Shown here: positions 1 through 64,000 of the stretch, one piece after another
Layout of the letters: every line of letters starts with the position of its first letter
Position numbering within the stretch: position 1 is the stretch's first letter
Assembly: GCA_000934665.2 (NCBI GenBank)
Contig: KZ538236.1
Span: 1 to 64,000, forward strand
Reading direction: 5' to 3'
Length of the DNA: 64,000 nt
Origin: Catajapyx aquilonaris
Taxonomy: Eukaryota
Position numbers and translations under genes: made by a program
The notes under the pieces: generated by a model
What the model was told of the DNA's origin: nothing
What the model saw: the letters and a program-made list of their open reading frames with translations, nothing else
Database searches by the model: none

Positions 1-1219
1 GGGGGGAAGCAAGCCTTGGGGGGGAAGTGGGGGAGGGAGGGGTGGAGGAGGAGGAAAAGCAAAAGCCGATTTCAAAAGCGTGGCATGGGCAAAGAGGGAC
101 TGGCTGCTGCAGCTCCCGGATAACAAGTCTCTGAGCTGGAGACGAGGAGCCTCCCTCATCGTCAGACTGGCTCCGGGATATCCCCCCCACCCCACTCAAC
201 TTCTCCGGGTGAGTACAACACCTGGACCGAAACAGAACAGGTTGTAAACACAACTCAAGGACATTTTTTTATAATATATACGTCTGTGAATAATATTTAT
301 TTTTCTGAGCTTCCCACTCCCTTAAACTTGTGTGTGTACACACCAAGCAAAGATCAAAATTCATTGCGTCGTAATATGATTCTGGGCAGAGTGTATTTGG
401 GACAAGTGCGCCGCCCTTTTGTACACTTGTTTGCTGCGTGTATCGCGTGGGAAATGTGTCTGGTGTCGGTGACTCCAGCTCGTTTTTTTTCCTGGAATAA
501 GCTGCAACTGGTGGGCCCATTTTTTTATCATAAAAAGGTGGTGGGCCTGAACTAAGAGCCTGAGATATGCAAAGCAGCTTATAACATTTTCCTCGTAGAT
601 GGTGATAAGTATGACGTAAATCATTTTTACTTACGGTGGATGAATGCAAAGGCCTTGAGCTATAATTAAAGCAGTGATTACGCCTTTTTTCTCTCTACTT
701 TCTGAAGTCTAAGATTACTGCACGGCGCTAAGAATTCTCAGAATATCATGCGGCCTTTTTACGAGCCTTGCGTACGTAGCCATGTGGGTGCCAGACTGTG
801 TGCAATGTGCGCCACCAAAAGTTGTGAATCTTTCGTACTGTCGCGCATTGATCTGGCATAAAATGTTACGACTTCTTGTGACACACTGAATCTGTACGTG
901 ACCTTTTGTGGATAACGGACAACTGCCATCCCATATATTATTCGTGTCCTACTATTCATGTGACAATACGAGAGGGGCTCCATTTGTGTAAGCTTTAACA
1001 GCTGGAAGTACTAGTCGCGAGAATGATTCTGTGGGGGAGAAAAAAAGGTCGAAGGTCGACAACTCCAAAAAACTGGTGATCGATTCATCACGCGGTTGGA
1101 AAACTTGAAGTAAACTCGTATAGCACGTGGTGAGGCCACAATTGGATGAAATATTCATCGACGTGAAAATAATTCACTCCTATATGTACGACCGACTCCC
1201 ATTGTTCAGAGTCGCCCAG

Positions 1220-1221
<2 letters not shown>

Positions 1222-1263
<42 letters not shown>
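1222..1263. repeat. (GA)n microsatellite
   Basis: About 21 uninterrupted GA units. Confidence 0.95.
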
Positions 1264-1266
<3 letters not shown>

Positions 1267-2596
1267 GCGATAACTCGCCATGGAAACCAGGCACTCACAT
1301 GAGCTACTCTAAAAGTACAAAAAATATCTATAGACACACTTGTCCATTTCCCCCAGCTCAGCATCATCCCTGGAGCAAAAGCGTGCGCTATAGAGTGATT
1401 GCGAAGTTGGAGAAAATGAAGTTTAGAGTTACATTACCCAGAATAATTAGTGGCTGATTGGGAAGTGTTTTTCGAGAGAGAAAATATAGGGACTGTGTGG
1501 CGCCGTGTGGTTTTCTCTGGTGCAGACAGGTGTGTATACTATATACCGAAAGTCTGGCAACGTTCAGAGGGTGTGACCTCGAAAATCACCCATGTAGAAC
1601 TGTAAATAAGGTGTGAACTTATGAATCAGCACTCGGAATATGACTACACATACAATCATATTACAAGACGTTGGGTTTAGATTTTAGTCGTGAAAACTCC
1701 CGAGAAAGCCTACGCGAGCATGTAGAGAACATTTTGTCACCAAACAGAAAATTGCACGATGACCTTATGTGTCGAATTGCGATAGTACAGGTCACTTGTT
1801 GTGCAATAGTTAGTTTCCCAACCCCTTGATCCAGTTCCGGCTTTGATGATGATTCTTTCCGTGTATGACATTGCACACAAAGTACTTTGCCGGAAATGGT
1901 ACGAAATGGTTCATATACAACCTCCAGCTTGGTTTTGTGCAGAATGGGACGGATATTGCGAGATTTGATCACGAAAAAAGTTTTTGTTTAGATCCGGTGT
2001 TTTTTTTTTTCCAAACTGTATGGAGAAAAGAGGCCGCCTGGGTTACAAAAAAAAGAAGAAGAGGAAAATCGTTACTATAGGTATATAGCGAAGAGTGGAA
2101 GTCTTGAGATATGTCACTTGATCCCGTGAGCCCGGAGTAGAATCTGCTGTAACAACAAAGACCTATAAGTATTCAGGAGTCTTGGAGGAAACTCTAGACG
2201 TCTATAGAGAGCACAGCAGCAAGGTTTATTTTGGACTCAACGTTACACAGGTCGGTATACGATCCAGCCATATTTCCGAAATTATGACCCACCATATAAG
2301 TTAAGGTGCTGCCTAAGCAAAATTTGGATATGTTTTTGTTACACGTACTCGACACCATCTCTCCCAATAGACCATTACTTGATAGCCTGTAAAAGCATTG
2401 CTATCTGAACATGGCAGCAACGTCCGTGGATGCGGGCCAAGTAATACGATTTGGCGTCTATCTGTCTAGACATTTTTTTTCTCTCTCTCTCTAAAGTGAC
2501 TTCCCATCCAATTCCTTCAAAGCTTTCTGAGCTCAAAAAACCTATGGGATAAAATATGGAACCGAAGGTCGCTCCTTTTGTGACGTCTCCTAATAC

Positions 2597-2700
2597 GCTT
2601 ATTCTCTCAGTCGGATGTTTGTCCGACCTAATAGTACCACTATATCCCGCACGATCTGAGAATGGCGGGAGAGGGACTATCCGCCATCTATACACACGCA
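2597..2700 (+). repeat. Dispersed repeat family B copy
   Basis: CTTATTCTCTC.GTC.GATGTTTGTCCGACCT.ATAGTACCACTAT also occurs at ~6621-6720 and, inverted, at ~42736-42780. Confidence 0.7.
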
Positions 2701-4739
2701 AACTCATTAAAACTATCATACTGATTGCACAGGGTTTGGCTAATTTTGGCAACGGGTAATCATAGAATTGGCTAGGCGTGACTTTGTCCCCGCATCAATT
2801 TCCATCTTACGGCCCCCCCTGCATTGGTGTTGTAAACATAGCTCATTGTCAATACACACCGGCCCCCTCCAAGGTAAGACCACCCCAGCAGGATACTACA
2901 AAAAAAAAGGTAGTCGGGATTGAATGACCGTAGCGCACGTAATGTGGTCGCAAAGGGGCCATCGGAACCGGCCGTATAAAGGAGCGAGTAATGTCCCCGG
3001 ATATTTTATGCATGGGGCAAAATTAAGGGCGTGAGCCGATGAAAGATACTGCACTGGAGGGGGGGTGGGTTCGGCCCTAAATCCGCACACACAAAAATAT
3101 ATAAGGTTATCCCTCGGAAATTGGCGGAAAAAAATGGAGGAGACACTGTCCGGCGGATCTCTGGATATTCCCTGGAAAAGGATTTTCCATAGGGTTTGCG
3201 TGATGCTTATTTGGTCACGCCAATCGCAATGTTTCGTGTGAGCCAGCCACGGCCAGAGTAAAATTTCAGGCTATTGTGATGTGGCCACGTTTGGCTAAAT
3301 TATAGCCAAAGTATTAGTTACGACAAAATATGTATTCAAAAAGTTTGTGCCGAGTCATATATGTATGAAGAAGAAGACTCATTTTTAGCACAGTTGTACA
3401 TCACTATTTTTTTTGTGGGTCGGTGTTGCCATGCAGGTCGCGTGACGCCCATGCGTGTCTGGGCCCCCGAGGAGGTGATGACCTTTGTGCCTATAGCCGA
3501 CAGAATATACACACACACTCACCAGTAACATGGCAGCGTCTTTTTATTGCCAATATTCCTGGGGCGGCCGTCATCTTTTTTAAGAACGACGCTGCGATGG
3601 GGAGGAGAAAACCCTCTGATGGGTTTATTGCATGATGCAACATTCTTTTGCCCGACGATGAGAACGGCTGAGATGGTTACATCATCAAATGTATCGATAT
3701 TCCTTTTTCCCGCGATGTATCGATATTCATGGGTGGACAGCAGACAGGAATTTTCACCTTTTATATTATAGCTGGGGCTTCAACTGATGAGCAGAAAGTT
3801 CGCCACTGGTATATTGTTTTCAGGGCGTATTCCCGTTTCCGAAACCTATATGGGATGCTCGCCGGGTAATCATCGCAATTATGCCCGGAGTTTAATTAAC
3901 TAATGGCTTTGTCCAGAGCCAGCCTCGCCCATCTTTTTTTTTTTTGAAGTGTCTGGATGTTATTAAAAGGGAAAGCCGCGGTCTAATTCGCTTCCCATTC
4001 AAGGAGGACGATGATTATTAGATGCTGTGGACATTTTCCGACGATAATGGCAGAGGGGGATAACTAACTAATGATGTATGAATAGCCGCTAATTTCCGCC
4101 AAGTTCGAATATCATATGTGCAGGATATATATAAGTGACGCACTTGGGCCTCATTGTCTGATGATTTTTTGGAAAATAGTGTCGCATATTGCATAAATAT
4201 TTGCCGTTTTTACACAGCAGCCAGCGTCATACACGTGCCGCGTGGGTGGCAGGTGACAGCAGGTATAGTATTATACAACCAGTGTACATGACACTTGAAG
4301 CAAACGGACACGTAGACAATGGCGTCTTCCGGAGAGCCCCCCCTTTTTTATGTCTGGTGCAGTTAAGTGGCGGACGTCACCCGCGGTATTATTGTGTTTT
4401 CCATTAACGGGTGTTTGATTGGGGATTTGTTTGAGCAAATCCTGCTTGTCATCCGGTTTCCGGAAACAAGCTTATATCACACACATTCGCAGAGAGAGGA
4501 TTTGACAATGGGGATCCCTTGACGTATATAGATTTGCGAGGAATGCACTCGCGGCAGTCATGTACACGACGGGTGCTGTGTTGAAGGGTACGTCGTGTGT
4601 ACCCCCAGTGCGGTCATGGGTGTTGGTTATGATGTAACCATCAGTACGTGTAATTATTGCATGAATTTATTGTTTCTTCTTGTGTTCCAGATCTCGGGAG
4701 GCTTCACTGAAGATGAGCGGGTGATTATTTGAGAGTGCC

Positions 4740-7700
4740 ATGTCGTACAAGGAGTCGTCGCCAGCGTCCTCGGCGTCGTCGCTGGCGCTGGTGCTGGCCT
4801 TCTTCGTGGTCCTGTTCGTGGTTCTATTGGCCACCATCCTGGTTCGCATGGATGCCAAAGAGATGATGATGAACGACGGCGTCGTCGTGGCCACCTCTGC
4901 AGCATTGGGCAGCAGCAGTGGGTTTCAATCTACCAGTGTCGGTGGTGGTGGTTGGGGTGGTGGTGGTGGTGGTGGTGGTGGTGGTGTGGGACCAAGGGAA
5001 CTGCTGGGAGGAGGAGGGAGCGGCGGCGTCCCGGGGGCGGCGTCCGTCTGGCCGGCGTCGCCAGGCGTCGGTCCCGAGGACTATGCTCGTCCTAGAGGTA
5101 CATCGTTTTTCACTCCGACGTTGTTTGCGAACAAACTTCCAGTCATATTAGATCTCCTCTCGGGCAAAGTTACGATGCGGCTCTCCGCCAATCCGTGGAT
5201 AATGCAAGGCTCTTGCTATATAAGGCCTCTCTGATGCTGTAGTCACAATTAGGCCCTCGCTCTACTTTAGCCATTATTGCTTATTCAGACGCTACAAAAT
5301 GCCAACAATGATGTAGAGGGCTTTAGGCCAACAATAATATATAAAGGGGCCCATTGGCATGTATCGATATTCGTGTGCGTCTTTCCTTTCATACCGCGGT
5401 ATACGTATCGATATTCATGGGTGACTTATCCGGACAGACAGGAATTTCACTTTTATATATGAAGATGTTAAGTATAGATCTGGCAAGTTTCATCAGTTGG
5501 GAATAATTCGCCGGATTGTTGCTCTTATTTGTCGCGTACATGAGACCATCTGTCCGGTACAATAGACATGATAAAAATGAAAGTGGGGTGCATGCAGTGT
5601 ATATGTCCATTGTTACCTGCTGTTTATTCACATAATATTTGCACTTGCTTACTCACATGATTCATGTAATATTTGCACCTGTTCGCTCGCACAATTCGTA
5701 TTACTCGCATGTTTCCAGCTCAGATGAACCCTTCTGTCCCAAAAACCGGCTTGATCTGGACACGCTCTAAATTGGGTCGAATGACAGCCTTGGTGATGGA
5801 TGACCAGCGGGACTGATTTTTCCGTCTCTCTCTCTTATCTTTCCCAAAAGGGTTGATGCTAATGGCCGAGGAAGACGACAGCAGCAGCGGGGACAGGTCT
5901 GGTCGGTTGATAGACCTCCGCGATTTCCGTTTCGTCCAGCTGCCCCCGGACTGTCCACGGAGGACGTCCGGAGAGGACGAAGAGGTGGTTCTGGTGCTGG
6001 TCCACTCTGCCCCGGGCAACTCCGCACACCGGGCAGCCATACGGGCCACCTGGGGCAACACGTCCGCCCTGGGCACGCCCTTCCACCTGGTGTTCGCCCT
6101 GGGTCTCGACGAATCCCCGGCCACCCAAATGCGTCTCAGGCAGGAAGCAGCTCTCTATGGAGATATCCTTCAAGGTGAGATGCTGCATCTGGACCCCTCC
6201 AATCAAAGCTACTTGGAGATAGTTCACGTCACGCGGAAGCCCCAAAGTAATCTGTCATGTCCTCGGCCGTGATAACTTATAATAAGCAAAAGACAGACCA
6301 GCCCCCCCCGAAGAAGGATTTTCCAATTACAGACATACACGAGGTGTTAACTCCCCATGAATGGATCAAAGCCTATTCAATTCCCCGTCTGTATAGACCT
6401 GGAAATAACGTTTTTTCCCCCCTCCCTCCGTCTTAGAAATCCGGCATGCTCACTACATATTTCAGACGTCCTATCCCCCATGAATACAGCTGTACGTCTA
6501 TTGAGTTACGAGCGGGTTAACGACTACATGGAAAACCATCGCATTGCGTGATCCACAAAAATTGGGCATGAAGACGGGGGAAAAAAAGGGAATTGCGATC
6601 GACTGGATAGGCTAATAGCCTTATTCTCTCCGTCTGATGTTTGTCCGACCTGATAGTACCACTATCCTCCGCACTGATGGTGGCAGGAGTGTCCAGAGGG
6701 AGTGTACGCCATCTGTGAGCGATTATGAGTACTAAGTGGCAAATCGGCTGGGACAGCTCATCTGAGGTGGCCAATCACGCCTCGGTTAGCGGGAATCTCC
6801 GTAGGGGCGTGTAGGGCGATAGACTGCCGAGTGCTAAAGAGTGGGCGATATAAAAGCGTGGGATCAAAAGATTCCGCATGAAAGAAAAAGGCCATCATTT
6901 TGACATCAGACTTTCAGGCGATTCTTTTTTCTCCTGATATATTTTTCCGCCCCCGCAGACAATGAGAGCACCCCCCTCGCTGCATGTAGGGTCGGATGGA
7001 CAGCAGATAAAGCACTGTTTGCATTGGTAGAAGCAGACTAAAGGCAGGGGAGCCTTCTCAATATTTGATGGACCCCCCGGTTAGGCACCGGTTCTTTCAT
7101 GAGCCTTCAAAAAACCTTTTGGGCCCATTAGGTTTCTGGCAACAGCCCTTGTTCTTTTCTGGAGCCTCCAGGGAGGGTAAAATGGGCTATATTTATAGTC
7201 GGACGGTTTAATTGATCCCAATTGCGTTCGATATACACTGGCCTCCTTCCCAATTAATTACCACCAGTTTGACATCATAATCGCAAGTCACGCAGACCGA
7301 TCTTACTCACGCACTTGCATTATTGACAGTGTACACACAATATTTTTTAACTAACTCTTGATGGGCAAAAGTTCTTTTTAAGTCTAACAGCGTGCGTTTC
7401 GCTTTAAATTGACCTCCTTTTATACCCGAGGAACAAATGTACGGAGTGCGTTTTGGCAGCGCTCCATAAGCTATTCAGGTCCACTGGATTCCCTGGCAAG
7501 CGCTCGATAATCCGGCAGAAATAAATCGCAATATCTGGCAAAGTCTCGCACACAGAATGTGATTGAAACAATTTATTTTCAGTTGCTCGCTGTGAGTTAA
7601 TTAACGCAATCATTAGTACACGTACGCTATATTTAGACGCTCACAAAGTGACACTTGACTTGCCCTTTTTCAATTTGCGAATTTATTTTTTTGTTCATGT

Positions 7701-8580
7701 CTCCACACGCATTCGCACACACACGACGAATTGATTCCCGGAAACAATGCGAGCACTTCATTTGTAGTCAGGTGCACTTCGAATTGGTCGTGTACTCGCA
7801 ACCTTTCTGTACAGAAACAAACAAGTGTGGCAGCATAATTATTTTTTTGGAAGCATGTATACGCAGGAGTGTTTGACCCAGCAGAAGACAAATCGAGTTA
7901 TTGCATGATGTTCAACTGACTCACACTTTCCATGTTTCCAGGTAACTTCTTGGACACGTACCGCAACCTGACGTACAAGCATGCGATGGGCCTTGGCTGG
8001 GCTGCACGTCGTTGCTCCGAAGCCCGGTTCATCCTGAAGACTGATGACGACGTGGTGGTCAACCCTTCCTTGCTTCTGACCTCCCTCAGGAAGAGCTACG
8101 GTCGTGGAGGACAAGAGGGTAACCATCTGGTCTGGTGCGAGCTGCAGAAGAAGGCAAGAGTGCTCAGGACATACCGGTCAAAGTGGAGGGTCAGCTTCAA
8201 CGAGTACCACCAGTACTACTATCCGCCGTACTGCTCCGGATGGGCAGTGGTCTACGGTCGAGAGGCTGCAGTCAAGTTGGCCAACGTCGTGCAGAAGGCC
8301 CCGTACTTCTGGATAGACGACGTGCATCTCACCGGTACACTAGCACAGGTACGGTTAATCAAGTCCATTCACACCGCAAGATTTGACTCCCATTTTTTAA
8401 TCCCATCAGGTGACCAGGGCTGACCACAGGGCATTCACTAATGAGGAGTTCAACCGGCCAGAGCACGGTCCATTGGAGAAGAAGCGTGGATGGAGGACCA
8501 GCGTCATATTCCATCTGGTCAGCGGTGCACCCAACCAAATATACAAGGAATGGAGCAAGATCTACGGGAAGGTCACGTAG
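4740..8580 (+). CDS. Beta-1,3-glycosyltransferase (GT31, B3GALT/brainiac-like), type II Golgi membrane protein, ~419 aa
   Basis: Exons 4740-5097, 5851-6174, 7942-8348 and 8410-8580 are joined by GT-AG introns in consistent phase. N-terminal TM is LALVLAFFVVLFVVLLATILV. GT31 motifs are present: VHSAPGN..R.AIR.TWG, E...YGDILQG.F.DTYRNLTYK, the DxD motif FILKTDDDVVVN, YPPYCSGWA and WIDDVHLTG. An acceptor at 4690 implies an upstream 5'UTR exon. Confidence 0.9.
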
Positions 8581-10998
8581 GAAAAAGAGCTGACATGCTC
8601 AGCAATGTGCCTTTTTCTCTCAATTCGCATTGGCCTTAGCCGTACATGGAGATTGGTGACCTGAGCACAATGCGCTTGTTTTACAATGTGATATATGTAT
8701 TTAAAGCACGAGGAGAAAACTTTTTAAAAAAATGGTAAAATGGATACACGTACGCTAGCTTCCAGCCAAAAGCTTCCAGAAGCACTGCCTCTATACAGGG
8801 TGTTGAATCAACACTGTTTCTGCTTTAGGTTGTTTCAAGTGCCACGTTGCGACTCTTTGGCCCAGGAGGTGCAGGAAAAGTGTGTGTCGGAGTGCGTGTC
8901 AGTGCTGTAATTTATATACAGATGGTGCCAATTGTACTGTTTATTACTATGTATGGATAGTCTGGATTATTCCAGATCAGAGGGTATATTATACGGATTA
9001 TGGTATGTACAGTTATTCTACGTAGCTCACTCTTTTTGTCACTCCATGAATGAAGATTGCCAAAGCATATTTTCTATGTGAAGAAATAGCTCAGAGGAAT
9101 GTACATGTATTTTGAATGGTTCAAGCCAGGTAATTGTACAGTGGTGACTAAGCCCGGTTATAGTTAATTCAAATTAAATGGCTGGCCGCACATGATCAAA
9201 CAAAAAGAAGGAGAATGTGACCTACAGACTGTCTGGCAGCCTTTCTAAAATATTCAAGTCACACAAACATTTGCATCGGAGCCAGGCATTGATTTCAATA
9301 GAAATAGAATCACGGCAGCACAAAATTGCAATCCTCGCAGACCTCTTTTTCCATATGTCAAAATATAATATTGAGTCACCGCTGTACAGTGTTGGTCGGG
9401 TGATATTGCCAAAAATCAGGCAAAAAGCAACACACATACATTTTAAAATAATTATTTAAAAATCGCATTTGTTCCTACAGGAATTAATGTACTCTGCCTT
9501 ATATGCCCCAATTTTCATGCAGATATTTGAACTAGTTGCCAAGAATATTTTTTTGCGATTTTCTTTTTCCTGTCTTGACTGACTTGTACTTCTTAAACTG
9601 TGCATACAATTTTTTTTGATCACATTTTTGGTGATTGTTACCTGTTGGGTGTTAGACTTTTAGTCCCCCCCTTTTTTTTGGCAATTCTAATGTTGTGATG
9701 GCTTGGGACTGAAAGTTAGCACACCCAGCACACTCTCTACCGTCCAGTCGACAATACCTTTTAAACAACCCACACACACACACAGAGAGTACAACCACAA
9801 TAAATAAATACAGTTACCTATGAAATGTCATTCTATTAGAAATATTATATGGAAGCAGGATTCCAAACCTGCGAATGTTGTGTCGTTACGACAAAAGATT
9901 ACAGTATTCTCGTGCAATTAATTTACATGTGGTTATAAATAATGGTACAGATGTTTATGGCTATTAATATGTCTAGAGCAAATGTTTTATTTCCTTTATA
10001 TTTATTTAAGACTGACAACTAGTGTGCATGGGTTGATTCAATTAGTTTGTCCAAGTCGCTGAGGATCTCATTGCCAACATGCATACTATAAAAGGTAATA
10101 ATTTTAAAAAAAGGACTACATGTGCTGTTGTAAGCCATTGGGTTTAATATTAAAATATTATGCATCTCACCTTGGACGTGTTCATTGAATCACCCTGTAT
10201 ATTCATGAGGCTCTGTACATTTGATTTTCTGTATGTGCGGTTGGTTGATTTGTGCATTTTTCTCTGTGACTTCTCTCGTTACTGATGGGCAAATGCAAAT
10301 AAAAATGGTAAGCCGCCCTGTGCATCCACGTATTCATATTCATCCCTTGCACCACATACAACCCCAATTCATGCTACATTCCGTGCAGAATGGGCGGCAT
10401 GAACAGAGGGAGAGACATACGCCGTATATCAACCTCCGATCTAACCTTCGCAAAGGATGGTTCTCTGCCTGGAAATAACTCCAATGCTAAGGCAACTCTG
10501 TACGTTGTAGTTACCTCCACAAGTGCTACGAAACGGTTGCCATTACAGCTATACTGGCTATTGACGTAATGGATGAGGAAGGCCTGTAATTTCTCTGATT
10601 CATTTTCAGTAACTGAAACATGTGGCATTAACTTCATCGTCAAAAGCAAACCCTCTTGGCACATCTTCCTCTGTTATAGAAGAGTGGACTTTGGGCGGAT
10701 TCCATTATGAACATCATCTCGCATGTCACTTTTTGGCTTGAACTAACGATGACTGGCACACCTATACCAGACATGCAAAGCCATTCCCTTTTCTCAAACA
10801 AATTTGCCCCCATTTATCCAACCCCCACCATTGGTAGGTCAGAGGACTTGAAAGGGGAGCCTCCCAAACACACACACTGACACAAAAAAAACATATCTCA
10901 TTTCCCCCCTGTACAGTCCCTCTGCATCCTTGAAATGAGTCATCGATAATATTTTCTCTGTACATATATACCCCAAGATTGACGATCAATCAAACAGC

Positions 10999-11049
<51 letters not shown>
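10999..11049. repeat. (AAT)n microsatellite
   Basis: About 17 uninterrupted AAT units. Confidence 0.95.
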
Positions 11050-11050
<1 letters not shown>

Positions 11051-12106
11051 TAAATGATGATGGGCATTATTCAACCGGCGTTCCACCCCCCAAAATAATG
11101 TTGGATGGCGGCTGGTTAATATTAATTTCGGCACCGCACATGTATATAGTGCACAGTACATTAGCGCCCAGTTTATTTGCAGTTCCTCTCCCCCGCCGAT
11201 ATATCGACTGGCTCTATACAGCTAAGTGCATGGATGCTGTACAGCGAGCCTGATTGCAATTACCCGCCCAACAATGAAGGCTTCTCAGCGTTTATTAATG
11301 CGACGTGACGTTTGCAAAGCCCGCAGCTCCACCGAGGCAAAATGATAATGGTGCTGGTGGAGAGTGTGAATTGTACCTCTCAGTACTAATACACAAGGCT
11401 ATGTGAGCTCCACAGTAGCCTATAAAGTACAGTATATGTACGATAGCCTGACATGACAGTGCAAGGCGAGGCAACAAATCCAACACCTGTACATAATATA
11501 TATAGAGAGCTAGAGCACAGAGACGACTACTCGATGCATCAAGCAATAAATTCTCCAATGGTACTGTAGTACAGTGCAGTGAGCGATTTACCGGGTAATT
11601 AGCAGAGAGGCTTTGCTTCTAAACTGGTGTAACTGATGGGCCAATAAATCGCTATCGGTGGAGGGCAGCAGGTGCTCCTATAGTTCTACCAGTTTGGTTC
11701 TCAATCGACTCATTCGACACTCGAGCCACTTTCGTAGGCGCTTTCTTTCGAAACGTGCTGAAATGATCCTCTTTCATGATGGGGGAGTTACAAACCCCGC
11801 TTCAAACAGGTTATTCATAAAGCGCTTTTAACGTGGATCGGAGAGAGGCATCTCAACACGCTTTGAGGCGCTTTTAGCTGTTGGCTTCAGGTATTGTGTA
11901 ATCGTGTGTTTTTTTTTAAAAATTTGACAAATGATTGTAAGAAGGAAAAGTGTGTGTGTGTGTGGGCCATGTGCAACAATCGGTGTGTCGTCCTTCGTCT
12001 CTGCTCCAGTATTTCCCCATTTGGCTCTCCTTTTTTCCCCCTCATCCCCCTCCTCCCTCTTCCTTTTTTTAGGAATCCATTGGGGCATGCATCCTGAGGG
12101 AAGGGG

Positions 12107-13966
12107 ATGGAAGGGATGGTGCAGCAGCAGCGGGCTTCTTCTTCCGGCGGAAGCAGCCCAGCTCTGTCTGTTGCTGCATACCATCACAACTGGGGTCCAT
12201 TCAGCTTCAGGGTAGGGACGATGGCGATGGCACTTCCTCTGGACTCCTGGGAGGTGGCGGCTCTTCAGGCCGGCTGCAACCTGCACGCGTCCAACTTCCG
12301 TCTGTGCGCCAGGAATGTCCGGGTCGCAATGGAGAGCTCGCAGCAGCAAGCAGCACCGGTGCCATCGTCATTCTCCGGATCGGCGTCGGCGTCGTCGGCG
12401 TCGTCCGGCGCTGCCACCGGAGCATGGACGCCCCTCCCCGTGCTGGGAGTGGCAGCGGCGCACCTGGCCCTGGCCTTCATGGCTCTCCTGCTCAACATCA
12501 TCGCCATAGTGTCCCTCTGGAGGACCACCAACGCAGGGATAGCCAAATCCACCTGTTGGATCCTCAGGTGAGCACAGCAGCGAAAGGGACACGCTCTGAT
12601 GGAACCGGTGGTGGCCTCACCTTCCGGAACAGGCGCTACCAACTTTGGCAAAAGTGGGGGCGGTCCAACAATACGAGGCTAGGGTTGCCGAGTAATCCAT
12701 TAAAAATGATAAGGTTAACCATCCTAGTGATTCACAGGTTCTGGGTAAAGGAGAACATCGCATGCATATGAAATCATCCTTCCTTTCAGTGAATAATTGC
12801 GTGGGCGAGTATCACAGTAGATAGGACAAATGTCGAGCTCAAATTGTGGTTGTTCGAGAGATATGCGCGATTACACATGTCATCCATTGTCCATTATTAG
12901 AGTCTGCGGGACGTATTTAGCTTAGGTTAGAGCTAGAGCCTCTCTATAATAGTAGAGGGGTATATAACGCAAGACTCGCTTTGCGAGGCAGGGGGGCTTC
13001 GCCCCCTCCCCCACCGTGGGGCTGCGCCCCACTTTTACTGCATGAGATATGTACCTCCTCGTCCTCAGGAGCCAGTCCGTGGCGCTGTCCCTCCAGTCCG
13101 TGGTGGCCATGTACGCCCAGGGCTACCTGACCCGATCGGTCCTGAGCTCGGACTTCCGCCTGGGGGCCGCCCTGGCCATGCAGTGCCTGATGGTCAACAG
13201 CCTGGCCTTCTGGCTGGCCACCACCCTGGCCCTCCACCTGCCCTCCATGGCCTTCGACCACGCGCTCAGGCTACTCAGGCCCAGGAGACACGCGTCTCTG
13301 AGCACCAGGCTGCTGGCTCCGTGGCTCCTGGCGCCCTGGGTCCTCGGCCTGGTGCTGGGGGCCGCTCCTCTGATGGGATGGCGCCAGTGCTGTCCTCCCG
13401 GCACCAGCGGCGCCTGCCTCATCTTCAGGCAGCACGACCACCACTTCCTGCAGCTGGTGGCCACCCTCTGCCTCGCCTCCGCCCTACTCGTGGCGCCCTG
13501 CATGGTCGCCTGCACCAAACTTGCGGCCAGGATGCGGGGGGACGCCCGGGACGCCTTCGCCCGAAAGAGCGACCAGGGCGGGATGGCCCCTGGGCTGGCC
13601 CCTAGCGTCCTGGCCCTGTGCGCCATCTACGCCCTCTGCTGGCTCCCTCTCCACCTGACCCTCCTGTTGGGCTGCCCCACCTGCCCCGCCCCTGAGCTGG
13701 CCTCGGGGCCCACCCCAGGGGCCATGTTCGCCCTGGCCCTCCTCTACGGCTCCCTGGCCCCCTCCCTGGTCTTCCTCAGGCTAGTCAGACGCCGACGCCA
13801 CCAGCGGAAGTGCCGCGTCTTCCTCCTCAGCGCAAAGCAGGTCACTCTCGCCCACTTCCAGTCAAATCAGGTCAAAAATAAATATTTTTTCTCTCCCTTA
13901 CAGGTGGCAGGCGACTTCGCTGTTCAAACGGCCAGCTTCATAGTTCCCGCCGCTCGAAGGTATTGA
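12107..13966 (+). CDS. Rhodopsin-like (class A) 7TM receptor, orphan, with degenerate activation motifs, ~431 aa
   Basis: Exons are 12107-12567 (AG|gtgagc), 13069-13840 and 13904-13966; the last intron is 63 nt, in frame and stop-free, so it may be retained. There are seven hydrophobic segments: TM1 LLLNII, TM3 C...MAFDHALRLLRP, TM4 PWVLG..APLMGW, ECL2 Cys, TM6 YALCWLP. The start could alternatively be ATG 12221. Confidence 0.8.
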
Positions 13967-15005
13967 TCTATCGACACGTGTCAATCAGGACGGATCAATT
14001 TAAAAAAATAATAACAATCGAAAAAGAAACAGGAGCTGTTCAGGTGAGCCTTTAAAAAAATCTTCAGCAAATTCATACATAGAATTGGTTATGCGTGACT
14101 CTGTCCCTATACGCGCGGTGACTCATCACCTAGGTGCATGTAATTGCCACGTGGAGTGGGCATATCGCACTACGTCCCAAGTGGTGGGGCGGGCTGGACG
14201 GTGTTGCCAAATTTTGTCAATGGTTAACTACTAGTTTGATATAGCTTACATGGAGATAAAATATTTCTTTTTGCAACTAATTCTATGTGTGAATTTTGCA
14301 GTTAGTGATGATCACGCAGCCTGCCAATTTTTTTGCAACGACAAAATAGACCTGGATGAACCCGATAAGCAGGTAGCAATTTATTATTTTCCATCCAATT
14401 TCAGCACAGTAATTATAAATAATTGTTGTTTTTTACTCTTAAAATGGTGCATAATTTGTGCAAAATTGACCAAAGCAGCAGGCTAACGACAATATTGTCA
14501 AAAATATTTCAGATTATGGTGTCACAACGGGCTCAGTACAAAGAGTCGCTTGTTGGCGAAAATAAAATTGTCGAGTGAAACGTAAGTAGCAATAACAATG
14601 CAAAATATGGCGATATTATGCATTACTTTTTTCCCCCCTTTCAATTTCAGGGCTCCTCACATCATCCTGTTTACATTACATGTTACGTACATGTCACGTA
14701 GGTCACTCCCAAGTACATTATTTCCACGGACTGAACTTCTGTGTGCCATCCGCAAGACAACATGGACAGTGCCAAAAAATTGTGTGCAATTTTTTAAATG
14801 GTTTTTTGCATAAAAAATATGAATCAACACTGCACACACTGTAATCCAAGTCAGATGCAAATAAAAGCTACTTCCTGCCCTTTTTTGGGGTTCAATTAAA
14901 TATGGCTCCAATTATCGCTCAATTATTCAACAGTACATGAAAAAGGTAAGTACAGTGTGTTTCGCAATTAATAAATGCTCAATTATTTAGCAGTAGGCCT
15001 ACATG

Positions 15006-15335
15006 TAGGGCTGTGCGAAATTTCGATATATCGACTGTCGATACGATATTTCGGTATATCGACTGTCGACACGATATTTCGACATATCGACTGTCGATAC
15101 GATATTTCGATATATCGACTGTCGATACGATATTTTCCTAATATCGAAATTGCTATATCCGACGCTTGTTATGTTCGATATATCGAATATCGTTTTTCGA
15201 TATTTTTCGATGTCGGTTTTCGATATTTGTCGATATTTTTCGATGTCGATTTTTTGATTTTCGATATATCGACTTCGATTCGATATTTTTAAGTATCGAA
15301 AGTCGATATGTAATTTCGAATATCGCACAGCCCTA
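15006..15335. mobile_element. Non-autonomous hAT-like MITE
   Basis: 13-bp TIRs TAGGGCTGTGCGA / TCGCACAGCCCTA are flanked by an 8-bp TSD (CCTACATG / CCTACGTG, 7 of 8 identical). The interior has ~29-bp tandem units rich in TCGA and CGATA. Confidence 0.85.
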
Positions 15336-15809
15336 CCTACGTGTACATCATTAAAACATCTTGGAAACACACATGACCTGTCATGCGCACCTAATCTGAC
15401 AAGTGACATTATTAGAACGACTTATGCTTATGACTGGAACAATGAATAGTCACAGGTCATGAATCACCCCAAAAAAATGTGAAGGGCGGTGCAGTATAAC
15501 CCCCCAAAAAATCGTCCTTGAAACTTTCAATGAACTTTCCCGTCCAAATAATTAAAATATTCGCGCAAATTGTTCCTGCAATAATTTTTCTTACTAATCA
15601 TCGAGGCGATGACCACACCACATGGTCGTTGACCCTTCCTCTGGCTGGTTGGGCACCGGACCGTGGCTGGTCCTTGACCCCAAAAAAGGGTAGGAGGAAC
15701 CCGCCCACCCTGTGCTGCAGGTGGATGGAAAAAAGAAGAAGAGTCGCATTCCACTGCTTCTTCATCACTACTACACCAGAGTTTGTGTTGCTGACGTACA
15801 CCACTAAAA

Positions 15810-18319
15810 ATGAGTGGTCATCTGTCCACCTTCGAGAGGGTGAGGGAGTCCTGCTTGACCTCAGGTCGCCTCTGGGAGGACCCCGAGTTTCCAGCAGAGC
15901 AGTCCTCAGTGTTCTACCACCAGACACCGCCATTCGCATTCAGCTGGAGGAGGCCGCCTGAGATAGACACCGCACCTCTCTTCTTCTCAGACGGAGCACC
16001 ATTCGACGTGGTGCCTGGAAAGCTAGGTGAGTACGGTAAGACATGCCATGGACATACCATATAAAACATTGGGACTGCAGGTGACAGGTGGCTGGTGTCC
16101 TGCTTGGGCAGCCTGCACTTGGCTCGTGGCCTGCTGTTCCGGGCGGCCCCTGCAGATCAGACCTTCAGCACTCCGGAGTACTGCGGTGCATTCCGGTTCA
16201 GGGTGTGGTGGTGCGGACGATGGGAAGAAGTTGTCGTCGACGACCGGCTTCCTACTTTATCCGGTCGCTTGGTGTTTGCTCACCACACACTGTCGACTCA
16301 GTTCTGGGCTCCGTTGCTGGAGAAAGCGTATGCCAAGCTGCATGGGTCGTACGAGGCGCTCAAGTACGGTAGTGCGCTTGACGGCCTCTCTGAGCTCACT
16401 GGAGGTGCCGCCGAAGCCATTGATGTCCGTGCGGATCCAACAGTGTTTGGACGGCTTCTGCCTGCACTCCTGGGTCGCACCTCGCTGTTGACATGTGTGG
16501 TGCGTCCGGATGAGGATGAGTCTGGGAATGTTGCAGCATCCGGAGCCAGGTTGGCCAGCGGTGTTCTTGTCGGGGTTGCGTACAGGCTGGAGGCACTGGA
16601 GAAGCTGGAGACTAGAACGGGCGACCATGTGACACTAGTGAGGTTGAGGTGCGCTTGTGGGCTGGACGGAGCGGCATACGGAGCGTGGTCTAATGGCTCG
16701 CTAGACTGGGAAACGCAAGGTACACAACATACAAGTACAGAGGGCAATACCAATCATCCTTTCATTTCCAGCCGCTCCCGGTGAACGTACACGGCTCATG
16801 CCTCCGCCTGGGTCCTTCTGGATGTCATACCAAAACTTTGTGCGGACCTTCTCCCATCTTGAGGTGTCCCACCTGGATGAGGAGACAGCGCACGGTGAGC
16901 CCTCACTCAGGAACCGCCGTCCGTGGCGCAGCTGCCTGTTCAGAGGCTGCTGGCGGAAGGGGGTGTCAGCTGGAGGATGCCGCCAGCATCTAGACTCCTT
17001 CCATCTCAACCCGCAAGTGCGGCTACAACTGCAAGGCAAGTTCACTCGTCACGCTTAATTTCGCCTCTAATGACTGTTCACATAGACTCAGGCGAGACGG
17101 AAGTGGTGGCGGCCCTACAGCAACATTGTGCGCAGGAACCCAAAGTGATAGGCTTCTCCATATTCCGACTGGAAGACGGTGCGTCCATGTGGGAAGCCCA
17201 GGGACGGAGCTTCCTCAGGAAAGCGAAGGCGGTGGCAACATCAGCATACGCAAACAGCAGGCAAGTCAGTGCAAGGTTGGTGCTGCCAAAAGGTGTCTTC
17301 TTGATGATTCCGACAACATACGAGGCAGGAAAAGAGGCCGGATTTACAATACGTGTCATGGCGGACTCCACGGCACATCTGAGGTCAGTTGATACAATCA
17401 GCTGCGAACTGGTGTCACCTTGAATATCCTGCAGGCTTCTGGACACAACGCCCAAGCTGCTGAGGCCGGTCATACTGAAAGCACCGCTCGAGGCCGAGTC
17501 CGGATTTGCGCAGTACGAAGCGGTGTTCCTGCAGCTTGCGGACGAGCAGCGGTCAGTCAGTGCGTTTGAGCTGCAGGAGCTTCTGGACGCCTGCCTGCCA
17601 AACGACTACATCAAGAGCTGTGCGACTCTCGAGGTCTGCCGACAGATCGTCATGGCACTGGGCGTATCCTTTTCATTCGGTGGTTGGATCCGAATGCAAT
17701 AATTACTTTTCCTAAACGGCATCAGTCAGAGGGGCGGCTTACATTCGGAGCGTTCAAGGATCTCCTCTGCAGCCTCAAGAACTGGCAAGCCGCATTCAAA
17801 AGCCAGTCCAAGGAGAAAACGGGTGTGTTACGGGCAGAACGGTTACGAGACGCCCTCCAGCAAGTTGGTAAGTCCAAAACATCTGCAACAATCGACTCAA
17901 CGTTACCGCCACATTTATCTACAGGTTTCCAGCTAAGCTCGGAAGTCCTTTCCCTGCTTCTACTGCGCCACATGAGAAAAGACGGGACCCTTCGCTTCGG
18001 GGACTTTGTTGCGGCAGTACTACACTTGGGGGCAGCGTTTGGTAAGGCAAAAAGACACATTTTAAGCTGACTGCAAAACGAGGGGGGAAAGGTTGACTCC
18101 CCTTTCTCCATAATTTTTATTTATCATTTTTTAAAAAATCCACAGGTGCATTTGACTCTGGTGTCAAAGAGGGAGACACCTCTGTGTTCACATTGTCCGA
18201 GGTAAATGTCCGTTTTTTTTATACACTAATAAAATTTTCTCCGTCCTCTTATTTTGAGCTTTTTAGTCACTTTTTTCACTTTGATGTCACAGTGGCTGCG
18301 GGCGGCTCTGACCTGCTGA
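15810..18319 (+). CDS. CalpC: Calpain-C (catalytically inactive classical calpain: CysPc, C2-like and penta-EF domains), ~662 aa
   Basis: Exons 15810-16026, 16081-16719, 16772-17035, 17086-17383, 17435-17663, 17726-17867, 17925-18041, 18146-18201 and 18293-18319 are all phase-consistent. Motifs include LWEDPEFPA, VVVDDRLP, FWAPLLEKAYAKLHGSYEAL, G.W..GVSAGGC and PTTYE. Catalytic triad positions read GDRW (C>R), GVAY (H>V) and RLRC (N>C). Confidence 0.92.
17036..17085 (+). other. Non-canonical GC-AG intron in CalpC
   Basis: Donor is CAAG|GCAAGT and acceptor is CATAG. The phase-1 join links two otherwise out-of-frame calpain domain III segments. Confidence 0.75.
17664..17725 (+). other. U12-type (minor spliceosome) GT-AG intron in CalpC
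   Basis: The 5' site is GTATCCTTT. A branch-site-like TTTTCCTAAAC (17707-17717) lies about 10 nt before the AG, with no polypyrimidine tract after it. The phase-0 join restores the EF-hand reading frame. Confidence 0.85.
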
Positions 18320-18784
18320 GCTCACATCGCATTTTAAAGGTCCTTCCCACGGGGCAGACATCGCTACCTCAACACTGCACGGCTCACGACGGCTCTTCAG
18401 TTTCCTGAAATGAAGACGTCAATGTCAAGTCGAGTGCAAGGAATGGAAAACACCAAATGAGCCTCAACAATCACCCGAGAAATTAGTTTGTACATTTCTA
18501 CATCAAGCACTTACAAATTTTTATAAATTCTAATGTTTAAAATATCTTAATGAGTTATTGCCTATCTCCAAGACATTCCCAAACTCTTACAGCTACTTTC
18601 ATGGAAACATTCAGGTGCTGGAACACTTCCTTTGCAAATGACGCAACTTGTACAGCCAAGCACAACTACTTGCGGCACTACAACAGCAGTGATAGTGTAA
18701 TGAACGGAATTGCGGCAAACCATCTCGTAACTTTTACGTTAAGACTATGGTCGAGTTGCGGGGGTTCAGTACATACGGGGAATG

Positions 18785-21700
18785 CTAGTAAATGGCTGCA
18801 CTCACAGGCTCTTCCCCTCCTGTGACACCTTCCAGTCTTGTAGTAGTAGCAGCAGTGAATTCCTCCAATTTCTCCTGCTCCTCCTCCTCTTCCCTCTCTC
18901 CGGCCTCTTCCGCTTCCTCCGCTCCCATCCCCGTAGGATTCCAGGAGGCAAAGTACCGGACGTCCCTGTCCGTGTCCCCCTGCAGCTCGTTCACGGCCTG
19001 CGTGAGGAGCTCGTGATGGGGGTTCTGCTCCGCCGAGAAGTACTCTGCAGGAGGAAGGATAATGTAGTCAATTCGCTTCATTCAAAGGTCTAAAAATGCA
19101 CGTACCTAATGGGAGAAGCTCCTGGGCAAGGACCCTGGCGACTGCAAGCCTGACGTTGGGCACCCTGTCCCACGTGAGGTCCAGAAGATGGGGAAGCACG
19201 TCTTGGGAGAACTGCGGGAGGGGAAGCGCCTTCTCCGCCACCAGCAGGGAGCACAGGCTGGTGAAGAGCTGCCGCCTGGCCCACCGTCCACTGTGGGCTA
19301 GTCGTTCGGCAAGGTCCGCCAGCAGTGCCCTCCCGCCACCCTGTGGAGGAGGCGGAGACACTGCCACGGCCCGTGTGACCAGGCGTAGTGCTGCTTGCCT
19401 GACTGCGGCCACCCTGTCTGCTAGTAACGCTAGTGCCAATGGAACCAGGTGCTTTTGGACCTCCGCTGGCGTGTACAGCTCAACAAGTGCCAGCAGCTGC
19501 TCGGCCAGCTCCATCCGGAAGCGCCAGTTACGTTCGTTGTCTGTCTTTAGGAAGTGCCCAAATCGGGGCAAGTACTCGCGACGCTGCTCTGGCCGCAACA
19601 GTCTGATGAAATCAGCCAGGTGGCGGAGGACGCCCACCCGAACTTCGTCTAAATCCTTCAAAAATTCGTCAAAAATTGGAACTAAATCGCGGGAAGCCAG
19701 CTCCTCCCCTAATATTAAGGCCAGTTCATGGATGCTAGCTGCCAGCGTGCGCCTGACTTTCCACTGCATGTCGGCAGCCAGCGCTCGGTAAGCACGGTGC
19801 AGCAAGGGCCAGTGGGGGCGTCCTAGGGTCATGGCAACTGCTGGGAGACTAAAGGCGCAGTGGCATGCTATCTCGTTGTCTACTGATTGCGCCTGACTCG
19901 GGTCGGTCATGGCCACAAAGTGGTCTATCAGGGGCTGCGGTACTACGTCTTGGCAGTGCAACAGTAAGGGTAGTGCAGGACGATGTACTGCCAGCACTGG
20001 AGGCTTCTCCACTGGCGGTACATCCAGACTGATGTCAGGAATTGGGTCGCGCCAGTACTGGAAGGCATTGAACTCAGCTCCACCTCTCGAGGGCACCAAG
20101 GGTCTGATCAACTCCTCCTCCAGCTCAGCAGTGTACGTGGCGGTCTTAACCATCTTCAGCTCCTCAGGCGCATCCTTCGTGTCCGCAAATGTGACTATAA
20201 ATGGTCCTAACGCATGGAACGCAGCTATCCGCACCCATCTCGACTCATCTTGCAACAGTCGTACAAAAGCTGGGGCTAGGGAGTTCCTGCGCCTTGCAGG
20301 TCGCACCACGCACGACATGGAAGTGAAAGCCTCGGCACACGCCTTGCGTACTTCCCACACATCATCCTCACACAGATCTAGGAACTGAGGTAACTGGAAT
20401 GAGACAAAAAAAATAATTATAAATGCATGAGTATGAGCGTGAAACTATCCCAAAAGAAGCAACTCACCAGTACTTCCTCTACAGCTTCGGCATTTACAAC
20501 TCCGCAGAGGTCACCCACGTTGGCCGCACAAACTTTCCGCACTGCCACGTGCTGGTCCGCACAAAGCGAAGCGAATCGCCGAAGGAACATCTGCTGGGTC
20601 AGGTGCTGTCCCACCAACGGCGCCAACTTGCTCAGCAGCTGAGGGGTTGGGAGTGAAGAAGGAATAAGTGGGGGTTGGAAGGAAGAAGAGGGGAAATTTG
20701 ACTTGAATCAAAACAAGTTTAACCGTATACTTTGCCAAACCAACAATGTTAATCACCACGGTAATATGCTGCTAACAGGTGACCCTACAACAATGCAAAT
20801 TGTCTAGCGATTTCGAATACTAGTGTTAAGGATAACATGCTACACTACAGATGATTATTATGAAAGGTTACAAAGTGGCATTCCAGATTTTCACGTATGA
20901 AACGCTTTCTCTAACAAAATGCTTGTTGCAATAAATTCTGGATTAACCAATCTGGTGGTGACTCCAGGCGTCCCAAAATTATTAGTAATTAAACGTTGCG
21001 TTTTTCACTGTACGAAGTCACCTGTCAGCAGCCCCCAACTGCATTGCCACTACTTAAAACGTGCAACATGCAAATTTCTGGAAGTTGCAATGGAAGACGC
21101 GTGTATGGACGTATCCGTGTCGCTCATCAAAGCTGGCTGTGATATGATGCCAATATGCACACATCAGAGCCACCTTGACGAGCAACACAGCTCACGTTTT
21201 TTTTTATTTTCACCAAGGACGACGGCACTCAGGAACGTTACATTGTGGGGGCAAAGTGTATGTGTGTCTGTGTATGTGGAGCCGGCACCGCTCATCAAAG
21301 CTGGCTGTGATATGCTGCCACGGCACATACGACAGCCACTTTGTGAGCAGCACTCGGCCCCCCTTCCCTCATGGAAAAACTCCTAATGTCATCCGAATGT
21401 TTAGGCGGGGGAGATGCAAGCCCCCGAGGCGCAACTCGTCAAAAATGGCTGTGATATGATCACACATGTCCACACACCGCAGCCACTTTGACGGGAGCAC
21501 CTCGGGACTTCACCTGGAAAATCAAGACACAATCGTTCCCCACAAAAACCACAGAGATGTCGAGAAGCATTTGGTCAGCCGGCCACTGAACTGATGCATG
21601 CTGATTATTAGTTCAAATTGAAGGACCATTCAGCGGGAGTCAGGTTATTAATGAACGACTCAGAATCACATAGCATGAGCTAAATTTGGGGAGTAGTTTC

Positions 21701-24700
21701 TCTTCTTCTTTTTTGACTGCCACCGACTTAAGGCGCACCCTGGGTTTTATGGGGAACCAACAAATATTTCTCGGTAAAACTAGGAAATTTTTAAAGCAGG
21801 CAGAAACTCACGGGACGAGTTCGCTTAAGACCGAGCTCATCAAGGTGGCTGTGATATGAGTATGAAGCAAACCACATCTCAGCCACTTTGACGCCTCAGT
21901 CCCAAGCAATGGCTCCAGTGGTCGTTCTTCCTTCAAACGCTGCGTGGCATGCACCGCTTTGCTCATCAAAGCTGGCTGTGATAGATATGGGCCACGCTAT
22001 GACAAACCAGATTTGATGCCAAAGCAGGCAAGATCAAACTCCTTCCGAGGCCTCCTCTTCTCTGCAGGGTCCTGCCAGTGGCTGAGTTTGGGCATCACGC
22101 CGCGTGAAAGACAAGGTAGTGAGATGTAAGAGTTAGCTAACATCTCACTACCCATGTCTTTCACGCCACATGCACCCTACATTTTTTTGGGGAAGTCACC
22201 CATCATGTACAGTACAAAACAACACCTAACGGAAGGGGCAAACAAGGTGCGAGCAAAAAGTACTATACTAACTGCAACAGCTTCCATCCTATGGTCGTCC
22301 TCGCTGCTTGGGGAAGTTACCCGAAGAACAGCCGGGCAGACGAGCACCTCCACTTCCTCTTCGCCGACCAGGCCCTGCTCTAGTAGCACCAGGAGCGCAG
22401 CTTGAGCCGTCTTACGAACCTGCAAAACATGCCTAGGTTAGTAATAGTCATTCCAACACTATTTAACAGCTAACGCTCGTCTGATTTCTCCCATTTTAAC
22501 TGGACCACGTGCTAAGGCCGCTCTCAAAAAAAGTGTGCACGACTTCCGCCTCTCGCTTTGATTTTATATGCACCGAGCCTTTGCACTTACTCTGGCCTTT
22601 TTGCCAGGGCATTGAAAAGTGCATCTTTCCCTTCAAGCAGTAATCAACAACTACTATTTTCCCACGCCCCCATTTTACCCCATCACTTTTCCTCTTGCCC
22701 CGGAAAAAAAAAGAAGCTGGCTGGCAACCAAATCATCAGGGTCGTTGAACACCTCCCACACACATGGATACCGCACCCCCAATTCGACCATGGCCTTTTA
22801 CCTGGTTGTTGTCGTCTGTGAGGAACTTGACGACTAATGGCAGGAGGTGTCTGGGTCCCACGTGCGCCAGACTGGTCCTGGCTCCTTCCTCCTGGCACAG
22901 CACCGCCACGTGGGGCACCTGCTCCATCAGCTCTGCTCGCACCAACGGCTCTGTACATCGCATGAAAGAGAAGCAAGAAAATAATAAAAAAGAGGGTCAC
23001 GGTCGGGCAACAGCAGGCAGCACAATGGGACATCCGGCTACTCCCACACATGCTGGAGGTCGAAGGTCAAATTGCACCCCCCCTCACTATACACCTGGCT
23101 CAATTTGTCTAACAAGTTCGCAGCCGACCTGGTCAAACTGCAGTGTAGCAAAATTTGGCAACACTGCCCGGCCCGATTGGACGTGATATGCCACTACGTT
23201 TCTTGGGGGTGGACCACGTGCGCTGCTGACGGAGGCAAAAATCGAAGGAACTGGCGCGAGGGAAGCGCATCTTCCGGTATGTCTGGCACCGACAAAATAA
23301 TAATAATAAAAAATGTAGGAGTCCGTTTAGCCCAAGAAGTTTGGAAGAACAAGAAGTGAGCACGTGCGAGGCAGGCAGGCCTTCTCTCTCTCCCCCCACC
23401 ACCACCACCATCTTTTTGACTTCCGGTGTCAACCCTTCGGAATGCGGGCCATCTGGCGCCGAGACGGCTTCCTTTCCCCCCTCCTAAACCCCCCAAAAAG
23501 CCCTCAGAAAGGGACCAAAAATACATCCAATCCTGGAAGTGCCACAGGGTGCCCTCCCTCCCTCCCGTCCATCTTTAAAGCTGTCCGCACCCTCCTCCCT
23601 TCATATACATGGATTGCACATGTGTGTACACACGTGTACTCACCGGAGTCGTGTGCGAGGGCGCCAACCACGCCCAGCACGGCGGCCACTTCCTCCGACT
23701 CCCCGGACACGGCCCGGAGCGTCTCCAGCACCGACCTGGCCACCATCTGCCTGGAAATACACAAAAAACACCAACCGTCAAACAAAACGAAAAGAGTACC
23801 GGTCATGCACACACACACAACACAACAGGGGGCAAAAAAACATGAAATGGGTCGGAATTTCAGTGGCATCATGTGCACACGTGGTCAAACAGGCCGCCAA
23901 AACACACGTATAGTCCAATTAGACAATGTCGCACTGGGCAATGATTCCTTATTGGTACCGAATTGCCATTGTTGACAGCAATCAAAAAGTGTACAGATTA
24001 TCCGAAAGGAAAGTTGCATTTGCATTACGGGTGACACTGGCCATAAGTCACATGGTCGGGGACAGTGTGTCAGTCACAAGTGGACACAATGCAATTGGGG
24101 GCAACAATTTTCAAGCGACTTCCTGGGATTACGTTATTATTGTCGATTTGCACCCTGTGATTTGCCAGAACAATTTTTCTGAGACACCCGGTACAACTTC
24201 CACAGGCTTTTTTTCTTTTTTTCTTTAAAAAAAACCCGCGGGGTTCGAACCTCCCAGCAAGGACGGACACGATCCTGAATGGGTCCATCACACACACACA
24301 CGTGAGAGCTCCGGAGCAGTGGGTGGTAGTAGTATCGGGTGGTTTTTTTATTTTAAAAAATCTGACCGTGACACATGGGACATTCCGCATCCCCCCTTCC
24401 GATTCATCATGATTCACTCTCTCTCAAGAAGACTCACACTTGACACACGCACCCATGACCATACTCCACTGAAATCCTCCCCCCCCCCCTCCTCCTCCTC
24501 CCAAATCTGGCAGCGTGTACTACGACGTGGGGCGGTGGCGTGGTGGTCGACGTCGTGGGCGCCCCACGATCCGGAGGTAGGCGGAGGAGGAGGAGGAAAA
24601 AGTGGGTAGGAGGGATAGGGAATGGTGGAGGTTTGTATTGATTGAGCGGCGGCCGGGATTCGCGCGCCACGGCGCTGCAGCATCCGATGCAGCTGCCAGC

Positions 24701-27700
24701 ATCGCCCTCCCCCTACCCTCCCACTCCCACCCTCCTATATACATGGGGGGGATGGACGGATGCAGAGCACCCTCAGCATCCACCCCACCCCAACCCAAAA
24801 AGCCACACACTTTGATCCGGCTCAGCTATGCCTTCTCTCGGGCACACAAAACTGGGCCCACGACCTCATCAAAGGAACTGCAAGAGAGGGGGGAGGGGGG
24901 GGTTGGGTCAGAGGTCAAATCCCTCGCCCGGGGGGGGGGGGAAGAGGGCACGTGCTCATTGTTGCTTACACGCACTGTTGGGGGGGCAAGTGCAACCGAA
25001 GCAGAAACACCATCTTACATAATAAGACAGAAAGTTTGTATGTCCGACCTAACCCACTTCCAGACTACCGAGAGCTGTGAAACTGGGCGCAATGATTGGT
25101 TGAGGGAAACTGCCCCCCAAAATGTAGAATTTTTCTCGCCCAATAATAAGCCCTGGTCGGACACTTAATTTCACAAATTGGCAATGTTATTTTATAAGCA
25201 ACCTGCCGTATGTTGTTGACCATATGGTTCCATTTTCGTTGTCGGTTGGTTGGTGTAACACCGGGGGGGACCCCCCCTCCTAAAAACCATTAGGTTCCAT
25301 CAGCTGGGGAAGTACTAGCCTGTAACTATTTACCGGTTCCCGTGATAAAATTACTGGGGCAGCTTCCGTTTGCTCCTAAAACTGCTTTTCTGGGTATCCT
25401 TATTCCCCCTTTTCCATATACACACACTGGAAATTGAGTGAGGCTCGAAATGCCCTCAAACCTGGAAGGAAGTCCTCTACTTCCTAATAACAGGAGCTTA
25501 TTACTGTTGTTATGGTAGGCTCTGTCAATATTAGATTTTAATACTGGGAGAAACATCATCTTTGAACCATCTTGACAGCATCATGTTCGGCATATGCGCA
25601 TCGGGATTAATTCCGACGATAGTTTAATTTCCCGTTCAATTTGTTTGCTTGCACAGCAGGATCAGTCTCCGAGCACCCCATCTGAAGATCCTCCCAATTA
25701 TTAACAATGCGCCAGACCCTTTCACCACTAAGCAGTAAATTATGCACACAAGTTTATGTCATATCAAGCCTCCCTGGCCACTGGAAAAGCCTCCAGATGT
25801 CATTTTACCCCGTGTTTGGTAAGCATGTCCAGAAAAGTAGCCATTCCCTCAGGATACATAATCGACTGCAAGTCATAATCCCCATTTCAATTATTTCAAA
25901 GGGTTGAATTTCCGTCGCACTGCTAGTTACTGCTAAGTAACTAGCAGCACACGCTTCAGGTGTCAATCGGACAATCCGGCTAATAATTCTCTCAAAAATT
26001 TTAAACTGACCGTTAAGCAGCTACACCTGCAGTTTTGTTGATATGGCACTTGAACTACCGCCCAGCTATTAACGGTCTGTTAAAAGGTTGGAGCAAACCG
26101 GGTATAAACTTGCGAAATCAAGTGTGGGTATGTCCTAAATGTGTGCGGAAACACCGAAAAAAAAGGGGGGAGGAGGGGTGAAAGTGGGGGGTGGTTTAGA
26201 GAGGAGGAGAGGGGGAAGATGGGGGGTGTCCGGGGATGGGGAGGGTGTCCGGGAGTATTGATTGCAGAGGAGACGAGGTGGTCCAGGAAGCTAAAGCAGC
26301 ACCACGTGCTGGGGCCCTGTATACATACTAAACCCCCACCCCCATACCCCCTATACCCACCCATCATCATCATCATCCCTCCTCCAACTACACCCCCTCC
26401 ACCCCCCAGCCTCCTTTCCGCAAACATTACACCATACCCACAACAAACACGGGTGCAACGCTCCGGAAGCTTCCCGCCATTTTTTCCCCCCCTCTCGGTC
26501 TCTGTACACATGTGATTGCATACTTGGTGACAAACCCCTCCTGGCAACTACCCAAAAGCCAATTGTGACATGTGCAGGTACAGTACCCGCTAAATTGAAG
26601 AGACATTTCGGCCAATTCCAGCCAGGTACACACACAAAAAAAGCACATGTCACTGGAACAAGAGACTTTGATGTGTTTCACTACGATGGCCTTTCCATTC
26701 AGCCTGCAGTTGGCGAGCTCTAGACTTTGCCAGTTCAGTGTGGCAGCAGAAAGTAACAGTTGGATGTATCAGTCAAACCACTAAGCAGCTTAGTGCCAGA
26801 GAAGGATCCGTTGCCTGGATTAGTTCCACCTTGGCACCCCAATAACATTCAGTGGATATTAGTTCCTATCATGTTAAATGAGCTTGTCTGCTCTCAGATG
26901 GATTTGTAAATATTTGTTCGCATTCAGAATGGCCACATTAGGTTCAATACATGTATTCCAAGAATGTCAGGTGCTGCTCAACTGCTTGAATTGCATTCGG
27001 TATTGCTCAGACAGTACAGTTGATTGAAACAAGACCACTGTAAGCTATAAGTTGAAGGGCACGCTGAAAACACCTAGCAATAGGAAAATATACTGTACTA
27101 TATCGCTCAAAAAGATGGGAGACTATTGAGCATTTGGTTTCAATGCAAAATCGTCTACATCAGCTGACGCCCAGTGGTATAAACATTGAGTTGACATTTT
27201 CCTCCCAAATTACCAGGCAGGTCAAATTAATTAACACCTGATTAGTCAAATTCAGGTATCTGCTAAGAGCAGGCCCTCAGTCCACTTTGAGACAGCTTTG
27301 AATTCTCATACCGGCTATTACTCAGGAAGGTTTCTCCAACCCAGGCAGCCATGAGCCAATTGCAGTTACTATACGCTGATAAGGCCCAAACTGGCTAAGT
27401 TAAAAAGTTGGACCATGTCTCGCGTCCAATAATTCTCTCATCATTCATTTTACACTCTCGACAAATTGCTGTCGAAGGTGTCATTCGGGCACACAGATCA
27501 TATATTTAGTGCAGATGTTTCATTCCTGCTTTTTCAGAACATCCCAACCGAACCCCGCCATTTTGTAATTATTGCACACGATCACTATGCATTTTTTTTG
27601 GAGGGAGCTAGATTCGTCCACAAGCGATCAACAAAAGTTGAAGACCGGTACACACGCACACCCAAGTTGGAGATCCCCTGAGTAGTTCATTTTCCGCGCG

Positions 27701-30700
27701 CCCGCCAAACCAGCCAACCAGGGTGAATGGGACGCGCTGAATGGCGGGAAAGGGAGAGATGGGTGGGAACTTGGAGAGAGAGAGAGAGATGGGGAGGAGA
27801 GAGGGCAAAGGCAGGTGGGAGGGAAGGGAGGATAGGAGCTGAGTGAATGAACCGCGCCCAGTTCGCAAACCCCCCTCCATTTCACCCACCCACCCACTCC
27901 AAAAGCCAGCAGGCACGCAAATTCCTCAAGTCTCCTCCACACCCCCCTCCCCCTCCTCCCAAAGCAACGTACGCATACCAGACGCACGCAAAAACCGTTC
28001 TCCACACGACACTACCGCCACTTCCCAGCCCGGTGGAAGAAATACGAAAACCAAATCCGCACAAGTTTACTAACCTCACCCAAAACATAAGTGGTTCTTC
28101 CGTCTTCCAAGGTTGGAAGGAAGGGGAAAGTAGCCTCGTAATCGATAATACTCGCGTAGTATTACGCTCGCTTCTTCTCTTTTTTGCGACCAGTCGTTGC
28201 GATTAGCAATGGGCCTGGACAAAATTGTCAATGCAGTGCTGGACATTACAGTGCCCATTACATTACTTCTGAAAAAAGTAGGCGGCGACTTCTGCCCCCT
28301 CCACACACACCCTGGTGGGTACAGTGCAGTCCACAAGAAACCCTGCAGAGGTCGCAATATTTAGGACATGCCCATTTTTTTTGACAAGTTAGGCTGTGGG
28401 GGCGCCACCAGTACGACACCATTAGTGAAGTTACACGAATTCTTTTCCATTCCTGTCCACATGTAATCCAGATGCTGTGCTACCCCCAAGAGGAAAACAT
28501 TACGTGCCAACAGTAGGTTCGTCATTTTTACAGCTATGCAAGTTTGAAAGCACCGGATGCAGCAGTCCCCACGCCACGACAAACGGTTCCTGGATTCCAG
28601 GCAGAGATTTCAAGGAGATGCCCCAGCTGCATTCAGGCTCTATCTCTCGGGTTTTTTAAGGTGTACGTAACATCGAGAGTGGGGGGTGTGGGTGGCTGCA
28701 ACTGCAACCGGGGGAATTGGATTCGATACTTCATCCTGCACCCACCACTCTCTCTCTCTCTACCCACCCACACACCCCCAACATCCCCCTCGGTGTTCAA
28801 TCGACGTGTTCGCTCATCCTGCGAATCCTGTCAGCTGTAATAAACTCGCTGGCGGGACCCCCACACACAAAAGCCCGCTCCAGTATCAAATGACTCCCCC
28901 AAAACATCCGCGTTCCTCCCCAAAAACCGGATAATACAGTTGAAAGAGGCGACTTTGACAAGCACCTTTTTGACATCCCAATTCTGCGCAAGGAAGACGC
29001 ATCTGCAAATGTGTGGGCACTTACGACCTTTTTTTGCCAAGGAGCAGCAAGCACACATACTCAACCATTGATAAGATTTTTGCCCCTCGACCTCTCCAGG
29101 GTTTCTTTAACGGGACCCTTCCCTCCTCCATCTCTTTTCCTATGCCTTCTCCTGTATGTTACCCCCACCTTCCTGCCAGTTCCTCCCTCCCTTTGCCTTC
29201 CTACCACATACTTGGAATGGCTGGCATACCTGGCGAGCCTGGGGGAGTGGACACGAGGCACCAAATCGCTTCTCCCTTGGACTCCCAGGAGGAAGGAGGG
29301 GTTCGAAAGGAGGAGGAGGAGGGGATGATGGGTGGTGGTGGGTGGGTGGTTGGGGAGGTTTGCAGGCACCCTTGAAAAGGAACCGGACCCTCCTCTTCCC
29401 AAGGGGGGGTTACAGACGAGAACAAACGGGCACACTCTGGCCAACATCGTCGTTTGAACCGGGCATTTTCGCGCCAAATAGCAACAATCACGAGGTGCTC
29501 GGAGGTCAACAATCCGCATCTAGCACGTGGGCCTGTCGAGTGCACCAAATTATCCTGTAAACACGACCTTAAATCGACACGTGTCTGGCCATGAATGCTG
29601 CCAACTTAAATCGTCCAGTTAAAAAATGGGTGGAATTTTCGTCCCACTACGAGTGTCACTAACTTAGCAGCACCAGTGTTGGCAATACTAAGTTAGCAAT
29701 AGGAAGAAAATTCCGACCACAAACGACCACAAAAACGAGACATTTGCCATGAAATGTGCAGGTAGCCAATTTCGACCTGTAATTTAGAATATAGGAAGCT
29801 GATTAAGTTGGCGGCCGTGGCTTCCAGGCAACTGGACGATTCTTCTCCAGGCCAGAATTTTTGCGTTGGCAACTCTGACGTACATTTCAAGGCGCTACAT
29901 CACCTACAAACAGCAAATGATTTTCCCTCCCAGAAGTTTTCCCCAAACCCGAAGCTGGACCCCCTCCATTTTCGGCGTCGGGCAAAAGCAGAAGCCATGT
30001 GGCGGACGAGAAAAGGGGCCTATCCCCCTCCGGATCTCCCGTTTGTTCCCCCCTCCCTCCCTCCCTCCTTCCCTCCGGAGGGTTTTCCCTTTTCTCCTCC
30101 CCACCCTCCTCCTCTAGCCTAAATTTGGCCCCCCTCTTCTCCGGCATGTTGACCCTGGTCAGGAGCTCCCTTCTCCCTTGCTTTCCCGCCACGACGCCAA
30201 CGCTTCACTCCCCCCCAAACCCGGCTACATATTTTCTCCAGGAGTCTGGAATAGTTTACGTCACACACACACACACCTTTGGCGCCCGTTTTTTTTCTTC
30301 CATCCATTGTTCCCGCACAAACCTATAGCCATTATTATTATTAGTACGCTCCCTTATCCGCGTGGCAGGAAGTAATTAGCTTTTATTGCATTACCGGTGC
30401 AAGGGATCAGTCGGCGGATGACTTCATCCCAGGACATAAACCTGCGTTATTCATGAGATGACTCAAAACTGCCAGGGTTGGACATTGCAGACCGTGGCCA
30501 GCGGGACAGGAAGAGACAAGAGCTCGATCGTAGCATTCCTCTGCGTGGTGGCATATACAAAAAAAAAAAAGTCTATAAATAATCGCCCCATTCATAGCAA
30601 CCCCCCCCCAGCGCAGATAGGGATCATTGCTCCTATTGCAGCAATCGACTGTCGTAATTGGAGTCTGCTAAAAATACGCGATGGTTGTAACGGGGAGGGG

Positions 30701-33700
30701 AATCCCCGGGTTTTCATCAGATCAGTGAATGGCCAGCACATAGCTGCTAAAGAGAGCCTCAAACAGAATGGTGCCAAATAACCGTCACACGCATGTAACC
30801 AGGCCTGGCACCGGATTGTTTACCCCAGCAAGCTACAGTGCCCCTGAAGTGTTGCTGGGATAAACAATCCTCATCCTGTCCCCCCCCCCCCTCTCTCTCT
30901 CCGTGAAACTTGGGTCGGCTCTCCACCCTGTTGCGGACAGGGATGCCAAATTTCTGAAGTAAGCACGCCTTCAACTACACACCGGCTATTTTCGAGAAGA
31001 GTGGGTGGGTAGACGGGGGGAAAAAAAGAGAGGAAACTGAGTCAAAAAAACACCAGCGTGAGCAAACAGTACAACCTGCGTGCGTGAGATTATCTCGAGG
31101 GTGGTGGCAACGACCCCCGACTTCCTCGCGGACGTCGTGGGAAGGAGAGAAAAAAAGAAGCGTCGCGACGGAACCTTCTTCTCCGGCAGATGGCGCTTGG
31201 CACGTGCTCCCATATCCACGTGGACACACACACACCTACACGCACTTGCAAAAACCTCACTTCCGGTGGCCACGCACTTGGGACACTCACGCACTCCGCG
31301 CCACACCGACGCATCTTTCCCCATTCCTTTCTTCCTTCTGCGGCGCTGCCTGTCAGTGCCACTGCTGCTGCCAGGCCCCTCTCAACACAACCCCCCCACT
31401 CCTAGTAAACCCCTCCTCCTCCTAGCCACCCCTCACCAACGCCCGCACACAACCCACCCCCAACTCTCTCTCCCAACATCTGTCACAGTGCCGGAAAACA
31501 ACCAGGCCTGACTAACCCATCGCCCGCAGACTCACGCCGGATGGACCCACGGACTGGCTCCAAGGAATATGATGGTGCTGGGAGGGAGGGAGGGAGGGAG
31601 GGGGGAGGATGCGCAAAACACACACACCCATCCCCACCCACCCAACAGAAGATCCAACGCACAACACGCATTTATCCACGCGCATCCACCCCCCCTCCGA
31701 TTCAATATTTTGCTTTCGTTGGGAATATACGTCACCGTTGTGGTATTGGTGAGGGCGGGGACGACGAATACGGTGAATTCCCGACCCCCAAAAACAGCAG
31801 CTATTCGGCCAGTAGCGGCGACAAACAATCGCTGTTATGCGATTGGCTGTGAGGGGCGCGCACTTTTCCATTTCGATGCATGCCATCGCATTGTATTCTC
31901 AAGAGGTTGATCCGGCCAGCACTCTTGCCATGAGTGTGCTCCACTGGATGCATAACACGCAGGGGGGGNNNNNNNNNNCAATATCTGAAGTGGCCGAGCT
32001 ATAGCATGATAATATCATATATGCCTAATCCGCTTATTCTCTCTGTCCGTTTGTCCGTGTTGACTCAAATCGCCTAAATAGTAGCTTCCACACTTTTTCA
32101 CTTTCCCCGTTCAACAATGAGGACAAGAGGGTGGGACCCACGCTCTGGTGGGCTTTGTCGCGAGGTGACTCATCACCAACGTGCATGTAGCACTACCGTC
32201 CCCCTGCGAGTGGCAGTAGTGTGCAGAGAGCCTATGCGCCAACTGGTAGTGGCCTATCGTACTACGTCCAAGTTGGGGGGAGCAGTGTTGCCAGAATTTG
32301 GCAACGATTCCGCTACTGGTTCGAGGAAGAAAACACAAATGCCTCGCGAATTCCAGGGATGATCGCAACAAAACAGGTTTTTGGCGCACCTGCAATACAC
32401 CAAAAACTATCCCCCCCCCTCGACATTTTCGCGTTATTGGGCATGAAACTTTCACCTGTTCCGCTCAGATATTCAGGGATATGCAATAACTGTCAAATTA
32501 CCGCCCGATTCTGAACCACGCCAATTAAAAATGCACCATGCCACCACCAACCCCCCCCCCTGCAAAACCGTTATTGGCAGAGTCAATATCCCAAAGTAAC
32601 AAAAACCAAGCAAATGAACAAATGCGGCCTGCTGTCAACGTGCAAAAAAAAAAAGGAGAGCAAACCATAAGGGATCTATGCAATAATAATAATAAAAAGG
32701 TGTAGTACAGTACACTTCCTGATAGTATAGTATAGTTACATAACACATAGGCCGTAATGCAGGTGGAGTGAGGGTGAGGGTGGGGGGTGTATGTTCTCAT
32801 GGCAACTGGGATCATAACCCCCCAAGGGGTGGGGAGAGAGTGAGCAAGCGCTGCGAAATACGTACACACACATTCATACGGGCACGAAAGGGACGATGTG
32901 AATGGAGCGTAGAGCGTAGCTCGGCCATGCAGTTCTTTTCGTCGATGACGATTCCCTGATAAGAGCGCGCCAAAAAAACATGGACCGGGGATAAGGGGGA
33001 GGAGGAGGAGGGGGATAAAAAAAATCTTACTACGCCTTTGGCCTTGCTTGTACTCACTAGTAGGTAAACATCACGCAGTAACGGCATTTCCCCCCCCCCC
33101 CCTCCTTCCCTTGTTGTCGTGGAATCTGCTGGCCTTCCACGCAACTTGTCTACACGGCATGCCTCTTGTCCCTAACATCGTCATTGACGGAAACTGTCAA
33201 CTTTTGGGAACGCCATTTAGCTACCAAAAAGACTGAAGGGCGGATCGGCTTCCACTCACAGACAGGAATCGAGCCAATAATATACCCCTGGAGAGGCCTT
33301 CAAAAAAAAAAAAAAAAAAAAGAACACGTCGGAGTCACGACACCAGAATAATCTCGGAGGAAAAAATGTTTTCGACCAGGTGTTTCCGGAAACGGCCTTG
33401 TGCGACTTCATTTTCCGTTACCTAATATCATTTGAGCACCTTTTGGTCCAACTAATTAGCGCCACAATTTTTTGGCCCATCGAGGAGAATAAATTTGTAC
33501 GAACAATCGGCGCCTGTTTAGTACACACGTAGCACCAGATAAAACGTGTGTACGCGTCACTCGTTAGCGACGTGCATAAAAATAGCTAAAAAGAAAATCG
33601 TCCGATTGTGATGAGAATGCCGCGCAGCAGGAGGGGGAACATTACCAGTATATTGTTCTGCAGGGCATGCCCGCGACTTCCTGGCTCCAAATGCCCAAGA

Positions 33701-36700
33701 TTAAAATTTTCTCGCGACATGAATGGCGCCTGGAAAGGGGGGGACGTGTGGGGGTGAAGGAAGATATCGGAATGTATGGTATGCACGGCATGGCAGCAGT
33801 GTACATGCAGACTTGCACGGGTACGTAGCGTTCCGATTATCCCCATATTAGCCACCAAAAATGTTTTTCCCCCCCAATAATACTGGTTGAATGCAAGCAC
33901 ACTCTGAGGCTGTGAGACAACAACTCCCTTGGAACAATGGCATCCGAGTTCAAGCGTCGCCGCAGCTCTTTCGCAATAGGCAATATTTCCATATAACTGG
34001 ATATTTTCTGCCCTTGTATATATGCAACTGTTTCGATGGAGATTCGCCAAAATGGTTTAGCGTCAGAGATAAATAAAGATGGATTGCGTTGCAAACAAGA
34101 AAGCTGGCAGCTGCGTCAACAATAAACACAATGAGAATTATTGCCGATTTCCACCGACACTTAAAACTTTGCGCACTGCTTTTGAAAAAAATTGTTTCAT
34201 TCGACATACTCCGGACCTTTAAACTGCATGTCCAGAGTATGTCGAATGAAACAATTTTTCAAAAGCAGTGCATGAAGCATGTTCCTGTAAAGGAGGCGAT
34301 ACTTGTGCTCCTCCATCAATTTCCATACTAGCCTTTTAAAAAACCCCACTTAAATCTAGCTTGTAAATAATCAGTTACTACCAATGAATTATTTCGCAAC
34401 TTCATTTGGATCGGAACTATTTTTAACCATTAGCAACTCTTTTTCCCGACAGCTCTTGCAGGTGTAAGAAACACTGTCGAACTAAAACGATCAGCGACAT
34501 GCTGCAAATAATCATCTCCCGATTCACTCGATATCTACAGTGCCAATGATATTACCGCCTTGCTAGCAGGATAACAGGTTTTTAAATGGCGCGGGCCTCT
34601 TCGACATTCCGCCCCTCGGTACCAAAAAAAATCCGGCCAATTCCTGTTTGGAGCACCCTGTGTATAATTCATAAGCAGGGAGGGATGGGGCTCCTGCTTC
34701 TTCAGCAATTTCGTATAGGTTTGATGCCCGATTTTTTGGCACTAGCTCAAGGTGGCGACGGTCCAGTTCAGATCCGAGAGGGTGAGGGTGGGGCGGATGC
34801 ATCTAGCAGCACTATACTATAAAAGAGCCAGGCCGCCATTGAACTCACCCCCCCCCCATCCCTCCCCCACTTTTCCATCTGGCGCGCGCCTTCACAGCGC
34901 CCCCATCACAATGAGTGTGGCGCCCGCCCCATATAGATTAGTAGTCCAGATAGGGACAAGACCTTGCTGGCAACACCACCGCCATCACCTGCCTCCCCCA
35001 TTCTCTGTGCCTCCCCAAATAATTTTTTTTGTTGCTCTCTCTCTCTCGCACCCTATACACAGGCCGGACCTTGCAGCTCTCGCACCTGCCTGAAACCAAC
35101 CAACCAGCACCCAGGCATAAACCCCCTCTCATATATGGAACCGACCCAACCACCTACCAACCCAAGCCAAACCCACCCTCTCTCTCTCTCTCAAAAAAAA
35201 ATAAAAACCCTCGACCTTACTTACTACCTCTAGACCGCATCTGCCGCGCACGCGACAATCACACAGCCAATCGATGTCAATCGACACTCATCCCACCTCC
35301 CTTCCCCATTCTTTCTTTCGCTTCCAGACACACTCCCCCATTCAGAGGTTACCCAAGTCATTCCTTCGGGAGAGGTTCAAACGAGTGCTGGGGACGACTT
35401 CAAACGTTCACCTCTCACTTATCGGGGAGACATTCGCACTGTTCGAGTGCTTTTTCATGGGGTTCTTCCTCCTCACTGTGGGGGGGGACTCGTCCAAATA
35501 TTCCAATCGAGGAGGTTGGGGGGTGGTACAAGAGGGAAATCATTCTTGGAAAAAAAAAAAAGAGTGGGTGAAAAAAACAGGCAATGTACACCTGCATTGC
35601 TCGCCTCCGGATAATCGATGTAAGCTTAATCGCTGAACCGTGGGCTTAACGTCTTCTAATTTTGGCGCTACAATAGGATTTTACCGAGTTAGGGGTAAAA
35701 AAAAAAGTAATGTGAAACCTGCCTCTAACGGACACCGTATCTGGCGGAAACTTGCCCATTACATTTCCAGCGCAGTGCAACTGGAACGTGTGCAGTGTGG
35801 AAATATTTTGGGAATACGGAGTGTCTCCACCACTTTTGCTGCACCTTGTTACTGTTATCGAATCGAAATCATAACTAGCGAATTTTGTAAATTAATACTA
35901 GCGGAATTACTCGAAATAATTTACACATCGCAATGAGTGCAATGCAAACAGTTGATGTAGCAATAGGTGCCACGATGCCAGGCACACATACAATCTATAA
36001 TATCAATTTATAATTGCTATACACGGGGAAAAGTAAAACTCGAATAAAACGAATGACATGAAGGTTACTTGCGCAACAGTTCGTTACATATGCCTTTGTC
36101 AACAGAGTACTTCTCTGCTGGGACCGAGTAACTATCAACACTGACTTTGTAGCAACAAATTTAAGGATTAATGACCCGTGCTTGATAGCGCATTTACACG
36201 GTGCTGCTTCGCTATTAACCCAAGTCATGTAATGTCCTTTGGCAACTGTTTCAAGACAGAATCGGACAAAATGCATATTGGAAGGGATTTATCTGGCCTG
36301 CCGACATTTTGATGAGAAACATGCGACAGCAACACTTATCCGACGAACTACACCAAGATAAACGCGTCTCCTCGAGAGCCCTGGCAAATAAATTCCTACA
36401 GAATCCCTCGCACGATGTGATTCCAAGATTCCCATATTTCCCCCCGAATTCTTTCCTTGCTTCATACAAAGAGATGATAAAACCACTCGAAGGATTCCAT
36501 CGCCATTTATTCATCTCTAATAGGGATTAGCGTATCACATCCAACGGATTCCCTGGTTTCATGCTCATGAGCGGCAAGGTGAGTGTTGATTAATTACAGT
36601 GTTCGGCAAAATAGGCTTTACGTGACGATTCGGTCCACAGCCAATCTTTCCACCGGAGTAACCCAATCGGTGGCTCTCACTCGCACAACCGACATTTTTC

Positions 36701-39700
36701 TTTTTAGTGAAGCAGATTACCTCCCTCGCCAAATAAGCTAAACGTCGAGGCAGCTTATCGAGTCGGGATTACGCCTCTGTCCTACATCAGAACCCAGCTA
36801 GCTCCTCGATACGACAGCACCTAATAAATATCAAAGCTGTTTGGTGTACATAAGCATAAAAATAAACCTTCTGCCCAAGGAGACTTTCTGCGAATTCCGC
36901 CTGCACAAAACCAATGTTCGCAGTCAGCCAATGCCTGTAATTTTTATTTAAAAAAAATACACACTGACATGTTTATGCCGGTTGATCAGAAGCCTCCTGT
37001 CATCCTGAATTAGTGACTTAACAACAGGTTCGAATCAGGAGCTGCATCTACACTTAATAATTCAACCGGAACACAGTGCCTCAACTTGATTGACAGCTTC
37101 CACAAAGAAAGGACCGAATTTCACACCATACCTGTTCGGAGAGGGGTGGGCATTCTGTTTCGCGCATATATATTTTCACGTGTTACAATAAGCGCTGCAA
37201 CTATGTATATCCGTGTTGTGACCATATCGCTATTTGGGCTCCATTCAAACTCCCTGTAATCTTCCTTTATTTACGATCCCTGCCCTTTGGACCTTGTGCC
37301 ATTCGCTCGCGTATCTTGGGTCGTTTTGCTCACTATCCGTGTCCAAAAAAAATAAAAATGGGTGTCCTTTAAGGCACGTTTCCAATGGGCCAATCCCACA
37401 ATTATACACACAGATGAGGCCCAAACACAAAATTGAATTGTGGAATCCAAAATGGCCGACACGAGCAATACCAGTGAAATTTGAAATCTGAAACACAATT
37501 TAATAAAATGGACGGTGCCAGCAAAATATTCACTGCAAGTATAGTCTGGCAACCTCGGATTATTTAAAAATAATAATTTGCTGCGCTCTTATGGTACAAA
37601 AATTGTGCAGTTGAAACAAGGCCTCTAACAGTCATTCACTGGCGTACTCCCAATTTCCTGATTTTCAGCGGTTCATTGATCACGATCACGTCAAAAGTTG
37701 CCGAAAAGCGTGTGTGCTCATCTGCTCTTGAAACCACCGCCGCCACGGGAATTGCACGTTATTTAACAGCAAGGAATATAGATTAATCCGGATTCCTCGT
37801 GGCTACGATGCTGGCTTCAAAATCGGGGGTATCGATCGGAAAACCGGAGGGGCCCGTAATTAATAACTGAGGCCGCTAATAATAAGTGGGGAAGAAATAA
37901 TGTTTGCACACTTTTCCTCCGCCAACTGGGCAAAGAGTACTGCTTCTATAGTCACTCGCTATATAAGACCAGGTTAAACGTGCCCAGCAAACGTGGTTTT
38001 TTAATTACAGGGTTTCGCCATGTTAAAAAGCAGGACCAACTGGAATTCAAACTTTTGCACTCCATAACTCACTTTGGAATGCAAATTATTGCAACCTTTG
38101 CATCCGAATATTTCGACCCCCTGATATTGGTGACCTGCCCCATGCACGTTTAAACTGTCCTGCAATTCCCTACTTTCAAATTAGCACCGGTAGCATCAGC
38201 GCCATCATAAACAACAATAACATTAATTAATTAATTAAACGAAACAAAACAAGGGATGGATACACAACAGTACATGCGGCCAATCAGGTCAATTGCTAAA
38301 ACAACCAAAATTTCCGGATTAAAAAAAAAAAAATCGACTCGAGCTCTTTCCAACACCTCTCTCTCCCGCGGCATTGCCCAATGCACATTCGCTTACCCAT
38401 AACAATTCATTCATTTGGCCAAAACGAGGGATGCCTCAAACAAATTAGGTTTCAGCGTAATTAGGATTTGCATGCTCCTCCTTGAATCCCGTGCAATTAC
38501 CCAAAGAGTGGGCCAAACTTTCTCACTTGGACCGATATTTCCCTTCTATATAAGCCACATTTCAATAAGGCAATCTTTGCCCCAACAATGACTCGAAAAT
38601 GCCGACGACGGAATGCAAAAGAACCACGTCACAATAATTTCAATCTCGGGGGAAGTCATAACGAACACAACGGAATACAAAATAGTGGAAATAATGATCC
38701 CTATACTCTTTTTCTCGAGACGAACGAGTATCAGGAATGGTGCTTTAAAAAGTTTCACACACAATGGCCAGAAGATATTATGAGCATATACACATGAAAC
38801 CAACAGGACAAACACGTTATGGCCGACTCTGCAACTATACGTTTTCCAAAGTCCGCGTATAATATAACTGTGCAGATCCATAGTACTATACTATCGAGTA
38901 TAGACTCGCGACAAAATGGATGCAGACCAACCCCCATAAGCTCCAATAGACTATTATAAACACACAGCATCGACCGCATTTTGCAGGTGAGCCAAAATAA
39001 CACATTCAACACGGTTATCTAACGCTTCATTACAACTTTTAGTTTCGAACATAATTAATAATACAAGGTTAAATTTCACAACAAATTGTTTTGCTATATA
39101 ATAATCATGATGATGATAATAACTGTCGCAATTTCCACGTTCCGGATTATTAATACTCAAATGTGTTGCACTCGACTCACAAAACCAGAACATGCCTGGC
39201 TCGCATATAAGGTGAACAAGGTGCTTCACATTATTGGCCGCCTCTGCTTAATTAGTCATCGAATCATCAGACATCACTCGCGGGTGCGTTCTGAACCAGA
39301 AATGTCCACTTCAGCTCACACCGCTTCCCAAAATAGAATTTATATCAGGTATGGTGGGGCCCAGAGCACCAGCAGCTCTCTCAGCCGAGCCCTTTACTTT
39401 GTGCCTGTGCGACGGTTTATATACAAGTCAATTTCAGAAACTGCAACAACCGCGATATAAAATGATAGTGACTGCTGTGCTCTGCCACTTATGCAAACCT
39501 ATAACCGGCAAAACTACTAATAAATTGCGCGCGTTTTCCCTCGTCACTTACACCACATACGCACTGTGCCATTTAAGATAATAATTATGCAGTATGCAAT
39601 GGAAAAACAACGAAAATATGTGATTAATCTCCGCATTCTGGATGATAAGCATTTGCTATGTGGCTTGAATTTGCCATTGAAATGTGCATGTGCGGGCAAA

Positions 39701-42700
39701 TCAGGCGGCAAAATGGCGATTCGTGTACTCCCGCCACGTGATGTGCTAATGCCAATAATCCGGGACCGACTGCAAGTAAACGAAAGCGGCCATTTTGACG
39801 TCCGCACGTGCCGGAAGATGGCAAGGGAATAGATGCGCACACAAACCGCCAATTTAAAGGCGAGAACTAACTTTAAACATACGAGGGAAAGGAGGGGGAA
39901 AAAAACCCGAAAATTCCTGTCAACAGCCAAAGCCACACAAAATCGCTTCAACACTATCTATATAATTTTCTATGAACATCCGAGTCTATATACTAACGAA
40001 GGTGCAATGGTCATTATTACAAATTGTGTAGCAATGAGCAATTATACTTTGCGTAACTTTTCCGTAGATTAGCTCGCTCATTAAATCGCCCATCGCTGAC
40101 TTCATATGCCTGTTAACACATGTCGTGAGTTTACCCTCTGCACACTGCAACTAATGCAGGCATATAGAGGCAGAAATGACGCAAAAACCGGATTCCGTGG
40201 GCGAGTAAATATTTTTCAAGCCGATTACTGGGTGAACGCAGCGTTTTGTTCCCCTAAATGCAAAAATCACGCTCGACCCCTTTTCCCCATCACTTCTTCT
40301 AGAACCCATCACAGTTATTCCCCCCAATATATGTACAGTGTAATGACAAAAGCCGGCGGTTTCATGAAGTATAATTAGTCCATAAATGCATGTAACTATC
40401 ATGCATATGTACAGGGTAATTAGCTTTATCATGCGTCATTCCCAGCGCTGCGTCCTGTGGCACAAAGGTGGCGCAGGAAAAAAAAAATGTTTCAGTTCAC
40501 GATTCGTTTACTGTATACATGAAGTCGAATTAAATAAAATTACCATACGTAATCACGCTTGCCCAGCGAGTAAAATCCCACCCCAGCTTTCTTCCAGCCT
40601 GTCATTACCAGCCAGTATTATATTTATTCGCCACGGATAACACCTAGCCAACAGTTCATCACCTTCACGGCAATTATCACGTGAAAACAATTCACACATC
40701 CGCATCTTTTTGCACCATTCCATGCTATACAAAATGTGACTGCGTTCAATATGTTACAAACTGTGCCGATGCTCCTTGTACGCTGCACTGAACAGCCTTG
40801 CAGTAAGCGAGGGTCTGCCTTAGGGCAGGTTAGGTCTGATTGACTGTGTATCGACCCAATTCGCCAAGGAAGGGGAGGGCTATATACCAGATGCAACTGG
40901 GTGTCCTGCCACGTTTCGGAAGAGCCCAAGAAATAATCCGAAATGTGGAGCCCCGGCTTGGGCTACGACCGCGCCGTGTGCAGCAGATTGGGGGCATACA
41001 GTATCTGGGAGAGAGAGAGAGAGTGTCACGCTGCAGCAATTCTCCAATAATTTCCAACCAGGCAGAGAGAGAGAGAGGCTTATATAGTACAGGAGAGCCT
41101 ACCCCAAAAGTTATCTTGAACGGCACGCGCCATGTGGAAAGGCATGTTAAACCGCTGTGTACAAAAGCGCAGTCCCAAGGCATTTCGATCAAGATCGTTT
41201 CGTCCTATCAGTGGCAAAACGGAGGCGTCGTCGTTGCATGAAGAGGGGCCAAGTTGATCGCAAGACGCTTCCGAGATAGTTGCGTGTATACAGTTCAATC
41301 GAGCCAGTGTCCCCCGAAATCGGCTTCCTAGCCCAATGGACACCTGGCCTGTCAAACAGTCCCCGCCGCGTTCCCCTTAAAAGCACAGCAGCCAGCACCA
41401 GAAATCAATGATGCTGTGGGGGCGCCGGCGCGAAAAAGGGATGACGATGATGATGATGACGACGACGACGGCAACTGGGAGGGGGTGGGCCAGGATGATG
41501 ATGGTCCATCGATCCGCGCTACTACCAAAAAGCTCAGCTGTACGCGGGGGCCGGATAATGGGGGGGAAAGGACCAGGGAGAGGGGGACAAGGTCAAGTTT
41601 CGACGAGGATGACAACAAACGCTGCTCAGATATGTGCAACGGTGAACAATCCTTCCTGAACAGTGTGTGGACTTGCTCACTTTCCTTCCAAGGGCTCCCC
41701 GTACTAACGGGCAGCCAGTTCTCGCCGTTTTGTCATGTATTGAATAGTCTCCTAGCCTGATTTTGGCGAAATATTGGCGATATTGACCGCGGAATGAAAC
41801 ATGTCCCCTACCTGTTGAAGACGTTGGCCGACACGGCGTACTTCTCCAGTCGTCCGACCGGCGAGAGCAGCTCGTCGTCGGCGCCGGAAGAGCCCTCCAA
41901 GGATCCGTCGATTCCATCTCCGTCCACCGACAACCCCCCTGCACCATCACCGTCACCACCGGCCTCGTCCTCTTCATCCTCCTCCTCCTCTTCCTCCTCG
42001 TCTCCATGTCCTCCTTCGGGTCCTCCACAAGAAAAGTAAGAAGATGGGTTAGGTTTTTTTTTCCCCTTATTCTTAGAGGGTGCCCCCCCTTTTCTCCAGA
42101 ATGTGTGCGGAGGGAAGGATGATCCCCTTTTACTCCGGAAGACTGCTGCTGAGGGGGAGAAGCGGGGGCCTTCCAAATTTAGCCCCGGTCACCAATAATT
42201 GACCCCGCTTCCGCTCCTCGCAGCAGCTGCCAGCGCTCCTCCGACAATCTACAGCACATGCCCCCACCAGTAACCCATGCAGCTTGCTTCTGGTGCTGGA
42301 AGGCAGCAGCCAGCAGCACAACTTTGCAACTTTCCCATTCAAAACCTCTCTCCCTCCCTTCCAGAAGCGGTCTTCTTGGATCCGGGCCCATACAGCTTAA
42401 TCCAACCCATTCAAACTCGGCACCGAATCTATTGTCTCAGGCCATGCCAACTTGTAATCCTATCCTCATTAACACCTTATAATACCGTCACACTTGATAC
42501 ATGGGACAAATGGCATCAAAACGGTTACGGGGGCATATTGCGCCGAAGGTGGTACGGTTTGAACCCTCATGATACTCGCCATTTCTGGTCACAGTGTGAA
42601 CTCGTTGCCAATATTCGGAAAAACATGACAGTGACAATCAAACAACTTTAATGAGATGGCCCACCGATTTACCACGTAGTAGTATTTCTCACGCATAGAT

Positions 42701-45700
42701 GGCGCACACTCCTGCAGGTCGTGCGAGAGACACATACACTATCAGGTAGGACAAACATCCGACGGAGAGAATAAGCCTATCAGACCTGGAGTTACACCAA
42801 CCAAAAGGTGGCCAGTCGTTCATGCTAAATTGTACGAAATTCCACATGTTGCAACAACATCAGAATTGGGAGGGGGGGATGTTTCAACTGTATGTGTTCA
42901 TGCCGAACCGCTGCAGCCACATAACGAGGCAAATTACGAATCCAGTTTCCTGCACAAGAGTCACCCGGATGTCAATTAATCATAGCCGGGCCTCAACGAC
43001 GCATTTTCTGCGTGACGTGGATAATTAAATTTAATTTTTGATGATTTGCTTCATTGTGTGTGCGCGGGTTTTGCAGCGCGTAGTCACACACTGTACCCCC
43101 CTCTTCATCATAAAAATAATTCTTGCAAACGCTGGCGTCCCACTTTATATAATATGGGTGTGAAAATAGCCTAACCAACTAACGATCACCGGTAAAATAA
43201 ATTATTTGCAATAGGGTGTGTCCAAACAAACTAATTACTGTGCAAATTACCCCCATTGCTGCGAAATAATTAAATTGTCCGCGGATTTCGAACATTACTG
43301 ATTACGCATGAGCATTACATGATTCGCTGCATGCAGTATATTAAAGTGTGTCCTCTGCATTGTGTTGTCCTTGTAGCATCGACAAAAGGCTATATACACA
43401 CCCACACAACCGATATTTTTTTCTGCACAAACACCGCAGAGGGGTAGCTAATCACGATTAACTCGAACATCGCCAGATTCCCTGCGGCTTCTAGAAATTT
43501 GCTCCATAAAAAATGCTATTATTTCAAGCGTATAAAAATCATACCCATCATTTGGAATCAAGAGATATTGATCCCCTGTTCAGTCCGTTTCAAACAGTTT
43601 ATGCGAGTATTTGCCTATACTTGAGCAAAGCTGCAGAGTTTTTGCGAAAACGTGCCTACCGATACAAGCAAAAATTAATAATTTGAGTATGAAAAGTCCT
43701 GCCGATCGAAACGTAAACAAACGCAAAAAAAAAAAGGTCAGCTTATTATTGACTAAACACCAGAGAGAGAGAATGAGAGGCAGTTGCCAGTGGGTAAAAA
43801 TTCTCCCGGACAACGAAAAATGGCCCCGAGGCGTTGCCAAACAATTTTCAATTCGCATCGCTGGATGCTGCCTTCATGACATATGAACTGGGGGGTTTTT
43901 TACCCCTCCGTCACGCGCCAAGTCCCAGTTCAGTTCGACAATCCAACGTGTACTGTACTGTACACAAAAATGAAGCTACATATTAGAAGTTTTTAAAGTG
44001 TACAGGTTTTATTCGGCGTCGGTTTAGTCACATTGAACCCTGAGGGTGTGACAACCCCTCTGGACAATCCCTTGTTTTTCCGTCCCTTCTTTCCTTGTTT
44101 GGTCTACGTTTCCGCAACTGTCGCGTCGTTGTATAACCTCTGGTCATTACTATTGCAGCCATTGTGATGTCTCTATAGCTGCAAGTCAGTGTTTTCTCCG
44201 TTCTCCAGCGTTATTTCTCGGGTTTCCTCCCACGCTCAAAACTATCGCCATTTAGGATGTGGATCAAGTGGAGCAATTAAAAAAAACACGGTCCCCCGTA
44301 AAGAGGCCACTGTCTCCCACGGGATATAAAATTATTACAGCATGAAAACTGTCGCTTTCGTTGCATCGACTTTCTTCGTCATGATCGACACGGAATGGCC
44401 AAAAATGCGGCTGTGTGAACCCTCCAGTGCTCTTTATACTGATGAGCAGCCTATACAGGCAGGCCATGCTAACTTGCCATTGACGTCATCGTTTTGTTTA
44501 CCAACTCCAAGTCAACGGAAAGCTGCACCCCTCACACTTTTCAAGTTTCCCTCATGCAACAATGGGAGTGAACAAACAAGTGTTCTTTTTTGTTGACACT
44601 GTTTACTCTTATTGTTGGGTTGGGACTTCTCCATGGAAAACTTGAGAAGTGAGGAGATTCCAGGGGTGCGGTTTCTGTTGCCTATGAGACTGTAAGCGAA
44701 ACGATGCCGTCAATGGCAAGATAAAGAAAAATGCAAGGATTTTCTAGTCCAATTTTAATAACATTCTGGTTGGCACCCTGCGCGGAAAACTTCCCGGGTT
44801 GACGTCCCACGGGACAAAAGATGGCTGCCGGGTCGAGAGTCCCGCATGGCAACCCTGTGGGTTGATCGGAAGGGGGGGAGAGGGTGAGCCGCAGGAATGT
44901 GCGAGACGGTGGGGTGTGTGTATGTGCACCGGTCAACAAACATCAAGTTATCAAGCATCATGCTGCAACAATACAATATATTTTTCTATCCTTCCATGAT
45001 ACCAACCAACAACACCCAGCCTCTCTCTTTCTCTTCCTTGGGCGCGCATCGATTTTTGGCCTGTGGCCGAGGGCCCCCGAGGGTCTCCGAGGGCCAACTC
45101 CAGCTGCCTCCTCCCCCTCTCTCCAGCTCTAGGCATCCCCTCCCCCCCCCTCCAAAAAAAGCCCTCCCTAAAAACAGCCCCCTCTTCAAACCATCCCAAA
45201 CTTACCAAACCAGAGCGCGGGCTACCCTCCCCCCAAAAATATATAACCCGAGAGAGAGGAGGGGTGGGCCAACAATGGCCGTCCCTGAAAAACTTTTCCG
45301 ACCTTGGGTCCCCCTGTCAAATGGTCCGGCCGACATCATATACAGTGAGGGCCCCTGGAAAAGTGGGCATGCGCGCGTGGTTCCAAAAACCGCCGAACGG
45401 ATATAAACCTGGCCCCCTGATTGGCAAGAGAGGATTTTGATTGATCCGCTCAATTGTGCCGGTGACAATCTCTCTCATTTTTTTTCCTGGCGCGATGTCA
45501 TCAACAGAAAAGGAGAAAACTGCCTAAAAATTTAGGCAATAAAAATCATTGCCTGACCCCCTGGATAGCAGTGGAGGAGCAACCTAACCTAACCTAACCA
45601 CGATTTTAGGCGGGAAAAAAACCGCCGTTATAATTTCTTTGCTAGCGCGTAAAAGTCATATTACTAATCCCCTTATTCTGTGTGTCCGCTTCTTTGTCCG

Positions 45701-48700
45701 AGTTGACTCTTCGCCTATAGGTAGTAGTTACCACAGTTTTAAATTTCCACGTACAACAATTAGAGGGCATATAGCGGTCAGAGAGGGTGGGACCCACTTC
45801 AATGAAGGTGAGACACCTCGATGGGCTTCGTCATCACCAACGTGCATGTAGTACTAATTTCTCCCTGAGAGTGGCAGTAGTGTGCAGAGGGAGAGCCTAT
45901 GCGCCAACTGGTAGTGGCCTATTGTATCACGTCCGGATGTCCGGAGGGTGGGCCATGCAGTGTTGCCAAATTGGGTCCGCTACTAGTATATGGAGGAACC
46001 GGAGAGGACGCTGTTTCACGTTGTTGCTAACCAAAAAAGCATCAATGTATATGACCCAGAATATGTTACGAGCTGCACCGCATTAAAAATATTTAAAAAA
46101 TCCTGAGAAACATTTTTCCTCCAGCTATATAGAAACCTGCGTGCATTGGTTACCAACTCAACTGTAGCTGCCTGGAATCCCGCCCCGATTTCAATGGCAT
46201 TTGTTGGCCCAATACAATCCACTGTTCATCACACAATCATTCCTGGCTACACCGGGATGCTCTGAATTATTGATCACAATCAGCACACTAAGCTCATTAT
46301 GTGTGCAGGCCCCCCCCTTCGATAAAAATATTATATATATTACCCGCACAACAATGGCCGGTCCCTGGAAACACAACAGGGTGTTGCACACGCCAGCCAG
46401 GGGTGTCCAAAAAGGTTTAATGTTCACGGGTGTTGTTGTTGTTTTAAAAAAATCGCATTTTGTGTATACAGATTAAAACGGGGAAGTGTTCGCTCCAGCA
46501 ACCAGTTTTAAACGACAAGCAACAATTGCTTCGAATTTCAAGTAGTTAGGGGTAAACAACTGTAAAATTTTTGGGATAGCCATACACCCTGTACAAATAT
46601 TAGCTGTGTGCACACGGAGTAGAATAGACCGCAAAAGCTACTGGGGGGAAAACTGGTACAAATTTTGCGAAGAAAAATAATTCTGCGCAACTCTTCGCCA
46701 GAACTTATCGCTTTTTTCGCTCATTTGAAGTCGACTGGAAAAGGGAATTCGCAATCCGGCCACTTCGTTTGATATCATCGTTGCGAACTCGTTGAATTAC
46801 AGTCGCGGCATCAATTTTTTGCGGTTCTCCTTCTCTCGTGGACCTCCACCTTAAAGCTAGGCAATATTTAAAAAGGTCTCCCTGCACAATCTTTTTCCCT
46901 GACATTTGCGATTTTTTAAAATAAAAAATACCTATAGTTACATCTATGCTCACATACACGCATTGATTGGCAATAACTGTGTATTAATTTTCATAATGTT
47001 AAACTCATTTCCAGGCGAGTATCAGGGATTATACTGCCTACAAAATGAGCCCTATCTATTGATTTCATCCCCCGTGCACATACATTTTCATATGAAAATG
47101 GGCAGGGACATGAGCAGTTGGGCGAGTAGAACATAATGCATGAGTGAAATTAATAAATGATTATAATGTGTGGGTACATGTACGTGCAGAAAGCCTCCCC
47201 CTACCCCCCACAATTAGCGCAAAATATTTTTTTTTTTTTGGCCGCACAAAACCTATCGAACCTGCAGCATTTTCAGTGCGCAGGTGTGTACCTGCAATTG
47301 CAATGTGACAGTATAATTGCATCGGTCAAAATGGTAGTTTCACCTTTTGTAATTGGGGGACGAGAGGGCATCGCTTGGATTAATTACCGTGTGCTCTCTG
47401 CACAATCCTACACGTTTTAATAAAATGAAGCCCACCCCCGGGCCATTACTGACTCTCCACATTGTGTGCCCTTAATTCGAGGTTATCGTCGCATCAGTGG
47501 TACACACACACAAGTCAGCAGTGTACACATAGCCTATATAGCTGCACATTCCAGTATATAGTCACCGCTCGCCAAGCCTGAGAAGCACAAACACATAACA
47601 TAAAAGACATGTTGTTGAAAGTGATTCACTGCCCAGCAGTCATTGTTAACAGTCAAGAAATTTCGGCTCGACAGTAGCATATCGGCCTGATGGACTTTGT
47701 CCGCGCGGTGACCCATCACCAACGTGCAGGTGTGTAATGGATTTTCCCTGACGAAACAACACCGGAAAAAACGTGTTTCCTTCAGAGCCTTTTTACACAC
47801 AATCGCGTTCTTACTTACTCAACTGATTGAAAACAGATCCAATCCACTCTTTTTCCTAGATCCTAACCCAATCATAAAATTGGGAAAGACAGAGACAGAA
47901 AATGGCTCTTGCTGGGGAGGGGAATAATCCAGAAAATTTGCGGTCAAACTGGCGAACCGCACTATTATACTCATAGTGGAAGAAAAAGAAAAAGAAAAAA
48001 ATGCCTGACTATAGATTACACACAAAATACAATTTGACTCTTGAGAGTTTGTGTGCGTGTTACAATGCAACTTTACTCACTTGTGCATCACGAAACTACT
48101 AATTAAATCGCATCTGGCGCTTACAACAGCACAGTTTGAAAACCTAACCTGCCAAAGCATCTAAAAAAGTGAATGCAAGTAGCAGTAGTATTTGAGGAAG
48201 AATGTTTGAATATGACTAAAGACCAAGTCACTCTAGAGGACTTTAGAAACTATCACAGGCAAAGCTCGGCATTTGCATTTTCATGGGTCTGCACATTCAC
48301 CTCACATAATCAGCTGTGCTCGAGCAAAAATTATGGCACACAATGTTTGATCGTATAACCCCCCCCNNNNNNNNNNNNNAAATTGGCAGTGAATTGCAGT
48401 TGTTCGCAAGCAAATCACAAGAATAACTTGACCTCTGACGTGCTGCTGGCAGTCACTCAGAAAATTAATGCGAACCAACCTGCCAAAATATTGTGGAAGC
48501 CAAGAGGACAAGAGAAATCATTAATAATCCTACCAATTGATATTCTTTCAAAGTCACAGGTATTTCATTCTACTTCTTAGGCCATCTACTTCCATCGTTT
48601 GGTATTTAACAATACGCCGGTCATGCCTCTTCAGGATGGTCAAGTGCGTAACGTCCAGTACCATTCCTACAAAAATTATCAACGGAGAGGGCACTCAAAT

Positions 48701-51700
48701 AATTATGCTTTCCTTCTGTTAAAGCTCAAACTCCAAATTGCAATGCAAAACGACTGCCGTACCACAATTTTTGCACATCAGTTTTCACTAAAATATCGTC
48801 CACCGCTGATGGTCAATAATTCACCCACAATTACCTCCCCAAGACGCATTACTGTGATGTATTATGCATGTGTAACGACACATCTAGGAGTCTTAGGAAG
48901 AGTTTTCAGCCTTAACGAGTTGGTATACAATTGCAGGATGGAAGTACCACCAATATTAATTAGAGGTTGCAAGAGTCTTTACATTTTTCATGCTGCTTCA
49001 CGCCATAGCCCCCCAACGTTGAGCCACATTTTATTCACATCACTAATTTTGGGATGAAAAATTCAGCTATTATGAAACGTGCCAGAGCAAGTAGCTGCCC
49101 AAGTGGGCTACAACTTTACATGAAAAAATTACAGGATTTTTGACCATCAAAACTCTCATCATAACATACCTGTAACGTAACAAGAAAATAGCTCTTGGTG
49201 AGTAATTTCGTCCCTATTTGGCAGCTGAAATCATTGAATCACATGTTCAGACATTTTCATGACTAATTTGAGAACTCATTACAGTACAATCTGATGATGA
49301 CTACTGCCTCTCTATCTATAGTGAAACTTGCGAAGACTCAGCTGGACTTTCATCACATCAAATATCACTTCAAATGCAACGGATGTACAAGATGCTGCAG
49401 GTTGATCCTACAAATTGTGGTGTGGAGTATTTTCTCAGAATTAATGTGCTGCAAAATCACAATATTTATTTATTTATTATGAAACCCCTTTCGAGGGCTT
49501 TACCCTTTTTGGGAGACCCAAAATCACAATATAAATGTGACACCCTCAATAGCCAATTGGGTCTAACTGTTAACCAGCCGGTCACAAATGTACTGGTGGT
49601 TTTTGACTTGCTTTCAATGTGCAGCATAGACATGGCTTCTCATCATGAGTTTTGAGCAAGCCATTCTCTTGCCATGTACACAAATAACAATATGAAACAT
49701 TTTCATTACATTACTGTGGCCAGTACAACATAACCTTGTTTCTGCCAGCAGCAGGCCAAATAGATAAGGCTTCCACACACTCGAGAATTTGCAGTGCATT
49801 CTTTACATTCTGTCATTATCAGAGTAATAACTTGCGAGTAATCACTCCACTTGGTAGGTATCTGTCCTTTTTCTGATCTGCGCAAGCTTAATGATGATTA
49901 TGAATCATGGCGAGTTGTAATCCGTGCATAAAGAACGGTAACTCTCTGTACTGTACGCTACCATACTTACTCCTTTGAGAAAGGCAACATATTCGCAAAT
50001 GCTTTTACCCCTCGGTTTACCCGGAAAACCCATGACCAGCTCATTACATATCAGATATTAATATCCATCTATTTTCGCTTGATATGCACTCATGACATTT
50101 CAAATAGCAGCACATAATTTTTGACGTCAAGGCAATGCGAACAAGCTCTATTCATGATCTGCACTTGTAGAAAGACGAAAATATGCAGACAATGCATGTG
50201 ATTCTAGGAAACCCACATCCACACCTATTGAAAGAGTTGTCCGCAGCGCTTTTTACTAAACATAACCTTCAACCAATTATCCCATACTAGTAAATGCATC
50301 CAAAATCGGCATCAATGTTCGTCATTACACAACCATACGCATGAAATGCCCTGCCACAAAGTGACTGACACTAACTGTGAAACATTCAGCCATTATTCCG
50401 ATAACACCTAAATAAGCAAACATAAACACTGCTGGTGCCAACACACCCAAGCACTGGAGTGGTTACAGTCACATGATTGAAACCATGGCCTGGAATCGTA
50501 GCATAACATCACCACTCAGCATTTCCAACCCGAAACATTAACTCCCCCCCCTCACAATACAAGCTATTATGTGAAAATTTAACGCCACCAAAATATTCAT
50601 GAGCAAACATGATGTCTGTAACATAGCGCATGGAGCCACCGTCAAGCCTGGAAATTCCAAGCATGTTAGCCACGCGATGCCAATGGCGACTCCGCCATTA
50701 CCAAAGATTCTACATTCTTGTCACATGCTAAGGTCTGTATAGAGGTCAAAACTCTGCTAATGTTCCTGCAGCATTCCCACAAGTTCCGAGCAAACTGCAA
50801 ACAAGCACATGCCCACACGTAGCAGAGAGTATTTGGGAGTCCCTCACAACAAATTAATTTTGATACTGAAAGGCTATGCATCATTATAAAAGCTCACACC
50901 TCATTCGGACAAGCCGCACAACCATCTATGCAGTACAGTGTTGGATATAAATCGAGGCATACTGCTAGCGACATTTTCCGAAGCGGCAGAGGAAGAAATC
51001 TTGCTCACCCGGCTTGCTTATCATTGATTCTTCTTCTGTTGATTCGGAAAATGTCGCTAGCCACCAGTGCCTCGAATGCCTCGATTAATGTCCAACATTG
51101 TACCAGCCCGATCATGAAATTGCAACAGCTTAAAAATGGCCATGGCTAGAACCAGCTCGGCATTCAATCTGCAACATTTGTACTAAAACAGAGTGTGACG
51201 CACCGAAGCTACGCTGGACCGAACATACCGAAAATTTCACCATCACGGCTCTGTATTAGGTCCAAAGCAGCTTCCATCAAAGTGTACATTGAGGCCCTGA
51301 GTACACTGCAGATGCTAAGTACACTGTAATCAACAATAACAAGGCAGTACAAACAACAATTTCTCCAATCCCATCGTTCAAAACTACATCCGGCTAAAGT
51401 AGGCGCTGACGCACTATTCTCCAACGCAAAATTATCTGCACTGGTTACATGCGATCGTTCTGGATTGTGTATCAAAGTGTATACCCAAAGCAGTGACGCT
51501 AAGCATACATGTACGCTCCGGATGCTAAGAACATTGTATAATAGCCAAATAATAGCAAGTACGAGCAACATGGGCACACCTGTACTATATCGCTCAAAAA
51601 CATTGACGATTTTGCACTTGAGTCAAATGCAAAATCGTCTCTATGTTTTTGACCGATCTAGTACATGTAGCACAACATTCCAAAACTATCCGCAACAGGA

Positions 51701-52542
51701 GCGTACTACCTGGGCACATGCCGTTCGGTCCGTACATTCCAGCATGTTCTAATGTTCTGTCCAGTGCACTGGGAATGTTCCAACGTTCCATCCCACGCAT
51801 GTTCCAACAGTACACTTGCAACGTTCCATTGCGCCTAACCGCACTGTTCCATTGCGGATTGCGCTTAACCCTGCTGCTCCAAATGCACCACACTACATGA
51901 AGTTGGCCCACCTCACAAAATTTTTGGAACAGGAGGGGCTAGGCCTAGCCACTAAATACGATCTCCCCTTTTTCCCCCCCAAAAAAGTAGTAGGGCGTGG
52001 GGTTCCCCCTCCCGTGTTCTGAAAACTTACCTTGCTGTTCATCCTTGTCTTCCTCCTCGTCCTGGAAGTAGTACACATCTGGAACACAGGTCTTTGTTGA
52101 CTCTTTTTGCATCCGATCTTCCTCCAGCATAGTCAAAAGGAGTTACGAAGGGGGGGGCAGGCAGGCAGGGGGGACAGCCGCGCGATGTTCTCTCTCTGCT
52201 CTCCCCTCCTCTCTCTCTCTCTCTCTCTCCCTCCTCTACAAAAGCTGCTTCCCCCTCCCCCCTCCCTGCGCCGCCACCCCCCTTCTCCCTCCCTCCCTTC
52301 CCCCCTCTCCCCCGTGCCACCGCCCCGGGGCCCAACAACCCCCCCCCCCCTTTCGGAACCCCCCAGGGGCCGCCCCCCACCGTCTACCTTTTCCGCCCTC
52401 CCCCTAGCTGGGAAGGCCCTCTTCCCCTGGCCCACGACGAAGCCCTTTTCCTTCCCCGCGCCCAACAAAGGGAGAGCCAGAGAAGCGGGGGCCCCCAGCC
52501 CCGCACGGTTCATTCACATTTGCGCCGATACTCACCCGCCAT
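18785..52542 (-). CDS. PPP4R1: Serine/threonine-protein phosphatase 4 regulatory subunit 1 (HEAT repeats), ~795 aa
   Basis: Exons in transcription order: 52542-52536 (ATGGCGG|gtgagt), 52078-52031, 42022-41812 (acceptor uncertain, possibly 42148), 23750-23644, 22950-22802, 22419-22273, 20638-20468, 20393-19106 and 19044-18785. Phases are consistent. The protein matches recalled PP4R1 segments LEKYAVSANVFNRQMVARS, EPLVRAELMEQVPH, DDNNQVRKTAQAALLVLLEQ, VRKVCAAN.GD.C, SRWVRIAAF..LGPFI.TFA and DMQWKVRRTLA.SIHELA.ILG. Confidence 0.93.
21116..21189 (-). ncRNA. mir-2: pre-miRNA mir-2 (last in cluster)
   Basis: The reverse complement of 21122-21144 is UAUCACAGCCAGCUUUGAUGAGC. The complementary arm is GCUCGUCAAGGUGGCUCUGAUG. 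Confidence 0.95.
21281..21358 (-). ncRNA. mir-2: pre-miRNA mir-2
   Basis: The reverse complement of 21290-21312 is UAUCACAGCCAGCUUUGAUGAGC. The complementary arm is GCUCACAAAGUGGCUGUCGUAUG. Confidence 0.95.
21423..21506 (-). ncRNA. mir-13b: pre-miRNA mir-13b
   Basis: The reverse complement of 21434-21456 is UAUCACAGCCAUUUUUGACGAGU. The complementary arm is CCCGUCAAAGUGGCUGCGGUG, and the basal stem is CCCGAGG/CCUCGGG. Confidence 0.93.
21829..21902 (-). ncRNA. pre-miRNA of the miR-2 family, mir-13a-like variant
   Basis: The reverse complement of 21835-21856 is UAUCACAGCCACCUUGAUGAGC, which carries the miR-2 seed AUCACAG. The complementary arm (GCGUCAAAGUGGCUGAGAUG) lies at 21875-21894. It occupies the mir-13a position in the cluster. 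Confidence 0.9.
21955..22027 (-). ncRNA. mir-2: pre-miRNA mir-2 (copy next to mir-71)
   Basis: The reverse complement of 21961-21983 is UAUCACAGCCAGCUUUGAUGAGC. It pairs with the 5' arm GCUUUGGCAUCAAAUCUGGUUUGUCAUAG. Confidence 0.95.
22098..22168 (-). ncRNA. mir-71: pre-miRNA mir-71
   Basis: The reverse complement of 22141-22163 is UGAAAGACAUGGGUAGUGAGAUG (miR-71-5p). The reverse complement of 22103-22124 is UCUCACUACCUUGUCUUUCACG (3p arm). The two arms form a near-perfect stem. Confidence 0.96.
31969..31978. other. Assembly gap
   Basis: 10 N following a G homopolymer. Confidence 1.
32031..32330 (+). mobile_element. Dispersed repeat family A, copy 1 (unclassified non-autonomous element)
   Basis: Shares GAGGGTGGGACCCAC, TCATCACCAACGTGCATGTAG, GAGTGGCAGTAGTGTGCAGAG and GAGCCTATGCGCCAACTGGTAGTGGCCTAT with 45670-46000. 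Fragments also occur at ~14078-14215 and ~47690-47730. Confidence 0.7.
34173..34271. repeat. Inverted repeat / ~100-nt hairpin
   Basis: Arms 34173-34216 and 34230-34271 are complementary apart from a 2-nt indel in the A-run and 1 mismatch. The loop is 13 nt. Confidence 0.85.
45670..46000 (+). mobile_element. Dispersed repeat family A, copy 2
   Basis: Colinear identity blocks with 32031-32330. Confidence 0.7.
48367..48379. other. Assembly gap
   Basis: 13 N following a C homopolymer. Confidence 1.
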
Positions 52543-53164
52543 GTTGTAGCAAACATTGCGTATTTATAGTACGCTGCCCATTGGACGGGCAAAAAGAGTG
52601 GCAAACAGCCCCTCGCTCCCCATTGGTCCCACTCCGACCCGGTCCGTTCGCTTTAGACGGCACACCACGCATGGGCCCCCCCCCTTTTTCGATCCACCCC
52701 ATCCACAGCACAACTATAATACACCCCCCCTCCACCCACCAACCAGGGCCCCGTCCACCACCCCTGCCCAAAAAAATTGTGTTCGAATTTTTTTTGGAGG
52801 GGGTGCTCACCATTTTTTGGAACGTTTTTTCCGTCCGCCATTTTTCCACTCGGCGGAACTAGAAAGAAGTAGTGGAAAAAAAAAGAGTGGGAGGTTCCCT
52901 CTACCCCCCCTACCCTCTCTCCCCCCCTCCTGACGCCCAAGCTTCCCTTTGTTACAATTTTACAAAAAATATATTGTTATTAATAACGATCGGGTGTTAA
53001 TTCGAGACTGGTTAATTAGTTGCGGATTACGGCCAAGCAACAAATGGTTATTTGTTGGGCACGTTCGGAAGTCTGCGGCTGGCAACAATGCTCGGTTCGA
53101 AGAAAAAAAGGGGGGCGGCAAAATTCGAAACGGCTAGTTAGTAGCAGCGGATCACGTTCTTCTT

Positions 53165-53672
53165 GTTTCCATGGTTTCGTTTTTGTTTGTTTTTGCTGGT
53201 CATGATGAGCGGTTGCCATGGAATAGACCAAACTCTTGCTGGACAAAACAAACCAACAAACTTTGCCTTATTTATACATAGAGATTTCCATCGTCGTTTT
53301 TTCTTGGAATTTAGTTTGCTTTTTGGCTGCGATGGTTAGCCGTTGCCATGACAACCCTGTTGCCATGGAGGCCAAACAAAGCAACAGACTTCTGCCTTTA
53401 ATATACAATAAATTTCCATGGTTTTCTTTGGAGGGGAGTTTGTGTTTGTTTTTGGCTGCCATGCCATGGTGAACCGTTGCCATGAAAGTCGAACTTGCTG
53501 GACAAACAAACCAACAAATTTTGCCTTTTATATACAGATTTCCATGGGGAGGAGGACACAATAAGTTGGTTCGTTTGTGACTGCGATGGTGAGCCTGTGC
53601 CATGAAAACCCCCGTTGCCATGGAAATCGAACTTGCTGGACAAACAAACCAACAAACTTCTCTGCCTTTTAT
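53165..53672. repeat. Degenerate tandem repeat (~4 units of ~130 bp) carrying RFX X-box-like motifs
   Basis: The recurring unit is GTTGCCATG...CTTGCTGGACAAACAAACCAACAAA...TGCCTT..ATA. GTTGCCATG occurs at 53212, 53342, 53359, 53476 and 53614. Confidence 0.75.
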
Positions 53673-54925
53673 ACATGCGGGATGAGAAAACTGGGCCTTG
53701 TGTTTCAGACCTGGACGTGCCAACATAGTTTCCAACAGGACAATCTGCACTGCCCCAACAATGGAGCACAATGAGCTATTGTTAATTAAGAGCGACGATT
53801 AATAACAAGTCCCATTCGTATACTGCGCTTAGTGACCAGGCATGGGAATGCCTTGCTGATGATATCCATTGTTGTGTGACTGTTGACATTGTTGCATTTC
53901 TTTGCCTAATGGCAGAAGTACGTTAGCAGGAGTTTAATTGGTTAAATTGGATGGAAGGTACGGATACGTACACACATCATTACAGACGTGTACCGTTGAT
54001 CTGGCAAGTTGCTGCACTTTTTGCACTAGTTTTCTGCGATTGCACCACCCAGTGCAGGCAGTGCATGTAAACGCTGGGAGTCGGGTAATGATCGTGCATA
54101 CACGACTTTTTATTCTGTGGCGTACGCTCTGCACATACTGATGAGAGTAATATTGCGTATTAAATGAGATAATATTCACTCTGGCTTTTTTTATTATTAT
54201 TATTATTCCCCATGTTTGTTAGGAGCTAAAAGAAACGTAAAACCCTCTTTGGCTCAAAATAAAATATAGGTTAATTAATTAAAAAATAATATGGCAAATA
54301 GACGTAAGGATACAGGAGAAAAAACCATTTGATTCTTGCATATATAACTACTGCATGTTTGCAAATAATGCATCTTTTTTCTTACTGGCATGGAAGTGAA
54401 CGTCTTGATTCTTATTTTTTTCTTCTTCTGAAACTTCTAGGAATCACGTAACCAACAACAACGTATTGCAAGAGCAACAATTTCTTCTCTTCCACCAACT
54501 TTGAAGGCCACTCTTTGCTTCCACTTCTCTATTATTCTTTTCTTTTCAAAATGACCAGGTACCTATGTACAGTCCTCCCTAAAATGTAATATATACTTTG
54601 CATCGAAGAAAATAAATATTTTGTCTGCACCTCTCAAAAAAAAAAGCGACACGCACGATAAAGTCTGACAACGGACGCACTTTAAATATTAAAATAGCGT
54701 CGCATTGATAAAGAAAGTGGCAATGGCGTTTGAAGAGACGAAAATTAAACCTGATTAAGATTCATCTATCCTTTTTTTTCGTTTTTGAAAAAGGCATTTT
54801 TTCTTTTTTTGTAGTAGGAAAAGCCATATGTTGATATCTGGAGAAAAAGTTTTTCTGTTGCCGGAGCTGTTTCTTCCTCGCGTTGGTGAAGCTCCGATGA
54901 AATGTAATAATAAATCAAATGAGCG

Positions 54926-60421
<5,496 letters not shown>

Positions 60422-60716
60422 TGTTGCTGGACTCACAATAACCGTTGGGCCTGGGGGCGTAAGAGGCAGCAGCAGCAGCAGTGTCGGACTGGAAGCCATC
60501 CCGACAGTGTCCCTTCCAGGATGAAGCGCACTTCCATCTGTCGACGTGTGTGCATCCAACCTAACTCAACACCGCCATCGTTGCCGCTCTGCCTATCTTA
60601 TCAAGCTTCCTTGGGATTAGCCGTAGTCATGCATCCTTCACCAACTGTCCGGTTGTCACCTAACCACACATTATAAACAAGAGGGAAGTCGCTGTGAAAA
60701 TAATTACATGTAAAAT

Positions 60717-61275
60717 GGAATTCGAATGAACTGACTTGAATTCGGCCGAATTCGAACACTCCGACTTTAATTCGAACGAAATTGGAACTGGCTTGAATTC
60801 GAACCAATTCCATTCACTTGCATTCGAACGAATTCGAACACTCTGACTTGAATTCGAACGAATTCGAACAACATTGGAACTCATTTGAATTCGGCAGAAT
60901 TCGAACGCTGACTTGAATTCGAACACATTCCATTCATTTACATTCGAACGAATTCGAACAAAATTGAATTCGGACGAATTCCATTCCCTTGCATTCGAAC
61001 GGAATTCGAACACTGACTTACATTCGAACGAATTCGAACAAATTTGGAGCTGACTTGAATTCGAACAAAATTGGAACTGATTTGAGTTCGGACGAATTCT
61101 AACACTGCCTCGAACACTCTGACTTGAATTCGAACGAAATTGAATTCAGGCGAATTCCATTCACTTTCATTCGAACGAATTCGAACAAAATTGGAACTGA
61201 TTTGAATTCGGACGAACACTGATGATGACTTGAGTTCGAACACATTCCATTGACTTCGGATTCGAATGTGGAACT
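60717..61275. repeat. Degenerate satellite-like array built from GAATTCGAAC / TTCGAA cores
   Basis: Dozens of TTCGAA and GAATTC palindromic cores with recurring units such as CTGACTTGAATTCGAAC and CATTCGAACGAATTCGAACA. Confidence 0.85.
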
Positions 61276-61682
61276 GACCTTTTTGTTCCTGTTGTTTCCT
61301 GATGCGTTGCCCTTTCACCCAGGGGCGGCCCCTGGTGTTGTCCCCTCTCTATTCTGGCTCTATTCGCTCTATGAAATCATAGATTCCTCAAGCACGCGGC
61401 CTTCACCTGCCGAATGGAACAGTAAGAAGGAAATAAAAAAAGAAAAAGAAATGCACGCCGTCGACGCCTGAAAATCGAACGGATCGAAAACCAACCATGT
61501 CCTTTCAACACGCCGTAGACGCCGGAAAACCCTCAATTTGCGTTCGAACTTGTTTAAAACAACGGTGATGCTAATTTAGCTTAATTAAAATTAGCAACAC
61601 GTTTTAATTTAGGTCTGGCTCAAATTTAGAGGCTAGCTGGAGTTTAAATTTTTTGTTCTGTTCTGGAAAAGTAGGTCAAGGT

Positions 61683-61712
61683 TGTGACGTCACACTTAAG
61701 GCGCCATTTACG
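61683..61712. promoter_or_regulatory. CRE palindrome with adjacent YY1/Pho-like motif in the divergent RSPRY1 / PDZ-gene intergenic region
   Basis: TGTGACGTCACA is a 12-bp palindrome containing TGACGTCA; GCGCCATTT follows it. The site lies between head-to-head start codons 1.8 kb apart. Confidence 0.45.
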
Positions 61713-62241
61713 ACTTGTTTTTTTTGCCCACTTAAAAAGACACTTGAATTGTTAACAAAATTAACCCTGCAATTAACTAAATTTGTGATTAAACATTAGC
61801 TGGATTGTTCAGGCAATAACGAGCACCAATTATAATGCCATAAGTTAATTAAAAATTGACATATATTTGCACACCGCGTAATTATTGACTAATTAGTCAT
61901 TTTACATGTGGATTAAATGTCTTCCCGTGTTAATTAAGCAATTAGCGACGGTCATCTTCTTGCAATAAGACCAACACGTGCGTGTAGCCGTGTACGTCCA
62001 AATTACGTGCATTGGGGCGCAGACGCCGACATGACTGGGCGTCGGGAGGCGTCGTTTTTGTGTGTAGTGGACGCCCCCGGCGGGTCGATATATGGCTGGA
62101 GTATTGTCGTCGCGTCGGCGGCGTCGTTAGGCGTCGACGTGATGGGGTTGTTGGAGGGTCTGCAGGACAACACAACAGGCGTCGGTTAAATAGGGGATTT
62201 AAAAAAAGATGCACGTGTGCGTGGGTGTCAACTCGCCCAAA

Positions 62242-63997
62242 ATGGGGAAGAAGACGACGCCCGGCGTCCCCAGCGTCGCCTCATCCTCCAACAACAGAAG
62301 GCGGCAACAGCAGGACACGACGGCACCTTCCACTTCATCAGCACCCACCGCCGCATCGTCATCATCAATAGTCGACAGCGAGCTGGAGTTGTCGCAGGTA
62401 ATTGCTGCAATTGAAACGCAGCATCGCTTTGTAATCCAAACCGGTAATTGTCATAGTCGCAGATACTTGAGCGTGTCAAGCCAGACCGGATCATCGTAAC
62501 GCAACCGGAGGAGGACCGCAGGAGGAGGACAATCATTGTTGAGAAACGAGGCGGATCGTTTGGCTTCACACTTCAGGTATTGATTAATTGATTTCATGAC
62601 AAATGGGGAAAAATAATACATATTTCCTACGCAGAGTTATGGAATTCACTACAGAAGAGAGCAGGAAATTGAAGTCATTACGTACGTCGACTATGTGGAG
62701 TACGACGGTCCAGCGTTCAGAGCTGGGATGCGAGAAGGTACATACAACGCTGCTAATAACTGTAACCTGGTAATTAACCCAAACGTACCGACTCAGGCGA
62801 TGTGATCCTGTCGATTAACGGCAACGATATGGAAAAGGCGGACCATAAGACGCTGGTGGCCTTCATCAAGAACTGCGACTCACGCATGCGGATGGTGGTG
62901 CTGTTTGAGGATTGCGTGCGGAAAGTGGGTCTGCACGTCAAGTACATCCAGCTGCAACGGGCACTTCAGGACAAGATGACGGAGCTGGAGACACTCTGCG
63001 ATAAGGAGCGTGAACTTATTACTGGTTAGTATCATTCGTTATGCACACAGGACATGTGATCATACTTTCGTACGTAGCGTGGCGTGCAAAGGGCTACTTG
63101 ATCCCGCCTGGTGGGAGTCCTCTCCGGCCGTTCCTTCAGCTTCCGCCGCCTCCACGCTTCCTGATGAGTGCCGCATTGCCCGCAAGCCAAAGCAGCCTCC
63201 GGTCGTACCCTTCAGGCGAGATGAGCTGCGATGACGACTCGTCTTCCATTAGCGGCTGGGATCGCCAGCACCAGATGGCCAGCCGGGGCCACCTCACCGA
63301 GCCAGAGGAGGACACCTACCACCAGGACTCCAAGAAGAAGACGGTGGGTCGCGCCTCAGTCGCAAAATCCGGATCGGCCAAAGCACCGGTGAAGCCAAAG
63401 AGTTGGGACAACCTGATTACAAAGTCATACGGCGGCTACGGGTTTGGGTACGGCTACCTAGAACTGACCAGTAGGGCCAAAAATGCGGCTAGGGGACCAC
63501 CGACGCGAACAGCAAGTTACAAGTATCCTGCTGATGTATCGAGGTGAGCCGACAGCTTAACCGATTGTCATGCGGCTTATACGTTGCCATGTTTCAGAGC
63601 ATCCCGAGGCAGCAGTAGAGGATACGGCTCCCGACCACAGCCAAAATCAACCGAGAGCCTTCTGTCGCAGAAGTATTCAGACAGCACCTTGTCCGATTCA
63701 AGCTTGAGTTGCGAGTGCCTGGATTCCGCTGCGGCTGCGGCTGCGACCCAAGCGGCGCCACCAGAGGAGAAGCGTCTCTTCGGCCTGAAGAAGTCGATGG
63801 ACAACCTTCTGGCTTGCACCAAGCAATGCACGCAACCTGGCGGCCTGCTGAGAGGAGGCGGTGCGTCCAGCCACGACTCACTGGTTGGTCGCAGGCAGAG
63901 GCAAAAGGACAAGCAGAACGAGAAGGGGAAGCAGCACAGATCTAGAAATGCGTCCAGAGAGGACGTGGCCGACAACAACGAGATGACCAAACTGTAA
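62242..63997 (+). CDS. PDZ plus coiled-coil scaffold of the tamalin (GRASP)/CYTIP family, ~488 aa
   Basis: Exons 62242-62397, 62463-62576, 62635-62737, 62797-63024, 63078-63543 and 63598-63997 are phase-consistent; an in-frame ATG also exists at 62209. The PDZ domain reads SFGFTLQSYGIH...[22 protein letters not shown]. It is followed by the family coiled coil [26 protein letters not shown]. Confidence 0.85.
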
Positions 63998-64000
63998 CAA

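Follow-up and report, generated by a model that had tools for sequence, protein, structure and literature searches.

The question raised by this locus is whether a series of inverted repeats within one intron of a PPP4R1 gene constitutes a microRNA cluster, and if so, which one it is and how it is tied to its host. In the window (the whole 64 kb stretch of DNA analysed here) we identified six hairpins, all on the minus strand, which together span 1052 nt (21118-22169) and comprise one mir-71 followed by five copies of the mir-2/mir-13 family (Table 1). The initial annotation had placed a six-hairpin mir-71/mir-2/mir-13 polycistron at 21116..22168, and Rfam matches to mir-71 and mir-2 bear this out. 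It had also described five repeats ending in ...TGGCTGTGATA, each with a complementary partner arm; the complementary motif, TATCACAGCCA, has exactly five perfect matches in the window, exclusively on the minus strand (positions 21134, 21302, 21446, 21846 and 21973), each of them inside a folded hairpin, and the RNAfold-type check that it had suggested returned a single hairpin in all six cases. We are confident that the locus is orthologous to the polycistronic mir-71/mir-2/mir-13 cluster conserved among invertebrates, here in a poorly sampled arthropod lineage.

Table 1. Features of the microRNA cluster and its PPP4R1 host in window coordinates. Rfam scores refer to RF00832 (mir-71, gathering score 50 bits) or RF00047 (mir-2 family, gathering score 45.5 bits); z-scores compare fold energies with those of shuffled sequences.
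Feature	Coordinates	Strand	Rfam (bits)	Fold (kcal/mol; z)	Predicted 3p arm	Remark
mir-71 precursor	22098..22169	-	74.1	-59.5; -10.7		first in the cluster
predicted miR-71-5p	22141..22163	-				putative dominant arm, judged from other species; predicted ends
predicted miR-71-3p (star arm)	22103..22124	-				21/22 bases match cloned bmo-miR-71* in the table of PMC2500172
hairpin 2, mir-2 first-position paralogue	21957..22023	-	35.5	-33.9; -2.8	21983..21961	
hairpin 3, mir-13a-like	21831..21898	-	54.4	-50.7; -7.2	21856..21834	
hairpin 4, mir-13b	21430..21498	-	53.2	-52.0; -7.7	21456..21434	
hairpin 5, fourth mir-2-family copy	21286..21350	-	49.9	-56.4; -6.9	21312..21290	
hairpin 6, fifth and last mir-2-family copy	21118..21185	-	53.8	-53.9; -9.1	21144..21122	
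PPP4R1 exon preceding the host intron	22273..22417	-				piece of spliced contig
host intron, 1634 nt	20639..22272	-				after residue 99 of the partial PPP4R1 protein; spliced contig
PPP4R1 exon following the host intron	20468..20638	-				piece of spliced contig
large PPP4R1 exon (HEAT repeats)	19106..20393	-				Pfam HEAT, E 1.1e-17, and PPP2R1A-like_HEAT

The mir-71 match to its Rfam model is full length (model positions 1-73, minus strand), and the gathering threshold is passed by mir-71 and by four of the five mir-2-family hairpins. Between 20600 and 22320 no other 90-nt window folds at -30 kcal/mol or below. Tandem repeats with inverted arms can come from mobile elements, and this is the single point in favour of regarding the array as chance hairpins or a transposon-derived set of inverted repeats instead of microRNA genes. 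We consider the probability of such an origin practically negligible: the Rfam matches are family-specific, the predicted mature arms include sequences identical to cloned moth and water flea microRNAs (tables of PMC2500172 and PMC6828783), and the exact motif is absent from the remainder of the window, while the seven matches obtained when one mismatch is allowed (0.97 expected) were equalled in none of 100 shuffles. These observations, together with the clusters found in other loci (see below), refute it. Contigs from an RNA library of a relative match the window in islands confined to the hairpins, e.g. over 21271-21350 for hairpin 5 and 21109-21200 for hairpin 6, with flanks that differ from those of the window.

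Canonical microRNAs are recognized by reads that measure ~22 nt, derive from both arms, have uniform 5' ends and leave 3' overhangs of 2 nt. The minus-strand sequence 22163..22140 is identical in 24 of 24 bases to cloned bmo-miR-71 (table of PMC2500172), and is also identical to miR-71-5p of Daphnia magna (table of PMC6828783). Judging from the fold and the Bombyx star sequence listed in that first table, the final two bases of the predicted miR-71-3p would protrude beyond the 5' end of the 5p arm. In all five mir-2-family hairpins the predicted 3p arm, beginning with UAUCACAGCC, lies on the 3' side of the fold, so that the five share the seed AUCACAG, which is complementary to the K-box; these seeds are located 180-1019 nt downstream of the mir-71 start, on the same strand.

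The arms would have no conserved UAUCACAG seed at their 5' end if the hairpins were read in the opposite direction, i.e. if the functional microRNAs came from antisense transcription of the plus strand, which we regard as very improbable. On that strand mir-71 does exceed the gathering score (55.9 bits), but this match is attributable to its near-perfect stem, in which the two arms mirror one another. Weak mir-2 matches of 26-32 bits are also found there, but each of these hairpins scores less on the plus strand than on the minus strand, and four of the five plus-strand scores fall under the gathering score. All six hairpins fold more strongly on the minus strand, and the minus-strand reading is also the direction of the host gene here and of each of the 34 related ones considered below.

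The assignment of individual copies to mir-13 requires some comment. According to the part of Marco et al. (2012, PMC3384581) that deals with this subfamily, mir-13 is set apart from mir-2 by a deletion of one nucleotide in the 3' arm. One copy here has this defining shorter arm, namely hairpin 3, for which the cmscan alignment shows a one-base gap against the mir-2 consensus. Hairpin 4 exhibits no such gap, and its predicted 3p arm is identical in 24 of 24 bases to cloned bmo-miR-13 (table of PMC2500172); its label "mir-13b" is therefore based on sequence identity and not on the deletion. The second-position type represented by hairpin 3 also occurs in metagenome loci L025, L038, L019 and L057. 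Its arm carries C at position 12, where five related loci have T, and the exact 23-mer, in DNA letters, gave no match in the literature searched. The initial annotation had listed the order mir-71, mir-2, mir-13a-like, mir-13b, mir-2, mir-2. The same succession of mir-2, a one-base-shorter mir-13a-like copy, mir-13b, mir-2 and mir-2 recurs in five metagenome clusters (L025, L038, L057, L008 and L042), and the mir-13a/mir-13b pair at the second and third place is restricted to loci with an insect-like PPP4R1.

Hairpin 2 is the weakest member of the cluster. It scores below the Rfam gathering threshold (E 1.7e-4 in a search of 2.5 kb), and 1 of 200 shuffled sequences was equally stable. These two features could indicate that one or more copies, hairpin 2 above all, are decaying, unprocessed duplicates and that the functional cluster is smaller than six. 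We find this quite improbable, as hairpins 2, 5 and 6 have identical predicted 3p arms over 23 bases, and the unusual 5p arm of hairpin 2 recurs, conserved, in the copy at the first position of 15 other loci. Alignment with these 15 hairpins yields 20 pairs, of which 5 show compensatory changes, in the basal stem. The relative mentioned above retains hairpin 2 with a single difference in 73 bases (21951-22023), despite diverged flanks. Moreover, the first-position copies of other clusters are also weak, with a median fold energy of -31.8 vs -36.9 kcal/mol for later copies, which makes weakness a conserved trait rather than decay. Judged by sequence orthology with these first-position copies, hairpin 2 is a member of the mir-2 family.

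The host gene is an orthologue of PPP4R1, as the initial annotation had proposed: the flanking exons match PPP4R1 proteins (best E 1.7e-141), with at most 62% identity to any database protein. In a spliced contig from run X2 of the same organism, which is 3144 nt long at a depth of 38.9 and at least 99% alike, 20638 is followed directly by 22273. The skipped segment ends in CT..AC on the plus strand, i.e. GT..AG on the minus strand, and its bounds coincide exactly with the intron given previously on the host-gene strand. The same contig drops three further introns, and the reading frame remains open through the joined exons. The mir-71 hairpin starts about 100 nt past the splice donor. Run X2, whose library kind is unrecorded and whose contigs carry no strand, also contains low-depth unspliced contigs at 20646-21524, over hairpins 4-6, which are compatible with an origin from pre-mRNA and could be DNA carry-over.

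We compared the locus with 57 metagenome loci carrying mir-71; the named sequences that match these loci best come from insects, water fleas and bivalves. In this set the mir-2 seed TATCACAGCC occurs on the strand of mir-71 137 times downstream and 0 times upstream of it, and 0 times on the other strand; the number of mir-2 copies varies from 1 to 5. PPP4R1 exons were detected beside mir-71 in 34 of the 57 loci, on the same strand in every case and on the opposite strand in none. Where both flanks are visible, PPP4R1 exons bound the same intron position, with the upstream exon ending and the downstream exon starting at about host residue 100. In L007, L031, L054 and L055 the orthologous upstream exon stops at the residue where it stops here, orthologous downstream exons begin at residue 100 in 11 loci, and insect-like, Daphnia-like and bivalve-like sequences agree in the position. 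This agrees with the earlier suggestion that an intron of a PP4 regulatory subunit is a conserved protostome host, as does a sentence on the honey bee in PMC2394756. No PPP4R1 exon was found in the remaining 23 loci, including three (L021, L037 and L040) of the eight that extend for 3 kb or more on each side, which implies either that the host linkage is not universal or that the introns are long.

The orientation and constant position of the cluster are as predicted by selection for host-driven transcription, and we think that the cluster is probably transcribed together with its host. Under an alternative scenario, the polycistron is genuine but forms an independent unit, with its own promoter within or upstream of the intron, and PPP4R1 provides only an address. 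Intronic microRNAs can escape host regulation (introduction of PMC2956262), Drosophila retains mir-2/mir-13 though the host phosphatase has been lost there (according to the passage on the bee cluster in PMC2394756), and the three long loci lacking PPP4R1 suggest that the cluster may function outside the host in some lineages. Nevertheless, we judge such independence unlikely, given the same-strand orientation in 34 of 34 PPP4R1-positive loci, the intron position shared by insect-like, Daphnia-like and bivalve-like sequences, and the proximity of mir-71 to the splice donor, which leaves little space for a promoter within the intron.

If transcription is indeed driven by the host, RNA polymerase II would transcribe the six hairpins within the PPP4R1 pre-mRNA, Drosha/Pasha would crop them from the intron during splicing of the exons, and Dicer-1 would trim the loops. 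Loaded into Argonaute, miR-71-5p and the 3p arms of the five miR-2/13 copies could then repress mRNAs with K-box (CUGUGAU) or miR-71 sites in their 3'UTRs. The host's own 3'UTR contains no K-box, and K-boxes are not in excess in the window (12 vs 8.3 expected), 5 of the 12 being the complement of the microRNA genes themselves.

For the annotation of this genome, the analysis adds six microRNA genes that are invisible to annotation based on open reading frames, giving their coordinates and strand and confirming the host intron. It adds little to general biology, since the cluster, its insect order and its intronic site in the bee have been published, in line with the initial view of a conserved system rather than a new one. 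Modest additions are that mir-71 always leads the cluster in 57 unrelated loci, that the address in a PPP4R1 intron is common to ecdysozoan-like and lophotrochozoan-like sequences, and that hairpin strength is consistently lowest in the first mir-2 copy. The latter two could each start a small comparative study, of the coupling between microRNAs and host genes or of assisted processing, respectively. It is conceivable, though in our opinion doubtful, that two propositions hold jointly: that the PPP4R1-intron linkage is protostome-wide and over half a billion years old, and that the first mir-2 hairpin is conserved as a sub-optimal substrate of Drosha. The former would imply a selected coupling between transcription of the PP4 regulatory subunit and the output of miR-71/miR-2. 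The latter would mean that this hairpin, adjoining the very stable mir-71, may need a strong neighbour for its processing. The term "cluster assistance" for such dependence comes from work on vertebrate clusters.

Insects possess mir-71 plus five mir-2/mir-13 copies (Marco et al. 2010, PMC2956262), and the ancestral arrangement has mir-71 and mir-2 linked on one strand, with mir-2 downstream (Marco et al. 2012, PMC3384581). The earlier label "insect-type" agrees with these accounts: in Tribolium, Apis and Bombyx, mir-71 precedes five mir-2-family hairpins on the same strand within ~1 kb, as here. At the level of mature arms, the Bombyx sequences tabulated in PMC2500172 coincide with the mir-71 and mir-13b arms, while the mir-13a-like arm differs from that of five related loci at the position noted above. 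A paper printed in 2007 (PMC2394756) assigned the honey bee cluster to intron 3 of a gene for a Ser/Thr phosphatase, and its passage on this cluster likewise describes a single intron and a phosphatase-related host with orthologues in vertebrates and older metazoans. The host is given there as GB15727 and not named PP4R1, and the bee cluster has three mir-2, one mir-13a and mir-71, compared with three mir-2, a mir-13a-like copy and mir-13b downstream of mir-71 here. In the literature consulted we found PP4R1 nowhere by name as the host of the cluster, and intronic linkage for the honey bee only. The cluster sections of Leite et al. (2016, PMC4987109) and Coucheron et al. (2019, PMC6828783) describe chelicerates, branchiopods and lophotrochozoans with mir-71 first and mir-2 downstream on the same strand, as here, but chelicerates differ in the number of mir-2 copies (PMC4987109: two in most mites and three to six in spiders, vs five here). 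A parallel is provided by mir-1/mir-133 in MIB1, which according to the discussion of that pair in PMC2500172 is likewise an old microRNA locus kept in one host intron across phyla; it is, however, antisense to its host intron, whereas the cluster of mir-71 and mir-2 is sense in 34 of 34 loci.

Six conserved precursor hairpins (hairpins 1-6 in the order of transcription), oriented like the host gene, lie in the intron 20639-22272, which is spliced from the mRNA of the PPP4R1 orthologue. The initial annotation had described here a mir-71/mir-2/mir-13 polycistron, with five repeats ending in '...TGGCTGTGATA'. The complement of this string, the 11-mer TATCACAGCCA, has exactly five occurrences in the 64-kb window, all of them minus-strand and within 21134-21983; if one mismatch is tolerated, the count rises to seven versus 0.97 expected, a number reached by 0 of 100 shuffles. 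The Rfam search of the whole window at the gathering threshold returned only six matches, namely mir-71 on both strands and four mir-2 copies, and hairpin 2 was found by a permissive scan of 20400-22900 (E 1.7e-4 for 2.5 kb; gathering score 45.5). Each of the six minus-strand segments folds into a single long hairpin (z-scores in the table below were taken against 200 shuffles), and its plus-strand fold is weaker in all six cases. Sliding folds of 20600-22320 on both strands identified no extra hairpins, as all 90-nt windows at or below -30 kcal/mol overlap the six. The initial observation was thus borne out at the coordinates it gave, and the interpretation as a mir-71/mir-2/mir-13 cluster in a host intron was right. 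The reverse complement of mir-71 (22099-22170, plus strand) also scores 55.9 bits versus the Rfam gathering score of 50; it passes because the stem is near-perfect, and we see in this no evidence for antisense microRNAs.

Features of the window and matching contigs of the X1 run (an RNA library from a relative)
Feature	Position	Strand	Evidence
Rhodopsin-family 7TM receptor exon	13046-13966	+	Pfam 7tm_1, E 3.6e-11; GC 61%
Calpain-family cysteine protease gene	16065-18070	+	Pfam Peptidase_C2, E 7.6e-50 for exon 16065-16784
PPP4R1 exon with HEAT repeats	19106-20393	-	Pfam
Hairpin 6, mir-2	21118-21185	-	Rfam mir-2 53.8 bits; fold -53.9 kcal/mol, z -9.1
Hairpin 5, mir-2	21286-21350	-	Rfam mir-2 49.9 bits; fold -56.4 kcal/mol, z -6.9
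Hairpin 4, mir-13b	21430-21498	-	Rfam mir-2 53.2 bits; fold -52.0 kcal/mol, z -7.7
Hairpin 3, mir-13a-like	21831-21898	-	Rfam mir-2 54.4 bits; fold -50.7 kcal/mol, z -7.2
Hairpin 2, mir-2-like	21957-22023	-	Rfam 35.5 bits, below gathering score; fold -33.9 kcal/mol, z -2.8
Hairpin 1, mir-71	22098-22169	-	Rfam 74.1 bits; fold -59.5 kcal/mol, z -10.7
X1 contig	21109-21200 + 21271-21350		70-nt spacer replaced by 78 other letters
X1 contig	21951-22023		1 difference
X1 contig	22091-22172		5 differences
Assembly gap (short N run)	31969-31978
Assembly gap (short N run)	48367-48379
RSPRY1 (RING finger and SPRY domain-containing protein 1) orthologue	55296-57836	-

The mir-71 5p arm (22163..22140) is identical at 24 of 24 positions to the cloned bmo-miR-71 as tabulated in PMC2500172, and identical to Daphnia magna miR-71-5p in the table of PMC6828783. 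The predicted star arm, which shows a two-base overhang past the 5p start in the fold, agrees with bmo-miR-71* in 21 of 22 bases, and hairpin 4 has a 3p arm identical to the cloned bmo-miR-13 (24/24), both according to the PMC2500172 table. In a passage of Marco et al. 2012 (PMC3384581) the mark of the mir-13 subfamily is a one-base gap in the 3' arm. The Rfam alignment reveals such a gap relative to the mir-2 consensus in hairpin 3; hairpin 4 lacks it, so its "mir-13b" label rests on the identity with the Bombyx product. The mir-13a-like arm has C at position 12 versus T in related loci, and a search of papers for this 23-mer, in DNA-letter spelling, returned none.

Hairpin 2 stands out by its weakness, which has counterparts in other loci. 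Aligned with 15 first-position hairpins from elsewhere, it shares 20 consensus pairs, five of them with compensatory changes, and four of these five fall beyond the mature arms, in the basal part of the stem. Its 5p arm is kept across the first-position copies and differs from the usual mir-2 5p arm; this departure explains the low Rfam score. Among unique hairpins from loci with at least three sites, the median fold was -31.8 for first-position copies (n=25) versus -36.9 for later copies (n=72; one-sided Mann-Whitney p 0.005, a value that overstates independence owing to kinship among the sequences). Within its own cluster, the copy in first position folds worst in the window as well as in the loci L025, L057, L008 and L019, but not in L038. 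Weak folding is thus a conserved trait of this paralogue and does not point to decay; the first mir-2 copy may be a conserved sub-optimal substrate of Drosha.

The host transcript is represented in a public run, X2, whose library kind is not on record. One X2 contig of 3144 nt, at least 99% alike to the window, joins 19044>19106, 20393>20468, 20638>22273 and 22417>22800, with GT..AG bounds on the minus strand at all four skips; the third corresponds exactly to the intron 20639-22272 of the initial annotation. Four clean intron removals in a single contig argue that it is derived from RNA, to which a processed retrocopy would be the only alternative. The joined exons have an open frame, in which the microRNA intron follows residue 99 of a 585-residue partial protein; this PPP4R1 shares no more than 62% identity with any protein in the database, and 1691 relatives were found for the exon 19106-20393. 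Unspliced X2 contigs cover 20646-20894, 20974-21191 and 21278-21524, including hairpins 6, 5 and 4, at a depth of 2-4 versus 38.9 for the mRNA contig. They are compatible with pre-mRNA, though strandless, and X2 contig cover is absent over 21525-22272.

X1, labelled "invertebrate metagenome", had only a 0.06 share of the sampled words. Three contigs, 90-99% alike to the window, match it in hairpin islands only, with unlike sequence on both sides. This is the footprint that would be expected for microRNA precursors within a diverging intron, with the weak hairpin 2 included.

A scan of a metagenome contig collection with the 22-base mir-71 arm yielded 57 loci, which we oriented with mir-71 forward. 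On the mir-71 strand, 137 copies of the mir-2 seed TATCACAGCC lie downstream and none upstream, and the opposite strand has no copy. Sorted by their 3p strings, the loci represent 30 architectures, in which the number of mir-2 sites ranges from 0 to 5. The window's order, i.e. mir-2 ..GAGCA, the one-base-shorter CCAC.TTGATGAGCT, CCAT.TTTGACGAGTT and two mir-2 copies ..GAGCG, recurs in L025, L038, L057 and L008/L042, and a four-copy form is present in L019/L027/L030. L029, which has the exact mir-71 arm with 303 nt upstream and 3784 nt downstream of it, lacks the TATCACAG motif in its downstream part and gave no PPP4R1 match; this locus could represent a lineage with mir-71 but without a linked mir-2. 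Seven loci (L013, L015, L036, L037, L040, L045 and L051) exhibit another layout, with one mir-2 about 180-200 nt after mir-71 and, about 100 nt past it, a third hairpin with the shifted motif TATCACAGTCC.

Tblastn searches of the 57 loci, for which the host protein of the window plus eight named PPP4R1 sequences served as queries (E <= 1e-4), revealed PPP4R1 matches in 34, all on the mir-71 strand and none on the opposite one, with an exon upstream in 26 loci, downstream in 19 and on both sides in 11. In L007, L031, L054 and L055 the upstream exon ends, and the downstream exon starts, at host residue 100; the latter start is found in 11 loci in total, including L048, L049 and L014, whose PPP4R1 looks lophotrochozoan. 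The best named matches, from which taxon labels can only be guessed by similarity, are Daphnia-like for L055/L043/L006 (80-85%), clam-like for L004/L056 (67-86%), oyster-, scallop- or other lophotrochozoan-like for L002/L034/L017/L048, and cockroach- or termite-like for L008/L038/L057/L027. No PPP4R1 exon was found at 23 of the 57 loci, mostly short-flanked, and for this reason most of them are not counted against the host linkage. The exceptions are L021, L037 and L040: of the eight loci whose flanks both reach 3 kb or more, these three gave no PPP4R1 match. The last two belong to the seven-locus group, in which no member had a match, although L037 extends 8 kb upstream and 7 kb downstream. 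The cluster may no longer reside in the host gene in this lineage, or the intron may be very long.

By analogy to established microRNA biogenesis, the hairpins would be transcribed within the host pre-mRNA, cropped by Drosha/Pasha and then diced by Dicer-1, and miR-71-5p together with five miR-2/13 3p arms of the same seed would be loaded and repress K-box-bearing targets. A neural role has been proposed for this microRNA family in PMC3384581. K-boxes were also considered as a sign of self-regulation, but this idea was dropped, since none is present on the minus strand of the host 3'UTR (18000-19044) and the window shows no excess of them (12 versus 8.3 expected, of which 5 are the complement of the microRNA genes themselves).

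Such a system has been described before as regards its kind, its arrangement and, for the bee, its host-intron context. Judged by PPP4R1 and RSPRY1, the source organism is an arthropod, probably a hexapod or a close relative of hexapods, and its lineage is poorly sampled; the cluster may well be unannotated there. Our literature search found no paper naming PPP4R1/PP4R1 as the mir-71/mir-2 host; the sole joint PPP4R1-microRNA match, PMC5408686, deals with a retrocopy of mouse Ppp4r1 and has no bearing here. Only two points are mildly new: how widely the linkage to PPP4R1 extends, and that the first mir-2 hairpin is weak in a conserved manner.

The PPP4R1 coding region ends near 18786, and the calpain gene is its convergent neighbour at a distance of about 0.7 kb. 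The best match of RSPRY1 is an unnamed contig (76%), followed by proteins from a mayfly, a wasp, a stick insect and a tick (65-68%). Among the named matches of PPP4R1 and RSPRY1, insects rank first, closely followed by chelicerates and a centipede.
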